DNA from: Patescibacteria group bacterium
GTDB lineage: Bacteria > Patescibacteriota > Patescibacteriia > Patescibacteriales > UBA12465
Reading direction: 5' to 3'
Length of the DNA: 64,000 bases
Assembly (NCBI GenBank): GCA_041661685.1
Contig: JBAZTY010000004.1
Location: 9,359-73,358, forward strand
Shown here: positions 1 to 64,000 of the stretch, in pieces
Numbering within the stretch: position 1 is the stretch's first letter
Layout of the letters: each line of letters opens with the position of its first letter
Position numbers and translations under genes: made by a program
The notes under the pieces: generated by a model
The model's database searches: none
Told to the model about the DNA's origin: nothing
The model's input: the letters and a program-made list of their open reading frames with translations, nothing else

Positions 1-1107
1 CCTTCGACCAAACAGATTTCTCTCATTTCTATCCCGCGCGACCTAGTCGCTCCGGTCAGTAATTGGCAGAAAGTAAACAGCATCAACGCTTATGCCGAAA
101 AAGCTAATCCGGGCAGCGGCGGCGAAGTAACCTCAAAAGCCTTCACGGAATTATTGCAGACGCCGATAGATTATTATATCCGGGTAGACTTCAGCGGCTT
201 CTCTAATATTATCGACGAGCTCGGCGGAATTCAAGTTAATGTAGAAAATACTCTGGATGATTATTCTTACCCGATTCTCGGCCAAGAAGATAACCCGAGC
301 TATTATTCCCGCTATGAACACCTGCACATCGAGAAAGGGCTACAGACCATGGATGGATCATTAGCTTTAAAATATGCTCGCAGCCGGCATGCGGCCGGCG
401 GAGAAGGCTCGGATTTTTCTCGAGCCAAGCGCCAGCAATTGGTCTTGGAGGCGGTAAAAGATAAACTTCTTTCCAGCAAGACCTTATTGAATCCGGTCAT
501 GATTACGAAACTAGTCAATGAGTTCAGCAAAGATATCTCGACCAATCTTAATGCCTGGGAAGTGCTGCGTCTCTGGGAAATGTTCAAGGATGTCGACCGC
601 GCTCAGATTATCAATAAAGTATTAAGCGATGCTCCGGATGGATTATTAGTATCTGGCATGGGGGAAAACGGCGCTTATATTCTTACTCCACGGTCCGGTA
701 ATTTCTCCGAGGTCAGAAATCTAGTTAAGAATATTTTTGCTACTTCCTCGACCGAAGCAATTACTAATTCAACCAGAACGATAGCCAGAATAAATGACGA
801 GGCAAAAGTAGCCATCCTGAACGGCACTTGGATCAGTGGCTTGGCTGGAAAAACAGCTGTCATTCTCGAACAGTCCGGATTCGTCATCTCCAAAACTGGC
901 AACTCCCCTGAGAGAGATTATGCCCAAACCACTGTCTATAGCTTAGCCACGACGACCATCAAAGAAAAATCATTAAAGACCTTAAAAATCTTGACCGGCG
1001 CTACGCAGTCTTTTGACCTCCCGGCCTGGGCAAGCGAATATCAGGACGCTAGTTCTACTCCCGATTTCTTATTGATTATCGGAACGGACGCTAATAAAGC
1101 CGAATAA
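1..1107 (+). CDS. LytR-CpsA-Psr (LCP) family cell-envelope phosphotransferase, 5' end cut by window edge
   Basis: Frame 1 is open from base 1 (PSTKQISLISIPRDLVAPV...) and runs into the listed 154..1107 ORF. LCP-type motifs SIPRD, LALKYARSRH and RAKRQQ are present, with a LytR_C-like C-terminal tail. Confidence 0.8.
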   Translation, partial: PSTKQISLISIPRDLVAPVSNWQKVNSINAYAEKANPGSGGEVTSKAFTELLQTPIDYYIRVDFSGFSNIIDELGGIQVNVENTLDDYSYPILGQEDNPSYYSRYEHLHIEKGLQTMDGSLALKYARSRHAAGGEGSDFSRAKRQQLVLEAVKDKLLSSKTLLNPVMITKLVNEFSKDISTNLNAWEVLRLWEMFKDVDRAQIINKVLSDAPDGLLVSGMGENGAYILTPRSGNFSEVRNLVKNIFATSSTEAITNSTRTIARINDEAKVAILNGTWISGLAGKTAVILEQSGFVISKTGNSPERDYAQTTVYSLATTTIKEKSLKTLKILTGATQSFDLPAWASEYQDASSTPDFLLIIGTDANKAE

Positions 1108-1118
1108 ATAAGAACCAT

Positions 1119-2558
1119 ATGGAAAAACCTAAAAAGATCCTACCGCTTGTCGTCATTTGCGGTCGGACTAATGTCGGCAAATCAACTCTTTTCAATTGCT
1201 TAGTCGAAAAAAGACAAGCAATGGTTTCTGATATCGCCGGAACGACTCGCGATAGCAACCTCGGCACAGTCGAATGGGCACACAGCGCCTTTGACCTCGT
1301 CGACACGGCGGGCATAATCGATTCGCGCGCGCTAAGCAATAAAAAAATATTGGAAAATGATATCGACAGCCAAACCCAGCGCCAGGCCCGGCATTATCTT
1401 GATCAGGCCAATCTAATCTTATTCTTAGTAGATACAAAAACTGGGCTCTTGCCGGAAGACAAAAGCTTAGCTATCGGACTGAAAAAGAATTCGGAATATC
1501 GCAAGAAAACTATAGTCGTCGCCAATAAGGTAGATAACTTCAAGAATGCTTCCGAAACCGCCCAATTCAATCAACTCGGACTCGGAGAACCTTATATTAT
1601 TTCCGCGGCTAGCGGCTTAGGCACTGGCGATCTCTTAGACGTAATCATTGATAAGCTCGACAAGCCGAAAAAGAATAAAAAAGCTATTGAGGAGACGACT
1701 GAGAAGATTAGCGCCTGTATCATCGGCAAGCCGAACGTCGGCAAGTCATCGCTATTAAACGCCATTCTCGGCTATGAAAGAGTTATCGTCAGTCCTATCG
1801 CTCATACTACTCGCGAACCGCAGGATACGAAGATAATCTATAAAGGACAAAGCATTAATCTGATTGATACGGCCGGAGTTGCCCGCCATAGTCGCAATGC
1901 TATCGGTTTTGAAAAATTAGGCGTTCAGAAATCCTTAAGATCATTAGACCGAGCCGATATCGCTTTACTAGTCATGGATATCAGTGAACCGATAACTCAT
2001 CAAGACGCTAAGCTCATCCAAGAAATAAAAGACCGAGGCAAGAGCTTAATCTTTATCGCCAATAAATGGGATAAGATTAAAGAACACGACCCTAAGAAAT
2101 GGACGGAGATTATCTATGATAAATTTCCTTTCGCGACTTGGGCGCCCATCCAGTTTATTTCCGCTAAAACCGGCGACAAGGTCAATAAAATATTGGATCT
2201 CGTAGTAACCGTGTCGGCCCAGAGAAAATTAGAATTAAGCGAATCGCAATGCAATAAATTCATGAAATCGGTCGTTAAAATCCATAAGCCGGCCAAAGGC
2301 AAGGGAACTAAATCGCCGCGTATCTATGAATTTTTCCAACAGGATCATAACCCGCCGCATTTCCTCGTTAGAATTGGCCCGGATGATGATCTTCATTTCT
2401 CTTATGTCCGTTTCATGGAAAACCGCCTGAGAGAACGATACGGCTTTACCGGTACGCCCATAAGTCTACATGTCACTAAGAATAAAAAATCGCATACTAC
2501 TTATAACGTCAGACCAGAAGGAGATTGGTCTGATGATCTAAGCTCTAGTGAAGAATAG
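1119..2558 (+). CDS. der: Ribosome-associated GTPase Der/EngA (tandem GTPase domains plus KH-like C-terminus)
   Basis: Two P-loops (GRTNVGKSTLFN and GKPNVGKSSLLN), two DTAG motifs and two NKxD motifs (ANKVD, ANKWD). Confidence 0.93.
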   Translation: MEKPKKILPLVVICGRTNVGKSTLFNCLVEKRQAMVSDIAGTTRDSNLGTVEWAHSAFDLVDTAGIIDSRALSNKKILENDIDSQTQRQARHYLDQANLILFLVDTKTGLLPEDKSLAIGLKKNSEYRKKTIVVANKVDNFKNASETAQFNQLGLGEPYIISAASGLGTGDLLDVIIDKLDKPKKNKKAIEETTEKISACIIGKPNVGKSSLLNAILGYERVIVSPIAHTTREPQDTKIIYKGQSINLIDTAGVARHSRNAIGFEKLGVQKSLRSLDRADIALLVMDISEPITHQDAKLIQEIKDRGKSLIFIANKWDKIKEHDPKKWTEIIYDKFPFATWAPIQFISAKTGDKVNKILDLVVTVSAQRKLELSESQCNKFMKSVVKIHKPAKGKGTKSPRIYEFFQQDHNPPHFLVRIGPDDDLHFSYVRFMENRLRERYGFTGTPISLHVTKNKKSHTTYNVRPEGDWSDDLSSSEE

Positions 2559-2561
2559 CCT

Positions 2562-3110
2562 ATGAAAATCATTGTCGGCCTGGGCAATCCCGGGGAACAA
2601 TATAAAAATACGCGTCATAACGCCGGCTGGCTATTTTTAGACAGCCTGCTTAGCGATGTAAAATGGTCCGAGAATAAAAAATTCAACGCGCTCATCCACG
2701 AGGATGGAGATTTGTTATTTGTTAAGCCTCTAACCTTCATGAATGAATCCGGAACTAGCGTTCGAAAAATAATGGATTACTACGGACTATTGCCTAAGAA
2801 CTTCGGTCTCATCGGCAAGAAAGACTCTGAACTGAATGATGTCCTAATAGTCATACATGATGAGCTAGATTTGGATTTCGGAAATTACAAGATTGCGACT
2901 GATTCCGGCAGCGCCGGCCATCGCGGTGTCCAATCAATCATTGATCATCTCAAGACCAAAAAATTCACCCGGCTCAGATTAGGAATCAAGAACGAATTAT
3001 TGCGCACCCATATTCCTCCGGAAAAATTTGTCCTGGATAATTTCAGCCGGGAAGAGAAAGAAAAGCTCAAAGAATTATCCGGCCAGATCAATATCAAAGA
3101 AATAAGATAA
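2562..3110 (+). CDS. pth: Peptidyl-tRNA hydrolase
   Basis: N-terminus MKIIVGLGNPGEQYKNTRHNAGW, plus FMNESG and GHRGVQSI motifs typical of Pth. Confidence 0.93.
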   Translation: MKIIVGLGNPGEQYKNTRHNAGWLFLDSLLSDVKWSENKKFNALIHEDGDLLFVKPLTFMNESGTSVRKIMDYYGLLPKNFGLIGKKDSELNDVLIVIHDELDLDFGNYKIATDSGSAGHRGVQSIIDHLKTKKFTRLRLGIKNELLRTHIPPEKFVLDNFSREEKEKLKELSGQINIKEIR

Positions 3111-3115
3111 ACATA

Positions 3116-3150
3116 AAATCCCCCTAAAAAATTTAGGGGGATTTTATTTA
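3116..3150 (+). terminator. Rho-independent terminator after pth
   Basis: AAATCCCCCTAAA / TTTAGGGGGATTT inverted repeat followed by a T-rich tract. Confidence 0.7.
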
Positions 3151-3157
3151 TAAAAAT

Positions 3158-4309
3158 ATGATTTATGAAAACCGCTATTATTATCTCGCCTTTAATCATT
3201 TCAAAAAAATAGGCTTGGTAAATATGAAAAGGCTAGAAAAATTCTTTCCTGATGTGCGCCAGGCATTTTTTGCGAATACTATAGAATTAGAACGAGCCGG
3301 AATAAAATCGTCTTTGGCGGATGATTTCATCAAATGGAGAAAAACTTCGGCGGCTTCTATTGAAGATATGCTCAATATCTTAGAAAAAGAAGGAATATCT
3401 TTCATTACCTGGAATGATCATAATTATCCACCTCTGCTTAAAGAAATATCGTCCCCGCCGCCAGTCCTATATTATAAAGGAAGGCTGAATAATGAAGCAG
3501 ACGGGCGTTTAGCCGTTGTCGGCTCGCGAAAATTCAGCGCTTACGGAGAAAAAGCTATTACCGCGCTATTGCCAGAAATAATTGAATCGAAAATAAACAT
3601 CATCAGTGGTCTGGCTTTAGGAATAGACACGCTAGCGCATCAAAAAGCTTTAGAGCTTAAAGGAAAAACTTGGGCGGTTCTCGGATCAGGGCTAGATAGG
3701 AAGAGTATTTATCCGGCTAGCAATCGCCGGCTCGCGCAAGAAATAATAGACAGCGGCGGCGCTCTAATTTCAGAATTTCCGCCTGGCACTCCGCCATACC
3801 AGCAGAATTTTCCGCAACGCAATCGTATCATCGCCGGCTTGACGCAAGCGACGCTCGTAATCGAGGCGAAAGAAAAATCTGGTGCCTTGATCACGGCCGA
3901 TTATGCCTTAGAGGAAAATCGGGAAGTATTGGCTGTTCCTGGTAATATATTTTCCGAATTTTCTGCCGGACCGAACAAGCTTATTAAGTCCGGAGCCAAA
4001 ACGATAACAAGCCATGAAGATATATTAGAAGTTTATGGATTAGATAAAAAATCGAATAATAATTCAAGCACTAGGAATAAAATAACTAAGCAACGCGCCG
4101 CCAGCCAGCTATCTTTCTCTTTTAATAATGAGGCGGAAACCATCGTTTATAAGCTGTTAAAAGAAACTTCAGAACGCGCAGAAAAAATTAGCGCCGACGA
4201 AATCATCAGAAAAACTAAACTTGACACGTCGGTCATAAATAGTACACTAAGTATATTAGAGCTCCGAGGGATTGCTAAAAACAGCGAATCCGGCTATGAT
4301 TTAAATTAA
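3158..4309 (+). CDS. dprA: DNA-processing protein DprA (Rossmann-like DNA-binding fold plus C-terminal winged-helix)
   Basis: VVGSRKFSAYGEKA, GLALGIDTLAHQKAL, FPQRNRIIAGL and GALITADYALEENREV are the characteristic DprA/Smf core. Confidence 0.85.
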   Translation: MIYENRYYYLAFNHFKKIGLVNMKRLEKFFPDVRQAFFANTIELERAGIKSSLADDFIKWRKTSAASIEDMLNILEKEGISFITWNDHNYPPLLKEISSPPPVLYYKGRLNNEADGRLAVVGSRKFSAYGEKAITALLPEIIESKINIISGLALGIDTLAHQKALELKGKTWAVLGSGLDRKSIYPASNRRLAQEIIDSGGALISEFPPGTPPYQQNFPQRNRIIAGLTQATLVIEAKEKSGALITADYALEENREVLAVPGNIFSEFSAGPNKLIKSGAKTITSHEDILEVYGLDKKSNNNSSTRNKITKQRAASQLSFSFNNEAETIVYKLLKETSERAEKISADEIIRKTKLDTSVINSTLSILELRGIAKNSESGYDLN

Positions 4310-4322
4310 ATTACACAGCTTT

Positions 4323-6548
4323 ATGACTTTAATAATCGTCGAGTCTCCAACTAAAGCCAAGACTATCAGCAAATTCCTGGGCAAAGAATACAAGGTCGAA
4401 TCTTCATTCGGCCATATTCGCGATCTTCCGAAAAGCGAGATGGGCGTCGATATCGAACACGGCTTCACTCCGAAATATATCATTCCAACTAAAGCCAAGA
4501 AGATCGTCACTGGCTTGAAAGCTGACGCCAAAAAAGCGACAGAGGTGATTCTAGCGTCTGATGAAGACCGCGAAGGAGAAGCTATCTCTTGGCATCTGAT
4601 CCAGGCCTTGGGCTTGGATGAAAAGAAGGCGAAGAGAATCGCTTTCCATGAAATCACTAAGAACGCCATTTTAGAAGCTTTAGAAAAACCGCGCCATCTC
4701 GACCTGAATATGGTCGATGCGCAACAGGCACGCCGCGTCCTTGATCGCCTAGTCGGTTACGAGCTTTCTCCTTTTTTATGGAAGAAAGTAGCTAAAGGCC
4801 TATCCGCCGGACGCGTCCAAAGCGTCGCCACCCGCTTGATAGTCGAAAGAGAGAGAGAAATACAGGCTTTTATCACTGAAGAATACTGGAGCCTGTCGGC
4901 CGATTTCAGCGGCAGTACTAAAGAAGAGAAATTCACCGCCGACTTATATAAAATCAGAAATAAGACTTTTGATAAGCTGAGCATCAAGAAATCAGAAGCA
5001 GATGAACTAAAAAAAATTCTGCATCAGGCTGAATACACTATCGAAAAAATCGAAAAGAAAGAGGTCAACAAGAATCCGGGCGCTCCGTTCACGACCTCGA
5101 CCTTGCAGCAATCAGCTAATCGCCACTTAGGTTTCAGCGCTAAGCAGACTATGGCCGTCGCTCAGAAATTATATGAAGAGGGGCATATCACCTACATGCG
5201 TACCGACTCTCTTAACCTGTCTCCGAAATTCTTAGGAGATGCCGAGGAATGGATTAAGAAAAATCTAGGCGCTGACTACGTCGTCAAAGGCGGACGAAAA
5301 TTCAAGAATAAGAGCAAAAACGCTCAAGAGGCTCATGAGGCCGTTCGTCCGACTGAGGCCGCAAATACTCCTGAGATATTAGCCGCTAAATTAGATAAGA
5401 ACCAGGAACGTTTATACCGCTTGATCTGGCAACGGGCCGTGGCCAGCCAGATGACGGCTGCCAAGATGGCCGCTACTGCTATCGACGTAAAAGCTTTGGA
5501 TAACAAAGAAATCTATATCTTCCGCGCCAATGGGCAAACTCTGATCTTCCCTGGATACTTGAAAGTCTGGCCGGAAAAAACCAAGGAGCAAGAATTGCCG
5601 CTCGTGGAAGAGAAGCAATCTGTCATCATGATTGATCTGCGCACTGACCAGCACTCTACCAACCCGCCAGCTAGATTTTCCGATGCCAGCTTGGTTAAAG
5701 AACTAGAAAAATATGACATCGGCCGTCCGTCTACTTACGCGCCGACAATCAATACGATTATCGTCCGCAATTATGTGGAACGTGATGAAAACAAAAAACT
5801 GAAACCAACCAGCATCGCTTTCGTCGTCACTGATCTATTATTGAAGCATTTCCCGAAGATTGTCGACTATAAATTCACGGCCGCCATGGAAAATGACTTA
5901 GACCTGATTGCGGACGGCCAGAAGGGCTGGCAGCTAGTAATTGGAGATTTCTATCACGACTTCCATGATAACCTGGAGAAAAAATATACAGAAATTAATA
6001 AGAACGATATTATGCCTGAAGAAAAATCAACCGAGGTCTGCGACAAGTGTGGTGCGCCCATGATCATCAAGACCGGGCGTTACGGAAAATTCCTAGCTTG
6101 CAGCGCTTTCCCTGAATGCCGCAATATCAAAAAGATGTCCGGCGAACAGGGAGGAGAAAAAAAAGAGCCGGATGCTAAGACCCTGGAGCTAGAAAAGAAA
6201 TATGCCGGCCAAGTCTGCGACAAATGCGGTTCGCCGATGAAAGTCAGGGTCGGGAAGTACGGCCCGTTCCTAGCTTGTTCTGCCTATCCGAAATGCAAGA
6301 ACATTAAGAATATCGATCAGCCTGGAGACGGGAAGGAAATCGCCTGTCCAATCTGCGGCGATGGCAAGATTGTCAAAAAATTCAGCAAGCGCGGCGCTTT
6401 CTATGCCTGCAGCAACTATCCGAAATGCAAGAACGCTTATTGGGGCCAGCCGACCGGGGAAAAATGTCCGGACTGCGAAGCTCTCTTAGTCACCGACAAG
6501 GACGGAGAGATAAAATGCAGTAATCGCGGCTGCGGATACAAGAAATAA
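4323..6548 (+). CDS. topA: DNA topoisomerase I (type IA) with four C-terminal zinc ribbons
   Basis: Toprim start LIIVESPTKAKTISKFLG and DEDREGE. Active-site region ITYMRTDS. Four CxxC...CxxxxxC fingers (for example CDKCGAPMIIKTGRYGKFLACSAFPEC). Confidence 0.95.
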   Translation: MTLIIVESPTKAKTISKFLGKEYKVESSFGHIRDLPKSEMGVDIEHGFTPKYIIPTKAKKIVTGLKADAKKATEVILASDEDREGEAISWHLIQALGLDEKKAKRIAFHEITKNAILEALEKPRHLDLNMVDAQQARRVLDRLVGYELSPFLWKKVAKGLSAGRVQSVATRLIVEREREIQAFITEEYWSLSADFSGSTKEEKFTADLYKIRNKTFDKLSIKKSEADELKKILHQAEYTIEKIEKKEVNKNPGAPFTTSTLQQSANRHLGFSAKQTMAVAQKLYEEGHITYMRTDSLNLSPKFLGDAEEWIKKNLGADYVVKGGRKFKNKSKNAQEAHEAVRPTEAANTPEILAAKLDKNQERLYRLIWQRAVASQMTAAKMAATAIDVKALDNKEIYIFRANGQTLIFPGYLKVWPEKTKEQELPLVEEKQSVIMIDLRTDQHSTNPPARFSDASLVKELEKYDIGRPSTYAPTINTIIVRNYVERDENKKLKPTSIAFVVTDLLLKHFPKIVDYKFTAAMENDLDLIADGQKGWQLVIGDFYHDFHDNLEKKYTEINKNDIMPEEKSTEVCDKCGAPMIIKTGRYGKFLACSAFPECRNIKKMSGEQGGEKKEPDAKTLELEKKYAGQVCDKCGSPMKVRVGKYGPFLACSAYPKCKNIKNIDQPGDGKEIACPICGDGKIVKKFSKRGAFYACSNYPKCKNAYWGQPTGEKCPDCEALLVTDKDGEIKCSNRGCGYKK

Positions 6549-6591
6549 GCTGATAGTACTGGTAGCGTGAACTTCAGATCGACAGACACAC

Positions 6592-6621
6592 AAAAAATAG
6601 CCCAGCCAGGCTATTTTTTTA
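6592..6621. terminator. Bidirectional rho-independent terminator between topA and the convergent pheST operon
   Basis: A-run, ATAGCC/GGCTAT stem, then T-run (AAAAAATAGCCCAGCCAGGCTATTTTTTT). Confidence 0.75.
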
Positions 6622-6653
6622 TGCTTAACAGATTATAGATTTCCTCGGCTATT

Positions 6654-6947
6654 TTATTTCTTCTTTCCGGCCGCTTTCTTTTCCCGTTTCTCCTGAACGA
6701 ATTCCATGGCCCGCTTCGCCATCTCCCCTAAAATCATAAAATAAGTGGCGCTATTCTTTAATTTATCTTTAGCGATATCGATGACTTCTTCCGCCTTGGC
6801 GACGCCAGCCTCAACCCTCTTAATCAGCCGATATATCCTCTGGGCGCTAGCGATGAAGTAATAAATCGCCCAGCAGAGGAAGAAGGTCAGCGAGACTAGA
6901 CAGACAGATAGGACTAAATTCAAGACATCGCTAGAAGTAGAGAACAT
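6654..6947 (-). CDS. Small N-terminally anchored coiled-coil protein (DUF948-like), function unknown
   Basis: One hydrophobic helix (LVLSVCLVSLTFFLCWAIYYFIA) followed by a charged helical tail. It is the last gene of the valS-pheST strand. The family assignment is tentative. Confidence 0.5.
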   Translation of the reverse strand: MFSTSSDVLNLVLSVCLVSLTFFLCWAIYYFIASAQRIYRLIKRVEAGVAKAEEVIDIAKDKLKNSATYFMILGEMAKRAMEFVQEKREKKAAGKKK

Positions 6948-6967
6948 ATGATTTTTTATTTAATGAT

Positions 6968-9397
6968 TTAAAAGTCTCTTAATCTGACTTCGAATTTCTG
7001 AGCAAGATGAGCGACTAGATCTGTCTGGATCTTATCGACTTCGCCGGCAGTCAGGGTCCGGTCTTCTGATTGGTAAGAGAGATGGAAAGCTAAGCTCTTC
7101 TTGCCGCCTTCCAATTTATTTCCGATATAGACATCAAACAGTTCAACGGATCTAATCAGAGGATTGAATCGGCTCATCTCTCGCCTTAAATCATTATACA
7201 ATATTTTATTCTCAACTACAAAGGCTACGTCGCGCATCACTGGCGGATATTTCGGCGCTTCAGCGAAATGAAAAGATGGCTGGCCGAGAACTAGCTCGAC
7301 TAGCTTATTGAAATTCAATTCTGCCAGAGCGGCTCCTCTCTTAAGATTCATATTATTGATGACCTCCTGGCTAAGAGACCCGACAATGCCAATTTCTTGT
7401 CCGAACACTAGAACTTTCGCAATCGCATATTTGTCCGCCCAGCCCGGCGTCCCATCAATTATGGAAAATTCTGCTTCGGTATGCTGGTTAAAGATATTCT
7501 TGAATAAGCTATCAATGATGCTCTTGAGCTGCCCGAAGTTATCTTCTTCTCCGGTAACGGCCAGACCGAGACGTTTTTCCTGATAGGGCAGGAAATTTCC
7601 TTCAGTCTCGTCCTTCCGAATATTTCCCGGGTTCTTAAAAAAGGCGCTGCCGATCTCGAAGAAGCCGAATCTCTCGCTCTTGAATTGATTGGCTTTAATG
7701 TTGCTAGCCAATCCGGGGGCGAGGGACTGACGCAAGAGATTCTGAATGCCCGAAAGCGGATTAGCCAACTTGAGATAATTGAAGAAATCTATGTTCATCT
7801 TCTTCAGCTGGTCTTCACCAACGAAAGAATAATTATAAGCTTCATTAAGAGAATTCTTAAGGCTGAGAATATTCTTGATCTTCCGCTCGATCTTCCGCTC
7901 TTCGTTGACTTCCGGGAGATCCATCGTAAAGACCGGCAAACGCGACTCGATATTATTATAACCGTAAAGCCTGAGCACTTCCTCGGCGACATCTTCTTTG
8001 CTAGAAACGTCTTTAGTCGCGCGCCAAGAAGGAACAGCCACTTTCAAAACCGCACTCTTCTGGTCTTCAATAGTAAATCCGAGCTTTTCAAGAATATTAA
8101 TCACCTCTTCGCGGGGAATCTCCTGACCGATCTTATTCTTCAACCAGTCTAAATCCAAATCAACCGTCAATTTATTCTTATCGGTATTATCAATATCTAT
8201 GAGAGCGCTGACTATCTCCATCTTCGGGCAGATCTCTTTCAGAAGCGTCAAAAAACGAAACATGGCTTGTTCAGTTAAGGCCGGATCAAGGGCTTTTTCA
8301 AAACGAACCGAAGCCTCAGTCCGCAAACCTAATTTCTGGGAAGTCTTGCGCACGCTGCCAGCTAAAAAATTAGCTGATTCTAACACTAACCCCGTAGTCT
8401 CAGCATTAATCTCGCTATTATGCCCGCCCATAACGCCGGCGATCGCTACGGCCTGATGACCGTCGGTAATGACTAAATCATCAGAAGATAAGACGCGCTC
8501 TTTCTCATCAAGAGTCTCGATGGTTTCGCCTTTATCGGCGCGACGGACGACAATCTTCTTAATCTTCGCGGCATCAAAAGCATGCATCGGCTGACCGCAA
8601 TCAAACATGACATAATTAGTCAGATCGACGATATTATTGATCGGGCGCTGATTGGCGGCTACTAATCTTTCCTTGAGCCAGGCCGGAGATTCTTTCACTT
8701 CGATATTACTCACCGCCACCGCCATATAGCGCGGACAAGCATCGAGAGCAGATACTTTAACTTCCAATTTATTTTCCTTGTCGCTTAAAAATTTCCATTT
8801 ACGATCAAGCATTTTTTCATAGGGCTTCAGAGCCAGACTGAAAATGGCCGCCAGCTCGCGAGCTAACCCATAATGATTCAAGAGATCGGGACGATTAGAT
8901 AAGGATTTATTATCTATCTCTAAAATAATATCGTCAGCTTTCAGATATTTAGCAAATGATTCTCCGATCTTAGCGCTGTCTCTTAAGACCATGATGCCTT
9001 CATGATTCTTGCCCAGCCCTAATTCATCTTCCGCGCAGATCATGCCTTCTGATTTCTCGCCGCGGATAAGAGATTCTTTTATTTCTAAGCCATTAGGGAG
9101 AACAGCGCCGATCATAGCGACCGCGACCAACTGTCCGGCGGCGACATTAGGCGCGCCGCAGACGATATTTAGTTTTTTCTTCTTAACGTCGACGACAGTC
9201 AAGCGCAGGCGGTCGGCGTTAGGATGCTTGGACACTTCCAAAACCTTGCCGACGACAACATTATTGAATTGAGCGGCGGAATTTACCAGACCTTCAACTT
9301 CGACCGTATGATTAGTTAGTTCGGTCGCGATATCTTCCGGCTTTATCTTTGACGGTATCTTAACGTAATCTTTTAACCAATTAAGCGATATATACAT
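6968..9397 (-). CDS. pheT: Phenylalanine--tRNA ligase beta subunit
   Basis: 809 aa. N-terminal tRNA-binding domain (MYISLNWLKDY..., VCGAPNV), B3/4, B5 and FDX-ACB-like C-terminus. Immediately downstream of pheS. Confidence 0.95.
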   Translation of the reverse strand: MYISLNWLKDYVKIPSKIKPEDIATELTNHTVEVEGLVNSAAQFNNVVVGKVLEVSKHPNADRLRLTVVDVKKKKLNIVCGAPNVAAGQLVAVAMIGAVLPNGLEIKESLIRGEKSEGMICAEDELGLGKNHEGIMVLRDSAKIGESFAKYLKADDIILEIDNKSLSNRPDLLNHYGLARELAAIFSLALKPYEKMLDRKWKFLSDKENKLEVKVSALDACPRYMAVAVSNIEVKESPAWLKERLVAANQRPINNIVDLTNYVMFDCGQPMHAFDAAKIKKIVVRRADKGETIETLDEKERVLSSDDLVITDGHQAVAIAGVMGGHNSEINAETTGLVLESANFLAGSVRKTSQKLGLRTEASVRFEKALDPALTEQAMFRFLTLLKEICPKMEIVSALIDIDNTDKNKLTVDLDLDWLKNKIGQEIPREEVINILEKLGFTIEDQKSAVLKVAVPSWRATKDVSSKEDVAEEVLRLYGYNNIESRLPVFTMDLPEVNEERKIERKIKNILSLKNSLNEAYNYSFVGEDQLKKMNIDFFNYLKLANPLSGIQNLLRQSLAPGLASNIKANQFKSERFGFFEIGSAFFKNPGNIRKDETEGNFLPYQEKRLGLAVTGEEDNFGQLKSIIDSLFKNIFNQHTEAEFSIIDGTPGWADKYAIAKVLVFGQEIGIVGSLSQEVINNMNLKRGAALAELNFNKLVELVLGQPSFHFAEAPKYPPVMRDVAFVVENKILYNDLRREMSRFNPLIRSVELFDVYIGNKLEGGKKSLAFHLSYQSEDRTLTAGEVDKIQTDLVAHLAQKFEVRLRDF

Positions 9398-9401
9398 ATG
9401 A

Positions 9402-10430
9402 TTAGAATTGCTCTAAGAATTTAAGATCGCCGCTATTGAACAAGCGAACGTCATTGATATTATATTTCAGCATCGCTAAGCGATTCAGGCCGAAACCGAA
9501 GGCTAAGCCGGAATATATTTCCGGGTCAATGCCGCCAGCACGCAAAACGTCAGGATGAATCAGACCGGCGCCGACTATCTCGAGCCAGCCGGTGTTCTTA
9601 CAGACACGGCAACCCTGGCCTTGGCACAAGAAACAGGTATATTCGCCATTATTACCCGGTTCAACGAACGGGAAGAACTTCGGACGCATCCTTAATTTAG
9701 TATTCGGGCCGAATAATTTCTGCCCGACTATCTCCAAGAAGCTCTTCAAATTAGCAAAATTGATATCCTTACCGATTACTATGCCCTCGACTTGATAAAA
9801 AGTATGTTCATGACGCGCATCCGTTGATTCATTACGGAAGCAGCGTCCCGGGATAAGTGCTTTCAGGGGCGCACCGTATTTCTGCATCGCCCTGATCTGG
9901 ACCGGGGAAGTCTGGGTGCGCATCAAGAGGTCGTACTGGCCGTCCTTATTCTTATAATCGACATAAAAAGTATCCTGCATATCTCTAGCAGGGTGATCAG
10001 CCGGCACGTTCAGAGCGGTAAAATTATAATAATCGCTTTCCAACTCCGGACCATCAAGAATCATAAAGCCTAAGGACGAAAAGATGTCTTCTAATTCATT
10101 CTGAACCAGAGTAATCGGATTCAGGTGCCCTTGCGGCAGAGAGGCGCCCGGCAGAGTGACATCCGCCTCATTATTCTTAGCGACAAAGCTATTCAGGGTA
10201 CTGCTCATATCATTGAACTTGCCCTGTAATTCGTTCTTGATATTATTAGCCAATTCGCCCGCCTCTTTTCTCAGCTCTCCACTCAGGTCTTTCAATCCGC
10301 TCATCGCTTCACTCAACCGGCCCTTGCGCGATAAGAATTTCAATTCTAAATCCCGCAGATGCTCGTTGTTCTGAACCTGCGCTAATTGGGCGAGAAATTC
10401 CTCGCGTAATTCATTAAGCTTATTTTTCAT
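9402..10430 (-). CDS. pheS: Phenylalanine--tRNA ligase alpha subunit
   Basis: Class II aaRS motifs: HPARDMQDTFY, FRNESTDARHEHTFYQVEG, GAGLIHPDVL, GLAFGFGLNRLAM. Confidence 0.95.
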   Translation of the reverse strand: MKNKLNELREEFLAQLAQVQNNEHLRDLELKFLSRKGRLSEAMSGLKDLSGELRKEAGELANNIKNELQGKFNDMSSTLNSFVAKNNEADVTLPGASLPQGHLNPITLVQNELEDIFSSLGFMILDGPELESDYYNFTALNVPADHPARDMQDTFYVDYKNKDGQYDLLMRTQTSPVQIRAMQKYGAPLKALIPGRCFRNESTDARHEHTFYQVEGIVIGKDINFANLKSFLEIVGQKLFGPNTKLRMRPKFFPFVEPGNNGEYTCFLCQGQGCRVCKNTGWLEIVGAGLIHPDVLRAGGIDPEIYSGLAFGFGLNRLAMLKYNINDVRLFNSGDLKFLEQF

Positions 10431-10435
10431 ATATT

Positions 10436-10816
10436 TTATCGGCTTTTCTTATAGCTTACCAAAAATAATTCCAAAATAGAGAAGACTACTACCAGTAAAA
10501 GCAGATTCAGCCAATTAAAGAGATCAGCGGCCTTCAGGATCAAGAGCAGGATTATAAAGAAAGAGAAGAGGAATGATTGGCGGAAAGCGACTTTGACGGA
10601 ATTGAAGGCTAATTCTTTCTTAATGATTACGAAACGAAAAAGGAAGCCGATCAGCGCGATCGTCCCGCTCAAAGAAGCAAAAAAGGCTAAATAAAACAGC
10701 AGGAATCCAAGCCAATTAGTCGCCGTCGGGTCGACAAGCCCGGCTACGAACAGGAATAGCCCCCAGCAGACTGCGGTCAGCGCCGACATGACCCAGAGAT
10801 ATTTCTTTAAAGTCAT
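10436..10816 (-). CDS. Small integral membrane protein (4 predicted helices), function unknown
   Basis: Hydrophobic throughout. Its start overlaps the valS stop by 4 nt, which suggests co-translation with the aaRS operon. Confidence 0.6.
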   Translation of the reverse strand: MTLKKYLWVMSALTAVCWGLFLFVAGLVDPTATNWLGFLLFYLAFFASLSGTIALIGFLFRFVIIKKELAFNSVKVAFRQSFLFSFFIILLLILKAADLFNWLNLLLLVVVFSILELFLVSYKKSR

Positions 10817-13449
10817 AGGTCTTGGATTATCTTGATTATCTTTTCTAATTCAGCTTTATAAGCGATTAATTTATTCTTCTCAGCCGCCACGATATTTTCA
10901 GGAGCGCGGCCGACAAAATCAGCATTGCCGAGCTTAGTCTCCTGCAAGCCGATCATTTTCTCCAGATTCACTCGCTCCTTGAGCAGGCGTTCTTTCTCTT
11001 TCTCCGCATCGACGCCGCCTAAAAGGTATATCTCGGTCTGACCGACGACGGCCGTAATCGCCTTATCTATCTTCTGGCCGCTCTCTAATATTTTCAAAGA
11101 TTGCAGGCCGGTCTTCAGATTGATAATCAATTCTTTCTGTTCTTCCAGCATGGCCGCGTCTTCATGGCCGTAAATGACCGCCCCCAGCTTTTTCGCCGGT
11201 TCAACCTTGTTCTCGCTGCGGGCATTCCTGATGGCAATGACGATATCTTGAACCTTCTTAAATTTTTCTAAAATAAAAATTGAAGCTTCTCCCTGACTCT
11301 TCACTTCCGCCTCTTTCGGCCAGGATGCGACCATCAGCAAATCTTCATTAAAGCTAGACCAGATTTTTTCCGTCACGAACGGAATAAAAGGATGCCACAA
11401 AATAAGCACATTCTTCAAGATATAAATAAGGATTTCTTCCTTGTCTTTTTCGATCTTAGCGATTTCCAAATACCAATCCGCTAATTTATTCCAGGTAAAC
11501 TCATTAAGTTCTTCGGCGGCCAAAGAAAAATTAAAATTTTCCAGGTGTTCCGTAACTGTCTTAGCGCTCGCGGACAAATTATCCAATATCCATTTATCGG
11601 CCAAAGTCTTAGCGGCCGGAGCAGTTTTATACGTAGTCGCGTAAAATTTTTCATCAGTCGAAGCCAGGATGAAGCGGGAAATATTCCAGAGCTTATTAAT
11701 AAAATTACGTTTGGATTCTACCTTATCGTCGCTATAACGAGAGTCGTTCCCCGGAGTCGAGCCCATGAGCAGAGATAGCCTGACTGCATCGGCGCCGTAT
11801 TGTTCGATTACTTCTAGCGGATCAACGCCGTTGCCTTTAGACTTTGACATCTTCTTGCCGTTCTTATCTAAAATGATGCCATGCAGATAAACTTTTTCAA
11901 AAGGAATCTCGCCGAGCGCGAAGAAAGACATCATGATCATGCGCGATATCCAGAGAGTCAAAATTTCATAGCCGGTCTCTAATACTTGTGTCGGATGAAA
12001 GCGCGCCAGATCGCCGCTCTTGATTCCATCTTTAAAATTATCGGGCCAGCCCAAAGTCGAGAAAGTCCACATGCCCGAAGAGAACCAAGTATCGAGAGTA
12101 TCCTGATCCTTGATCCAACCGGCTTCTTTCGGAGCAGCTGTGCCGACAAAAATCTCTTCGCCCTTATACCAGACTGGAATCTGATGGCCGAACCAGATCT
12201 GGCGAGAGATGCACCAATCATGAAGATTATTCATCCAATCAGAAAAACTCTTATCGAATCTTTCCGGAATAAAGGTGATGTCTTTCTTGGCGGCGGCTTC
12301 CAGAGCCTTTTCTTTAAGAGATTTTCCACCTAAGCGTTCAAGCTTCTTATCGACGCTAATAAACCATTGCTTTGACGGGAGCGGCTCAATGACTGTGCCG
12401 CAGCGATAACAGACGGCGGCACTATGCACATAATCTTCGTCGATATGATCAATTAGTCCCATCGCCTGTAAATCTTTAACAATCGCTTCGCGAGCTTCGC
12501 GAGTTGTCAATCCGGCATATTTTCCACAATTATCCATCATTCGTCCATCTTCATCAATAATTTTCTTACTGGGTAAATTATGTCTCTGAGCGATTTCATT
12601 ATCGACAAAGCTATGGGCCGGAGTGACTTTCACGGCGCCAGAACCAAATTCCATATCGACCGCCATGTCAGCTACCACAATAATCTTAAAATCACCTAAA
12701 ACGCTCTTAATAGTATATTCTTTACCAACAAAATCTTTATACCGAGGATCGCGAGGATTGACAGCCACAGCCGTATCCCCAAGTTTTGTTTCCGGTCGTG
12801 AAGTCGCTAATACGAATGGTCCGTATTTTATCCAATAAAGCTTTGCCTGTTCTTCTTTGTGCTCGACTTCATCGTCCGCCAAAGTCGAGTGGCAACGCGG
12901 ACACCAATTAACAATTCTTTCGCCGCGATAAATCACACCCTCCTTATACATATCAATAAACATGGCGGTTACCGCTTTTTGTCTAGTTTCGTCAAGAGTG
13001 AAGGCTAAACGCGACCAATCCATCGAAGAACCCATCTTTTTGGTCTGATGCAGAATCGTCGCTTGCGTTTCATTGACAAATTTCCAAACTTCTTTCAAAA
13101 AAGCTTCTCGGCCAAGGTCATGGCGAGTTTTTCCTTGTTCTTTCAGGATCTTTTTCTCAACCACACTTTGAGTAGCGATAGCGGCATGATCCGTTCCCGG
13201 TAACCACAAGGTCCTAAAACCGGATAAACGGTGAAATCTGATCAAAAGGTCTTCTATAGCCAGCATGGCGCTATGCCCGATATGCAGTTTCGCGGTAATA
13301 TTAGGAGGGGGAAGGATAATAGTATAATTTTTAGCGTCTTCCGGCAGGTTCAGGTTATCAGGGTTAAAGAACCCCGATTCTTCCCATTTTTGGTAGATAG
13401 CGTCCTCTGTTTCAGATGGATTATAGGTTTTATCTAATTCTTGTTTCAT
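10813..13449 (-). CDS. valS: Valine--tRNA ligase
   Basis: Class I HIGH (PNITAKLHIGH) and KMSKS (GKKMSKSKGNG) motifs, editing-domain region and C-terminal coiled coil. Confidence 0.95.
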   Translation of the reverse strand: MKQELDKTYNPSETEDAIYQKWEESGFFNPDNLNLPEDAKNYTIILPPPNITAKLHIGHSAMLAIEDLLIRFHRLSGFRTLWLPGTDHAAIATQSVVEKKILKEQGKTRHDLGREAFLKEVWKFVNETQATILHQTKKMGSSMDWSRLAFTLDETRQKAVTAMFIDMYKEGVIYRGERIVNWCPRCHSTLADDEVEHKEEQAKLYWIKYGPFVLATSRPETKLGDTAVAVNPRDPRYKDFVGKEYTIKSVLGDFKIIVVADMAVDMEFGSGAVKVTPAHSFVDNEIAQRHNLPSKKIIDEDGRMMDNCGKYAGLTTREAREAIVKDLQAMGLIDHIDEDYVHSAAVCYRCGTVIEPLPSKQWFISVDKKLERLGGKSLKEKALEAAAKKDITFIPERFDKSFSDWMNNLHDWCISRQIWFGHQIPVWYKGEEIFVGTAAPKEAGWIKDQDTLDTWFSSGMWTFSTLGWPDNFKDGIKSGDLARFHPTQVLETGYEILTLWISRMIMMSFFALGEIPFEKVYLHGIILDKNGKKMSKSKGNGVDPLEVIEQYGADAVRLSLLMGSTPGNDSRYSDDKVESKRNFINKLWNISRFILASTDEKFYATTYKTAPAAKTLADKWILDNLSASAKTVTEHLENFNFSLAAEELNEFTWNKLADWYLEIAKIEKDKEEILIYILKNVLILWHPFIPFVTEKIWSSFNEDLLMVASWPKEAEVKSQGEASIFILEKFKKVQDIVIAIRNARSENKVEPAKKLGAVIYGHEDAAMLEEQKELIINLKTGLQSLKILESGQKIDKAITAVVGQTEIYLLGGVDAEKEKERLLKERVNLEKMIGLQETKLGNADFVGRAPENIVAAEKNKLIAYKAELEKIIKIIQDL

Positions 13450-13570
13450 GATTTAAAATTACCAAAAAAACGAGCTTAAGTCAACCGGATTTTACCTTGA
13501 CTTCGCAGATAAATAATTATATATTAGAATGTTAAGCCAAGCCTAATTAACGCCGATTTAGAATTGACAA

Positions 13571-14713
13571 ATGCTGGATTTAGAGCGACAAATTTTCCGC
13601 CAACTGGAAAAATCAAAAAGCATCCTGGTAGTTTTCCCGGCTAATCGAGATAGCGACGCGATGGCCTCCGCCCTGGCTCTTTTCCTATTCTTAAAAAAGA
13701 TGGGGCTGGAAGTAGAGATTGCCGGATCTAAAGACAATGAGAAACACGAGCCTTTATCTTTTCTGCCAGCCTACACGGACATAGAGGGGCAATTAGATAA
13801 TCTTCGACGCTTCATAGTCTCGCTCGATATCAGCCAAGCCAAAGTCAGCCAAATAAAATATTCCGTCGATAACGATAAGCTCAACTTCATCATTTCTCCG
13901 AAGAATGGCTGGTTCAAACCGGAAGACGTAACGGCGCGCACAGGAGAATTCAAGTATGATCTTATATTTACTCTCGGCACCAGCGACCTGGAATCTTTAG
14001 GCAAGCTCTATGACGACAATGTTGAGTTCTTCTATAAGACGACGATCATAAACATTGATCATCAAGCCGCCAATGAAGAATTCGGACAGATTAACTTTAT
14101 CGATCTTAATACCGTCGCTACCGCTGAAATACTTTTCTATCTCCTGAAGAACTACAAGCCGGAGATGATCTCTGAAGATGTCGCTACTTGCCTGCTCGCC
14201 GGCATTATCCAGCAGACTAGAAATTTTAAAACCGCCAATCTTACTCCGCGCGTCCTTCTGACAACTTCAGAGCTGATAACGCTGGGGGCGAGACGCGAAG
14301 AAATTGTCGACCACCTCTATCGTTCTAGAGACATGTCTTCTCTGCGGCTCTGGGGCAAGGTCCTTAATAATCTTAAAGCAGAGAATAAAGACGAACTGCT
14401 TTGGTCTAAACTGAGCGCTAACGATTTCAAAGAGACCGGAGCGACCATGGATAGCTTGGGCGATATTATCGATGAACTCATCGCTACTGTTCCCGGGGCT
14501 AAGATTGTCATGATTTTTTGTGAAGAGACTCAGGACCAGACAAAACTTCTAGCCTATTCTCTTAAGAACATTAATATCCTTGATTTTATTAAAGAATATG
14601 GGGCCCGCGGCGGAATCAAGACCGCCCAAGCGACTATAAGCCTAGGAATAAAAGCGGCTATTGACCAAGTAATGCCTAAGCTCAAGGCTAAGCTTGAAAA
14701 ATTAAGCTTATAA
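13571..14713 (+). CDS. DHH-family phosphoesterase (NrnA-like oligoribonuclease/pAp phosphatase)
   Basis: DHH/DHHA1 architecture. Motifs NRDSDAMASALAL, INIDHQ (a DHH variant) and a GGIKTAQA-type C-terminal DHHA1 region. Confidence 0.8.
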   Translation: MLDLERQIFRQLEKSKSILVVFPANRDSDAMASALALFLFLKKMGLEVEIAGSKDNEKHEPLSFLPAYTDIEGQLDNLRRFIVSLDISQAKVSQIKYSVDNDKLNFIISPKNGWFKPEDVTARTGEFKYDLIFTLGTSDLESLGKLYDDNVEFFYKTTIINIDHQAANEEFGQINFIDLNTVATAEILFYLLKNYKPEMISEDVATCLLAGIIQQTRNFKTANLTPRVLLTTSELITLGARREEIVDHLYRSRDMSSLRLWGKVLNNLKAENKDELLWSKLSANDFKETGATMDSLGDIIDELIATVPGAKIVMIFCEETQDQTKLLAYSLKNINILDFIKEYGARGGIKTAQATISLGIKAAIDQVMPKLKAKLEKLSL

Positions 14714-14780
14714 TGGTATAAAATAACTGCCAATCATTATCGTGGCAGGCTTGCATTCTTTTTTGCCGGCTATTATAATA

Positions 14781-14854
14781 GGGCATATAGCTCAGCTGGT
14801 TAGAGCACCGCTCTTATAAAGCGGGGGTCGATGGTTCAAGTCCATCTATGCCCA
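14781..14854 (+). tRNA. tRNA-Ile, anticodon UAU
   Basis: Hand-folded 74-nt cloverleaf. Acceptor GGGCATA/TATGCCC, anticodon arm CCGCT-CTTATAA-AGCGG, T arm GATGG-TTCAAGT-CCATC. The body resembles tRNA-Ile. No encoded CCA. Confidence 0.85.
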
Positions 14855-14870
14855 CAATCGAATAATAAAG

Positions 14871-14944
14871 GGGCTCGTAGCTCAGTTGGTTAGAGCGCCA
14901 CGTTGACATCGTGGAGGTCACAGGTTCGAATCCTGTCGGGCCCA
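14871..14944 (+). tRNA. tRNA-Val, anticodon GAC
   Basis: 74-nt cloverleaf. Acceptor GGGCTCG/CGGGCCC, anticodon arm CCACG-TTGACAT-CGTGG, T arm ACAGG-TTCGAAT-CCTGT. Confidence 0.9.
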
Positions 14945-14950
14945 CCCTTA

Positions 14951-14984
14951 AAAATACGCCGTTTATCGCGGCGTATTTTATTTT
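14951..14984 (+). terminator. Rho-independent terminator after the tRNA-Ile/tRNA-Val pair
   Basis: ATACGCC/GGCGTAT stem followed by TTTTATTTT. Confidence 0.65.
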
Positions 14985-15036
14985 CCTTATTTACAATTAT
15001 CCAAAAAGTTGGTAAATTATAGATGAAATCAAATAT

Positions 15037-15453
15037 ATGTTTTTCAATAAAAAAAATCATCTTAAAACCGCTGTCACCGCTAAACCAGATACTTCTGCCG
15101 AATGGCTCGACTACGAAGAACCCGAGACCGAGGGGCAATTAGCTCTCGATGTCTATCAGACCGACAAAAAAATAATCATCAAATCAACCCTCGCCGGCGT
15201 CAAGCCGGAAAATCTTAAGATTGCCCTGCATCACGATCTCCTGACTATCAAGGGAACTCGTTCGGCCGGAGCGGAAATAAACGAAAAAGACTATCTATAT
15301 CGCGAATGCTATTGGGGATCGTTCTCGCGCTCAATCATCTTACCGACTGAAGTCGATAGCAAGCGCGTCGAAGCTGAGCTAGAAAATGGCGTCCTGACTA
15401 TCTCCCTCTATAAGGTCTCCCCGAACAAGATTGAAGTCAAAATCAAAGATTAA
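15037..15453 (+). CDS. Hsp20/alpha-crystallin family small heat-shock protein
   Basis: Alpha-crystallin domain: LALDVYQTDKKIIIKSTLAGVKPENLKI...GSFSRSIILPTEVDSKRVEAELENGVLTISL. Confidence 0.9.
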   Translation: MFFNKKNHLKTAVTAKPDTSAEWLDYEEPETEGQLALDVYQTDKKIIIKSTLAGVKPENLKIALHHDLLTIKGTRSAGAEINEKDYLYRECYWGSFSRSIILPTEVDSKRVEAELENGVLTISLYKVSPNKIEVKIKD

Positions 15454-15479
15454 TTTTCTATTTTAAACCAATCTTATAT

Positions 15480-17378
15480 ATGAAGGCTGCTCACAAAAAT
15501 ACCGCGATCATCGCCGCGTCGGTCTTATCCTTATTAATCGTCTTTCTGGCGATTAATTATTTTATTTGGCAGAATAATTACCGCGGCCGCTTCTACCCGG
15601 GAGAACGGATTGGTAATATATCTCTCAGCGGCCAGACGAGAGAAGAGGCGAATAAGGCTATGGCCGAGCGCCTTCAAGCCATTAATCAGGCCGGACTATC
15701 CTTTGAATACAACCAGCAATCGAAAAAATTAGATCTCGACGTCATTTCTTTTGATTCCGATCTAGTCCGTCCGACTTTGAGTTTTGATTCTGAAGCTCTC
15801 TTAGCTACAATATTCAAGGCTGACGACAGAAATAGTTTTATAGATTATCTACTTTCTCTATTTACTAGTCAGACCCGCAAAACTTATACTCCCTCTTATT
15901 CCTTAGACGAAGAAGCAATCCGGTCTTTCCTGGGCGACAACTTTAAAGACTTGAATATCGAGCCGATGAACGCTTATTTTTCTTTAGCCGATAATAATCA
16001 AAAAATAGAAATCACTGCTAATCAAGAAAGGCCGGGCAAAGGCATAGACTACGATAAAGTTTTCAGTGATGTCCGCAATAGTCTGGCTAACCTTGAACCA
16101 CCCGTCATCACGATCAGGACCGTGTCCCTCTACCCGGAAATAAAACGAGCCGACCTGATTGATTTAGAGGATGAAGCTCAAAAAATAATCAGCCACGGAG
16201 AGCTGACTATCAGCTTTAACGAATCAGATAATTCCAGCTCAACCATAAAATATTGGAAGATAAGGCCAAATAGACTCGCGACCTGGATAAGCCTAACAAA
16301 AACCTTAGACAGCGCCGCCGTCTCTTTAGATCAAGAAAAAATCAAAGCTTATATTACAGCCGAAATAGCGCCGGACGTTAATAAAGAAGCGATTTTGCCG
16401 CGCTTTGAAGTTAAGAATGGAAAAGTTTCCAGCTGGCAGACCGGCGAAAACGGCCGAGAGATTGATCTAGAGGCCAGCGCTCAAGCCATAACCAGAAATC
16501 TTCTGAGCGGACAGACTGAGACCGGCCTGATAATTAAAGAGGTGGCGGAACAGAATATCAAAGCAGACAACAATCTCCAGATAAAAGAATTGCTCGGCAC
16601 GGGTTATTCTAAATTTGCCGGCTCGCCGACGAATCGGCGTAAAAATATCAAAACCGGCGCCGACGCTCTGCACGGAATCCTGATCAAACCGAACGAAGAA
16701 TTCTCTTTGATAAAAACTTTAGGCGCAATCGATGCCAGCACTGGTTATCTGCCGGAATTGGTTATCAAAGGAAATAAGACCGTGCCTGAGTTCGGCGGCG
16801 GCTTATGCCAGATCGGAACGACCGTCTTCCGAGCGGCCCTGAGTTCCGGCCTACCGATAACTATGCGCCAAAACCATTCTTATCGCGTCTCTTATTACGA
16901 GCCGGCCGGAATGGACGCGACTATCTATGATCCAAAGCCGGACTTACGCTTCGTCAACGATACCGGCAACTATATTTTAATCCAAGCACGCATAGTTAAA
17001 GACGATTTGTATTTCGATTTCTGGGGGACCAAGGACGGACGCGTCGCCACTACAACTTACCCGACAATCTATAATATAGTTAAGCCGGCGCCGACTAAAT
17101 TGGTCGAGACGACCACGCTCAAGCCGGGAGAGAAAAAATGTACCGAAAGCTCTCATAACGGCGCCGACGCTTTCTTCGACTATAAAGTCATCTACCCGGA
17201 AGGTTCAACGACGACTCCAATACAAGAAAGAAGATTTTCATCTCATTATGTTCCTTGGCAGGCCGTCTGTTTGATTGGCATTGCGGCTTCTTCAACTCCG
17301 GCGGTAGCTAGCTCAACTCCTGTTACAGGAAGTTCGACTCCGGCGGTTAGTAGTTCGTCTGCCGCCGTCTCGAACTAA
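15480..17378 (+). CDS. VanW-domain protein with N-terminal membrane anchor and Ser/Thr/Pro-rich C-terminal tail
   Basis: VanW core GGGLCQIGTTVFRAALSSGLPITMRQNHSYRVSYYEPAGMDATIY...DLRFVNDT. N-terminal TM helix. The tail carries ASSTPAVASSTPVTGSSTPAVSSSS repeats. Confidence 0.85.
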   Translation: MKAAHKNTAIIAASVLSLLIVFLAINYFIWQNNYRGRFYPGERIGNISLSGQTREEANKAMAERLQAINQAGLSFEYNQQSKKLDLDVISFDSDLVRPTLSFDSEALLATIFKADDRNSFIDYLLSLFTSQTRKTYTPSYSLDEEAIRSFLGDNFKDLNIEPMNAYFSLADNNQKIEITANQERPGKGIDYDKVFSDVRNSLANLEPPVITIRTVSLYPEIKRADLIDLEDEAQKIISHGELTISFNESDNSSSTIKYWKIRPNRLATWISLTKTLDSAAVSLDQEKIKAYITAEIAPDVNKEAILPRFEVKNGKVSSWQTGENGREIDLEASAQAITRNLLSGQTETGLIIKEVAEQNIKADNNLQIKELLGTGYSKFAGSPTNRRKNIKTGADALHGILIKPNEEFSLIKTLGAIDASTGYLPELVIKGNKTVPEFGGGLCQIGTTVFRAALSSGLPITMRQNHSYRVSYYEPAGMDATIYDPKPDLRFVNDTGNYILIQARIVKDDLYFDFWGTKDGRVATTTYPTIYNIVKPAPTKLVETTTLKPGEKKCTESSHNGADAFFDYKVIYPEGSTTTPIQERRFSSHYVPWQAVCLIGIAASSTPAVASSTPVTGSSTPAVSSSSAAVSN

Positions 17379-17423
17379 GCAGATCTAAAATCGAATCCCA
17401 CCCTCTCCGCAGATTAAAATTTG

Positions 17424-17455
17424 AAAATAGTTCTAACATTGGAACTATTTTTTTG
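17424..17455 (+). terminator. Rho-independent terminator after the VanW gene
   Basis: ATAGTTC/GAACTAT stem followed by TTTTTTT. Confidence 0.7.
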
Positions 17456-17509
17456 TAGAAAAAAAGCAAAAATAGTATTAACTAATCATATCTACTAAAC
17501 AGGGCCTAC

Positions 17510-17548
17510 TTGATTAATCTGCTATTTACTGCTATTATCTGCTATAAG
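17510..17548 (+). promoter_or_regulatory. Candidate sigma70-type promoter (TTGATT-N17-TATTAT) overlapped by three tandem 10-bp repeats, upstream of the Fic gene
   Basis: TTGATT at 17510-17515 and TATTAT at 17533-17538. Tandem decamers CTGCTATTTA, CTGCTATTAT and CTGCTATAAG at 17519-17548. Confidence 0.4.
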
Positions 17549-17576
17549 GTGTATATCATCAATTATAAGCAATTTT

Positions 17577-18641
17577 ATGACCGATAATACTCTAAAATTT
17601 GATAATCGTATCAAGAATCCGGAACCGCACATTGTGGCTCTTTTGGCTGAAATTGACGGTATTCGGGGTGAGTTTAAATCTGGTTTGCGGATGACACCTC
17701 AGGCGATAACTAGTCTGAAAAAATCAACTTTGATTACTTCGGCCGGCGCTTCGACTCGTATTGAAGGATCGAAACTAAACGACGATAAAGTCCAGAAGAT
17801 CATGCGGGGCTTAGCGGTTTCTAGATTTGCCGATCGAGATTCCCAAGAAGTGCAGGGATATCTTGAGACCTTACAAAACGTTTTCGATAGTTATCAAGCT
17901 CTACCGCTTAGAGAGGGCACGATTAAATCATTACATAACGAACTGCTTAAATATTCTACCAAAGACGAGCAGCAACGTGGTGAGTATAAAAAAAAAGAAA
18001 ATGCCGTCGGCGTGGTGGGTCCAGACGGACAGGTAGCTAAAATAATATTTGAGACGACTCCGGCTTATCTGGCGCCGATAGAAATGCAGGCGCTCGTCGA
18101 GTGGACGGCGGAAGCGTTTGAAAAGAATCGTTTTCATCCCTTGCTCATTATCGCCAACTTTGTTATTGAATTTTTAAAAATTCATGTCTTCGAGGACGGT
18201 AATGGACGTCTTTCTCGCGTGCTAACCAATCTTCTTTTGCTCCGTAACGGCTACCAGTTTATTCAGTATATTTCGCATGAGCAATTAGTAGAAAAACGAA
18301 AAGATGAATATTATATTGCTCTGCGTAAATCGCAAGAAACTTTTAAGACTGATCTTGACACTATTTCTCCTTGGTTAAATTTTTTCCTGACCGTTATAAA
18401 AGAACAGGCGACCATGGCCTTAGTTTATCTGGAAGAAGAAAAAGCTGAAGACACTCTCTCGCCTAAACAGTATAAAGTTTGGCATTATATCTCCGGTGTC
18501 GGTGAGGCTAGCCCAAGCGATATAGTGAAAGCGACCAGCGTACTTATGCCAACCGTTCGTCAAGCATTGGCTCGCTTAATACAACTAAGAAAAATAAAAC
18601 CAATCGGCCGAGGACGTGGGACTAGATATGTTAAGATATAA
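17577..18641 (+). CDS. Fic-family protein (AMPylase-type) with N-terminal inhibitory motif and C-terminal winged-helix
   Basis: Fic motif HVFEDGNGRLSR (HxFx[D/E]GNGRxxR). N-terminal STRIEG matches the [S/T]xxxE[G/N] auto-inhibition motif. The C-terminus resembles a wHTH. Confidence 0.9.
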   Translation: MTDNTLKFDNRIKNPEPHIVALLAEIDGIRGEFKSGLRMTPQAITSLKKSTLITSAGASTRIEGSKLNDDKVQKIMRGLAVSRFADRDSQEVQGYLETLQNVFDSYQALPLREGTIKSLHNELLKYSTKDEQQRGEYKKKENAVGVVGPDGQVAKIIFETTPAYLAPIEMQALVEWTAEAFEKNRFHPLLIIANFVIEFLKIHVFEDGNGRLSRVLTNLLLLRNGYQFIQYISHEQLVEKRKDEYYIALRKSQETFKTDLDTISPWLNFFLTVIKEQATMALVYLEEEKAEDTLSPKQYKVWHYISGVGEASPSDIVKATSVLMPTVRQALARLIQLRKIKPIGRGRGTRYVKI

Positions 18642-18645
18642 AAAT

Positions 18646-18993
18646 ATGTTTTCAAAGAAAAGTATCAACTCTATTCCAATCGAAGAAACCGCTCACTCCA
18701 CGGGTTCTCGAAAAATGATTGCTGGTAAGTCAGATGTACCATCACCGTACTTTGAGGCCTTTACTTATGGCTATCTGCCAGCCAATGAAAAGTGGGAATT
18801 ACATCAGCATGAAGACATCACTGAAATATGTATTGTAATTAAAGGCGCTGGCGTTGTCAGAGATCAGCAAAATAATGAAGAAATATTTGAATCAGGTGAT
18901 AGATTAATATTCCCAGCAAATACATTTCATGAAATTGAAAATATCTCACAAGGCACCGCTGAGTTTTATTTTATTAGGTTGAAATCAAGGTAA
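18646..18993 (+). CDS. Cupin-domain protein
   Basis: Cupin motifs HQHEDITEICIVIKGAGVV and GDRLIFPANTFHEIEN. The track ORF starts at GTG 18616 inside the Fic gene. I prefer the ATG at 18646, just after the Fic stop. Confidence 0.75.
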   Translation: MFSKKSINSIPIEETAHSTGSRKMIAGKSDVPSPYFEAFTYGYLPANEKWELHQHEDITEICIVIKGAGVVRDQQNNEEIFESGDRLIFPANTFHEIENISQGTAEFYFIRLKSR

Positions 18994-19022
18994 TATAATA
19001 TTAGCGTAAATAATTATAGAAC

Positions 19023-19427
19023 ATGAAATTAACAGAATCAACAAAAAAAGATTTAACCGGAGAACAGATAAACACTCTCAGGGCTTCTGTGGGTTGGTGT
19101 ACCAAAAAAGATGAAAAAAAATGGCGTGAAGTTTTAGATAAATCATCTTTTGTTTATAGTGTATTTGATAAGGGCAAACTAGTTGGCATGGGCAGAATTG
19201 TAGAAGATGGGGTAATGTGCATGTTTTATGATATCGTCGTACATAAAGATTATCAGGGCACAGGAGTAGGAAAAAGAATAATGAATAACTTATTAACCTT
19301 CACGAAAGATAAAAAATATAGCTCAATCAGCCTATTTGCCGATCCGAACAATAAAGATTTTTTAATACCTTTCTATAACAAGTTTGGTTTTGAACTTTTT
19401 GAAACCGGCATGAGACTTAAAAAATAA
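19023..19427 (+). CDS. GNAT-family N-acetyltransferase
   Basis: Acetyl-CoA binding motif VHKDYQGTGVGKRIMNNLL. The size and beta-alpha pattern are typical of GNAT. Confidence 0.85.
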   Translation: MKLTESTKKDLTGEQINTLRASVGWCTKKDEKKWREVLDKSSFVYSVFDKGKLVGMGRIVEDGVMCMFYDIVVHKDYQGTGVGKRIMNNLLTFTKDKKYSSISLFADPNNKDFLIPFYNKFGFELFETGMRLKK

Positions 19428-19432
19428 ACAAT

Positions 19433-19735
19433 ATGAAAAAGATTATTTTTCTGAGCGCAATGCCCTGCTTAGCAATAAGCGGTTGCAGCCTGCCAAAAAA
19501 TAACCAAGCTAATAACGTAAAGAGTCCTAATGATGGAAGCGGTCTCCGAGAGGAGCAGGTTTTAGAAGCGACTAGTACAGAAGAGCCGTCTTTATCCACT
19601 ACAACAAAAACTTGTGAAAAGTGTATATTATATTCTTCTCCGGCTCCCGGTTGGTGCAAAGATGGAACCATCGTTCCGCCATTAAGAGATGAGTGCGGTT
19701 GCCTGGGACACCCGACTTGCATTTCAAAAGATTAG
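19433..19735 (+). CDS. Small lipoprotein with Cys-rich C-terminal module, function unknown
   Basis: Lipobox LAISGC after a signal peptide (MKKIIFLSAMPCLAISGC). Six Cys in the last 40 aa (CEKC...WC...CGC...C). Preferred over the mirror ORF 19417..19722(-). Confidence 0.65.
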   Translation: MKKIIFLSAMPCLAISGCSLPKNNQANNVKSPNDGSGLREEQVLEATSTEEPSLSTTTKTCEKCILYSSPAPGWCKDGTIVPPLRDECGCLGHPTCISKD

Positions 19736-19762
19736 ACAAGCAATTCAACCTCTCCACAAATT

Positions 19763-19792
19763 AAAAAATAAGGCTCTTCGGCCTTATTTTTT
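19763..19792. terminator. Bidirectional rho-independent terminator between the lipoprotein gene and convergent yidC
   Basis: AAAAAATAAGGC-TCTTCG-GCCTTATTTTTT, with an A-run and a T-run flanking a 7-bp stem. Confidence 0.75.
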
Positions 19793-19816
19793 GTTATCCC
19801 CAAATTTTATTCAATA

Positions 19817-20566
19817 TTATTTTACGATCGCGCCCTCAATCGTTTTATTGCCCTCATCTTTCTTTCCTTTCTTCCGGAAAGTGACCAGTTGCTGCAAGAC
19901 GGTTACCAGGGTTAAGACGAACCAATAAAGGGTTAGACCGCCCGGCAGAGAGATGCCGATAAAGATAGTTATCGCCGGCATGAAATATAGCATCTGCTTA
20001 TTCATAATCGCCGCCATATTCTCATCCTTGGCGCCTGCTGTTTTAACTTCCGGCTTCTTGGTGATCATCATCTTGGCTTGCCAGAACTGAGCTAGTCCGG
20101 CTAAAACCGCCAAGACTATATTCGGCTTGCCTAAATCTAAAAATCCGAACGAGATAAGATTAATCGTTTCCGGCTTAATAATAAAAGAATAGACGTACTC
20201 CAGTTTATTATTCACTCCGTCCTGAAAAACCCGATAGACCGCGAATAGGAACGGAAGCTGAATCAAAAGCGGCAAGCAAGAAGAGAAGGGATTAACCTTA
20301 TTTTCCTTATACAGATCCATGGTCGCTTTACTTAATTCCGTCTTGTCAGTATATTTCTTCTTCAGCTCATCTATCTTAGGCTGCAAGTCCTGAAGAGATT
20401 TCTGAGATTTAATCGAGGAGCGCCCCAAAGGCCAAAGCAAAGCTTTTAAAATAATGGTCAAGAAAACGATTGCTAAACCAAAATCGTGAAAAGAGACCGT
20501 ATTATACAGATAAACCAAAAGGTTCAAGATCGGTTGATAAAAAATAGTCGTAAAAATATTGGCCAT
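19817..20566 (-). CDS. yidC: Membrane protein insertase YidC (short, Gram-positive/Oxa1-like form)
   Basis: 249 aa with about 5 TM helices and a YidC-type N-terminus (IFTTIFYQPILNLLVYLY). Sits in the conserved yidC-yidD-rnpA-rpmH string. Confidence 0.9.
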   Translation of the reverse strand: MANIFTTIFYQPILNLLVYLYNTVSFHDFGLAIVFLTIILKALLWPLGRSSIKSQKSLQDLQPKIDELKKKYTDKTELSKATMDLYKENKVNPFSSCLPLLIQLPFLFAVYRVFQDGVNNKLEYVYSFIIKPETINLISFGFLDLGKPNIVLAVLAGLAQFWQAKMMITKKPEVKTAGAKDENMAAIMNKQMLYFMPAITIFIGISLPGGLTLYWFVLTLVTVLQQLVTFRKKGKKDEGNKTIEGAIVK

Positions 20567-20612
20567 AGGATTGTTTAATTAATTATGTCTGCCTTATTAG
20601 TTTACCACAAAT

Positions 20613-20870
20613 CTATTTAACCGGGTCATTGCCACCCTTGTTCCAGGGATTACAGCGCAAGATGCGCCAGCTAGTCATCAACCCTCCTTTTATAATACCG
20701 TATTTTTCAATGGCTTCAACCCCATACTGGGAACAGGTGGGATTGAATCGACAGAATCCATGAGGATAGGCCGCTTTCAATGGTCCGTGATCAAAAGAAA
20801 GAGTCCTCTGATAAAACTTTATAGCTCTGACCGCTAATCGGCGCGGAAACTGAGTGATAAATTCGTACAT
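20613..20870 (-). CDS. yidD: Membrane protein insertion efficiency factor YidD
   Basis: Conserved [19 protein letters not shown]...RILRCNPW motif. Confidence 0.9.
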
Positions 20871-20887
20871 AAATATTTAGTATTAGC

Positions 20888-21229
20888 TTATTTATATAAT
20901 TTTAATTTTTTTAAACCAGAAATAATACTTTCTTTGATTTCTTCAAAGTTTTTCTCTAATATTTGCTGAAAAACTATAATAACTATATCCTTGCCATTTT
21001 TTAAAATAGGCAACTCTTTCTGAATAATCTCTCTAGTCTGGCGCTTAACCTTATTCCTTATCACGGCTTTTTTGCTAACTTTAGTGCTAACTAACACTCC
21101 TAAACGAATAGCTTCTAGGCTATTGTCAGCCGCCTTAATACCGAAAAGTTTTGTATAAAAAGATTGACCGGTCTTAAAAGCTCGGTCAAACTCTTTATCT
21201 TTGGTTATTCTATTGCTTTTCTTTAACAT
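20888..21229 (-). CDS. rnpA: Ribonuclease P protein component
   Basis: 113-aa basic protein with the RNR-like motif (KKAVIRNKVKRQTRE), located directly downstream of rpmH. Confidence 0.85.
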   Translation of the reverse strand: MLKKSNRITKDKEFDRAFKTGQSFYTKLFGIKAADNSLEAIRLGVLVSTKVSKKAVIRNKVKRQTREIIQKELPILKNGKDIVIIVFQQILEKNFEEIKESIISGLKKLKLYK

Positions 21230-21247
21230 CGGGCGTGTTAATAACGC

Positions 21248-21385
21248 TTATTTGGTTAATTTCTTGCGGCCCTTGTCGCGGCGGCGCTTCAAGACATCCC
21301 GGCCATCCTTAGTGCTCATTCTTTCGATGAAGCCATGTTTTGTTTTAGCCCGTTTCTTATTAGGCTGATAAGTCCTTTTCGGCAT
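21248..21385 (-). CDS. rpmH: 50S ribosomal protein L34 (not in supplied ORF track, 45 aa)
   Basis: Hand translation of the minus strand gives [45 protein letters not shown]. This is the canonical L34 sequence in the canonical position upstream of rnpA and divergent from dnaA. Confidence 0.9.
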
Positions 21386-21596
21386 AAGATCAAATTTAAT
21401 TTATTATTCTCCTTTAAGATAACACTTTTATTTGCTAGAGTCAATAAAGGCTTAAAAATCTTTTCTTGAAAGTTATCCCCCGATTATCAACATATCGTAA
21501 ACAGAAGGCAAACTTGTGGTAAACTAGTTTATCTAATATAATAAAGCTGATATAAATCTGTAATAAATATCCGCGAACGGGATACTAACCACTACT

Positions 21597-23021
21597 ATGA
21601 CTAGTGAACAAATTTGGCAAGCCGTCTTAGGAGAAATAGAATTAAGCTTATCCAGAGCTAATTTTGTTACTTGGTTTAAAGATACTTTTATATCTTCTTT
21701 CGAAAATGATCGCATCATCGTCTGCGTCCCTAATGCCTTCGTTAAGAAATGGTTAGAAGAAAAATATCATAAAAATATTCTCAGCGCTTTAGAAAGCGTC
21801 ACTAAACAGAAAATCCAGGAGATTATCTATAAGATAGAACTGCGACGCGGCCCTGTTCCGATATTGCTCGTCGATAGGCCGGAAGAGAATGAAGGCGAGA
21901 ACAGCTCAGCCAATCATCCGGAAAAGAAAAATACACCAGCCGGCCATAACAATCCGAATGGTCCAGCGCCGGTAAGCAACTCCGTCAATCAGCACGGCCT
22001 TAATCCGCGCTATGTCTTTGAAAACTTCATCGTCGGCCGCGGCAACGAACTCGCACACGCTGCTTGTCTGGCAGTCGTTGATAATCTAGGCAAATCTTAT
22101 AATCCTTTATTCATCTATGGCGGCGTCGGCTTAGGCAAAACCCACCTTCTTCAGGCTATCGGCAACGCTGTCGCCAAGAATACCAATAAGAAAATCCTCT
22201 ACGCTACCAGCGAAAAATTTACCAATAATTATATTCAGGCCGTAAAGAGCGGCAAAGCCAAAGAATTTAAAAACCTCTACCGCAATGTCGATCTATTTCT
22301 AGTAGACGATGTCCAGTTCATGGGTGGGAAAGACGGAACTCAAGAAGAATTCTTCCATACCTTTAACGAGCTGCAACAGAATGATAAGCAGATTGTGCTT
22401 ACCTCTGATCGTCCGCCGAAATCAATCCCGGCGATTGAGAGCCGCCTGATTTCCCGTTTTGAGTCGGGCATGGTCGCCGATGTCGGCAAACCAGATATAG
22501 AAACTAAAATCGCGATATTAGAAAGGAAGGCTATCGAGAAGGGCTGCCCCCTAGACCGGGAAATTCTGGCCTATATTGCTGAACATGTCCAAAATAATAT
22601 CCGTGAGCTAGAAGGCGCCCTGATAAAAGTCATCGCTTCTCACCAATTCAAAGGATTAACCCCGAATCTGAAGAGCGTCAAAGAGATTTTGGGCGACTAC
22701 GTCTCTAATATCAAGGTCAAATCATTGACACCCAAAGAAATCGTCGAGGCCGCGGCCAAATTTTATAATACGACCTACAAGGACCTGATCGGCAAAAGCC
22801 GCAAAAAGGAATTAGTCTGGCCCAGACAGATCGCCATCTTCCTTATCAGGGAAGATATCGGCACGTCTTACCCCAGTATCGGCAACGAACTCGGCGGACG
22901 CGACCACACTACGGCCATGCATTCTTATACTAAAATCCACCACGAAGTTATCGAGCTTGGCAATGAGAAGATTAAACAGGAATTAAATTCTATCCGACAA
23001 CTCTTCAATTCCTCTTATTAG
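21597..23021 (+). CDS. dnaA: Chromosomal replication initiator protein DnaA
   Basis: AAA+ Walker A GGVGLGKTHLLQA, box VII/sensor motifs, and C-terminal DNA-binding domain (GGRDHTTAMHSYTKI). Confidence 0.95.
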   Translation: MTSEQIWQAVLGEIELSLSRANFVTWFKDTFISSFENDRIIVCVPNAFVKKWLEEKYHKNILSALESVTKQKIQEIIYKIELRRGPVPILLVDRPEENEGENSSANHPEKKNTPAGHNNPNGPAPVSNSVNQHGLNPRYVFENFIVGRGNELAHAACLAVVDNLGKSYNPLFIYGGVGLGKTHLLQAIGNAVAKNTNKKILYATSEKFTNNYIQAVKSGKAKEFKNLYRNVDLFLVDDVQFMGGKDGTQEEFFHTFNELQQNDKQIVLTSDRPPKSIPAIESRLISRFESGMVADVGKPDIETKIAILERKAIEKGCPLDREILAYIAEHVQNNIRELEGALIKVIASHQFKGLTPNLKSVKEILGDYVSNIKVKSLTPKEIVEAAAKFYNTTYKDLIGKSRKKELVWPRQIAIFLIREDIGTSYPSIGNELGGRDHTTAMHSYTKIHHEVIELGNEKIKQELNSIRQLFNSSY

Positions 23022-23033
23022 CGCGCTAATTTC

Positions 23034-23289
23034 TGTGGAATAGTCTGTTAACAACTTGTTAGATTCTTGGTGAAAAAAATTTGTATCTTGTGAACAAATA
23101 CCGATACCTAAAAGTTATTCGCAAGAAGTAAAAAAGAATAAACAACCAGGCCCAATCTTTGTCCCCAAGAAAATTAACTAAAAGGCTAACGAAAAAACAA
23201 GAAATCAAGTAAACTTAAAGTTATCCACGCCCTTATTACTATTATTAGTTTAATATATATAAATTAATAATATAATAACCATTAAACAT
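23034..23289. promoter_or_regulatory. Candidate oriC: DnaA-box-like 9-mers plus AT-rich unwinding tract in the dnaA-dnaN spacer
   Basis: TTATCCACG at 23221-23229 (1 mismatch to TTATCCACA). TGTGGAATA at 23034-23042, TGTGAACAA at 23089-23097 and TTATTCGCA at 23115-23123 (2 mismatches each). A nearly pure A/T tract spans 23236-23289. Confidence 0.6.
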
Positions 23290-24414
23290 ATGCGCTTAGT
23301 CTGCAAGCAGGAAAACTTAAAAAGAGGATTGAATATAGTCGGACACGTAACCGCTAAAAACATCAATCTACCCATCCTCAACAATATCCTGATAAAAGCT
23401 GAAGGTGGGAATATTGAGCTGATTAGTACTAACCTGGAAATAGGCGTAGTTCACCAGCTTCGGGGAAAGATAGAGACCGATGGCCAATTTACAGTCGACT
23501 CCAAACTAATTACGGAATATGTCAACTTATTAAATGGTAGCGAGAACGTCAAATTAGAAGAAAAAGAGGGGGAACTAAAGTTAGAGTGCGGCAGTTATAA
23601 GACCAAGATAAAAGGAGAATTAGCTAAAGAATTTCCGTTGATACCAGTCATTCCTAAAGACGGCTACTTCAGCTGCCAGATTAATGATTTTAAGAAAGCT
23701 CTTAATAGCGTTATATTCGCCGTATCTAATAGCGAGAATAGGGTGGAATTGACCGGCGTGCTCTTTTCGTTCTTGAAAGAGAAATTGAGTTTAGCCGCGA
23801 CCGATAGTTACCGCTTGGCGGAAAGCGAAATCGACGTAGTTAATAGCGGAGCTAAGGACGATGTTAAAGTCATAGTCCCGGCCAAGACCGCCCAGGAATT
23901 TCTCAGGATACTTAATAGTATTGATATGAGTTCCTTGGAGTCAGAGGCTGATGTCAGAATTTATATAGCGGATAATCAGATATTGTTTACGGTCGATTCC
24001 GTAGATCTTATTTCCCGGCTTATTAATGGCCACTACCCGGACTATAAGCAGATCATTCCGACGCAAAGTCAGACAAAAGTGATAGTTGAAAGACAGGAAT
24101 TAATGAGAGCGGTCAAAGCCTCAGCGCTTTTTTCAAAGACCGGGATAAACGATGTTACTCTCAAGTTTTCTAAGAACAAAATTATCGTTTCCGCTTTTTC
24201 GGGAGCGAGCGGAGAAAGCCAAGTAGAAGTAGAAGCAACCGTCGAAGGGGGAGAAAATGAGATAACTATAAATTATCGCTATCTGGTAGATGGCTTGAAT
24301 AATATCGGCGGCGACTTGGTCAAGATTGGAATTTTGAATAGTAATACTCCTTGCGTTTTGCGGGCGGAAAAAGATGACGGCTATTTATATATCATTATGC
24401 CGATAAGACAATAA
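23290..24414 (+). CDS. dnaN: DNA polymerase III beta sliding clamp
   Basis: 374 aa, three-domain clamp pattern. ATDSYRLA and INGHYPDYKQIIP motifs. Confidence 0.93.
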   Translation: MRLVCKQENLKRGLNIVGHVTAKNINLPILNNILIKAEGGNIELISTNLEIGVVHQLRGKIETDGQFTVDSKLITEYVNLLNGSENVKLEEKEGELKLECGSYKTKIKGELAKEFPLIPVIPKDGYFSCQINDFKKALNSVIFAVSNSENRVELTGVLFSFLKEKLSLAATDSYRLAESEIDVVNSGAKDDVKVIVPAKTAQEFLRILNSIDMSSLESEADVRIYIADNQILFTVDSVDLISRLINGHYPDYKQIIPTQSQTKVIVERQELMRAVKASALFSKTGINDVTLKFSKNKIIVSAFSGASGESQVEVEATVEGGENEITINYRYLVDGLNNIGGDLVKIGILNSNTPCVLRAEKDDGYLYIIMPIRQ

Positions 24415-24435
24415 TTTAAAAATAAGGACAGATTT

Positions 24436-24464
24436 AAAAACAGCCCCCGAGAGGGCTGTTTTTG
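24436..24464. terminator. Bidirectional terminator between dnaN and the convergent PBP gene
   Basis: AAAAACAGCCC-CCGAGA-GGGCTGTTTTT. Confidence 0.8.
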
Positions 24465-27293
24465 TTATTTCATCTTCACTTCTATTTCGTTGCTCTTGAT
24501 CGTGTCGCCGTTCCAGTCATTCAGCTGGGCATAAAGAAGATAGGTTCCGGCCGGCGGCGGAGTTTCCCAGAGCATGTCTATTACGGAAGAGGGATTATTT
24601 ATATCCTTGAGATTAGTCAGATTGCCGTTAGCGCTATTTTTCACGAAGACATTGATAGAGGCCGTTCTTTCTGGTCGAGATATTTCTAATTTTAGCGGCA
24701 GAGGAAACGAGCTTGAGTCGAGACTAGCGCCTGAGGATGGGCCACTTATCTTTATCGAGCCCTTGCTAACACTGACCGGATTGTTTTTGATGCTAAGATT
24801 GAAATTGACTGACGCCTCGCCGCAATTTTCTAAGCTGTCGCAGACAACCGCTTTTAGAGCATGATAGCCATTATTCAAGAAATTGACAGATTGGCTGAGG
24901 GGCGCGATTCCGGCGACGGTCTGCCAAAGATTTCCATTAAGATAATATTCTATGCGGCTGATATTATTAGCCGCTGTTACTTCTACTTGGACATCAAGAT
25001 TGTTCGAGGAAATAGATTGATTAGCGAGCGGAGAGATTATTTTTATTACTGGCCGATTAGCGGAAATAACCGAATCTGACGCTACTGGCGTCGAGGTGGC
25101 ATTCTTTTCTGCCCATTTTTTAACAGCGTTTTCCCAAAGATTAAACTGCGGGTCTTTCGCTGGATCATTGGGAACTGGGCCGAGCGGGTCGTTTTTGTCT
25201 ACATAATATAAAATATTATGATAGGCCGGGCCAATTCGTTCCCCGATTAACTCAAATGGCGTCGAACTGCTGGCTGGCAGCCCGGTGGTTATATCAACAG
25301 GAAAAGTTTCAGTCGGAATAGCCCCGTCTAATATTGGTTTTCCGGTTTTGAAATCATCCGGAACCTTAAAGGTTTCAGCCGGGGTATTTCCTAAGACCTT
25401 AGCCATGAAATCGTGCCAAATCGGAGCGGCCAGAACGCTGCCGTCAGCCTTACCCTTCATCGCTTTATTATCGCTATTGCCGACCCAGACGCCAGCGACG
25501 AGCGACGGAGTATAGCCGATTGTCCAGGCGTCATGAAAATCATTAGTAGTCCCGGTTTTAGCGGCGACCGGACGATCGCCGAGGGTAAGAAAGTTCTTAG
25601 CGCCAAAGACATAAGTTCTAGCTGCATTATCGGATAAAATACTGTTTATCATCCTGACTACTTTTGAATTCATCACCTTTTTTTCGGACGGTTGATATTC
25701 TTCCAAGATATTTCCATTCTTGTCCTCGACTTTCAGGATGCTAACTATCGGGCTGATTTGCCCGTCACGAGCGAAGGCGCTATAAGCGTTAACATGTTCC
25801 AGAAGCTTCACTTCCGCGCCGCCTAGGACCAAGGAGAGGCCGAAGCGGCTGCGCGGGTAGAGAGTCGAATAGCCCAGATTCTCCGCCAAGTCGATGACGT
25901 TGTTGATGTCGGCTAAATAAATCGCTTTTACGGCCGGGATATTTAACGATCCGGCTAAGGCCTGTCTGATCGTGACCGGCCCTAATTCCTTGCCGCTGTA
26001 ATCATGAGGAGTATAGGGGTTAGATGGGTCAGTTGAAAAATTAGTAACGACGTCGTAGAGGATAGTGTCCGGCGTATAACCTTTATCAAATAAAGCGGCA
26101 TAAACTATCGGCTTCATCGAAGAGCCAGGCTGACGCGGACGAGTCGCTACGTTAACTTGTCCATCAATAGAGTCGTCGAAATAATCGCGGCTGCCGACCA
26201 TGGCTAAAATTTGTCCGGTCTTCGGATCAATAGCAACTAGGGCGGCGTTGTTAGCACCATATTTTTCCGGATAGTCTTTGGTTTGGTTGGCAATCGCTTC
26301 TTCAGCGGCCTGCTGCTTGTACAGATCAAGCGTCGTGTAGATTTTCAATCCTTCCTGTTCCACCATCTTTTCTCCATATCTATCAGCCAGGATATCTTTG
26401 ATATACATGACAAAATGCGGCGCCGTGATATTCGTTTCTGGTCCTTTGAATTTTATTTCTTGGGCTTTGGCGGTATCACGCTCAGATTCGGAAATATATC
26501 CCTGTTCCGCCATCAGATTCAAGACGTAATCCTTTCTGCCTAGAAGTAAATCTTTGTTTGGGCCATAAGGGGAATAGCGGCTGGGAACCTGAACGATAGC
26601 CGCGAGAATCGCGGCTTCTGCCAGGGAAACATCTTTAACGTCCTTGCCGAAATATTTTTGGCTGGCCGCCTCGACGCCATAAGCATTTGATCCGTAAGGA
26701 ATCTCATTGAGATACATCTGGAGAATCTCATCCTTAGAAAATTTCTGCTCCAGACGATATGATAAAATCAGTTCTTTAATTTTGCGAGTAATCGTTTTCT
26801 CATTAGTGAGAACGGCGTTCTTGATGAATTGCTGAGTCAGAGTCGAGCCGCCGGCGCTGCGATTGAAAATTACGTTAGTTATAGCCGTCCTAACCATCGA
26901 CCAGACGCTGAAGCCGCCATGGTTATAGAAGTTTTTATCTTCTATGGCAACCGTTGCCTGCTTCACATAGTCTGGAATATCTTTTAGGGCTACTAAAGTT
27001 CTTCTTTGGTCGCCGCTGATCTCATAAAGGATATTTTCGCCGGCGCGGTCATAAATCTTGGTGCTTTGAGCGACCTCTCTGGTCATCAGTTGATTCGGGT
27101 TAGGCAGGTTGCGGGAGACAATAAATACGTAAATAATAGCGAATATTATACAAAAAAGAACAAAAAGCAAAACAGGCTTGATAAATCTGCGGAGGTTGAT
27201 TCTTTTTTTCCTATTATTAGATGATTTTTGGCTAGAATAGGAGCGCTCATCTCTCCAATCCGAAGCTCGTTTTTTTAGTTGTGGTATTGGCAT
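24465..27293 (-). CDS. Class A penicillin-binding protein (glycosyltransferase GT51 plus transpeptidase) with a long C-terminal beta-rich extension
   Basis: GT51 motifs AIEDKNFYNHGG, GGSTLTQQ and RKIKE. Transpeptidase motifs SSMKP (SxxK), SLN and KTGTT. N-terminal TM anchor. About 250 extra C-terminal residues. Confidence 0.92.
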   Translation of the reverse strand: MPIPQLKKRASDWRDERSYSSQKSSNNRKKRINLRRFIKPVLLFVLFCIIFAIIYVFIVSRNLPNPNQLMTREVAQSTKIYDRAGENILYEISGDQRRTLVALKDIPDYVKQATVAIEDKNFYNHGGFSVWSMVRTAITNVIFNRSAGGSTLTQQFIKNAVLTNEKTITRKIKELILSYRLEQKFSKDEILQMYLNEIPYGSNAYGVEAASQKYFGKDVKDVSLAEAAILAAIVQVPSRYSPYGPNKDLLLGRKDYVLNLMAEQGYISESERDTAKAQEIKFKGPETNITAPHFVMYIKDILADRYGEKMVEQEGLKIYTTLDLYKQQAAEEAIANQTKDYPEKYGANNAALVAIDPKTGQILAMVGSRDYFDDSIDGQVNVATRPRQPGSSMKPIVYAALFDKGYTPDTILYDVVTNFSTDPSNPYTPHDYSGKELGPVTIRQALAGSLNIPAVKAIYLADINNVIDLAENLGYSTLYPRSRFGLSLVLGGAEVKLLEHVNAYSAFARDGQISPIVSILKVEDKNGNILEEYQPSEKKVMNSKVVRMINSILSDNAARTYVFGAKNFLTLGDRPVAAKTGTTNDFHDAWTIGYTPSLVAGVWVGNSDNKAMKGKADGSVLAAPIWHDFMAKVLGNTPAETFKVPDDFKTGKPILDGAIPTETFPVDITTGLPASSSTPFELIGERIGPAYHNILYYVDKNDPLGPVPNDPAKDPQFNLWENAVKKWAEKNATSTPVASDSVISANRPVIKIISPLANQSISSNNLDVQVEVTAANNISRIEYYLNGNLWQTVAGIAPLSQSVNFLNNGYHALKAVVCDSLENCGEASVNFNLSIKNNPVSVSKGSIKISGPSSGASLDSSSFPLPLKLEISRPERTASINVFVKNSANGNLTNLKDINNPSSVIDMLWETPPPAGTYLLYAQLNDWNGDTIKSNEIEVKMK

Positions 27294-27414
27294 AATAAGT
27301 GTATAATTATAGGGTAATTATAACATAGACTGGGGATAATGGATAAGGGACTTGATTTATTTTGAATAATGTGTTATTATATAACCATAAGAATTAAACA
27401 TTAATCTTATATTT

Positions 27415-27924
27415 ATGAATAATGAAATGCTTACAAATGTCAACGAGGTCAAAGAGGTTAAGAAAGAGGTGCCCGAAGTAGCAGAGGAAAAGAAGATTCT
27501 TTCTGCCGAAGAGCTTACTATCGGAAACGCGAAGGTTGAGGAAATCAAGAAAACCGACGCTGAACAGCTGGCTGTCGCCACTGAAGAGTTAAGAGGTTTT
27601 AATAAAGAACAGGGAGAGGAAAAGAATATCCTTTCCGCCGAAGAGCTAATATCTTTAGCCAGCCAGAAATTGGATGAGATGCAAAAGCTGGTAGACAGCA
27701 AAAAGGGATTTCTTCGAAGAACTTTTATTAATGGCGATAAAGATTATACTAATGCAGAAGGAGCTATTATTCAAGCTCGGAAAAAAATAGCCAGCGGCAA
27801 GCTTCCGGACATGATTATGGTAAAAAATAGTACTATGAAGTTTGCTCTTGACGTTGATGTAAGCATGTTTCCTACCGAGAAGGGGAGAAACCAAAGTATC
27901 GGTAATTCACCGGCGAATCTATAA
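27415..27924 (+). CDS. Hypothetical protein with an internal duplicated acidic segment
   Basis: EEKKILSAEELTIG and EEKNILSAEELISL repeats lie about 44 aa apart. The gene has its own terminator. No recognisable domain. Confidence 0.55.
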   Translation: MNNEMLTNVNEVKEVKKEVPEVAEEKKILSAEELTIGNAKVEEIKKTDAEQLAVATEELRGFNKEQGEEKNILSAEELISLASQKLDEMQKLVDSKKGFLRRTFINGDKDYTNAEGAIIQARKKIASGKLPDMIMVKNSTMKFALDVDVSMFPTEKGRNQSIGNSPANL

Positions 27925-27946
27925 TTTTGAAAATGTTGAATGTTTT

Positions 27947-27976
27947 AAAAACCCCGCTTTGAAAAGCGGGGTTTTT
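27947..27976 (+). terminator. Rho-independent terminator
   Basis: AAAAACCCCGCTTTGAAAAGCGGGGTTTTT. Confidence 0.8.
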
Positions 27977-28012
27977 GTTTTATAATGAAGACGGCAGATA
28001 ATCCATAAAAAT

Positions 28013-28807
28013 ATGATTACTAGCTTAGCTAATAAGACGATCAAAGACGCAGCCGCTTTGAAAAAATCTGGAGAGAGAAAGGAAAGCGGGTTGATTCTGA
28101 TTGACGGTTTAAGAGAAATAGAAATGGCACTGCGCGCGCAAGTCGAAATAATATCCCTGTTCTATTGCCCAGAATTAATACTTGATAAAATAGGGGTTCT
28201 CGATAAGATAAGCCTCGACAAGCGGATAGAAGTTTCGGAAATAATTTTAAAGAAGATCTGTTATAAAGAGAATCCTGAAGGTTTTCTGGCGATAGCAAAA
28301 CCGAAAGATAAAAAATTATCAGATCTGAAGCTCGGCGATGAAGCATTGATAGTCGTCTTAGAGAACGTCGAGAAGCCCGGGAACCTCGGAGGAATAATTA
28401 GGACGGCTTATGCGGCCGGAGTCGGAGCGATAATTCTCAATAGTAATCAGACCGATATTTACAACCCGAATGTTATCAGAGCTAGCGAAGGGCATGTCTT
28501 CACTCAGAATATCATCAGCTCTTCTGTCGCAGAGACTATTAAATGGTTGAAGCATAATAAGATTAAGAGTTTTGGCGCAGCGACAATCGGGGCTAAGATA
28601 TATACAGAGATAGATTTGAGCGGCCGAGCCGCGATTATTTTAGGCTCAGAAGCTGAAGGGCTGAGCACACAATGGCTCGAGGAAGCGGATCAGTTGATAA
28701 AGATTCCGATGAAAGCCGGTATCGATTCTCTAAATGTTTCAGTTTCTGCCGCCATTATAATCTATGAGGCTTTGCGGCAGAGGAAAGCGGCATTTGACAA
28801 TAAGTAA
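28013..28807 (+). CDS. TrmH/SpoU-family RNA 2'-O-methyltransferase (RlmB-like)
   Basis: SPOUT motifs LENVEKPGNLGGIIRTA, ILGSEAEGLS and IPMKAGIDSLNVSVSAAIIIYE. Confidence 0.85.
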   Translation: MITSLANKTIKDAAALKKSGERKESGLILIDGLREIEMALRAQVEIISLFYCPELILDKIGVLDKISLDKRIEVSEIILKKICYKENPEGFLAIAKPKDKKLSDLKLGDEALIVVLENVEKPGNLGGIIRTAYAAGVGAIILNSNQTDIYNPNVIRASEGHVFTQNIISSSVAETIKWLKHNKIKSFGAATIGAKIYTEIDLSGRAAIILGSEAEGLSTQWLEEADQLIKIPMKAGIDSLNVSVSAAIIIYEALRQRKAAFDNK

Positions 28808-28858
28808 TATTTTTATTAATATTAACCTAAATTATCTTCCAGGATAATTTATTTATTT

Positions 28859-28930
28859 GCGCCCGTAGTTCAGCGGATAGAACGGGAGCCTTCTAAGCTC
28901 TAGACGAGGGTTCGACTCCCCCCGGGCGTA
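28859..28930 (+). tRNA. tRNA-Arg, anticodon UCU
   Basis: 72-nt cloverleaf. Acceptor GCGCCCG/CGGGCGT, anticodon arm GGAGC-CTTCTAA-GCTCT, T loop TTCGACT. Confidence 0.85.
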
Positions 28931-28956
28931 CGTTTCAGAAAAAAAGAAACACACAT

Positions 28957-29028
28957 GGTGCCCATGGTGTAGTGGTAACACAGCAGGTTGTGGTCCTGTT
29001 ATTTCGGGTCCGATTCCCGATGGGCACC
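28957..29028 (+). tRNA. tRNA-His, anticodon GUG, with genome-encoded G-1
   Basis: G-1 plus acceptor GTGCCCA/TGGGCAC, discriminator C, anticodon arm GCAGG-TTGTGGT-CCTGT, T arm TCGGG-TCCGATT-CCCGA. Confidence 0.85.
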
Positions 29029-29119
29029 CAGATAAAGAATCGCTCTAAAGGCGATTTTTTGTTATACTAGGGACAAGGTGAATGATAGAGCCGGTGGGTA
29101 ATGCTATTAAAATATAAAT

Positions 29120-29248
29120 ATGAAAAGATTAGTCATGATATTAATTATTTTGATTTTAATATTTTTGTTATTACTATCAATGGGCCTGCTCTCTAGATAT
29201 AATCTTGGCCCAGAAGAAATACTTCTAAAATTATTTGGCTCGAGATAG
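29120..29248 (+). CDS. Possible 42-aa hydrophobic micro-protein (below ORF-track cutoff)
   Basis: Hand translation gives MKRLVMILIILILIFLLLLSMGLLSRYNLGPEEILLKLFGSR*, a single TM helix. It sits in an otherwise empty spacer between tRNA-His and the phosphorylase gene. No homology evidence. Confidence 0.3.
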   Translation: MKRLVMILIILILIFLLLLSMGLLSRYNLGPEEILLKLFGSR

Positions 29249-29284
29249 CATCAAAGGCCTTTTTTTGTATGGTATAATCTAATT

Positions 29285-30931
29285 ATGATAATAGATCATC
29301 AGCCCGAGCCTCTCGTTGCTTATATTAGCATGGAGATCGCTCTGGAAAACAAAATTAAAACTTATGCCGGCGGTCTTGGTGTCCTAGCTGGAGATATTTT
29401 GCGTTCCGCCGTCAGCTTAAAATTTCCCATGGTCGGAGTGACACTTTTTAATCGCGATGGTTATTTTAAGCAGTCTATCGGAAAAGATGGGGAACAGAAA
29501 GAACTTCCAGACAAATCTGATTTTTTGCTTTTAAAGAAGATGCCGCAGACCGTTATGGTTAATATTGGCAAGGAGAAAGTTCTGGTTGGCGCTTGGCGTT
29601 ATCGGATTAAAGACGAAAGCGGTTTTTGCGTTCCGGTTTATTTTTTAGATACGGACTTTCCGGAAAACACTAAAATTAACCGTGAGTTAAGCGGATCTCT
29701 ATACGGCGGCAACGAAGAGTATCGCTTGAAGCAGGAAATAATCTTGGGCCGCGGCGCTATCAAGATGTTGGAAGCTATCGGCCATCAGAAGATCGAAAAG
29801 ATTCATCTGAACGAAGGGCATGGCGCTTTAGCGGCCATAGAATTGTTTCTGAATTCTAAACAGAGAAAAGAAAAAGACAAACTTAAGGAGGTGAGAAATA
29901 AATGCGTCTTCACGACCCATACGCCGATACCGAAAGCGCAAGACATATTTTCTTTGCCGTATTTGCTAAGTTTCCAATCCGATTTTCCGGGGTATCTGCC
30001 TGACTTAGTAAAAGATAATGCGATCAATCTGACGAAGACCGGGCTTTATTTTTCAGGGTTTGCCAATGCGGTTTCGAAGGCGCACCAGCAGACGGCCAGA
30101 AACATATATAAGAATAACAATCTTCAGGCGATAACGAATGGAATTGATTCCTTATTTTGGACGGCGCCGGAATTCAAGATTCTTTATGATAAGAATATTC
30201 CAGGCTGGAGGGCGGATAATTCTTTATTAAAAAAAGCGGAGAGCTTATCACCGCTAGATATCTGGACAACGCATCAGCAAGCCAAGAAGCGTTTGATCGG
30301 GCAGCTTAATGAGAAATATAAAGCTGGTCTGGATAGCGATGTTTTCACTATTGCCTTCGCTCGCCGCTTCGCGACCTATAAGCGGCCAGAGTTTATTTTT
30401 AAAGATTTAGGTCGGCTATTAAAAATTAATCAGGAAAGACGGTTCCAGTTGATTTACGCTGGCAAGGCTCATCCTAGCGACATGGAAGGGCGGGAGATGA
30501 TTAAAAAAATAAATTTATTGGCTAAAGGATTGAATCAAAATATTAAGATATTTTTTTGGGAAGACTATGATCTTGGTAAGGCGCGTCTTTTGACAGCCGG
30601 AGCCGACCTCTGGCTTAATACCCCCTTGCCGCCGAACGAAGCATCGGGTACGAGCGGCATGAAGGCGGCGCATAATGGCGTTCCGCAGGCGAGCACTTTA
30701 GACGGTTGGTGGGGCGAGGGCTACAAGAAAAATAAAACTGGCTGGCTGATAAAGGAAAAGCAAGGCGGAGATATCTATGATTTATTAGAAAAGGAGATCC
30801 TGCCGCTCTATTATGATTTTCCGGAAAAATGGCGTCGGTTGATGATTTCCGTAATCAGCCGCAATGCCTCATACTTCAATGCGCAGAGAGTCTTGAAGGA
30901 ATATATAAAACGAGCCTATAAATTAAAATGA
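29285..30931 (+). CDS. Alpha-glucan phosphorylase family protein (GT35, short form)
   Basis: N-terminal YISMEIALENKIKTYAGGLGVLAGD and the pyridoxal-phosphate lysine region EASGTSGMKAAHNG. Confidence 0.88.
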   Translation: MIIDHQPEPLVAYISMEIALENKIKTYAGGLGVLAGDILRSAVSLKFPMVGVTLFNRDGYFKQSIGKDGEQKELPDKSDFLLLKKMPQTVMVNIGKEKVLVGAWRYRIKDESGFCVPVYFLDTDFPENTKINRELSGSLYGGNEEYRLKQEIILGRGAIKMLEAIGHQKIEKIHLNEGHGALAAIELFLNSKQRKEKDKLKEVRNKCVFTTHTPIPKAQDIFSLPYLLSFQSDFPGYLPDLVKDNAINLTKTGLYFSGFANAVSKAHQQTARNIYKNNNLQAITNGIDSLFWTAPEFKILYDKNIPGWRADNSLLKKAESLSPLDIWTTHQQAKKRLIGQLNEKYKAGLDSDVFTIAFARRFATYKRPEFIFKDLGRLLKINQERRFQLIYAGKAHPSDMEGREMIKKINLLAKGLNQNIKIFFWEDYDLGKARLLTAGADLWLNTPLPPNEASGTSGMKAAHNGVPQASTLDGWWGEGYKKNKTGWLIKEKQGGDIYDLLEKEILPLYYDFPEKWRRLMISVISRNASYFNAQRVLKEYIKRAYKLK

Positions 30932-30959
30932 AAAAGGACCAAAATTTGGTCCTTTTTTT
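30931..30959. terminator. Bidirectional terminator between the phosphorylase gene and the convergent histidine kinase gene
   Basis: AAAAAGGACCAAAATTTGGTCCTTTTTTT. Confidence 0.75.
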
Positions 30960-31725
30960 AATTCTTTTTTTCGACTCCTATCATTAGAGTCGCCCTGGTT
31001 CCTTCTCCGAGTTTGCTCTCAAAGGAGATTTTTCCTCCATGTCGCTCCGCCATTTCTTGGCAGAATTTGAGACCTAATCCCGTGCCTTTTTCATTGTGCG
31101 TGCCCGGAGTAGAATAATTTATTCCGAACATTTTTTTAAGGCTCTTCGGGGCGATTCCGACTCCTGTGTCAGTCACAGAAACTAGTAATGAGTTTCCATT
31201 TAAAAAATGTGACACGGAAATCTTTCCTTTCGGATTAGTGAACTTCAAGGAATTAGAGACAAGATTCCTGATGATTGTGCCGATGATATTAGCGTTGCCG
31301 TAAATAATCGTTCCTTCGGGCACTTTGTTAATAAGATCAATTTTTTTCTTTTTAGCCTCTATTTTCAGGACACCGGTAATTTCATCAATGATTTTCTTGA
31401 GATCGCAATCGGCCATAGCTATGGCAGATTGGCTGACTCGTGTCCGCGACCAACTTAATAGATTTTCTGCCAAGCTATAGACATTGATAGCTTGCTCATG
31501 CATTGTCTGCAGACACTCTTTTTGTTTGGCGGCTGGCAAATTGTAATCATCGGACGTCAATAATTCGGTGAGACCAATAAGAGAGTTAAAGGGGCCGATA
31601 AGGTCATGGGATAGGATAGAAAACATCTTATCCCTTTCCAGAATAGTCCTTTTAAGGGTTTTGTTTCCCGATTCCAATTTTTTAATCTTTCTTCTAAGCT
31701 TGTTCAATTCATCAGAAGTTTCCAT
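30958..31725 (-). CDS. Soluble histidine kinase (coiled coil plus HisKA plus HATPase_c), no sensor domain
   Basis: H-box FSILSHDLIGPFNSL, N-box LVSNSLKFT, G-boxes DTGVGI and GTGLGL. No TM segment, and no response regulator adjacent. Confidence 0.85.
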   Translation of the reverse strand: METSDELNKLRRKIKKLESGNKTLKRTILERDKMFSILSHDLIGPFNSLIGLTELLTSDDYNLPAAKQKECLQTMHEQAINVYSLAENLLSWSRTRVSQSAIAMADCDLKKIIDEITGVLKIEAKKKKIDLINKVPEGTIIYGNANIIGTIIRNLVSNSLKFTNPKGKISVSHFLNGNSLLVSVTDTGVGIAPKSLKKMFGINYSTPGTHNEKGTGLGLKFCQEMAERHGGKISFESKLGEGTRATLMIGVEKKN

Positions 31726-31860
31726 GGCTGATATTATTATTTTTTAAGGTGCTTTTATTGTTCCAGGAATATTAACAGGTTTTTACTAATTTAGCAATAG
31801 CCGATATTTCCGAATCAAGAGAAAAGAGTTATAATACCGATATAAATAATCTTTAAATCT

Positions 31861-32148
31861 ATGCCAAAAAAACAACAAGCCAAGTCTTCAAAGAAACAAA
31901 CAAAATCATCGGGCGCGGCCCACGACCAATTCAAGGTCTACGGCCATGAAGTCCTGAAGAAAGTGAAGGAGCTTATCAAAGAAGGCAATATCCGCCGCAT
32001 CATCATCAAGAACGAGAAGGGCAAAGTCATGGTAGAGATTCCGATGACTTTCGCGGTTGTCGGCACTGTCTTCGCACCGGTCCTAGCGGCCATCGGAGCC
32101 TTAGCGGCCGTCTTGAATAAATGCACTATCGAAGTGGAAAGAAAGTAA
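31861..32148 (+). CDS. DUF4342-like small protein
   Basis: EVLKKVKELIKEGNIRRIIIKNEKGKVMVEIPMT followed by a hydrophobic AVVGTVFAPVLAAIGALAAV segment. The pattern matches DUF4342 as I recall it. Confidence 0.65.
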   Translation: MPKKQQAKSSKKQTKSSGAAHDQFKVYGHEVLKKVKELIKEGNIRRIIIKNEKGKVMVEIPMTFAVVGTVFAPVLAAIGALAAVLNKCTIEVERK

Positions 32149-32175
32149 TTTTCAGCGAAGAATAATCATTACTAT

Positions 32176-33975
32176 ATGTGCGGTATCATCGGATACTTAG
32201 GGAATAGGCCGGCTAAGCCTATCCTGATTGAAGGTTTAAAAAAATTAGAATACCGGGGCTATGATAGCGCTGGTATTTGCATTTTAGAAAGCGACAGCTT
32301 TTCCGTCGATAAGAAGATCGGTCCGGTCGCGGGCTTAGCTAAGAGCATTGAAAAACTGGAAACTAAAGGATTTTTAGGAATAGCGCATACGCGCTGGGCG
32401 ACGCATGGCGCGCCGAGCGAAAAAAATGCTCACCCGCATTTTGATTGCCGCGAAGATATCGCGGTCGTTCATAACGGTATCATCGAAAATTATCAATCAT
32501 TGAAAAAAGTTCTGATTGCCGAGGGTCATAAGTTCCGCTCAGAAACCGATTCGGAGGTCTTGGCGCACTTAATCGAGAAATTTTATCAAGGCAATCTGGA
32601 AGAGGCGGTCGTCAAAGCGCTCAATCTCGTCGAAGGATCCTACGGCTTAGTGGCTCTCAGTCGGCGCGAGAATAAGTTGGTAGCCGCGCGCCAGAGCTCG
32701 CCGCTCATTGTTGGCATCGGCGATAAGGAAACTTTTGTCGCCTCTGATATTCCGGCCATACTCAAGCACACTAAGAAAGTAATTTACTTGAAAGATAAGG
32801 ATATCGCCATCATTACCGCCAAGGGCTGCAAGATTAAGAAACAAGATGGCCAAGCGGTCGATCGCGAAATTGAGGAGGTAAAGATGAATATCGCTCAAAT
32901 CGAGAAGGGCGGCTATAAGCATTTCATGCTCAAGGAAATCTTTGAGCAGCCGACGAGCTTATCTCAGGTTCTGAGCGGACGCATCAAGAATGGCCGGATA
33001 AAATTATCAATCACCGCCGACCTTAAGAAAATTAAAAGAATAATTATTGTCGCCTGTGGCACGAGCTGGCATTCGGCGCTGATCGGAAAATACCTGATTG
33101 AAGAGATTGCGCGTATTCCTGTTGAAGTCGATTATGCTTCAGAGTTCAGATATCGTCATCCGCTCGTCAGTTCAGGCGACCTACTTATCGCTATTTCTCA
33201 GTCCGGCGAGACGGCCGATACGCTAGCCGCCTTAAGAGAGGCTAAGAGCGCCGGTGCGCAGACACTAGGCATCGTCAATGTCGTCGGTTCGACCATGACG
33301 CGCGAAGTCGATTCGGGCATCTATCTGCATGCCGGTCCGGAAATCGGCGTCGCCAGCACTAAAGCTTTTACTTCTCAGGTAGTCGCGATAATCTTATTGG
33401 CTTTATATCTGAAACAAGAAGCTGGTAATAAACTAGAACCGAAAATATTGAACGATTTGAAGAATCTTCCGGAAACGATTAGAGAAGCTTTAAAAGTAGA
33501 AAGAGAGGTGAAGAAGATAGCTAAGAAATTTAAAGACAAGACAAATTTCTTATATTTAGGCCGCGGCGTTAATTTCCCGGTCGCGCTAGAGGGCGCTCTG
33601 AAGCTGAAAGAGATTTCTTATATCCATGCGGAAGGTTACCCGGCTGCAGAAATTAAGCACGGACCAATCGCGCTAGTTGATGATAAGATGCCGGTCGTCT
33701 TTATCGCGACGAAAAATGATCTGACGGAAAAGATAATCAGCAATATGCAAGAAATCAAGGCGCGCGGCGGCAAGATCATCGCTATCGTTGATCGCGATTA
33801 TGAAGATATCGAGCGCTTGGCCGATCATCTTTTGAAAGTCCCCGCCGCTAATCGCTTATTGGCGCCGATAGTGAATATTATTCCGCTTCAGCTTTTGTCC
33901 TATTATATTGCTAATGGCAAAGGCATAAACGTTGATAAGCCGCGCAACTTGGCCAAATCGGTGACAGTTGAATAA
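32176..33975 (+). CDS. glmS: Glutamine--fructose-6-phosphate aminotransferase
   Basis: N-terminal nucleophile MCGIIGY, two SIS domains (CGTSWHS, SQSGETADT) and a C-terminal ...LAKSVTVE. Confidence 0.95.
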   Translation: MCGIIGYLGNRPAKPILIEGLKKLEYRGYDSAGICILESDSFSVDKKIGPVAGLAKSIEKLETKGFLGIAHTRWATHGAPSEKNAHPHFDCREDIAVVHNGIIENYQSLKKVLIAEGHKFRSETDSEVLAHLIEKFYQGNLEEAVVKALNLVEGSYGLVALSRRENKLVAARQSSPLIVGIGDKETFVASDIPAILKHTKKVIYLKDKDIAIITAKGCKIKKQDGQAVDREIEEVKMNIAQIEKGGYKHFMLKEIFEQPTSLSQVLSGRIKNGRIKLSITADLKKIKRIIIVACGTSWHSALIGKYLIEEIARIPVEVDYASEFRYRHPLVSSGDLLIAISQSGETADTLAALREAKSAGAQTLGIVNVVGSTMTREVDSGIYLHAGPEIGVASTKAFTSQVVAIILLALYLKQEAGNKLEPKILNDLKNLPETIREALKVEREVKKIAKKFKDKTNFLYLGRGVNFPVALEGALKLKEISYIHAEGYPAAEIKHGPIALVDDKMPVVFIATKNDLTEKIISNMQEIKARGGKIIAIVDRDYEDIERLADHLLKVPAANRLLAPIVNIIPLQLLSYYIANGKGINVDKPRNLAKSVTVE

Positions 33976-34007
33976 AAAAGACTTCGGATTCCTCGAAGTC
34001 TTTTTTT
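33975..34007. terminator. Bidirectional terminator between glmS and the convergent phosphomutase gene
   Basis: AAAAAAGACTTCG-GATTCC-TCGAAGTCTTTTTTT. Confidence 0.8.
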
Positions 34008-34026
34008 ATGGCTTATTCTTTTTTAA

Positions 34027-35400
34027 TTATTGCATTAGCGCCAATATCTCATCGCGCCTTTTTTCCATCGTCGCTTGATCGACGGCTTCAAGATTAAGGC
34101 GGACTTTCGGTTCGGTATTAGAACCACGGACATTGAACCAGAAATCAGGGTACTCTATCGTTATTCCGTCCAAGTAACTTATCTGCCCCTCGGCATATTT
34201 AGCTGAGATATTATCAAAGACTGATTTCTTGTCGCCGACGACGCGGTTGATTTCGCCGGAATTAAAATATTTATTAAAGGGGGCGACATAAGCGGCTATG
34301 CCTTGCGGGGCGGATGAAACGAGCGTGAGAAGTTTCAGGACGATGACGCTCGGATATTCGAAACAGCCGGCTTCGCCGCGCAGATAGAAATGACCGGAAG
34401 ATTCTCCGGCAAAGAAAATATCCTCTTTGAGCATTTGCTCTTTGATTAAGGAATGTCCGACGCGAGTCATCACGGGAACGCCGCCGTTTTCTTTTATTAG
34501 GTCAATAGTGATGCGGCCGGGCCTGACGTCATAGCCGATTCTGGCTCCTGGTTTTATTTCCAAGAATAATTTAGCTAAGAGCCCGCGGATGATAGCCTGG
34601 TTGATTACTTGGCCTTCATTATCAATAAAGAACATACGGTCGCCATCGCCGTCGATCGCGATGCCTAAGTCTGCTTTTTTTGCTTTTACTTCGGCTTGCA
34701 GCTGAACGAGATTTTCTTCCTTAATCGGGTCAGCTTCATGCGCCGGGAAAGAGCCATCGAGAGAAAAATTCATCGGGATCAATTCGCAGGGAAGCTTGGC
34801 AAATAAAGCGTTGATATAGGTAGCGCCCATGCCATTAGCCGTGTCGACTACGACTTTAAGCGGTTTGATTTTTGAATTATCGGCAAAAGAAAGAGCATAA
34901 GCGATTTCATCCGTTAAAGCCCCGTCATTCTTGAGTATTTCTCCACGAGTCTCCGCTGGTAGAAAATGATTTTCTAAGACTTTGTCTTTCAGATAATCGA
35001 TTCCGGTTTCGCCGCTGATCGGTACGCCCTTCGCGCGCACTAATTTAAAGCCGTTCCATTCTTTCGGATTATGCGAAGCGGAAACGGTTATGCCGCCGTC
35101 ATAGCCGTAGTGGCCGACAGCGAAATACATCGTCGGAGTAGAGATCGTGCCTAGATCAACAACATCAGCGCCAGCTTCGGTAATTCCTCGGATTAGGCTG
35201 TCTTTTAATCCAGGCGAAGATAGCCGCATATCAGCAGCGACAGCAATCTTCAATTTTTTTCCTGGCGTATAGTCAGGGTCATTTTTTCTCAACTCTACGT
35301 AAGCTACGCCCAAGAGGCGGCCGAGCTCATTATCAAAATCCTGGCCGTAGATGCCGCGGATGTCGTAAGCCTTAAAGACTTCCGGATTTATTGGTAGCAT
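34027..35400 (-). CDS. Phosphomannomutase/phosphoglucomutase (alpha-D-phosphohexomutase family)
   Basis: N-terminal FKAYDIRG, active-site serine loop TVSASHNPKEWNGFK, metal loop DGDGDR and sugar loop GESSGH. Confidence 0.9.
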   Translation of the reverse strand: MLPINPEVFKAYDIRGIYGQDFDNELGRLLGVAYVELRKNDPDYTPGKKLKIAVAADMRLSSPGLKDSLIRGITEAGADVVDLGTISTPTMYFAVGHYGYDGGITVSASHNPKEWNGFKLVRAKGVPISGETGIDYLKDKVLENHFLPAETRGEILKNDGALTDEIAYALSFADNSKIKPLKVVVDTANGMGATYINALFAKLPCELIPMNFSLDGSFPAHEADPIKEENLVQLQAEVKAKKADLGIAIDGDGDRMFFIDNEGQVINQAIIRGLLAKLFLEIKPGARIGYDVRPGRITIDLIKENGGVPVMTRVGHSLIKEQMLKEDIFFAGESSGHFYLRGEAGCFEYPSVIVLKLLTLVSSAPQGIAAYVAPFNKYFNSGEINRVVGDKKSVFDNISAKYAEGQISYLDGITIEYPDFWFNVRGSNTEPKVRLNLEAVDQATMEKRRDEILALMQ

Positions 35401-36511
35401 AAAACCAAAGTCCGCCTAAGCCGAGCCAAGCGGCCATCAAGCCGAATACCCAGCCGGCAAAGGGGATAGAAAATAAGAGCCAAAGGATGATCACGCCCGG
35501 CACTAGAGACCAAGTCAGAGATAAATCCTCTTTCTTTAATATTTTTTTAATAAGTAAGTTTCCTAAGAATATAGCCGTCAGTACTTTAGCGACATAGGCC
35601 GCAATCAGCCAGAGAGCGGCTAAGATGAGCGCTAGCGGGATGCCGATGACTGTAATCATTAAGACCAGGACGATCGGGGGAAGAACGAAGAAGATTATTA
35701 CTCCCGGAATAAGAATGCGCGCCTTCTTTTCTTCAATCAAACCGATAATTTTTTGAATGCAGTTCTGGCAGATAGTCGTCATGACCAATCCGACGGCGAT
35801 AGCCGCGAAGATAGCGAAGAGGCGTCCCCAAACCCAGGGCCAGAAAAGATTATCAGTCTTTACTGCCGGAGTTTCCTGTTTAACATTGCCGGCGACGCTA
35901 GCATCGTTAGAAATATCAGCCGCCTGATCGGAAGTATAGTTGATATCGCCATTGATTATCGCTCCGGATGCGATTGTCAGCTTATTAGCCGCCTTGCCAG
36001 ATAATTTTAGATCGACATTCTTGCCGATTTTTCCGGTTATCAGGGCCTGTCCAGCATAGCCGCCGAGGCCGCCATCGATAGTTCCTCTGGAAAATAAGAT
36101 TGATCCGGCGACATAAGCATCCCAGCCTATTCGAGAGTCCGGCCCTAAGATGATATTAGCTCCGAAAGCATTAACATTGCGAGCGACCGGACCATTGATG
36201 GTGATATTGCTGCCGGCGACGCGGATATTGCCTCCGACCTCTCCGTTGACCGTGATATCTTGGCCGGCGGCGATGATATCTCCTTCGACTCGGCCGTTGA
36301 CGGTAATAGATTGAGCGACTGCAACCAGATCGCCGCTGATATTGCCATCGACAGTGATTGAGGTCCCGGCGGCATAGAGGTTGCCGCTGACAATTTCTTC
36401 TTTAGGAATCAGGATAGCCTCTCCGGTTTTGGTTCCGGCCGCCTTAAGAGCGGTCAAAGGCAGTAATAGCAAGGCAAGAAACAATAAAATTTTGGTAGTT
36501 TTCTTAATCAT
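35372..36511 (-). CDS. Signal-peptide protein with bactofilin-like beta-helix repeats and a C-terminal polytopic membrane domain
   Basis: Repeats of the form I(T/S)V(D/N)G.(I/V).GD(L/I) (ITVDGNISGDL, ITVNGRVEGDI, ITVNGEVGGNI, ITINGPVARNV). N-terminal signal-like helix. Four or five C-terminal TM helices. The 3' end overlaps the phosphomutase start by 29 nt. Confidence 0.7.
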   Translation of the reverse strand: MIKKTTKILLFLALLLLPLTALKAAGTKTGEAILIPKEEIVSGNLYAAGTSITVDGNISGDLVAVAQSITVNGRVEGDIIAAGQDITVNGEVGGNIRVAGSNITINGPVARNVNAFGANIILGPDSRIGWDAYVAGSILFSRGTIDGGLGGYAGQALITGKIGKNVDLKLSGKAANKLTIASGAIINGDINYTSDQAADISNDASVAGNVKQETPAVKTDNLFWPWVWGRLFAIFAAIAVGLVMTTICQNCIQKIIGLIEEKKARILIPGVIIFFVLPPIVLVLMITVIGIPLALILAALWLIAAYVAKVLTAIFLGNLLIKKILKKEDLSLTWSLVPGVIILWLLFSIPFAGWVFGLMAAWLGLGGLWFYATNKSGSL

Positions 36512-36593
36512 AGCGATATTGTTAAATTTTAAAAAATGTTATAGTATAAGATGTTCCACCCGTCTTAGAATAGTTCAATTATAGCCCAAATAT

Positions 36594-38219
36594 ATGGGGG
36601 AAGCAATAAAAGACTTGCTCCTGAATCATGCCTCTTCTTTCAAAGATAGAGAAGGTTTGGAAGCTGGGAAAAGAATAATCTGTAAGCAATATAGCTTAGC
36701 AGCCATACCGAACTCCGATATTCTGAAAGAGTATCGTCTTTTGCTGTCTAAAAAAGAAATTTCTCCGATAGAATCCTTAGAAAAGATTCTGCGCAAGCGC
36801 GCTATTCGGACGTTATCAGGGATAGCGCCAGTCGCTGTCCTAACTAAACCATATCCCTGTCCGGGTTCATGCGCTTATTGCCCGCACGAAAAAGACGTTC
36901 CGGCGAGCTACCTATCTAATGAACCGGCCGTGATGCGCGCTATCCGCTGTGATTATGATCCCTATAAGCAGGTCGCCTTGCGCTTGAAAGCGTTAGAAAG
37001 CAACGGGCATGAGCCGACTAAGATTGAATTAATCGTTATCGGCGGAACCTGGAGCTATCTGCCGACGAAATATAAATACTGGTATGTTGTGAATTGTTTT
37101 CGGGCGGCTAATGATTATGAGAAGTTAAAAAAAATGGTCTTCAAGCGGCCGGAAGGAGAAAAGAAATTTGATACCGGTTTAAAAGCGCCATATGCGAAAG
37201 GACTATCTTTAACAGATTTAAAGAAAGCGCTTATCAAGGAACAGGCTAAGAATGAAAAAGCAGAATATCGTTTCATCGGATTAACTCTAGAAACGCGGCC
37301 GGATTATATTGATGAGAAGGAAGTGCGCGAAATGCGAACTTTGGGCGCGACTCGCATTGAAATCGGCGTGCAGGCGGTTGATGATAAGATTCTGAAATTG
37401 AATAAGCGTGGGCATGGCGTCAAAGAGATTGCCGAAGCGACCAAGCTGCTCAAAGAATACGGATTCAAGGTTACGTATCATCTCATGCCGGCTTTGCCGG
37501 GGGCGACGCCGAAAAAAGATTTAGAATTATTCAAGAAATTATTCAGCGACGAGCGCTTCCAGCCCGATCAGATAAAATTTTATCCGACCGTGGTGACAGC
37601 CGGCAGCTTATTATATCGCTGGTATAAACAGGGAAAATATAAGCCTTATTCTGATAAGCAATTGCAGGAATTAATTGTCGATTGCAAAGCCGCTGTCCCG
37701 CCGTATGTCCGCATTATCAGATTAATCCGTGATATTCCGGGCGAGTCAATTATCGCTGGCAATAAGATTACGAATTTGCGCCAGATCATGAAAGACCGGG
37801 GCGTGAAATGCAATTGCATCCGCTGCCGCGAAGCTAAGGAACAAGTGATCGAATTGAATTATAAGATTAGGACTATAAAATATCCGTCTTCGGGCGGAAT
37901 CGAATATTTTATCAGCGCCGAAAGTTTTGATACTCGGACTTTATATGGCTTTTGCCGTTTACGGATAGATAAGAACAGTCCAGTCGCTCCGGCCATCATC
38001 AGAGAGCTCCATGTTTATGGAGTATTAGTTTCTGTCGGCGGCGATAAAAAGGTCCAGCATAGCGGCTTAGGGAAATTATTAATGAAAGAAGCCGAGGGTC
38101 TAGCCGCTAAAGGAGGAGCGGCTAAGATAGCTGTCATTTCGGGGGTTGGGGTTAGGGGATATTATAAAAAACTGGGATATAAGGAGAAAGATAGCTATAT
38201 GGTTAAAAAAATTAGCTAA
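36594..38219 (+). CDS. Elongator Elp3-like radical-SAM/GNAT protein (tRNA U34 carboxymethyl-type modification enzyme homolog)
   Basis: Radical SAM cluster CPGSCAYCP, the Elp3-typical SYLSNEPAVMRA and GHEPTKIELIVIGGTW, and a C-terminal GNAT (QHSGLGKLLMKEAE). Confidence 0.85.
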   Translation: MGEAIKDLLLNHASSFKDREGLEAGKRIICKQYSLAAIPNSDILKEYRLLLSKKEISPIESLEKILRKRAIRTLSGIAPVAVLTKPYPCPGSCAYCPHEKDVPASYLSNEPAVMRAIRCDYDPYKQVALRLKALESNGHEPTKIELIVIGGTWSYLPTKYKYWYVVNCFRAANDYEKLKKMVFKRPEGEKKFDTGLKAPYAKGLSLTDLKKALIKEQAKNEKAEYRFIGLTLETRPDYIDEKEVREMRTLGATRIEIGVQAVDDKILKLNKRGHGVKEIAEATKLLKEYGFKVTYHLMPALPGATPKKDLELFKKLFSDERFQPDQIKFYPTVVTAGSLLYRWYKQGKYKPYSDKQLQELIVDCKAAVPPYVRIIRLIRDIPGESIIAGNKITNLRQIMKDRGVKCNCIRCREAKEQVIELNYKIRTIKYPSSGGIEYFISAESFDTRTLYGFCRLRIDKNSPVAPAIIRELHVYGVLVSVGGDKKVQHSGLGKLLMKEAEGLAAKGGAAKIAVISGVGVRGYYKKLGYKEKDSYMVKKIS

Positions 38220-38295
38220 TATATCACACAAAAATTTTTTGATTTTTTGTTGTAAATATGCTATTATTGTCATGTTATGCTGATTACTAAAAATA

Positions 38296-38390
38296 TTACA
38301 ACCTGGTCTAGCTTTATTGCCCCTTCTATTAAACTCTGATAACCAAGGGGCTGTTTAGTTATTCTAAAGCACCCTTGGGGTGTTTTTTAT
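38296..38390 (+). promoter_or_regulatory. Candidate riboswitch-like leader with competing helices and an intrinsic terminator, upstream of the YhhQ-type transporter
   Basis: GCCCCTT (38319-38325) pairs with AAGGGGC (38345-38351). CCAAGGG (38343-38349) can instead pair with CCCTTGG (38372-38378). Terminator CACCC-TTG-GGGTG plus T6 at 38370-38388. The stretch GGTCTAGCT...CCCCTTCTATTAAACT partly resembles preQ1-I aptamers. Confidence 0.4.
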
Positions 38391-38410
38391 TAACTAAATC
38401 AATCCCTTTT

Positions 38411-39052
38411 ATGTCTTCAGAAAAAATTAATTTTAAGATAGTTATTGCGCTGACCCTGTATCTAGTTTCACTTTTTGCCGCCAATACGTTGGGCTTAAAA
38501 ATAATGCCTTTTATCTTTGGAACGCATTTATCAGTGGCCGTTTTTTTCTTTCCCTTCGTATTTTTAACAACTGATGTTATCGGGCAAGTTTATGGAAAGA
38601 AAATGGCGAAAAATTTTGTGCTGGCCGGGTTTCTCAGCATCTGTCTATTCATGGTTTATTCTCTTATTTCTCTATTCGTTCCCTGGGCTCAGAATGGTCT
38701 GAAGTTTAAGGATAGTTTTAACACGATTTTTGGTATCTCATTAAGAATGTCGCTAGCTTCACTTTTAGCCTATCTGATTGCCGAATATCAAGACGTGGCG
38801 GCCTTTTTCTTCTTTAAGAAAAAATTAAGCAATAAAGCTTTTTGGCTACAGTCCAATCTATCTAATCTCTGGTCTCAGCTTTTAGACACGGCTATTTTTA
38901 TGATGGTGGCTTTCGCGGGCATATATTCCGCCAAAACCATTCTGCTCATCGGGCTTCCTTGGTGGTTATATAAAGTCGGCATGGGGCTCATCTATACGCC
39001 CCTATCTTATTTAGGTATTTATCTTCTAAAATATGAAAATAAAAACATTTAA
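38411..39052 (+). CDS. yhhQ: Queuosine-precursor transporter, YhhQ/DUF165 (VUT) family
   Basis: Polytopic membrane protein with FPFVFLTTDVIGQVYG and SQLLDTAIFMMVAF motifs. I prefer the ATG at 38411, because the track's TTG start at 38375 lies inside the terminator hairpin. Confidence 0.8.
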   Translation: MSSEKINFKIVIALTLYLVSLFAANTLGLKIMPFIFGTHLSVAVFFFPFVFLTTDVIGQVYGKKMAKNFVLAGFLSICLFMVYSLISLFVPWAQNGLKFKDSFNTIFGISLRMSLASLLAYLIAEYQDVAAFFFFKKKLSNKAFWLQSNLSNLWSQLLDTAIFMMVAFAGIYSAKTILLIGLPWWLYKVGMGLIYTPLSYLGIYLLKYENKNI

Positions 39053-39731
39053 AACTTCTATCTTTAAGCCGAACGAAAATTTATTATCTTTCATCTCTGG
39101 GTATCTGCCGCATATTCCTGATAACAGTATTTTGGTAGTGACCTCTAAGATCGTCGCCTTATCTGAAGGGCGATTTATTGCTGACGCGGATGAAACAACC
39201 AAAGAGAGGGTAATTAAGCAAGAAAGTGACATAGTTCTAAAGACTAAATATGTCTGTTTGACGATTAAGGATGGGATGGCCATGGCCAATGCTGGCGTTG
39301 ACGAGAGCAATGGTAATGGTTCAATAATATTATTACCAAAAGATAGTTTTAAAGCGGCGGCCAAGATTAGAAGCTATTTTAAAAAGAAATACCGCCTTAA
39401 TAATTTTGGCGTTATTATTACGGACAGCCGCTGTCTGCCTCTGCGCGCTGGGATTACTGGCGTCGCCTTGGGTTACGCCGGCTTCAGGGGTCTTAAAAAA
39501 TATCAAGGAGCTTTGGATATATTTGGCCGGCCTTTTAAATATTCTCGCGTTGATGTAGCCGACAGTCTGGCGACAGCAGCCGTTCTTTGTATGGGGGAAG
39601 GAAACGAAAGGCAACCGCTCGCGCTCATTAATAACGTCTCTGTGGATTATGTTGAAAGAGTCAATAAAAGTGAGCTAAAAATTGATATAAAAGAAGATAT
39701 GTACGGGCCTTTATTCAGGAAAATTAAATAA
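39033..39731 (+). CDS. CofE-like (F420-0:gamma-glutamyl ligase family, PF01996-type) protein
   Basis: VVTSKIVALSEGR, MANAGVDESNG and ITDSRCLPLRAGITGVALGYAGF match the CofE/FbiB N-terminal domain motifs. Its start overlaps the yhhQ end by 20 nt. Confidence 0.8.
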   Translation: MKIKTFKTSIFKPNENLLSFISGYLPHIPDNSILVVTSKIVALSEGRFIADADETTKERVIKQESDIVLKTKYVCLTIKDGMAMANAGVDESNGNGSIILLPKDSFKAAAKIRSYFKKKYRLNNFGVIITDSRCLPLRAGITGVALGYAGFRGLKKYQGALDIFGRPFKYSRVDVADSLATAAVLCMGEGNERQPLALINNVSVDYVERVNKSELKIDIKEDMYGPLFRKIK

Positions 39732-39790
39732 TATTCTGTTTTTGACAAAAGAGGCTAGCTAAACTAAGATTAAACTATAATAAAAATCAT

Positions 39791-41035
39791 ATGAAATACG
39801 ACCATTTGCAGGGCCAAGACCCGGCTGTCTGGGAAATAATCGAGAAGGAAGAGAGGCGCCAGAACGAAGAAATTGAGCTGATTGCTTCGGAAAATTACGT
39901 TTCTCCAGCCGTGCTCGAAGCTATGGCGACAGTTTTGACCAATAAATATAGCGAGGGCTATGTGGGCCATCGTTATTATGGCGGCAACTTAATCGTCGAC
40001 GAGATTGAGACTTTAGCGATTGAGCGAGCGAAGAAATTATTTGATGCCGAGCACGTTAACGTCCAGCCTTTGTCCGGTTCTCCGGCTAATGCCGCGGTCT
40101 ATATGGCCTTTTTAAATCCAGGCGACAAGGTTTTGGGTTTGAAGCTTGATCATGGCGGCCATCTTTCGCACGGGCATAAGGTTAATTTTTCTGGACGCTT
40201 ATATAATTTCGTTCAATATGGAGTTGACCCGAAAACTGGAGTAATTAATATGGACGAAGTCAGGGAAATCGCTTTGCGCGAACGGCCGAAAATGATTGTC
40301 GCCGGCTTTAGCGCCTATTCCCGAGAAATAGATTGGCAGAAATTTCAGGATATTGCTGATGAGATTGGGGCTTTTACCTTCGCGGATATTGCTCATATTG
40401 CCGGCTTAATCGCCGCTAAGCAGATTAAGAACCCCGTGCCGATATTCGACGTCGTGTCGACGACGACTCACAAGACTTTAAGAGGTCCGCGCGGCGCCAT
40501 GATTATGTGCAAGGAAAAATATGCCAAGCAGGTTAATAGCGCTGTTTTTCCGGGCATGCAGGGCGGTCCTCATGACCATATTACGGCCGCTAAAGCGGTC
40601 GCTTTCGGCGAAGCCCTAAAGCCGGAATTCGCGGAATATGCGAAGCAGATTATTTTAAATGCCCAAGCGATGGCCAAAGAATTTATAGCGCTTGGTTATC
40701 GGATAATTTCCGGAGGGACGGATAATCATCTAATGGTCATTGATTTAACCAGTAAAGGCACGGTCGGCAAAGAAGCGGAGAAAGCGCTAGAGAAAATCGG
40801 AGTTTCCGTGTCGCGTTCGACTATTCCGGATGATCCGAATCCGCCGATGAATCCATCGGGAATCAGAGTCGGAACTCCAGCGGTCACGACCAGAGGCATG
40901 AAGGAAGCGGAGATGAAATTGATCGTCAGTTATATTGATGAAGCCCTGATGAATAAGGAGAATGATGAAAAATTAAATGATCTCAAGGAAAAGGTTAAGG
41001 CCTTATGCGCTAAATTCCCGATTCCTACTAAATAA
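39791..41035 (+). CDS. glyA: Serine hydroxymethyltransferase
   Basis: ELIASENYVSPAVLEA, YYGG, and the PLP lysine region TTTHKTLRGPRG. Confidence 0.95.
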   Translation: MKYDHLQGQDPAVWEIIEKEERRQNEEIELIASENYVSPAVLEAMATVLTNKYSEGYVGHRYYGGNLIVDEIETLAIERAKKLFDAEHVNVQPLSGSPANAAVYMAFLNPGDKVLGLKLDHGGHLSHGHKVNFSGRLYNFVQYGVDPKTGVINMDEVREIALRERPKMIVAGFSAYSREIDWQKFQDIADEIGAFTFADIAHIAGLIAAKQIKNPVPIFDVVSTTTHKTLRGPRGAMIMCKEKYAKQVNSAVFPGMQGGPHDHITAAKAVAFGEALKPEFAEYAKQIILNAQAMAKEFIALGYRIISGGTDNHLMVIDLTSKGTVGKEAEKALEKIGVSVSRSTIPDDPNPPMNPSGIRVGTPAVTTRGMKEAEMKLIVSYIDEALMNKENDEKLNDLKEKVKALCAKFPIPTK

Positions 41036-41038
41036 AAT

Positions 41039-41854
41039 ATGGTTACGCTTATTGATGGCCAGCAAATTGCTGAAAAAGTTAAGGACGAAATAACTAAAGG
41101 AATTTTTGCTCTAAGGGGAGTAAGACCTAATTTAGCTATTGTTTTGGTAGGTGAACGCTCTGATTCTCAGCTCTATGTTTCTTTAAAAGAAAGAGAGGGC
41201 GTAAAAGTCGGAGTCGATACGCATACCTATAGATTGCCGGAAAATATTTCCGAACAGGAATTATTAGACATCATCGGCTTCTTGAATAAGGATGCTTCTA
41301 TCGACGGCATCTTGGTTCAATTGCCTTTGCCGGAAAAGCTAGATACTGATAAAGTGATTGCCGCGATTGATCCGCTCAAGGATGTCGATGGTTTCCACCC
41401 GCTTCATCCGGATTATATAATTTCTCCGGTCTTAGCTTCAATCCTGGCCTGCTTGGAAGATATAAAACTAGCTGTCGCAGGGAAGACGGCTTGCGTCTTG
41501 TATAATTCGGAAGTTTTTGGACAAAGTATCAAGGATATTTTAGAAAAGAAGGGGATGACAGTCAGTCTGAAAAATAATTCCGAACAAGCGGACGTCTTGG
41601 TAACAGCGCTCGGCGAACCGCATAAGATAAAGAAGGGAATGATAAGAGATGGCGCGGTCATCATTGATATTGGCATTACTAAGAAAGATGGTAAGGTCTT
41701 GGGCGATGTCGACTATGAAGACGTGAAAGATAAGGCGGGATATATAACGCCGGTTCCCGGCGGTATCGGCCCGATGACTATTGCCTTCTTATTTAAAAAT
41801 GTTTGGGAAATATTTCAGAGGAAAGACAAGAAAACCGAAAAAGCAGAAGCGTAA
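41039..41854 (+). CDS. folD: Bifunctional methylenetetrahydrofolate dehydrogenase/methenyl-THF cyclohydrolase
   Basis: LAIVLVGERSDSQLYV, DGILVQLPLP and PVPGGIGPMTIA motifs. Confidence 0.93.
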   Translation: MVTLIDGQQIAEKVKDEITKGIFALRGVRPNLAIVLVGERSDSQLYVSLKEREGVKVGVDTHTYRLPENISEQELLDIIGFLNKDASIDGILVQLPLPEKLDTDKVIAAIDPLKDVDGFHPLHPDYIISPVLASILACLEDIKLAVAGKTACVLYNSEVFGQSIKDILEKKGMTVSLKNNSEQADVLVTALGEPHKIKKGMIRDGAVIIDIGITKKDGKVLGDVDYEDVKDKAGYITPVPGGIGPMTIAFLFKNVWEIFQRKDKKTEKAEA

Positions 41855-41908
41855 ATAAAAAAAGACCACTTTTGAGAAAAGCGGTCAGAAAACTTTTTAG
41901 CTGAAGAA

Positions 41909-42157
41909 TTAATCCTCCTCATCTAGAATGGCTAAATTGCTAAAGGATTCTTCAATGTCTTGTTCGACTTGTTTGTTTATCAAAGTTATGGCAACAGCTC
42001 CGAAGAAGACCCCCATGATATAAAAGCAAACTAAGCTGAGGGGATCGATTGGATCGCCGCCAAGGGTTTTTCCGTTGAGAGTCATCTTGGTAGCTATGCT
42101 GGCTAAAACAAGGATCGAAATTGATAATACGCTGAAAAGAACGATTAACTGTTTCAT
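41909..42157 (-). CDS. Small two-helix membrane protein, function unknown
   Basis: Two hydrophobic helices and an acidic C-terminus. Chosen over the overlapping 41952..42224(-) frame because of its helix pattern. Confidence 0.5.
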   Translation of the reverse strand: MKQLIVLFSVLSISILVLASIATKMTLNGKTLGGDPIDPLSLVCFYIMGVFFGAVAITLINKQVEQDIEESFSNLAILDEED

Positions 42158-42245
42158 TTGTCTGATTTATTTGGTATGAGATAATTATATAACATTTATA
42201 TAAAACTGTCAATAGTAAGGGCATAATTTACCTAATATTTGAATA

Positions 42246-44027
42246 ATGGTTGCTAAGAAGAAACAACAGATAAGAGAGCTTTTAAAGATTCATTTCGGCT
42301 ATGAATCTTTTTTGCCTGGGCAGGAAAAGGCCATCGATAATATCCTGGCCGGTCAAGATACGCTCGTCGTCTTGCCAACCGGCGGCGGGAAGTCTTTGAT
42401 ATATCAGTTGCCCGCTTTGGTTTTAGAGGGGGTAACTATCGTTATCTCGCCGCTCATCGCTTTAATGAAGGATCAAGTCGACTCCTTGGAGCGCGTCGGC
42501 ATTCCGGCGACTTTCATTAATTCTTCTATCTCGCCGGATGAAACCGAGAGGCGCTTAGCTAAAATCAGGAACGGCTATTACAAGATCATCTATATCGCTC
42601 CGGAGCGTTTTTATAATCAAGCCTTTCTCACCGAACTCAAGAAAATTAAGGTTTCTTTATTCGCGATTGACGAAGCGCATTGCATCAGCCAATGGGGTCA
42701 TGATTTTCGTCCCAGCTATATGCGCCTTAAAGATGCGATCAAATTCGTGGGTTCACCGACCGTCGTCGCTCTGACAGCGACCGCAACGCCAGAAGTGCGC
42801 GATGACATCATCAAGCAATTAAATATGTCGGACGAAGATACGGTTATTACCGGCTTCGCGCGCCCGAATCTGCAATTTGCAGTTGTGCCGACGGCGAACG
42901 GACAAAAGATGGAGCATATTGTTAATCTTTTAACGACAAATTCAGAAATGGGTTCCGGTATAATTTATGTCGGTACTAGATCTAAAGCGGATGAATTAGT
43001 AGAAGCTCTGACGGAAAATGATATTAAGGCTGTAGTTTATCACGCCGGCATGGATACGAATAGCCGCGATTGGGTTCAAGATCAATTCATGAAAGGCCAG
43101 GCGCAAGTCGTTGTCGCGACGAACGCTTTCGGGTTGGGAATAAATAAGAAAGACATCCGTTTTGTTATCCATCACGACTTGCCGGGAACAGTTGAAGCTT
43201 ATTATCAAGAGGCCGGTCGCGCCGGACGTGATGGTAAGCCGAGTTTCTGCTTATTATTTTATCATCAACAGGATCGCTATCTGCGCGAGTTTTTTATTAA
43301 GGGTGACAATCCCAGCCCAGAAATGATTATTGAAATCTATGATTTTCTGGTGCGCCGCGCCGGTTTAGAAGTAGACGCGCAAGCATCTATCTTGATAACG
43401 TATGCCGAAATTGCTCAGAGTCTATCGGAATCAGTCCCGGAAATGGCCATTGGCACAGCTTTGAAAATATTAGAAAAAGAGGGCTATCTCTCGCGGCCGA
43501 ACGAGAAGACTTCTAACTCATTCTTGAAAGCCAAGAAAGATTGGGCAGAAATCGCCGCTTCTTTAAGCCATCGCGCTAAGAGCCAGTTAGAGATAGTTAA
43601 TAGTTTGGGCTTGAAATATCATGATGAACTTATCGCCGGCTGGGAATTTAATCCCGAAGAAGTGTCCGTCGTTCTGAAAGTGAAAAAGGATTCATTGCTT
43701 CGCGCCGTCAAGAAATTAGCCGAGAAAGACCTGGTCGAATACAAGCCGCCTTTTAGAGGTACGGAAATAAAGATCTTAAAAATCGTCGAGCCGGAAGATA
43801 TTAATCTCGATTTCAAGGCGTTGAAAGCGAAATCCGAGCGAGCCTATGAAAAGCTTAACGAGATGGAAAATTATGTCTATCATCTTGGCTGTCGTCAGGC
43901 TTATATATTAAATTATTTCGGCGATCGGAAATCCGAGCCTTGCGGCCAATGCGACAGCTGTTTGAAATTGAAGAGAAACAAGGATCGGGGCCAGGAAGAT
44001 TATCGCCATAAGACATACTTAGATTAA
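42246..44027 (+). CDS. recQ: RecQ-family ATP-dependent DNA helicase
   Basis: Motif I PTGGGKSL, DEAH box IDEAHCISQWGHDFRPSY, motif VI YQEAGRAGRDG. The Zn-binding CRQAYILNYFGD...CGQCDSC sits at the extreme C-terminus. Confidence 0.9.
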   Translation: MVAKKKQQIRELLKIHFGYESFLPGQEKAIDNILAGQDTLVVLPTGGGKSLIYQLPALVLEGVTIVISPLIALMKDQVDSLERVGIPATFINSSISPDETERRLAKIRNGYYKIIYIAPERFYNQAFLTELKKIKVSLFAIDEAHCISQWGHDFRPSYMRLKDAIKFVGSPTVVALTATATPEVRDDIIKQLNMSDEDTVITGFARPNLQFAVVPTANGQKMEHIVNLLTTNSEMGSGIIYVGTRSKADELVEALTENDIKAVVYHAGMDTNSRDWVQDQFMKGQAQVVVATNAFGLGINKKDIRFVIHHDLPGTVEAYYQEAGRAGRDGKPSFCLLFYHQQDRYLREFFIKGDNPSPEMIIEIYDFLVRRAGLEVDAQASILITYAEIAQSLSESVPEMAIGTALKILEKEGYLSRPNEKTSNSFLKAKKDWAEIAASLSHRAKSQLEIVNSLGLKYHDELIAGWEFNPEEVSVVLKVKKDSLLRAVKKLAEKDLVEYKPPFRGTEIKILKIVEPEDINLDFKALKAKSERAYEKLNEMENYVYHLGCRQAYILNYFGDRKSEPCGQCDSCLKLKRNKDRGQEDYRHKTYLD

Positions 44028-44029
44028 TT

Positions 44030-44719
44030 ATGAATAAGGATCAGGCGGAAAATATTTTAAATCTAGTGAAACGCAATTATAATGAGATTGCCGCTAGCTT
44101 TGATGCGACTAGAAAGAAAGAAATTTGGCCGATCATGCGGGAATTCGCGGCTGACGTGAAAAACGGCGACCATGTTCTTGATGCTGGTTGCGGCAATGGA
44201 CGATTATTAGAAGCTTTAAAAGACAAAAAAATAAAATATTTAGGGATAGACAATAGCGCCGAACTCATTAAATCGGCGCAGCAGAATTACCCTTCTTATG
44301 AATTTAGAGAGGTGGATATTCTTGACCTTAATGACCTGCCGGAAAATGATTTTGATCATATCTTCTGTCTCGCCGTACTGCAGCATATTCCCAGCCAAGA
44401 ATTGCGAGTTAAATTCTTGAAAAACCTGGCCGCCAAACTGAAGCCGGCAGGCAGACTGGTCATCAGTACTTGGAATCTTGGGCGCTTGCCGAAATATCGC
44501 CGGCTGATACTTAAAAATTATTGGTTGAAACTGACTGGCCGCTATCAGCTTGAAGCTCGCGACCTAATTTTTCCCTGGAAGGATTCTTCCGGTCAGAACG
44601 TCAGTGATCGTTATTATCATGCTTTTACGGTCTCGGAAATCAAGCGCCTGAGCACCGCCGCCGGGCTGCAGATCAAGGAACTTAGGCGGGATAAATATAA
44701 TATTTGGGTGCGTTTTTAG
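44030..44719 (+). CDS. Class I SAM-dependent methyltransferase
   Basis: Motif I VLDAGCGNGRLL and post-I/II pattern (IFCLAVLQHI). Confidence 0.85.
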   Translation: MNKDQAENILNLVKRNYNEIAASFDATRKKEIWPIMREFAADVKNGDHVLDAGCGNGRLLEALKDKKIKYLGIDNSAELIKSAQQNYPSYEFREVDILDLNDLPENDFDHIFCLAVLQHIPSQELRVKFLKNLAAKLKPAGRLVISTWNLGRLPKYRRLILKNYWLKLTGRYQLEARDLIFPWKDSSGQNVSDRYYHAFTVSEIKRLSTAAGLQIKELRRDKYNIWVRF

Positions 44720-44748
44720 CCAAATTTCTGGTTTTATCAGGAGGGGTA

Positions 44749-44776
44749 TTGACACCCCCGGGGGGTATGCTATAAT
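44749..44776 (+). promoter_or_regulatory. Sigma70-type promoter (TTGACA-N16-TATAAT) with a GC-tract pseudo-palindromic operator in the spacer
   Basis: TTGACA at 44749-44754 and TATAAT at 44771-44776. The spacer holds ACACCCCCGGGGGGTAT (44752-44768), close to the ATACCCC...GGGGTAT operators bound by CsoR-family repressors. Confidence 0.6.
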
Positions 44777-44806
44777 AAAGTATATAAGTAGAATTCAGGA
44801 GAAATT

Positions 44807-45049
44807 ATGAAAACCCCGGAAGGTAGATTGAACAATATTATTGGGCAGCTCAATGGAGCTAAAAAGATGCTGGCCGATAAGGATCGCGATTGTTTCGCGT
44901 TAGTCATCCAGCTCAAGGCCGCCCGCTCCGCCATTTCTTCGCTGATGGAGAAGCTGGTCGGAGAAGAGTTCGATTATTGCTTATTGAATTCCAAAAAATA
45001 CGGTAAAGACAAGATAGAAAAAATATTCAAAGAAATAATTAATAAATAA
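44807..45049 (+). CDS. CsoR/RcnR/FrmR-family (DUF156) metal- or thiol-sensing transcriptional repressor
   Basis: RLNNIIGQLNGAKKMLADKDRDCFALVIQLKAARSAISSL is the typical DUF156 four-helix-bundle sequence. Candidate ligand positions are C29, E54 and C58. Confidence 0.85.
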   Translation: MKTPEGRLNNIIGQLNGAKKMLADKDRDCFALVIQLKAARSAISSLMEKLVGEEFDYCLLNSKKYGKDKIEKIFKEIINK

Positions 45050-45084
45050 TTAATAAATAATCAAAAGTAACTAAAAACAAAAAT

Positions 45085-45414
45085 ATGTCTAACGTTCTTA
45101 ATTTGACAAAAGGCAATTTTGCCGCCGAAGCGCTTAGTGGTCCGCTGCCGGTCCTAGTAGATTTCTGGGCTCCTTGGTGCATGCCTTGCCGCATGATGGC
45201 CCCAATCTTAGATGAGCTGTCTAAAGAGATGGAAGGAAAATTGAAGATCGCTAAGGTCGATACGGAAAATCCGGAAAATCAGTCTTTAGCCATGGAATAC
45301 CAGATCCAAAGCATCCCGAACATGAAATTATTCAAGGGCGGGAAGATGATCGGCGAATTTATCGGCCTAAGAAACAAAGAATCCTTAAAGAAAGAAATTG
45401 AAAATTTATTATAA
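45085..45414 (+). CDS. trxA: Thioredoxin with a WCMPC active site
   Basis: VLVDFWAPWCMPCRMMAPILDE and IQSIPNMKLFKGG. The fold is standard thioredoxin, with Met in place of the usual Gly in CGPC. Confidence 0.9.
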   Translation: MSNVLNLTKGNFAAEALSGPLPVLVDFWAPWCMPCRMMAPILDELSKEMEGKLKIAKVDTENPENQSLAMEYQIQSIPNMKLFKGGKMIGEFIGLRNKESLKKEIENLL

Positions 45415-45422
45415 ATAAAATT

Positions 45423-45451
45423 TGGCGCTCTTTCAGGGCGCCAGTTTTTTT
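45423..45451 (+). terminator. Rho-independent terminator after trxA
   Basis: TGGCGC/GCGCCA stem followed by TTTTTTT. Confidence 0.75.
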
Positions 45452-45464
45452 AATCATTTCTCAT

Positions 45465-46691
45465 ATGAGTATTTTTGAAGACAATAATCGACGTTTAGCC
45501 GATATCAGAGAATTAGAAGGAATAAGCGAAGCCGAAATGGCGCCGCTCAGCCAGCCGGTACAGACGAAATATACAGAACTGGATGTAAACGGCCAGAAAT
45601 ATCCGGCCTGGCGCATTGTTTATAATCGCGCGATCGGTCCGGGCAAAGGTGGAATCAGATTTCACCCCGATGTTAATGAAGATGAAGTCAAGTCTTTAGC
45701 TTTCTGGATGGCGCTAAAGAATTCACTGGCCGATATTCCTTACGGCGGCGCTAAAGGCGGAGTCAGATTTAATCCGAAGGACGCCAGTCCGGAGGAGCTT
45801 CAGGCAATCAGTCGCGCTTATGTTCAAGCTTTTCATGAATATCTCGGCGAGAATAAAGACGTGCCGGCGCCGGATGTCTACACGAACGGGCAGATTATGG
45901 CTTGGATGCTGGATGAGTTTGAGAAAATTAATGGCCGCCATGAACCGGGGATGATCACGGGCAAGCCGCTAGAAATCGGCGGTTTGGCCTTGAGAGGCGA
46001 TGCCACCGCGCAAGGCGGATATTTAGTCGTTAAGGAGATGGCCGGAGAATTCTTGAAAGGGCGCGCGCATGAAAAAGTGACCATCGTTATCCAGGGCTTC
46101 GGCAATGCGGGCCTGTTCATGACGGAGAAATTATTTAATGACGGCTATAAGATCATCGCTGTTTCCGACAGCCAAGGCGCTATCTATAATGAAGGCGGCT
46201 TGAATATTCCGGAATTGATAAAATTAAAGAATGGCGGCCAGTCGGTCGGAACTTATGCCGGCGGCAGCCAGATGACTAATGCTGAGCTCTTGGAATTAAA
46301 AACCGATATCTTAGTCTTAGCGGCTCTAGAAAATCAGATTACAAAAGATAATGCGGCGCGCGTTAAAGCGGATTATCTAGTTGAACTCGCGAACGGACCG
46401 GTTAGCTATGAGGCCGATCAGATTTTAAAAGACGCTGGCAAGATTATTGTTCCAGATATTTTAGCGAATTCCGGCGGCGTTATCGTCAGTTATTTCGAAT
46501 GGGCGCAGAATAAGACGGGTAGCATTTTGGATGAAGAATATCTGCGTAATTTATTAGAAAAGAAGATGAAAGCGAATTGGCAGAGAGTCTATAGCAAATA
46601 TTTAGAGAAGGGAAAGAAGATAACTTTGCGCCAGGCGGCCTATATCTTAGCCATTAAAAAGATATTAGCGGCGGCGAAGTGGCGCGGCTAG
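45465..46691 (+). CDS. Glu/Leu/Phe/Val-family amino-acid dehydrogenase (probable glutamate dehydrogenase)
   Basis: Catalytic-lysine region GPGKGGIRFHP, PYGGAKGG and the NAD(P) fold QGFGNAG. Confidence 0.9.
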   Translation: MSIFEDNNRRLADIRELEGISEAEMAPLSQPVQTKYTELDVNGQKYPAWRIVYNRAIGPGKGGIRFHPDVNEDEVKSLAFWMALKNSLADIPYGGAKGGVRFNPKDASPEELQAISRAYVQAFHEYLGENKDVPAPDVYTNGQIMAWMLDEFEKINGRHEPGMITGKPLEIGGLALRGDATAQGGYLVVKEMAGEFLKGRAHEKVTIVIQGFGNAGLFMTEKLFNDGYKIIAVSDSQGAIYNEGGLNIPELIKLKNGGQSVGTYAGGSQMTNAELLELKTDILVLAALENQITKDNAARVKADYLVELANGPVSYEADQILKDAGKIIVPDILANSGGVIVSYFEWAQNKTGSILDEEYLRNLLEKKMKANWQRVYSKYLEKGKKITLRQAAYILAIKKILAAAKWRG

Positions 46692-46730
46692 GAGAGACTC
46701 TATATTGAAAAAGAAAAAAAGATGAAAATA

Positions 46731-46770
46731 AAAAAAGACGGGGTTAAACCCCGTCTTTTAATTAATTTCA
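46731..46770. terminator. Bidirectional terminator between the dehydrogenase gene and the convergent thioredoxin-fold gene
   Basis: AAAAAAGACGGGG-TTAAA-CCCCGTCTTTT. Confidence 0.75.
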
Positions 46771-46795
46771 AGTCTACGGCTATTATCTGTTTTGG

Positions 46796-47818
46796 TTACT
46801 CACAGCCGGCAGTAGTAGAACCGGCAGCGGCTGTTCCGGAACCGAAACCGGCGGCAGGGGAAGTGCTGGACAAAGCAGTCTGGCATTCTTTCGGCTGGTT
46901 ATTGAAAGCGCTGCAGATAGTCTTTAATAGGGAAGCGGAATCACGGGCGCTGGAAATCTCCTGGCCGTTAATGATCAAAGTTGGAGAACCGCCGACGTTA
47001 TACTTATCGTTAGCGGCTTTATCAACATCGAAGCCAGGATAACTGCCCTGATAGCCGATATTGTTGGTGAAGTTACTGGTTACCTTGAAGCTCTGATCGG
47101 TCTTGGAAACGCAAGCAGCGAGTTTAGTCTTGTCGACCTTAGCGGAAGTAAGACAAGCGTCGGAAGAGCTAGATTCTAAGAAGCAAGCCAGGTAAGAATT
47201 TAATTTGCTGGTCTGTTCTTTCTGGATGCAGTATTGGGTCAGGTTTTCATTCAGTTCCTTCTGGCCATGCATGGCATAGCTGCAGAAATCTAAAGTAAAA
47301 TCGATCTTATTGCCTAAAGCGGCCAGGACGGGCAGGATGCCTTTTTCGATCTGGGTGCCGTAAGGGCAATAGCTCATGACGAATAATTCGACCGTTGGCT
47401 TATCGCTTTTCACGGAAACAGTCGCGGCCGGAGCGGAATTAGCGGCCGTGTTATTACCGGTAGCGGCGGCAGCGGCTTGCTGAGCAGTCTCTTCAATATT
47501 CAAAGCTTGCGGGAAGAATAATTTTCCGTCTTTAGTGATATAAGATTCGACGACATCGCTGACGATATCAATCTTTAATTTATAGAGTCCATATTCGGTA
47601 GTAACTTCTTTGATCGTCGCCTTGCTGCCGCTCTGCATCAAATAAGTGTTGACGAAAGTTTCGGCCTTGGCCTGAATTTCTTCAGGCTTCAAGTTCTTAG
47701 TTCCCGGTTGGCGGAAAGAGAAGAAGCCGATGACAACGAGGACAATCACGAGGATGATCGGCAGGACTATCCTCATAAAAACTTCTTTGGCGAAGATTTT
47801 TCTTATGATTTTTTTCAT
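46796..47818 (-). CDS. Membrane-anchored, exported thioredoxin-fold (DsbA-like) protein with a monothiol CPYG motif
   Basis: N-terminal TM anchor, a low-complexity Ala/Thr linker and FVMSYCPYGTQ where CxxC is expected. There are many paired Cys downstream. The family call is tentative. Confidence 0.55.
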   Translation of the reverse strand: MKKIIRKIFAKEVFMRIVLPIILVIVLVVIGFFSFRQPGTKNLKPEEIQAKAETFVNTYLMQSGSKATIKEVTTEYGLYKLKIDIVSDVVESYITKDGKLFFPQALNIEETAQQAAAAATGNNTAANSAPAATVSVKSDKPTVELFVMSYCPYGTQIEKGILPVLAALGNKIDFTLDFCSYAMHGQKELNENLTQYCIQKEQTSKLNSYLACFLESSSSDACLTSAKVDKTKLAACVSKTDQSFKVTSNFTNNIGYQGSYPGFDVDKAANDKYNVGGSPTLIINGQEISSARDSASLLKTICSAFNNQPKECQTALSSTSPAAGFGSGTAAAGSTTAGCE

Positions 47819-47910
47819 AATTTTTTTTATGATTATTTTATTATTATCGTTTATTATTATTCTATTATAGTAAAAATAGGCGCGGCCGTCAAAGCGAGCG
47901 GGTAGTAGCC

Positions 47911-48699
47911 TTAATTGCGAGGCATGGCGGCCTGCAAGGCGGCCGGCAGTTCGATCCGGAAGTCCTTAGTTTCACCCTTCAGATCATGAAAATTCAAGTG
48001 ATCAGCGACCAGGAAGACCCGTCCGAGGTTTAATTTCTTATTCTTAGCCTCGGTCTTTTTAGTATAATAGAGGCCGTCGCCGACGAGCGGATGGCCGTAG
48101 GCGAAGAAATGGACTCTGATTTGATGAGTGCGGCCGGTCTTGATACTGACGCGGAGCAAGGTATAGTTGACGAATCTTTTTAGGACTTCGAATTCGGTAA
48201 TAGCGACGCGCGATTTCATCCAGCTGTCGATATTGCCTTGATCGCGGTCTTTTGGATGGCGTCGGCGCAACAAATCTTCCGAGCCGGACGGTAAAGCGGC
48301 CATCTTATAGCCTTCTTGAGAACGGGTAATCGGAAAATTGATCGTGTCGACATCATGGGAAACTTTTCCATGGACAAGCGCGATGTATTCCTTATTGACT
48401 TCGCGCTCCTTGAATTGGTTCTTGAGATTTTCAAAGCTAGCCTGAGTCTTGGCGATAACCATCAAGCCGCTCACTTCCTTATCAAGGCGATGAACTAGGC
48501 CGGGACGAATCGGATCGTCGCCGACATCCTTGATTTTCTTATAATTAGCAATCAGCCAATCGGCTAAAGTCGGCTCTTTTAGATTTCCGCCCGCATGCAC
48601 AGCTAAACCGGCCGGTTTATTGATAACCAGATATTCCGGGGTTTCCGCGATAATTTCCGGAACTAGTTCCGGCGCCAGGACTTCTTTAGCTTTCGTCAT
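47911..48699 (-). CDS. RluA-family 23S rRNA/tRNA pseudouridine synthase (RluD-like, no S4 domain)
   Basis: Catalytic motif HRLDKEVSGLMVIAK and GRTHQIRVH. Confidence 0.9.
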   Translation of the reverse strand: MTKAKEVLAPELVPEIIAETPEYLVINKPAGLAVHAGGNLKEPTLADWLIANYKKIKDVGDDPIRPGLVHRLDKEVSGLMVIAKTQASFENLKNQFKEREVNKEYIALVHGKVSHDVDTINFPITRSQEGYKMAALPSGSEDLLRRRHPKDRDQGNIDSWMKSRVAITEFEVLKRFVNYTLLRVSIKTGRTHQIRVHFFAYGHPLVGDGLYYTKKTEAKNKKLNLGRVFLVADHLNFHDLKGETKDFRIELPAALQAAMPRN

Positions 48700-48704
48700 A
48701 TATG

Positions 48705-50180
48705 TTAAAAGTTAGTGTTATTATAGGTCGGGCCGCCGCTCTTTTTCTGGCGGCTGAAGATAGTTTCCAGATCGGCGCGCTTTATTCCGCCCATGAAGAA
48801 GAGAGCGATGAAATAAACGGCTATAGCGGCGAAAAGAGCTAGGAGCAAGCCCTTTGTGCCAGATTGACTCAGAGGGGCTAGCCAGTACAGGCAGAGTCCC
48901 ATAATAGCTGCGCTAGCTAAGGATTTCAAGCTTAGGACAAGATTGGGGCGGAAGCGGCTATACTTAAATACGCAAACGGCGGCAAAAATTGCGATGAGGG
49001 TCTCGCTATAGATAGTTACGGCCGCGGCTCCGAAATATGAGTATCTAGGAATCAAGACGAGATAAGCAATCAAGGCGGTTAGGCTCGTGAAGATATAATA
49101 ACCGATCATCTTTTTTTGCTTGTCGAGCGCGATAACGGCATGAGAGAACATTGTGCCTAAGAAGATAGCCGCGACTGCGAAGATGAGGATTTGCAATATC
49201 AAGCCCGAAGCGGCGAATTCTTCGCCGGCGACGGCTGTCATGATCGGGCGTCCCAGAAATTGCGCGCCGACGATAAGCGGGATAGCGACGAGGGCCATGA
49301 AGTCGAAAGATTTCTGGAGCACGCGTTTGAAATAATCATGGGCTTTATCCGACCAAGCCGTCGTGAGTATCGGCAAGACTAAGCCGGCAAACATAAACGG
49401 TATCGTTGTCAGCACATCGATTATCTTATAAGTCGCGCCGTATAAGCCGACAACATCCGCCCCGCGGAATAAAGATAAGAAGAGGGTATCGGCGCGCAGA
49501 TAGATAAGATTGAGTACTATCGTGATGGCAAAAGGCCAGGATTTAGAAAAGATATGTTTCCAGACAGCGCGGTCGAACTCCGGTTTGATGAAAGCGAATT
49601 TTACGGCCAAGAGATAATGGCCGAGGAAGCTGACGGCGGCGGAAACGACTGTGGCCCACAAGATTCCATTCAAGCCGTAACCGAATTTCTTAGCCAGAAC
49701 AATGCCAATAATGAGCGCGACGCGGCTAAGTACTTCAGCGATAGCGTCGCGGCCCATGCTCAGGCGTTTTTGGAAGAGCCCGATCAAGACCTGGTTCAGA
49801 GCTGGAAAGATGAAAGAAGCGAGAGCAATCAGAACCCCGGCTTTGACGACGGTGCTATAAGGAAACAATGAAACCGTCAGGGGCGCGAGCAGAAGGATAG
49901 CGATTATAGAAATTAGGCGCACGCCGAAGATATTGTTTAAGATTTTATTCTCATCGGCGCCGTGGACGCTAATCATCTGAACGGTAACAAGCGTCAGACC
50001 GAAATCGGCAATGACGGCAAAAAAAGTCAGGAAGGTCAGAACGGTCGTATATTCGCCGAAACCGGTCCGGCCGAGATAGCGGGTGATGAAGGCTAAAGCT
50101 AAAAGACCCAAGACTGTCGAAACAGCCTTGCCGGCGATTTGGATTATGGTATTATGGGCAATCTTTTTCGCTAAGCTCAT
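48705..50180 (-). CDS. MOP-superfamily polysaccharide/lipid-linked oligosaccharide flippase (Wzx/MurJ-like)
   Basis: 491 aa with about 14 TM helices. The N-terminal KNTIIQIAGKAVSTVLGLL pattern is typical of the polysaccharide biosynthesis protein family. Confidence 0.8.
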   Translation of the reverse strand: MSLAKKIAHNTIIQIAGKAVSTVLGLLALAFITRYLGRTGFGEYTTVLTFLTFFAVIADFGLTLVTVQMISVHGADENKILNNIFGVRLISIIAILLLAPLTVSLFPYSTVVKAGVLIALASFIFPALNQVLIGLFQKRLSMGRDAIAEVLSRVALIIGIVLAKKFGYGLNGILWATVVSAAVSFLGHYLLAVKFAFIKPEFDRAVWKHIFSKSWPFAITIVLNLIYLRADTLFLSLFRGADVVGLYGATYKIIDVLTTIPFMFAGLVLPILTTAWSDKAHDYFKRVLQKSFDFMALVAIPLIVGAQFLGRPIMTAVAGEEFAASGLILQILIFAVAAIFLGTMFSHAVIALDKQKKMIGYYIFTSLTALIAYLVLIPRYSYFGAAAVTIYSETLIAIFAAVCVFKYSRFRPNLVLSLKSLASAAIMGLCLYWLAPLSQSGTKGLLLALFAAIAVYFIALFFMGGIKRADLETIFSRQKKSGGPTYNNTNF

Positions 50181-50254
50181 TTTCTTGTCTTTTAAGCGTT
50201 ATTTTTATATAATATTAAAGTCTAGATTAATTATATCATATTTACCATATCTTT

Positions 50255-50692
50255 ATGAAAGTAGCTAAAAAACAAGTCCTAGCTTTTGTTTTTTTAGTCG
50301 TCATCAGCCTTATCGCCGTTTCCTTTGTTTCACCGGCGCACGCTGATCAAAGTCTTGTAACCAGTCAGATCGGTTTGAATGAAGCTGGGGATGTTTATGG
50401 CAGTCGCACGCCGACAGACATCCGCACTACCATCGCCCGGATAATCAATGTCGTTTTAGGCTTTCTGGGAGTGATTTTCGTCGTTTTGACTATTGTCGCC
50501 GGTTTCCAATATATGACTGCCGCTGGGAATGAAGAGAAGACCAAACAGGCGCTTGGTCTGATTAAGAATGCGGTTATCGGCCTGGTTATCGTTCTGATGT
50601 CTTGGATGCTCACGAGATTCATCGTTAGACAGATGAGCCGAGCGACTAATGGCGCGGTCGACTATACGACTTATACCCCTTATACTCCATAA
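50255..50692 (+). CDS. VirB2/TrbC-like (type IV secretion pilin-like) small membrane protein
   Basis: Signal peptide ending AHA|DQ, then two TM helices joined by the short loop YMTAAGNEEKTKQA. This is the conjugative-pilin topology. The call rests on topology and motif recall. Confidence 0.5.
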   Translation: MKVAKKQVLAFVFLVVISLIAVSFVSPAHADQSLVTSQIGLNEAGDVYGSRTPTDIRTTIARIINVVLGFLGVIFVVLTIVAGFQYMTAAGNEEKTKQALGLIKNAVIGLVIVLMSWMLTRFIVRQMSRATNGAVDYTTYTPYTP

Positions 50693-50806
50693 TCGGATTT
50701 TTCCTGGATTGACAATATTTTGATTTGTGGTATTATTGTCATTAGAAAGCTAGTTGTTTACCACAATTAGCTTTTTCTCTTATCAACTTAATTTAACCTC
50801 TAATAT

Positions 50807-52207
50807 ATGTCAGAAATAAGTAGCGCTATCAAGCAGCTATGCGAAGAAAAAAATTTAGATTATCAGGCGGTCATTTCGGCCGTCGAGTTGGCCCTAGCCG
50901 CCGCTTACCGTAAGGATTATGGCGAGCGCAATCAGAACATCCGCGTTAAATTCGATCCGAACACCGGCACTTCGGAAATTTTCGACGTGAAGACGGTCGT
51001 CGATAACCTGCCGGAAGCCGAAGAAGCGGAGATGCTTCAGAATCTATATAATCCGAATTTAAAAGAATTGAGCAAGGAAGAATTCCGTAATGATTTCAGG
51101 AATGATTTCCGCCACGAGATTAAGACCGAAGAAGCTTTGACCGAAGATGGCAAGAAAAAATTCAATCCGAAGACCGATATCCAGGTCAAGGAAGCAGGCA
51201 TCTTGAAGCATGATGCGAAGATTGGCGACGAGATCATCACTGATTTGCCGGTTCCGGACAGTTACGGCCGCATGGCCGCGCAGACCGCTAAGCAGGTCAT
51301 TATCCAGAAATTCAGAGAGATGGAGCGCGATACTATTTTCGGTGAATTTAAGAGCAAGGAAAAAGAAGTCGTTTCCGGCATCGTCCAGCGCCGCGAGGGC
51401 CGCTTCGTCTTTGTCGATCTCGGCAAAGCGATCGGCGTTTTGCCGGCCGAAGAACAGATTTACGGTGAGCACTATAATCCGAATGATCGTGTTAAAGTAT
51501 TTATAAAAGAAGTGCGTGAAGGCCATAAGGGCCCGGAAATCGTCTTGTCCCGCCGCTCTGAAGAAATTTTGCGTAAGATTTTCTATTTAGAAATTCCGGA
51601 AGTTGCTAACGGCTTAGTGGAAATAAAAGCCGTTGCGCGTGAAGCTGGCTCTCGTTCTAAGGTCGCTATCTGGACAGAGGCGGAGAATGTTGATCCGGTC
51701 GGTTCCTGCGTCGGTCAGCGCGGCTCTCGCGTTCAGACAATTATCAGCGAACTAGGCGGCGAGAAAATTGATATCATCGAATATAGCGAAGACGATGCTA
51801 AATTCATCGCTAACGCTCTCGCTCCGGCCAAAGTCATCTCAATCGATCTTGATCAAGTTGAACATAAGGCGGTTGTTAAAGTCAGTTCTGATAAGTTATC
51901 CTTAGCTATCGGCAAGGCTGGACAGAATGTCCGCTTAGCCGCCCGCTTAACTGGCTGGAAGATTGATATTATTGAAGCGACTGAAGACGGCGAGAAGAAA
52001 GTCTTGGCCGTTGATGAGAATAGCGAGGAATTGACTGAAGCTAATGAAATAATTAAGGGAGCGGAGGCTAGCGAAGTCGAGGCTGAAGTCCAAGATATCA
52101 TTGAAGAAGCTGCAGAGGGCGAAGCTAAGGCGACTAAAGCTGTTAAAGAAAAAGCTGCTCCGAAAGCTAAAGCCAAGAAAGCCGTCAAAAAGACTAAAAA
52201 AGAATAA
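50807..52207 (+). CDS. nusA: Transcription termination/antitermination factor NusA
   Basis: S1 domain (VSGIVQRREGRFVFVDLG) and tandem KH domains (GSCVGQRGSRVQ, AIGKAGQNVRLAARLTGW). An insertion is present in the N-terminal domain. The tail is acidic then Lys/Ala-rich. Confidence 0.92.
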   Translation: MSEISSAIKQLCEEKNLDYQAVISAVELALAAAYRKDYGERNQNIRVKFDPNTGTSEIFDVKTVVDNLPEAEEAEMLQNLYNPNLKELSKEEFRNDFRNDFRHEIKTEEALTEDGKKKFNPKTDIQVKEAGILKHDAKIGDEIITDLPVPDSYGRMAAQTAKQVIIQKFREMERDTIFGEFKSKEKEVVSGIVQRREGRFVFVDLGKAIGVLPAEEQIYGEHYNPNDRVKVFIKEVREGHKGPEIVLSRRSEEILRKIFYLEIPEVANGLVEIKAVAREAGSRSKVAIWTEAENVDPVGSCVGQRGSRVQTIISELGGEKIDIIEYSEDDAKFIANALAPAKVISIDLDQVEHKAVVKVSSDKLSLAIGKAGQNVRLAARLTGWKIDIIEATEDGEKKVLAVDENSEELTEANEIIKGAEASEVEAEVQDIIEEAAEGEAKATKAVKEKAAPKAKAKKAVKKTKKE

Positions 52208-52234
52208 TTATAAAAAATAAATAAACACACGTTT

Positions 52235-54244
52235 ATGCTAACAACGTTATTCATTCTCGGGAGCGCAGTGGTCGCTCTCATCTATGGAGGAGTAGTGATC
52301 GCTTCTATCCTGCGCCTGCCGGAAGGGAACGATAAGATGAAAGAGATCGCGGCGGCTATCCAGGCCGGCGCTAAAGCTTTCTTGAATCGTCAGTATCGCG
52401 CGGTCGCAATGGTGGCCGTCGTCTTATTCTTGGTTATCGGTTTTGTTCCGGTCTTGGGCTGGATGACTGCCTCGGCCTTCATAGCTGGCGCAGCCTTATC
52501 GGCTTTGACCGGTTATGTCGGTATGTATGTGAGCGTGCGCGCTAATGTCCGCACGACAGAAGCGGCTCGCGGCGGTTTAGCTAAAGCCTTGAACGTCGCC
52601 GTTAAAGGCGGCAGCGTCACGGGCATGCTCGTTGTTGGGCTAGCTTTATTAGGTACGGCCGGATTTTATTTCTTAACTAACGATTTGCATGCGCTTATCG
52701 GTTTTGCTTTCGGAGGATCTTTGATCTCTATCTTCGCTCGCTTAGGCGGCGGCATCTATACTAAGGCCGCGGATGTGGGCGCTGATTTAGTCGGTAAAGT
52801 CGAAGCCAATATTCCAGAAGATGATCCTCGCAATCCAGCGGTCATTGCTGACAACGTCGGCGATAACGTCGGCGATTGTGCAGGTATGGCGGCTGACTTA
52901 TTTGAGACTTATGCGGTTACTTCAATCGCGGCCATGGTTTTAGGCAGCTTATTATTTGCGGGTGATAAGAATATCATCCTATTCCCGCTAGTCCTTGGCG
53001 CAGTTTCCATTATTGCTTCTATTATCGGTATTTTCTTCATCCGTTTGGGTAAGAAGAAAAATATCATGCGCGCTTTATACAAAGGCTTGATCGCGGCTGG
53101 CGTCTTATCAGCTATCGCTTTTTATCCGATTACTAAATATATGATCGCGGGCGCGCTCAGCACTAAGATTTATTTGGCCGCTCTGATCGGTTTAGTCGTT
53201 ACTGGCTTATTAGTCGTTATCACTGAATATTATACTTCCACTGCTTTTAATCCGGTCAAAGACATTGCGGAAGCCTCGCGCACCGGCAGCGGCACTAACG
53301 TCATCGCCGGGTTGGCGGTTTCAATGAAGTCCACAGCTATGCCGGTTATCGTTATCTGTTTAGCTATTCTCGGCGCTTATTCATTGGCTGGTTTATACGG
53401 CATCGCAGTTGCAGCTATGGCCATGTTATCGATGGCGGGCATTATCGTCACTATCGACGCTTACGGCCCGATTACTGACAACGCCGGCGGTATCGCCGAA
53501 ATGGCGGAACTCGGTGATGATGTCAGAGATATCACTGACCCTCTAGACGCAGTCGGTAATACTACCAAGGCGGTTACTAAAGGCTACGCTATCGGTTCCG
53601 CCGCTTTAGCCGCTTTAGTTTTATTCGCTGATTTTACTTTTAAGATCAAAGACGCTGGCGGCAATGCTCAGTTTACGATTGATAATCCTTACGTGCTTGT
53701 CGGTCTATTCATCGGCGGCTTATTGCCATACCTTTTCGGCGCAATGGCTATGAAAGCGGTCGGACGCGCGGCCGGTTCGGTCGTTGAAGACGTTCGCGCT
53801 CAATTCAAGGAAAAGACCGGTATCATGAACGGCACGGAAAAACCGGATTACGGACGCACCGTTGATATTGTTACTAAAGCGGCTATTAAAGAAATGGTTA
53901 TCCCGGCTCTTATTCCGGTTGTCGCTCCGATTATCGTCGGCTTCGGCTTTAATATATTCGGCGCAGGACGCGGACTCGAAGCTTTAGGCGGATTATTAGT
54001 CGGTTCCATCGTTACCGGCATCTTCGTCGCAGTTTCTATGACTTCCGGCGGCGGCGCCTGGGACAATGCTAAGAAATATATCGAAGCCGGTCATTTTGGC
54101 GGCAAAGGCTCTGATGCTCATAAGGCGGCGGTTACCGGAGATACGGTTGGCGATCCTTATAAGGATACTGCCGGACCGGCAATCAATCCGATGATTAAGG
54201 TTTTAAACATCGTCGCTCTTCTCATTGTCGGCTTATTACTCTAA
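52235..54244 (+). CDS. hppA: Membrane-bound proton/sodium-translocating pyrophosphatase
   Basis: [50 protein letters not shown] and [17 protein letters not shown]. Confidence 0.95.
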
Positions 54245-54264
54245 GATAATTACTGATTGAAATT

Positions 54265-54295
54265 AAAAAACGCCTCCTTTTTCGGAGGCGTTTTT
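54265..54295 (+). terminator. Rho-independent terminator after hppA
   Basis: AAAAAACGCCTCC-TTTTTC-GGAGGCGTTTTT. Confidence 0.8.
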
Positions 54296-54304
54296 AGTTA
54301 AATA

Positions 54305-54329
54305 AAAAACCCCTTAGCTTAAGGGGTTT
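54305..54329 (-). terminator. Terminator-like hairpin for the convergent 98-aa gene
   Basis: AACCCCTTA-GC-TTAAGGGGTT flanked by an A-run, which is a T-run on the minus strand. Confidence 0.6.
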
Positions 54330-54340
54330 GTCTGTAAGAT

Positions 54341-54637
54341 TTAAAGTTCTATTTTTAACTCTTCTATTTCTCTTTCAATCTCTTCGATGATCATGATGAT
54401 GAATTCATGAAGACCGGCATTGTATTCCATAGTCATTTCTATAGCCGTGCATTCCATATGCTCAAGCTCTTCAGCCATGACTGTTTTAATAATCTCAAGC
54501 TTATCATCAGCCTTGATCATTTCTACGACCTTTTTTAAATTACTGATAAGCTCTTTTTCCTCTTCGATATTGCCGGGAGTCTTTTTTACTCTTTGTAGCA
54601 AATCGGAGAAATTAGGCACTTTTTTCTCTTCATTCAT
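54341..54637 (-). CDS. Hypothetical acidic helical protein (98 aa)
   Basis: Clean ORF with its own terminator. Glu-rich, predicted helical. No recognisable motif. Confidence 0.5.
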   Translation of the reverse strand: MNEEKKVPNFSDLLQRVKKTPGNIEEEKELISNLKKVVEMIKADDKLEIIKTVMAEELEHMECTAIEMTMEYNAGLHEFIIMIIEEIEREIEELKIEL

Positions 54638-54731
54638 CGTCTTATCTTGGTTTACTTTTTAAACAACTTTAACTATACTTTATACTATAAACCTTTTAAT
54701 AAGGCAAGAGCTTGAACATATTTATAATTTT

Positions 54732-55238
54732 ATGTCAATTGAACAATTAAATCCTGAAACAGGAAACACTAACAAAAATCGCCTAGAGCTTGAACTCAAC
54801 GGCTGCGAGGTTATTGTGGAAGAGAATGAGGTCATCGCCGGACCGGGGAAGGATAACGAGGTCGCTGAATTGATCAGAGAAACGGCGAATGCTCCAAAAG
54901 TGACTATCCGTAAGGATGGACAGCTGTTAAATTGGTCTGAATTTAAGGAATGGCGCAAGAAGGTGCAGGAGGATCCGAAATTCTTTAATGATGAAAAATA
55001 TAAGAAAATCATCATAGCCTTGAACCAGAATCGTCTGTCGAGAGCCAGAATAGATCATATCGGCTCATTCATCAATATGTTGAGTGATAAGCCGCAGGCG
55101 GTTGACTGGAGGGCTCGCTACGAAAAGATAGCCGGCGGAGCGGACGACCAATCGTATATGGTCTTGTCCGAAGGCCTTAGGAACAAGATGATGGACGAGA
55201 TTGATAAGCTAGCCATCGATATCTATAACTCACTCTAG
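54732..55238 (+). CDS. Hypothetical protein (168 aa)
   Basis: Clean ORF divergent from the 98-aa gene. No recognisable motif. Confidence 0.55.
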   Translation: MSIEQLNPETGNTNKNRLELELNGCEVIVEENEVIAGPGKDNEVAELIRETANAPKVTIRKDGQLLNWSEFKEWRKKVQEDPKFFNDEKYKKIIIALNQNRLSRARIDHIGSFINMLSDKPQAVDWRARYEKIAGGADDQSYMVLSEGLRNKMMDEIDKLAIDIYNSL

Positions 55239-55342
55239 AGCCCGATAATCATTCTTGCTTTTTAAGGGCAGTCTGATAGAATAAAATAGTTTTCAATACC
55301 TCATAAGCGGACCCCGAGTCCGCTTATGCTAACTTATATCAT

Positions 55343-56644
55343 ATGCAAGTCACAAAAAAAGATTTAGAAAAATCACAGGTTGAGCTCACCATTGAATTGT
55401 CTAATGAAGAGTTCGCTCCTTATATTGAAAAAGGCGCGGAAAAAGTTTCCCACGAAGTGAAGATCGAGGGTTTTCGTCCGGGCAAGGTCCCGTTCGACGT
55501 GCTTAAGCAGAAGATTGGCGAAATGACTATTCTCGAAGAAGCCGCTCATCTCGCCATCCACAAGACTATCGACGAAGCGATTGATAAGAATACCATGGGC
55601 CGCCAGCCGGTCGGCCAGCCCCAGGTCAATGTCGCCAAGCTCGCTCCGGATAATCCTTTAGAATATAAAGTAATCGTTTCCTTGATTCCGGAAATCGCCT
55701 TAGGAAAATACAAGGATTTGAATATCAAGCCGGAGGAGGCGAAGATCGAAGCTAAGGAATTAGATCGCGCTATGAATGACTTGAGAGAGATGCGCGCCAC
55801 CGAAGTTATCGCCGACAGGGAAATAAAGATGGGCGATAAGGTTGTCGTTGATATCAAGATGTTTCTGGATAAAGTTCCGTTAGAAGACGGCGAGCATAAG
55901 GAATTAGGGTTGCTCTTAGGCAAGGATTATTTCGTTCCGGGTTTCGATAAAAAATTAGTCGGCGCCAAGAAAGGCGAAGTCAGGAAATTCGAGCTGCCTT
56001 ATCCCGACGATCATCACCAGAAGAATCTCGCCGGCAAGATGGTCGAGTTCGAGGTTGCTATCAAGGAAGTCTATGACCGTGTTTTACCGGAATTCAATGA
56101 TGAGTTCGCCGCTTTTTTCCAACTTAAGACCCTGGATGAATTAAAGAAGAATCTAGAAGAGAGCTTGCTGCACGAGAAAAAGCATCATGCTGATCTGAAG
56201 AATGAATCCGAATTGCTTACTAAGATAATCGAGGATACTAAATTCGGTGATATGCCGGAAGAGATCATCCAGAACGAGCTTAAGAGCATGCTGGCTGAAT
56301 TAGAACAGAGCGTCGTCCGCCAAGGCGGTAAATTTGAAGACTATCTTTCCAGCATCAAGAAGGATAGGGCGGGATTAATGATCGAGATGGCGCCTAACGC
56401 CGTCAAGCGCATTAAGTCCGCGCTCGTTATCCGTGAATTAGCCGTCGTCGAGAAGATCGCTCCGACCGAGAAAGAAATCCACGAGAAGATCGATGAACTT
56501 AAGAAACAATATGCGGGCAATAAGGAAGTCACAAAGATGCTCGAAGAAGAGCACTATCATACCTATCTCAGTAATATCATGACTAACGAGAAAGTCATCA
56601 CGAAATTAAAAGAATGGAACTATGCCACCCCTGGCACAAAATAA
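55343..56644 (+). CDS. tig: Trigger factor
   Basis: N-terminal ribosome-binding signature GFRPGKVP, a central FKBP-like domain and a C-terminal helical arm domain. Confidence 0.92.
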   Translation: MQVTKKDLEKSQVELTIELSNEEFAPYIEKGAEKVSHEVKIEGFRPGKVPFDVLKQKIGEMTILEEAAHLAIHKTIDEAIDKNTMGRQPVGQPQVNVAKLAPDNPLEYKVIVSLIPEIALGKYKDLNIKPEEAKIEAKELDRAMNDLREMRATEVIADREIKMGDKVVVDIKMFLDKVPLEDGEHKELGLLLGKDYFVPGFDKKLVGAKKGEVRKFELPYPDDHHQKNLAGKMVEFEVAIKEVYDRVLPEFNDEFAAFFQLKTLDELKKNLEESLLHEKKHHADLKNESELLTKIIEDTKFGDMPEEIIQNELKSMLAELEQSVVRQGGKFEDYLSSIKKDRAGLMIEMAPNAVKRIKSALVIRELAVVEKIAPTEKEIHEKIDELKKQYAGNKEVTKMLEEEHYHTYLSNIMTNEKVITKLKEWNYATPGTK

Positions 56645-57080
56645 AAAAGCGGGATTTGATTATGAGATACTGGATAAGTATGAGGCCGGTTTAGTTCTGC
56701 ATGGCCATGAGGTCAAAGCTGTACGCGCCGGCCAGGTCAGCCTGAAGGGCAGTTTCATCTCTATCCGCACTAAGAGCGGGAAAACCGAGCTTTATCTCAT
56801 CGGCGCCCAAATATCCCCCTATAAGGCCGCTGGGCCCATGCCGGACTATAATCAGACCAGGGAGCGGAAATTGCTCCTGAAAAAAGAGGAAATTAACCAA
56901 TTATTAGGCAAGAAGCTGAAAGAGGGCTTGACACTTATCCCCCTCAAAATATATACTAATCATAGTTTTCTGAAGCTTGAATTCGCTATCGCCCGCGGCA
57001 AGAAGAAATTCGATAAGCGCGAGGCGATTAAGAAGCGAGAAGTCGACAGGAATCTACGGTCATTGACAAAGAGGCGCTAG
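56622..57080 (+). CDS. smpB: SsrA-binding protein SmpB
   Basis: QNKKAGFDYEILDKYEAGLVLHGHEVKAVR and a basic C-terminal tail. Immediately upstream of the tmRNA gene. Confidence 0.92.
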   Translation: MPPLAQNKKAGFDYEILDKYEAGLVLHGHEVKAVRAGQVSLKGSFISIRTKSGKTELYLIGAQISPYKAAGPMPDYNQTRERKLLLKKEEINQLLGKKLKEGLTLIPLKIYTNHSFLKLEFAIARGKKKFDKREAIKKREVDRNLRSLTKRR

Positions 57081-57101
57081 CGCCTCGAAACTATGATTAC
57101 T

Positions 57102-57487
57102 GGGGATGAAAGGCATCGACAGCCGGACCTTTCTCTAAATATTCAAGACGCGCTTAGCTATCCGCGTTAAACTGACTAAAAAAACACAAATGCCAAATCG
57201 GCAAGAGCATTCACTTGGTTAACTCCGAGTTATGCTCCAGTTATGGCCTAACAAATAAAGCCATAGCCATCGGACACGGCAAGTCTTCATAGCCGTCTCT
57301 CCGGTGTCATCAACATGAAGATAGGCTTCTGCCGCTCTTTCCGGAAGGATGCCGAAACAACAGAAAGATCGTTCCAACCGCTTTTGTCCGGTTTCTGATG
57401 GTTGGAATTAAACAACAAAATCGGTCTACTCTTGTAAATGTGTTTAGATAAACCGACTGGACATGGGTTCAACTCCCATCATCTCCA
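57102..57487 (+). ncRNA. ssrA: tmRNA (SsrA), one-piece
   Basis: 5' GGGGATGAAAGGCATCGAC and 3' GGACATGGGTTCAACTCCCATCATCTCCA form the tRNA-like domain. There is an internal reading frame ending ...TAT GCT CCA GTT ATG GCC TAA at 57248-57250. Adjacent to smpB. Confidence 0.85.
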
Positions 57488-57496
57488 CGTAAATGC

Positions 57497-57583
57497 GCCG
57501 CGGTGGCGGAACTGGTAGACGCGCTGGACTTAAAATCCAGTTGTAGCGATACAGTGCGGGTTCGATTCCCGCCCGCGGCACCA
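57497..57583 (+). tRNA. tRNA-Leu, anticodon UAA (class II, long variable arm, CCA encoded)
   Basis: Acceptor GCCGCGG/CCGCGGC, anticodon arm CTGGA-CTTAAAA-TCCAG, T arm GCGGG-TTCGATT-CCCGC, terminal ACCA. Confidence 0.9.
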
Positions 57584-57607
57584 GTGATTAGTTAGATTAA
57601 GAATATT

Positions 57608-57679
57608 GCGGGTATCGTATAGTGGTTATTATGCGACCTTGCCAAGGTCGAGAGACGGGTTCGATTCCCGTTACCCGCT
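57608..57679 (+). tRNA. tRNA-Gly, anticodon GCC
   Basis: Acceptor GCGGGTA/TACCCGC, anticodon arm CGACC-TTGCCAA-GGTCG, T arm ACGGG-TTCGATT-CCCGT. Confidence 0.9.
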
Positions 57680-57684
57680 CAAAA

Positions 57685-57720
57685 GAAAAAAGACAGGATT
57701 AATCCTGTCTTTTTTCTTTT
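57685..57720 (+). terminator. Rho-independent terminator closing the smpB-ssrA-tRNA unit
   Basis: AGACAGGA-TTAA-TCCTGTCT followed by TTTTTTCTTTT. Confidence 0.8.
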
Positions 57721-57721
57721 C

Positions 57722-57888
57722 GTGTTGAGTTTTGGGAATCGAACTAGTAGCGAGCGAGATATGAGAAGGAGCGGAAGCGACGACGAGTAATCGAGCGACG
57801 ATAAACGCGACCCAGGGAAGCGTTTAGCGGCTACTCTGGACAAGTGAGCTTTTCGCTTGCTGGCGAAAAGCGAGCGCGAAACCCTCCG
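57722..57888 (+). repeat. Purine-rich repeat element, copy 1 (head GTGTTGAGTTTTGGGAATCGAACT)
   Basis: Shares a 21/24-identical head and looser downstream blocks with copy 2 at 59237. Contains hairpins at 57803-57825 and 57848-57871. No ORF of 60 aa or more. Confidence 0.5.
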
Positions 57889-58070
57889 TATCTGTTAAGG
57901 TATAAAAATAGAGTAATATTGGTATATTTTTATTATATTGACAAATATTGACATATTATGTTAAACTTTTTTGTTACATAATCGCTTTAACACCAACACT
58001 GATGTTATCGCTTTCTATCTGTCCTTTAAAATAATTAAAAACAATAACTAAATAAGAAAGGAAAATAATC

Positions 58071-59177
58071 ATGAAAAATCTTGATGTCATCTTTGAAGGC
58101 CTAAAAAGTACCTGGTTTCCCACAAAAGAAGACAAGGCCTGGAAACAATGGGTAGATTTTCGAAATAGGGAAGAAAATGATTTAATTGGACTTTTGACTG
58201 CCGATGTTAAGGAGGGATTTAAAAGAAGAGCCCTGTTTCTTCTTCTTGTTCCTTCCTCGGATTTCAATTCTATTTATTGGAAGAATGAAGTAGGGAAGTT
58301 TTACAAAGGACCGGAATTTTTGCATTCTTTATCTCCATCTCTTCTGGGCTATGTGGCTGAGCTCGTATCCGAGTTCTGTCGTACCCTGAGTCCGATGCAT
58401 TGCGAGCGCCCCAAAAATATTGTCAGTGGCGGTGGCGATATCAGAATTTTTATGCAAGTTCCAGATAAGTTTCATGACGCTTTGAGCTTCTATAATAATT
58501 GTATTCTGGAGTTACTCCCCCTTCTTTCCATTGAACAGGGCGAAAAAATATTTTCGTTGTTTCGTCTTATGGACATTTCCAGCTATTCTGGCATGGAAGA
58601 TGAATCAGGCTATAACCCCTTTAGTTGGTTGTTGAGTGCTAAAGACATCGATGAGAAGTGGAAGAAAATGGCTGATGTTGAGATGCGGAAGATTGTTCAA
58701 AATGAGCTTTCTGGAAAGGTCAAATCCAGGGAAGAGTGGGAGAATGCTTTGAGCTGTTATGCTTCAGTCGTTCAGTCCCAGATTTTTAGCGGACCTAATT
58801 ATTCGGTTGCTATGTTTGCGGAGCAAATGGAGTTTATCGTAGATAATTGTAAATCTAGAATGCAGCCGATAAACGATTGGCATGTTGCTAAAATATTTAA
58901 TATTTTAGCGGCCGATAATTACAAGGATTTACGGTATAAAATTGCTAAATTTGTTGTGTTCGAACGTCAAGGGAAACACTCCGAATTTTCTGTCTATAAC
59001 GAAGAAACGCTTCAAGCGGCGACTCAGATGATTACAGAGTTCGGTGATAACGATTCTGAACTGGCTGACAAATTAACTCAGTTGATTACTATCAACGAAG
59101 AAAAACAAACAGATAATGCAGCCAAGCTATTAAAAAAACAACAAGCGGAAGAAAAGCTATTATCCCAAATGAAGTAA
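58071..59177 (+). CDS. Hypothetical protein (368 aa), ORFan with no recognisable domain
   Basis: Long clean ORF preceded by AAGGAAA and followed by a strong terminator. Predicted mostly helical, with a Lys/Gln/Glu-rich C-terminal tail. Confidence 0.6.
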   Translation: MKNLDVIFEGLKSTWFPTKEDKAWKQWVDFRNREENDLIGLLTADVKEGFKRRALFLLLVPSSDFNSIYWKNEVGKFYKGPEFLHSLSPSLLGYVAELVSEFCRTLSPMHCERPKNIVSGGGDIRIFMQVPDKFHDALSFYNNCILELLPLLSIEQGEKIFSLFRLMDISSYSGMEDESGYNPFSWLLSAKDIDEKWKKMADVEMRKIVQNELSGKVKSREEWENALSCYASVVQSQIFSGPNYSVAMFAEQMEFIVDNCKSRMQPINDWHVAKIFNILAADNYKDLRYKIAKFVVFERQGKHSEFSVYNEETLQAATQMITEFGDNDSELADKLTQLITINEEKQTDNAAKLLKKQQAEEKLLSQMK

Positions 59178-59195
59178 TTTAATTCAAAGTAGGTA

Positions 59196-59229
59196 AATCC
59201 CCAGATGATTTAATTATCTGGGGTTTTTA
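59196..59229 (+). terminator. Rho-independent terminator after the 368-aa gene
   Basis: CCCCAGAT-GATTTAATT-ATCTGGGG followed by TTTTT. Confidence 0.8.
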
Positions 59230-59236
59230 TTAAACA

Positions 59237-59356
59237 GTATTGAGTTTCGGGAATCGAACAGGTTGGAAGCGAGACGCGAGCTGCGGCGAAAGACGCAGAG
59301 AGCGGGCGAGCGTCGGAATAATATTCGATTACCGGCCCCTCTCAAGGGCTCTTTTT
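59237..59356 (+). repeat. Purine-rich repeat element, copy 2 (head GTATTGAGTTTCGGGAATCGAACA)
   Basis: Same orientation as copy 1. Outer helix 59248-59258 with 59324-59334, inner hairpin 59281-59298, then a GCCC/GGGC hairpin plus T-run. Confidence 0.5.
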
Positions 59357-59385
59357 ATTCTCAAAAATTATGCTAGAATTAAATT

Positions 59386-59410
59386 GATGCGGTAGCCAAG
59401 CGGTAAGGCA
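59386..59410 (+). other. tRNA 5'-half-like fragment (acceptor plus D-arm only)
   Basis: GATGCGGTAGCCAAGCGGTAAGGCA. The GCCAAGCGGTAAGGCA part looks like the D-arm of bacterial tRNA-Gln as I recall it. No anticodon or T arm follows. Confidence 0.35.
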
Positions 59411-59446
59411 AAAATTTTAAGACTAGCAGAATCATTATAAATAATT

Positions 59447-60073
59447 ATGACTAAAATCTTCCTCACCTCTTCGGTCCACCTTGTCGCTAAGGACATCGCC
59501 AAGAAGCTCGGTGGAGCCAAGAATAAGAAGCTCCTCTATATCTATACCGCTAGTGAAAAGAAGCCTGGCGAATTATGGCAGAAAATAGACAGGCGGGCTC
59601 TTATTAAAGCAGGCTTTAAAGTTATTGACTATACTATCACCGGTAAGACCGCGGCTATTATAAAAAAAGACGTTCAGGAAAGCGAGGTTATTTATTTTGG
59701 TGGCGGAAACACCTTTTATCTATTACAACAAATCCAGCTCACTAAATCTGCCAGTATATTTCGTAGGGCTGTTGAAGCCGGTAAGATTTATATCGGTACT
59801 AGCGCTGGATCTATAGTCGCCGGACCGGATATTTATCCTTCTTATAGACTCGATGATGTTAAACAAGCCCCCAAGATTAGGGGGTATAAAGGATTGAGTA
59901 TTGTTGATTTTGTTATATTCCCGCATTGGGGTAGTGAACACTTCAGAAGCCGCTATCTAAATCAGCGCCTAGCCTTTAATTATCATACTAAGAACAAGTT
60001 TATCCTCCTCAACGATTATCAGTATATGCAAGTAGAAGGAGATTGGTATCGCATGGTTGAAGTAAAACATTAA
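59447..60073 (+). CDS. Peptidase S51 (dipeptidase E-like) family protein
   Basis: FGGGNTFYLL and the nucleophile elbow IGTSAGSIVAG, with a downstream His (FPHWG). Confidence 0.8.
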   Translation: MTKIFLTSSVHLVAKDIAKKLGGAKNKKLLYIYTASEKKPGELWQKIDRRALIKAGFKVIDYTITGKTAAIIKKDVQESEVIYFGGGNTFYLLQQIQLTKSASIFRRAVEAGKIYIGTSAGSIVAGPDIYPSYRLDDVKQAPKIRGYKGLSIVDFVIFPHWGSEHFRSRYLNQRLAFNYHTKNKFILLNDYQYMQVEGDWYRMVEVKH

Positions 60074-60094
60074 TTATAAGGACGCAATAAAAAT

Positions 60095-61186
60095 ATGGAC
60101 ATCAACCAAATCATCATCTACATCCTAGTTTTTTTCATGGCTCTGGGCGCTTTAGATAAATGCATCGGCAATAAGTTCGGCTTAGGTGAAAAATTCGATG
60201 ATGGATTCAAGATAATGGGTCCTTTGGCCATCGCCATGGTCGGGATAATTTCGTTAGCTCCAGTCTTGGCGAAATTGCTCGGCCCGGTCATCGGTCCGGT
60301 CTATTCTTTTTTTGGGGCCGATCCCGCGATGTTCGCTGGCACTCTCTTGGCCGTAGACATGGGTGGATACCAGCTCGCAGTCCAGATGGCCAAAACTGTC
60401 GATGTCGGTTTATTTTCTGGAATAATCTTAGGATCGATGATGGGGGCGACTATTGTCTTCACTATACCAGTCGCTCTCGGAATGATTAGGAAAGAAGACC
60501 ACAGATTTCTGGCTATCGGCGTCTTGGCTGGATTAGCGACTATTCCGTTCGGCTGCTTGATTGGCGGGTTGCTGGCTGGCTTTTCTTTAAAGATGATTCT
60601 GATAAATCTTGTCCCAGTAGTAATTTTTGCCGCCCTGGTCATTATTGGTCTTTGGTTCTTCCAGGAAAAAATAATCAAACTTTTTCATTGGTTCAGTAAA
60701 TTCATCATGATAGTAATTACGATTGGTACGGCAGCAATAATCATCGAGACCTTGACCGGCTTAGTCGTCATCCCGGGGATGGCGCCGATCTGGGACGGAA
60801 TAAGGATAGTCGGGTATGGAGCTATTATCTTGATGGGGGCTTTCCCGATGATTTATGTCATTACCAAAGCGCTCAAGAAGCCGCTCTTGAAGCTCGGCCA
60901 CTTCTTGGGAATAAATGAGGTGGCCGCCTCCGGCATGGTCATTTCTTTATGCAATAATATACCCGCGATCAGCCTGACGAAAGATATGGACGACAAAGGG
61001 AAAGTCTTGAATTTTGCTTTCGGAGTCAGCGCCGCTTTTATTTTTGGCGAGCAGCTAGGGTTGGTAGCCAGCGTTAATCAGTCTATGATTTTTCCCATGA
61101 TAATCGGCAAGCTTAGCGCCGGTATCTTAGCGGTCGCTCTGGCCTATTGGCTAGTCTCGCGGACAGATATTTTAAAAGCTAAATAG
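60095..61186 (+). CDS. eutH: EutH-family ethanolamine permease-like membrane protein
   Basis: N-terminus INQIIIYILVFFMALGALDKCIGNKFGLGEKFDDGF..GPLAIAMVGIISLAPVLA closely follows the EutH pattern. About 10 TM helices. Confidence 0.85.
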   Translation: MDINQIIIYILVFFMALGALDKCIGNKFGLGEKFDDGFKIMGPLAIAMVGIISLAPVLAKLLGPVIGPVYSFFGADPAMFAGTLLAVDMGGYQLAVQMAKTVDVGLFSGIILGSMMGATIVFTIPVALGMIRKEDHRFLAIGVLAGLATIPFGCLIGGLLAGFSLKMILINLVPVVIFAALVIIGLWFFQEKIIKLFHWFSKFIMIVITIGTAAIIIETLTGLVVIPGMAPIWDGIRIVGYGAIILMGAFPMIYVITKALKKPLLKLGHFLGINEVAASGMVISLCNNIPAISLTKDMDDKGKVLNFAFGVSAAFIFGEQLGLVASVNQSMIFPMIIGKLSAGILAVALAYWLVSRTDILKAK

Positions 61187-61202
61187 AATAATTAGTTCAA
61201 TA

Positions 61203-61234
61203 AAAAAGCCGTTTCCCGAAAGAAGCGGCTTTTA
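61203..61234. terminator. Bidirectional terminator-like hairpin between eutH and the convergent 126-aa gene
   Basis: AAAAAGCCGTTTC-CCGAAA-GAAGCGGCTTTT. Confidence 0.6.
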
Positions 61235-61249
61235 AGTAACTTTTTATTT

Positions 61250-61630
61250 TTATTCTTCGTCACCATTCATGAGCTCCATCAGCGCTCCTTTGAGCATTTT
61301 TTTTACCATTAATTTTGCTAGCGGAGTGTCATTGTTGTCCATAACCCCGGCTAACGCGTCTTTCAGGTCCGTCAGGCTGAAACAGGCACAGGGCATATTC
61401 GCTTTTAGCAGATCCATATTATCTCCGGCATAGACAACCACGTTATTATTGTTGTTATGGTCACCTATTTTGCGGATAGATTCTAGCGTTTCCTCTAAAA
61501 CTTCATGCTCAAGATGGGAGCTGGGAAAAACTATCTGATTGTTGTCATGAGCGATAAGTTCTTTCATTCCGCTAATCAGATATTGCATCTCTTCGGAGCC
61601 TTTCCCAAAGACAATAAAAAGTTTTTTCAT
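61250..61630 (-). CDS. Hypothetical protein (126 aa)
   Basis: Clean ORF with a poly-Asn run (HNNNNNVVV). No recognisable motif. Confidence 0.55.
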   Translation of the reverse strand: MKKLFIVFGKGSEEMQYLISGMKELIAHDNNQIVFPSSHLEHEVLEETLESIRKIGDHNNNNNVVVYAGDNMDLLKANMPCACFSLTDLKDALAGVMDNNDTPLAKLMVKKMLKGALMELMNGDEE

Positions 61631-61813
61631 GGCTTATGATTTTTTGGGTATTATTTATTTTGTTAAGTTGCTTGTTAACAGAACAATATAACATAAGGAC
61701 CAATTATTGTCAATCAGTTAGAATCATTTCTTTGGTAGTGATATAATATAAGAAGCTGACAAGATAATATGATTAGTTCATTATAAGGAAACTTAAAAAG
61801 AAAGGAGCGTATT

Positions 61814-62047
61814 ATGCAACTGCCGACAGGGTTCAGTTCTACTCTTAAGGAATTCAGACAGATGGGCTGGGAAAAACCCTATCCATATCCTGAAGATCCG
61901 AATAAGATAGTTTTCATCAACGGAAATTTGCGTTTAATATTATCCTTAGAGCCGTCGGAAAAAGTGACCGACGAAGAGGAGAGGACCGCCAAGGTTTTTA
62001 GCATCATCGAGATGAAAAACCGTTATAGCGTTCCTAACCGCGCTTAA
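61814..62047 (+). CDS. Hypothetical protein (77 aa)
   Basis: Strong Shine-Dalgarno (AAAGGAG 7 nt upstream of the ATG), an upstream TGATATAAT extended -10, and a downstream hairpin AAGGGGG/CCCCCTT. Confidence 0.5.
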   Translation: MQLPTGFSSTLKEFRQMGWEKPYPYPEDPNKIVFINGNLRLILSLEPSEKVTDEEERTAKVFSIIEMKNRYSVPNRA

Positions 62048-62119
62048 AAAGGGGGAAAACAATCACCCCCTTACTCATTAAATACCCCTCGCCTCTAGGC
62101 AGGGTTAAGATATAAACAT

Positions 62120-62398
62120 ATGAAAATTGAAGGCAACGTGGCCGAGGCAAAAACTAATTTTCACGGTCCCGACGACATGGTCGCTATCCGTAAGAAGATC
62201 GAGGAAGATGTCGAATATGAATTGAACGGCACCGATCCGACTAAGCCGTATCGGCCCGGGACCCTCAGAGATAGTAAAGGCGATTATATAGACACTTTTT
62301 ATAAGATGGTTGAAGCCAGGATGGCTGATCCGGCTGAAATAGAAAAAGTCAGAGATTATTTTGCCGCTAAGAACAGTCCTCTGGCTAATCGGAACTAG
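62120..62398 (+). CDS. Hypothetical protein (92 aa)
   Basis: Clean ORF followed by a strong terminator. No recognisable motif. Confidence 0.5.
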   Translation: MKIEGNVAEAKTNFHGPDDMVAIRKKIEEDVEYELNGTDPTKPYRPGTLRDSKGDYIDTFYKMVEARMADPAEIEKVRDYFAAKNSPLANRN

Positions 62399-62422
62399 TT
62401 AAGAAATTATTCTGGTTGACTC

Positions 62423-62450
62423 AAAAGCAGTCTCATCCGGACTGCTTTTT
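62423..62450 (+). terminator. Rho-independent terminator
   Basis: AAAAGCAGTC-TCATCCG-GACTGCTTTTT. Confidence 0.75.
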
Positions 62451-62560
62451 GTTAAGTTTGGTAATGTTGACATTTTTTCGTATATATTGTAAATTAGAGA
62501 GTTAAAAGTACTTTAAAAATAAAGGCAATCTCAAGTATAAACCAAATAATTCTGGAAAAG

Positions 62561-63244
62561 ATGAAAGAAATAATCAAGCCGGAGCGGATTGAAGTTTTAA
62601 AATATCTCATCCTCCACTCTAAAGATGCTCCTTGGGAAGCTAAAAATGCCTGCGTAGCTTTAATCGAAGCGAGCGCAGGCATGACCAAGTCAGTTTTTAT
62701 AACTACTTATTCAGAGAAAGTAGCTTATGGTATTGAAGACATGAATTGCGCCTTCCATGGCACTCATTTGAATAAATTGATGGAGCTGATGGGGGCGGAT
62801 TTCAAATTCAGCCATCATGATGGGTATTTTTCCGAACCGGGAAAATTCCAGGTCGGCCTTTGTCACGGCGAAGAATTCACTCATACTATCTGGCTTTCTC
62901 CTATCCTCTTCGATGATGCGGCTGAGAAGGTTAAGCTGGCAGAGATCAAAACTACCGAATCGCCCAAATCGCAAAAAGTCATGAGTGTCCGCGGAATGAG
63001 GATGTTCAGTGGAATTCTGCTTATTTTGGCGCTGGTGGCCGTTTTCATTATTATTTGGGAGCCGTCAAGTTCTAGAATATTTTATTTTTTGATGATTGGA
63101 CTGGCTTCCGTGATTGCTATCGCGGAATTCATCTTGAATCGCCTATATAAAAAACTAAAGAGAGAACAGCCTTTTAAGTTTCTACACTGGATATGGCTTG
63201 CTGTCTCTCTGATTTATCTTTTGAGACTCTGCGGCCTGTTCTAA
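62561..63244 (+). CDS. Hypothetical protein with a soluble N-terminal domain and three C-terminal TM helices (227 aa)
   Basis: Clean ORF. His/Cys-containing N-terminal domain (CAFHGTH, SHHDGY, LCHGEEFTH) and a hydrophobic C-terminal third. Confidence 0.55.
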   Translation: MKEIIKPERIEVLKYLILHSKDAPWEAKNACVALIEASAGMTKSVFITTYSEKVAYGIEDMNCAFHGTHLNKLMELMGADFKFSHHDGYFSEPGKFQVGLCHGEEFTHTIWLSPILFDDAAEKVKLAEIKTTESPKSQKVMSVRGMRMFSGILLILALVAVFIIIWEPSSSRIFYFLMIGLASVIAIAEFILNRLYKKLKREQPFKFLHWIWLAVSLIYLLRLCGLF

Positions 63245-63258
63245 TTTTATCCTTTTTC

Positions 63259-63286
63259 AAAACCATCTCCCCGGAGGTGGTTTTTT
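63259..63286 (+). terminator. Rho-independent terminator
   Basis: ACCATCTCC-CCG-GAGGTGGT followed by TTTTTT. Confidence 0.7.
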
Positions 63287-63331
63287 ATATTCTCGGACTT
63301 TTATGGTAAAATATAGCTGTATAGAAAATAT

Positions 63332-63919
63332 ATGAAAAAGGGCCTCATTTTAATCGTTCTCCTCTTAGTCGCCGCTGCCGGAATCTTTTATCTTTTTTCC
63401 CGGAACAGCCGGTCCTTCTCGACTTCTTCCGATATTGATCAATTAGAAGAGCAAGCTAATTACAATTCTTCTCTCAATAATATGCTAACTATCACTTCCG
63501 TTTTCTCTAACGGCGGTCAGATTCCTGATACTTATGGCTGCCATGGTTCGGATGTTAATCCGCCGCTTAATTTTTCCGGCGTACCTACTGGGGCGCAGAG
63601 CCTAGCTCTTATCGTCGATGACCCTGATGCCCCGAGCGGTGATTGGGTTCATTGGCTGATTTTTAATATCGACCCCAAGATTCAGGGAATCACCGAAGAT
63701 AGCGTTCCGGCCGGCGCCATTCTCGGAATGACTAGTTCCGGCAAGGCGGAGTACGGCGGCCCTTGCCCGCCTAGCGGCACGCATCACTATCATTTCAAGC
63801 TCTATGTCCTAGACACGATTTTAGATCTTTCAGCGTCCGCCAAGAAAAGCAGCCTTTTATCGGCCATGAAAGGACATATCATTTCTCAAGCGGAATTAGT
63901 CGGTACTTATAGTCAATAA
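63332..63919 (+). CDS. YbhB/YbcL-family phosphatidylethanolamine-binding protein (PEBP) with N-terminal anchor
   Basis: DDPDAPSGDWVHWLIFNI and GPCPPSGTHHYHFKLYVLD are the PEBP signature motifs. Confidence 0.88.
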   Translation: MKKGLILIVLLLVAAAGIFYLFSRNSRSFSTSSDIDQLEEQANYNSSLNNMLTITSVFSNGGQIPDTYGCHGSDVNPPLNFSGVPTGAQSLALIVDDPDAPSGDWVHWLIFNIDPKIQGITEDSVPAGAILGMTSSGKAEYGGPCPPSGTHHYHFKLYVLDTILDLSASAKKSSLLSAMKGHIISQAELVGTYSQ

Positions 63920-63933
63920 ACTAATAAAAACAT

Positions 63934-64000
63934 ATGCCAAATTTTGAGCATTACCATGCCGGTGAATCTAAAGACGAAGCTGAACGTCTGTATGGAAATG
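63934..64000 (+). CDS. Start of an unidentified ORF running off the window
   Basis: ATG at 63934, open to the edge (MPNFEHYHAGESKDEAERLYGN...). Too short to classify. Confidence 0.3.
   Translation, partial: MPNFEHYHAGESKDEAERLYGN

Follow-up and report, generated by a model that had tools for sequence, protein, structure and literature searches.

Two purine-rich direct repeats bracket a single gene directly downstream of ssrA, tRNA-Leu and tRNA-Gly in a Patescibacteria genome. The question raised by this locus is what the repeats are and why they lie beside a tRNA gene. An earlier note on this DNA had proposed att-like scars of an insertion at a tRNA hotspot, a repeated structured-RNA family, or a duplicated micro-ORF. 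We analyzed a 64-kb stretch of this DNA (the window). The two 24-mers, GTGTTGAGTTTTGGGAATCGAACT at 57722 and GTATTGAGTTTCGGGAATCGAACA at 59237, are 21/24 identical and in the same orientation, the coordinates place the three RNA genes directly upstream, and neither tract carries an ORF of 60 aa or more. With up to 3 mismatches allowed, TTGAGTTTYGGGAATCGAAC occurs exactly twice in the 64-kb window. Shuffled sequences contained a mean of 0.01 occurrences, and none of 100 shuffles reached two.

A family of folded non-coding units

Both repeats are decayed copies of a widespread, apparently undescribed, folded non-coding module of about 160 nt in Patescibacteria. A covariance model of this unit (R1), built without copy 2, found 90 units in 71 metagenome contigs, further units in four related genomes (L011, L012, L013 and L029), and both copies in the window. 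Its recovery of copy 2 (Table 1) means that the looser similarity noticed downstream of the 24-mers is homology. The unit has four helices (P1-P4), and its scaffold ends with GCGA(A/U)A. Among 86 distinct sequences, paired cells amounted to 87.6% versus 67.2% in shuffles, and double-change cells numbered 686 versus 195±15 in shuffles and at most 151 in slid controls, as counted on an alignment fitted to the model. A six-sequence seed gave the same covariation pattern as the full set. The proposed structured-RNA family thus stands as a structured non-coding family, with more than 90 members and strong covariation.

G-U and U-G pairs total 127, against 38 A-C and C-A pairs; G-A and A-G combinations total 207, against 10 C-U and U-C. 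Because G-U pairs outnumber A-C pairs, the tRNA-sense strand is the one that folds. The tip of P2 is of the GNRA type (consensus GGAA), tandem G-A pairs are numerous, and the junction sequences are conserved. Judged from the sequences, this tip and these tandem pairs would suit an RNA as well as an ssDNA. The hairpins AAACGC/GCGTTT and GCTTTTCGC/GCGAAAAGC reported for copy 1 are real and correspond to P3 and P4, and the CTGCG/CGCAG hairpin of copy 2 is the tip of P2. The outer helix CGGGAATCGAA/TTCGATTACCG suggested for copy 2 lies outside the conserved structure; the family alignment puts its 3' bases in P3 and P1. The same assignment led us to reject the 3' end of copy 2 as a decayed tRNA-Gly 3' end.

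An Rfam 15 cmscan of positions 56900-59600 (E up to 10) placed tmRNA and two tRNAs above threshold and left the scaffolds unmatched. At 8 further loci the unit scaffolds likewise had no family match, and neither there nor in this part of the window was a group I or group II intron matched. Weak miRNA-precursor-like matches at the 8 loci reflect only the long fold-back hairpin. The exact head pattern gave 0 matches in metagenome contigs because it is too specific. An internal scaffold pattern gave 0 matches in viral contigs, and an intact unit found no blastn match in phage and plasmid collections. We found no description of the unit family in the literature.

It is highly improbable that the repeats are functionless, whether as chance similarity, decayed coding sequence, a minus-strand tRNA pseudogene or a conserved micro-ORF. 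The tracts are purine-rich and of low complexity, their antisense frames are open, and the three head substitutions fall on third codon positions. However, only 0.01 chance matches are expected, and more than 90 homologs carry compensatory changes. Base composition accounts for the open antisense frames, which shift from member to member, so neither an antisense ORF nor an integrase C-terminal extension was retained. The micro-ORF fails as well: it has no ribosome-binding site, neither sense nor antisense frames are conserved among members, and the spacer that would encode the start of the putative peptide is unconserved. The third-position pattern needs no peptide, because the T-loop of the tRNA dictates GGGAATCGAAC and the spacer varies among family members. 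No minus-strand tRNA was called: ARAGORN and the Rfam tRNA model were negative, and the bases beside GTTCGATTCCC form no T-stem or acceptor stem.

Each unit mirrors the T-loop of its tRNA

The units are tied to tRNA genes. A same-strand tRNA lies 39-60 nt upstream of 41 of the 90 units, and an opposite-strand tRNA was found at none (0/90). The targets comprise 17 isoacceptors, plus tmRNA in L029. Between tRNA and unit lie a terminator hairpin, which precedes nearly every unit, and a spacer of about 10 nt whose sequence is unconserved across the family. The unit then opens with a head of 11-12 nt, the reverse complement of nt 53-63 of its own tRNA, and for this reason the head is centred on the 57|58 junction. 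The earlier observation that the head is the reverse complement of a T-loop string proved to be the key clue; it is true for 17 isoacceptors. Heads match their own tRNA at 11.7 of 14 positions and other tRNAs at 10.2 (permutation, 0/10,000). This match could in principle be kept by gene conversion within the fold-back hairpin of about 85 nt, rather than by guiding. Scaffolds at least 92% identical are found with unrelated hairpins, spacers and flanks; one such pair lies at a tRNA-Ser and a tRNA-Gln site, whose tRNAs have the same nt 53-64.

At the other end, a copy of the tRNA 3' end of at least 15 nt follows 29 of 46 evaluable units and, as read from the sequences, always starts exactly at nt 58. 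A terminator usually follows this tail. Several units have no recognisable tail, among them both units in the window and those of L013, L165, L092 and L029. Head and tail can form a helix of only about 6 bp, which does not surpass swapped controls, so we dropped a closed, attC-like fold as a proven feature.

These relationships divide the att-scar reading. The part that stands is site-specific insertion at a tRNA hotspot, to which the tracts owe their position and which is borne out by empty and occupied sites and by displaced tRNA 3' ends. The repeats themselves are not att sites but a module inside the inserted cassettes, conserved from one to the next. The att-type repeat proper is the tRNA 3' end from nt 58, which is eroded in the window.

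The same features leave room for a less likely reading, in which the unit is a transcribed RNA gene of the cassette and makes a guide RNA, a ribozyme or a regulatory RNA. The head at its 5' end would pair with the tRNA, or with the gene for it, while a tRNA 3' end would be mimicked at the other end. The geometry is like that of a group I internal guide sequence (IGS), as the 5' half of the head pairs with nt 58-63 (P10-like) and the 3' half with nt 53-57 (P1-like). The cargo would then occupy an L1-like loop. The geometry is also similar to that of the target-binding loop of an IS110 bridge RNA. Strand-specific folding, G-U pairs, the GGAA loop on P2, the tandem G-A pairs, the conserved junctions, the centring of the head on 57|58 and the usual terminator after the tail all fit an RNA gene. 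On its side are also TANNNT boxes 10-20 nt upstream of the head, though only weak ones. Across the family, no -10 box keeps a fixed position, and neither window unit has a plus-strand promoter ahead of it. The lack of a conserved promoter and the strong terminator that always stands immediately upstream argue against an RNA gene. A group I intron has U-G pairing at its 5' splice site and finishes with a G. The junction bases of the units are unfit for such an intron: a G or A stands ahead of the junction, where the head pairs it with C or U, and the last base of the unit is A or U. Splicing would also be unnecessary, given the intact tRNA copy upstream.

Two decayed cassettes at tRNA-Gly

The tRNA-Gly in the window bears two cassettes, unit 1 without cargo and unit 2 with a 368-aa gene (Table 1).

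Table 1. Coordinates of the features at the tRNA-Gly locus of the window.
Feature	Position	Strand	Basis or remark
ssrA	57102-57488		directly upstream of the repeat tract
tRNA-Leu	57497-57583		between ssrA and tRNA-Gly
tRNA-Gly(GCC), target gene	57608-57680	+	ARAGORN; Rfam tRNA, 60 bits
tRNA-Gly T-loop and 3' T-stem strand, GTTCGATTCCCG	57659-57670		reverse complement equals heads 1 and 2
Long A/T-flanked GC hairpin, bidirectional terminator type	57681-57720	unassigned	read from sequence
Spacer of unit 1, GTGTTGAGTTTT	57722-57733	+	first half of the 24-mer head of the earlier note
Head of unit 1, GGGAATCGAAC	57734-57744	+	reverse complement of tRNA-Gly nt 53-63
Scaffold of unit 1	57746-57881	+	R1 match 57731-57891, 162.6 bits
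Eroded tail of unit 1, CCCTCCGTATCTG	57882-57894	+	comparison with L012, L098, L104 and L127
Promoter-like site TTGACA-18-TAAACT, with TG, for the cargo gene	57938-57967	+	conserved in L002
Cargo gene, 368 aa	58071-59177	+	no Pfam or PHROG domain
Terminator hairpin of the cargo gene	59199-59223	+	stands in for the usual pre-unit hairpin
Spacer of unit 2 (contains GTATTGAGTTTC)	59229-59248	+	
Head of unit 2, GGGAATCGAAC	59249-59259	+	
Truncated scaffold of unit 2	59261-59348	+	R1 match 59246-59376, 44.7 bits, E = 5e-12
Terminator-like hairpin and T-run overlapping the end of unit 2	59334-59356	+	

Between tRNA-Gly and unit 1, positions 57681-57698 pair with 57703-57720 around a TTAA loop. The spacer that follows is common to L002, L012 and copy 2. 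In unit 1, P1 (57746-57751 with 57830-57835) encloses P2 (57754-57796) and P3 (57799-57829) and is followed by the linker CTGGACAA, P4 (57844-57876) and the conserved 3' motif GCGAGCGCGAAA (57870-57881). The scaffold is 94% identical to that of L012. Its eroded tail occupies the position at which intact relatives carry the displaced tRNA-Gly 3' end, ATTCCCGTTACCCGCTC; exact CCCGTTACCCGCTC occurs a single time in the window.

In unit 2, CGGGAATCGAAC from 59248 matches tRNA-Gly nt 53-64. P1 joins GGTTGG (59261-59266) to CCGGCC (59332-59337) with two G-U pairs, the tip of P2 spans 59281-59298, P3 is short, and CCTCTCAAGGG is the linker analogue. The R1 match skips the model positions of P4, and P4, the 3' motif and the tail are absent. 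Conservation with L002 upstream of the S51 peptidase gene begins at the hairpin overlapping the end of unit 2. Both cassettes are decayed, and they are probably immobile relics because their tails are eroded and unit 2 lacks P4.

Insertion polymorphism, arrays and cargo

Most close relatives of the window have an empty site after tRNA-Gly. L008 is empty, and in L098 and L104 a native flank of the L008 type comes after two cassettes. L002 has a unit 1 with an internal deletion of about 120 nt and has no unit 2. The unit is the conserved end of small insertion cassettes in the T-loop of Patescibacteria tRNA and tmRNA genes. Displaced fragments and regenerated targets, the marks of tDNA islands, are present in 29 of 46 evaluable members of the family; the fragments in the window are eroded. 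Two or more units occur at 16 loci. L115 has four, with genes in between, and every tail there is that of tRNA-Gln.

Among the cargo of the cassettes are genes for NUDIX, Fic and methyltransferase proteins as well as unknowns, one of them the 368-aa protein. The gene bracketed in the window had been labelled an ORFan, but it has 29 homologs in Patescibacteria metagenomes and represents a Patescibacteria-specific family. No units or tRNAs were found beside its homologs at eight other loci, so we rejected the idea that this gene travels with units elsewhere.

The search for a linked enzyme

Neither the window cassettes nor most arrays contain an integrase gene, the other mark of tDNA islands. 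Among the 25 most frequent of 151 Pfam families for 150 neighbouring ORFs there was no recurrent recombinase, no Y1 transposase and no DEDD (IS110-type) family, and Pfam finds no domain in the 368-aa cargo. The RNA-gene reading is weakened by this lack of a DEDD or other recombinase gene in cis, and an IS110 bridge RNA was rejected on these grounds. No tyrosine-recombinase motif was found in ORFs of at least 90 aa in about 75 unit-bearing loci. With no such Pfam family among those listed, a tyrosine recombinase in cis was also set aside.

Genes of large serine recombinases (Resolvase, Recombinase, Zn_ribbon_recom) are present at 10 unit-bearing loci, on the opposite strand and with 3' ends overlapping the tRNA 3' end. 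The unit could accordingly be an attP arm or accessory region of such recombinases integrating at the same tRNA genes, a reading that we consider improbable. Since serine recombinases act on short double-stranded sites, the hairpin covariation and strand asymmetry would be unexpected for their attP. In L130, the 8-nt repeat that closes the serine-recombinase element falls within the acceptor strand (...ccaag|CTCTCCGC) and not at 57|58. In L130 and L146 alike, the Rep/integrase element has a right junction of its own and stands apart from the unit next to it, which weakens a serine recombinase as the enzyme of the units. There is also no such gene in the window or near most units.

Some arrays carry a rolling-circle Rep gene (PF23343, phrog_3419) together with a serine integrase. 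This raises the prospect, also a slim one, that integrative elements with rolling-circle replication use the unit as their single-strand (minus-strand) origin, perhaps joined by a packaging signal. The cargo-less copies would then be satellites or defective remnants. A non-coding, strand-specific, multi-hairpin unit of about 160 nt without its own promoter would suit such an origin. However, Rep is found at only 3 of about 75 unit-bearing loci, the L130 and L146 elements lie apart from the unit, and an origin leaves the tRNA-tracking head and the fixed 57|58 junction unaccounted for.

A proposed targeting and recombination module

In the reading that we favor, to which we give a probability of roughly 0.55, the unit serves tRNA-directed cassettes as their module for targeting and recombination, and does so as a single strand. 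From the tRNA side, a complete cassette begins with a replacement tRNA 3' end from nt 58, by which the tRNA is kept intact. Optional cargo genes, a terminator hairpin, the spacer of about 10 nt and the 11-12-nt head complementary to tRNA nt 53-63 follow in this order. The four-helix scaffold ending in GCGA(A/U)A comes last, with the displaced original tRNA 3' end directly after it. Arrays are built by repeated insertion at the same tRNA. In the proposed mechanism, the active form of the unit is a single strand, folded and of tRNA-sense polarity, either ssDNA or RNA. The head would span the future junction by base-pairing with the T-loop of the target on its sense strand, and the scaffold would serve as a platform for a putative recombinase or transposase supplied in trans. 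Because no excised form, circle junction or recombinase was seen, mobility is deduced from comparative anatomy only. Counted against the favored module is that it gives no route to a replacement 3' end matching the new tRNA.

A bolder version, possible but doubtful in our judgment, makes the unit the core of a new class of nucleic-acid-guided cassettes without a protein gene, in which the 11-12-nt segment on 57|58 programs insertion. One to three point changes would retarget the head to another tRNA. The guide would be RNA or folded ssDNA read by a putative host enzyme; if RNA, it might be catalytic, with intron-like reverse splicing and an IGS-type guide.

Comparison with known systems

The design proposed for the targeting module is comparable to integron attC sites, the folded CTXphi attP, and IS200/IS605 ends with internal guides. 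In attC sites, an R'' (RYYYAAC) and an R' (GTTRRRY) box pair at the base of a hairpin of 57-141 nt. The units are not attC sites: their 3' end is not GTTRRRY and they form four helices over about 160 nt. Like integron cassettes (PMC4889954), they make up arrays of short, mostly single-gene cassettes that end in a structured, strand-specific site with compensatory changes, the sites being homogeneous within a lineage while the cargo is diverse and the recombinase lies outside the cassette. Unlike integrons, they are anchored at a tRNA T-loop and not at attI by intI, and no nearby tyrosine recombinase was found. Instead of R'' and R' boxes, the head ends with YGAAC and the 3' end is GCGA(A/U)A plus the tRNA tail. 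The scaffold sequence is conserved, the unit is longer, and a terminator stands ahead of each site.

The ends of IS200/IS605 elements and of gene-less PATE- and REP-type derivatives are strand-specific and hairpin-rich, and a short internal guide base-pairs with the target and cleavage sites. Insertion is precise, by a fixed sequence, and non-autonomous copies of 100-300 nt are abundant and mobilised in trans. The unit differs in its guide of 11-12 nt instead of 4 nt, in Watson-Crick pairing across the junction, and in that its cassette duplicates the 3' part of the target. In IS110 bridge RNA (or seekRNA) and in the group I IGS, a structured RNA has short segments that match the target by complementarity to either side of the exchange point. 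The unit is similarly structured to a bridge RNA (about 150-180 nt), but no DEDD recombinase lies in or next to the cassettes examined. With group I introns it shares the order of the head, the 58-63 half and then the 53-57 half, as in a P10/P1 guide.

CTXphi-type elements that use host Xer (PMC3442271) also have no integrase of their own and form tandem arrays with satellites. Their folded form is strand-specific, with inversely oriented site halves split by structured DNA, as is predicted for the unit, and some elements neighbouring units have rolling-circle Rep genes. In contrast, the target of the units is a tRNA T-loop and not dif, the head-tail duplex is only about 6 bp, and an ssDNA form of the unit or a role for Xer would be hypothetical.

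Genomic islands integrated in tRNA and tmRNA genes are catalogued in Islander (PMC4383910), and tycheposons form tandem tRNA-anchored arrays (bioRxiv 10.1101/2020.12.28.424599). As in these elements, insertion is in the 3' part of the tRNA gene, the gene is restored by the element's own 3'-end copy, the displaced fragment lies at the far end, insertions are stacked, and some members lack an integrase. Unlike tDNA islands, the cassettes are as small as about 225 bp without any gene and have no linked integrase, and the junction is fixed at T-loop 57|58 for 17 isoacceptors. Each cassette carries the covarying 160-nt fold and the T-loop-complementary head, undescribed for those islands.

Significance

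For annotation, the family accounts for a recurrent class of "intergenic" tracts rich in GC and purines, and for the partial 3' ends of tRNAs met in metagenome-assembled genomes. It is probably also the cause of some contig breaks immediately behind a tRNA gene, which is where L002 and L012 end. The genomes of Patescibacteria are very small, and their gene exchange is little understood. The unit family seems to offer a compact and common way of adding single genes beside tRNA genes, by means of a conserved folded module and without a linked integrase. That the head mirrors the T-loops of 17 different tRNAs suggests that the target may be read by base-pairing. If so, this would be a new, naturally reprogrammable site-specific insertion system. 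Should the cassettes indeed be guided by nucleic acid without a protein gene of their own, they would give the tiny genomes of Patescibacteria an integron-like gene-capture platform on tRNA genes.

The two repeats of the window and their surroundings

The earlier note had described two 24-mers in direct orientation at 57722 and 59237, 21/24 identical, which we confirmed; the 20-mer core of the repeated head occurs exactly twice in the 64 kb, compared to 0.01 times in shuffles. Each copy belongs to a folded non-coding unit of about 160 nt that consists of a spacer, a head, a scaffold with helices P1 to P4 and a tail. The upstream genes smpB, tmRNA, tRNA-Leu(UAA) and tRNA-Gly(GCC) all lie on the + strand, and Peptidase_S51 is the next gene after copy 2. 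The 368-aa ORF between the repeats has its own promoter-like site and its own terminator; it had been taken for an ORFan but has 29 homologs in Patescibacteria assemblies, with identity down to 42%. At 14781-14855, ARAGORN calls a tRNA-Ile with the anticodon TAT, unusual for bacteria, adjoining tRNA-Val(GAC).

Features of the window and loci of the associated gene families
Feature	Location	Strand	Remark
smpB	56622-57080	+	
tmRNA	57102-57488	+	
tRNA-Leu(UAA)	57497-57583	+	
tRNA-Gly(GCC)	57608-57680	+	
Hairpin after tRNA-Gly	57681-57720		
Spacer of unit 1	57722-57733		
Head 1	57734-57744		
Scaffold 1	57746-57881		
Eroded tail of unit 1	57882-57894		CCCTCCGTATCTG
Promoter-like site of cargo gene	57938-57967		
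Cargo gene	58071-59177		368-aa ORF
Hairpin after cargo gene	59199-59223		terminator
Spacer of unit 2	59229-59248		
Head 2	59249-59259		
Truncated scaffold 2	59261-59348		P1 GGTTGG/CCGGCC, P2, short P3; without P4 and tail
S51 peptidase upstream region	from about 59351		part conserved with L002
Cargo family	L003, L004, L005 5001-6104		related loci
Cargo family	L205 3375-4475		related locus
Recombinase-Rep-320-aa trio	L146 4073-8364		
Recombinase-Rep-320-aa trio	L086 6460-10751		
Recombinase-Rep-320-aa trio	L119 6325-8558		

The exact CCCGTTACCCGCTC is present only once in the window, thus both displaced tRNA 3' ends have decayed, and the two copies look like relics. In the 85%-identical relative L002, the upstream copy is kept with an internal deletion of about 120 nt between two AGCGAGCG direct repeats (L002 1-110 compared with window 57749-57876); the second copy is absent and flavodoxin-like and YceI genes are in its place. 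The units of this lineage are decaying.

Among 80 genomes retrieved via SmpB, the smpB-tmRNA-tRNA-Leu-tRNA-Gly block is kept in Falkowbacteria-like relatives and the sequence 3' of tRNA-Gly differs in nearly all. In three of these related loci (L011, L012 and L013), a homolog of the repeat is found behind tRNA-Gly, that of L012 being 94% identical to copy 1. Another locus, L029, has two tandem units between tmRNA and tRNA-Leu.

A structured family with covarying helices

Six full-length copies served as a seed with a hand-drawn structure, in which P1, P2 and P3 meet at a three-way junction closed by P1, followed by a linker and P4. Clear compensatory changes were found in the seed: 83% of cells are paired, and 19 pairs have both sides changed; shuffles give 10.5±1.9 such pairs and slid controls no more than 4. 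The covariance model R1, built without copy 2, gave 162.6 bits for copy 1 and 44.7 bits (E = 5e-12) for copy 2, where the P4 part is missing; a scan of the window found no match beyond these two. The outer helix proposed earlier for copy 2 does not survive in this structure, as its bases fall in P3 and P1.

A fixed-spacing scaffold motif (GAACWRGT-N4-AGCGAG-N30-38-CGAGCGWC) matched more than 118 metagenome contigs, a lower bound, and R1 recognized at least 90 units in 71 of 80 loci among the matches listed. Further copies exist in relatives and metagenome contigs. When units from these matches were fitted to R1, 87.6% of cells pair (67.2% in shuffles), the double-change cells number 686, while shuffles have 195±15 and slid controls no more than 151, and four pair types occur at many positions. 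In the large alignment, G-U plus U-G count 127 against 38 for A-C plus C-A, and G-A plus A-G 207 against 10 for C-U plus U-C; this excess of G-U and G-A identifies the strand with the polarity of the tRNA as the folding strand. Tandem G-A motifs space the helices, and the tip of P2 usually bears a loop of the GNRA type with the consensus GGAA.

No Rfam 15 family matches the scaffold in the window or in eight other loci; the earlier note had likewise not recognized it as a named RNA family. The unit had no match in the phage and plasmid collections and viral contigs searched. A conserved micro-ORF, also considered earlier, is not supported, as the spacers are unconserved and the frames shift from member to member.

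Position relative to the tRNA and the 57|58 junction

Among the 90 units in 71 loci of the motif matches listed, 41 have a same-strand tRNA gene 39-60 nt upstream of the unit start and none has a tRNA on the opposite strand ahead of it; these tRNAs represent 11 amino acids and 17 isoacceptors in all. Between tRNA and unit there is a long hairpin of the bidirectional terminator type, which includes an A-tract as well as a T-tract. In the upstream sequences listed, units without a complete tRNA call are usually still preceded by part of a tRNA 3' end, located ahead of the hairpin.

A spacer of about 10 nt with unconserved sequence leads to the head. Its sequence is that of nt 53-63 of the neighbouring tRNA in reverse complement and varies along with that tRNA: GGGAATCGAAC behind tRNA-Gly, GGGGAGTCGAAC behind tRNA-Gly(UCC), GGGATTCGAAC behind tRNA-Ser and tRNA-Gln, GGGACTTGAAC behind tRNA-Leu and tRNA-Ala, CTGGACTCGAAC behind tRNA-Asn, and GGGAATTGAAC behind tmRNA (L029). 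Heads match their own tRNA at 11.7/14 positions vs. 10.2 for other tRNAs (permutation test 0/10,000). The strongly conserved scaffold ends in GCGA(A/U)A and is followed by a tRNA 3'-end copy of at least 15 nt in 29 of 46 evaluable units among the matches listed. In the tail sequences listed, this copy always starts at nt 58, irrespective of the T-loop sequence, which places the junction at 57|58 with the head (53-63) centred on it. From G53 of the tRNA through the last base of the head, the sequence folds back on itself as a hairpin that spans about 85 nt (sd 4.3), with 10-11 bp of T-loop/head pairing around the terminator stem in 35/41 cases. Head-tail pairing was about 6 bp, no better than controls.

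Insertions, arrays and modularity

In L008, tRNA-Gly is followed directly by CATATAGGGGGATTTATAAATTC..., whereas in the related loci L098 and L104 the order is tRNA-Gly, unit, tail, terminator, two small genes, unit, tail and then the L008-type flank. This comparison indicates that the native flank was separated from the tRNA by the addition of two cassettes. The internal terminator of L098/L104 is of the type found after tRNA-Gly in L007 and L010. At least two units per locus occur in 16 loci of the matches listed, and L115 has four, each with a tRNA-Gln tail, separated by 1-1.5 kb of genes. As judged from the insertion polymorphism and the arrays, the cassette starts with a replacement 3' end (from nt 58) and any cargo, continues with the terminator hairpin and the spacer, and closes with the head and the scaffold; the scaffold is then followed by the displaced tRNA 3' end.

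Scaffolds at least 92% identical carry unrelated hairpins, spacers and flanks in 25/40 pairs; one such pair lies behind tRNA-Ser and tRNA-Gln, which have nt 53-64 in common. This homogeneity resembles that of attC sites of chromosomal integrons. The L032 insert 3' of tRNA-Gly (6200-6296; ...ATGGGTTCG, about 57 nt with two GC-rich hairpins, ATTCCCGTTACCCGCTCA) is of a different kind at the same 57|58 position, so that more than one family may use the site. The contig end of L012 (6251-6272) and the contig start of L002 (1-30) coincide exactly with the duplicated tRNA 3' end or the hairpin, which suggests that the repeats cause contig breaks in metagenome-assembled genomes.

Neighbouring genes and cargo

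The sole recurrent neighbour in the unit-bearing loci listed is a large serine recombinase (10 loci), encoded on the opposite strand, where the antisense of the tRNA 3' half supplies its last codons; integration or excision would therefore change the C-terminus of the integrase. C-termini of this origin (...RRGRDSNPGYP*) are seen in L130 73-1584 (-), L109 2786-3280 (-) and L029 6785-8143 (-). A rolling-circle Rep (PF23343, phrog_3419) lies beside the recombinase in three loci, and the two, together with a 320-aa protein without assignment, form a conserved trio that appears to be an integrative rolling-circle element of Patescibacteria in tRNA-Ser arrays. This recombinase is unlikely to be the enzyme of the units: in L130 and L146 its element ends on the right at a junction of its own (...ccaag|CTCTCCGC, with an 8-nt repeat in the acceptor strand), and no serine recombinase is present in the window. 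Next after that element, both loci have a unit that is separate from it and has a partial 3' end and a hairpin of its own, and we regard the two as different elements at a common hotspot. The 25 most frequent Pfam families among 150 neighbouring ORFs include NUDIX (4 members) and Fic (2 members) and no recurrent recombinase, and no tyrosine-recombinase motif was found in the unit-bearing loci searched. The lack of a linked recombinase indicates that the units are non-autonomous.

The 368-aa cargo family matched nothing in Pfam or PHROG. Homologs elsewhere come last in an operon (281 aa, 250 aa, PP2C_2, 576 aa, 367 aa), and their neighbours include genes of defence type (SduA_C, RT with HTH, helicase, ADP-ribosylglycohydrolase, DUF7919, SMODS); a role of the family in defence is therefore possible. 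An RVT_1 gene accompanied by an HTH gene lies near the homolog in L004. Downstream of the tRNA-Gly unit of L013, a reverse-transcriptase-like ORF with a YVDD motif (7951-9271, -) has an HTH gene upstream and an NYN-like gene. The tRNA-proximal regions look like defence islands.

Discussion

The family, its fold and folding strand, its position relative to the tRNA and the head-tRNA match are established; it is likewise established that the junction lies at 57|58, that relatives are polymorphic for the insertions, that units form arrays and that no recombinase is linked to them. We infer that the unit is the targeting and recombination module of the cassette and works as a single strand. The head would pair with nt 53-57 of the target. 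The cassette's own junction (GCGAA|A58...) lacks these nucleotides, hence the head could find its full partner solely in the target T-loop, in the regenerated tRNA gene or in the tRNA itself, which points to target reading by base-pairing. The folded strand could be RNA or DNA. The unit is always shielded by a terminator, and no conserved promoter was found ahead of it in the window and family members, which tilts the balance towards ssDNA. A folded-ssDNA unit would be like integron attC sites, CTXphi attP (PMC3442271) and IS200/IS605 ends.

Neither Rfam nor full-text searches of the literature yielded a description of the 160-nt covarying module, of a T-loop-mirroring head centred on a fixed 57|58 junction in 17 tRNAs, of the gene-less 225-bp cassette form, or of such cassettes without any linked integrase. 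That the units form a genuinely new nucleic-acid-guided insertion system seems unlikely to us, with a chance of about one in five. The general behaviour of the units is that of tandem arrays and of islands in tRNA genes, where the tRNA is restored by the island and a displaced 3' fragment is left (PMC4383910; bioRxiv 10.1101/2020.12.28.424599).
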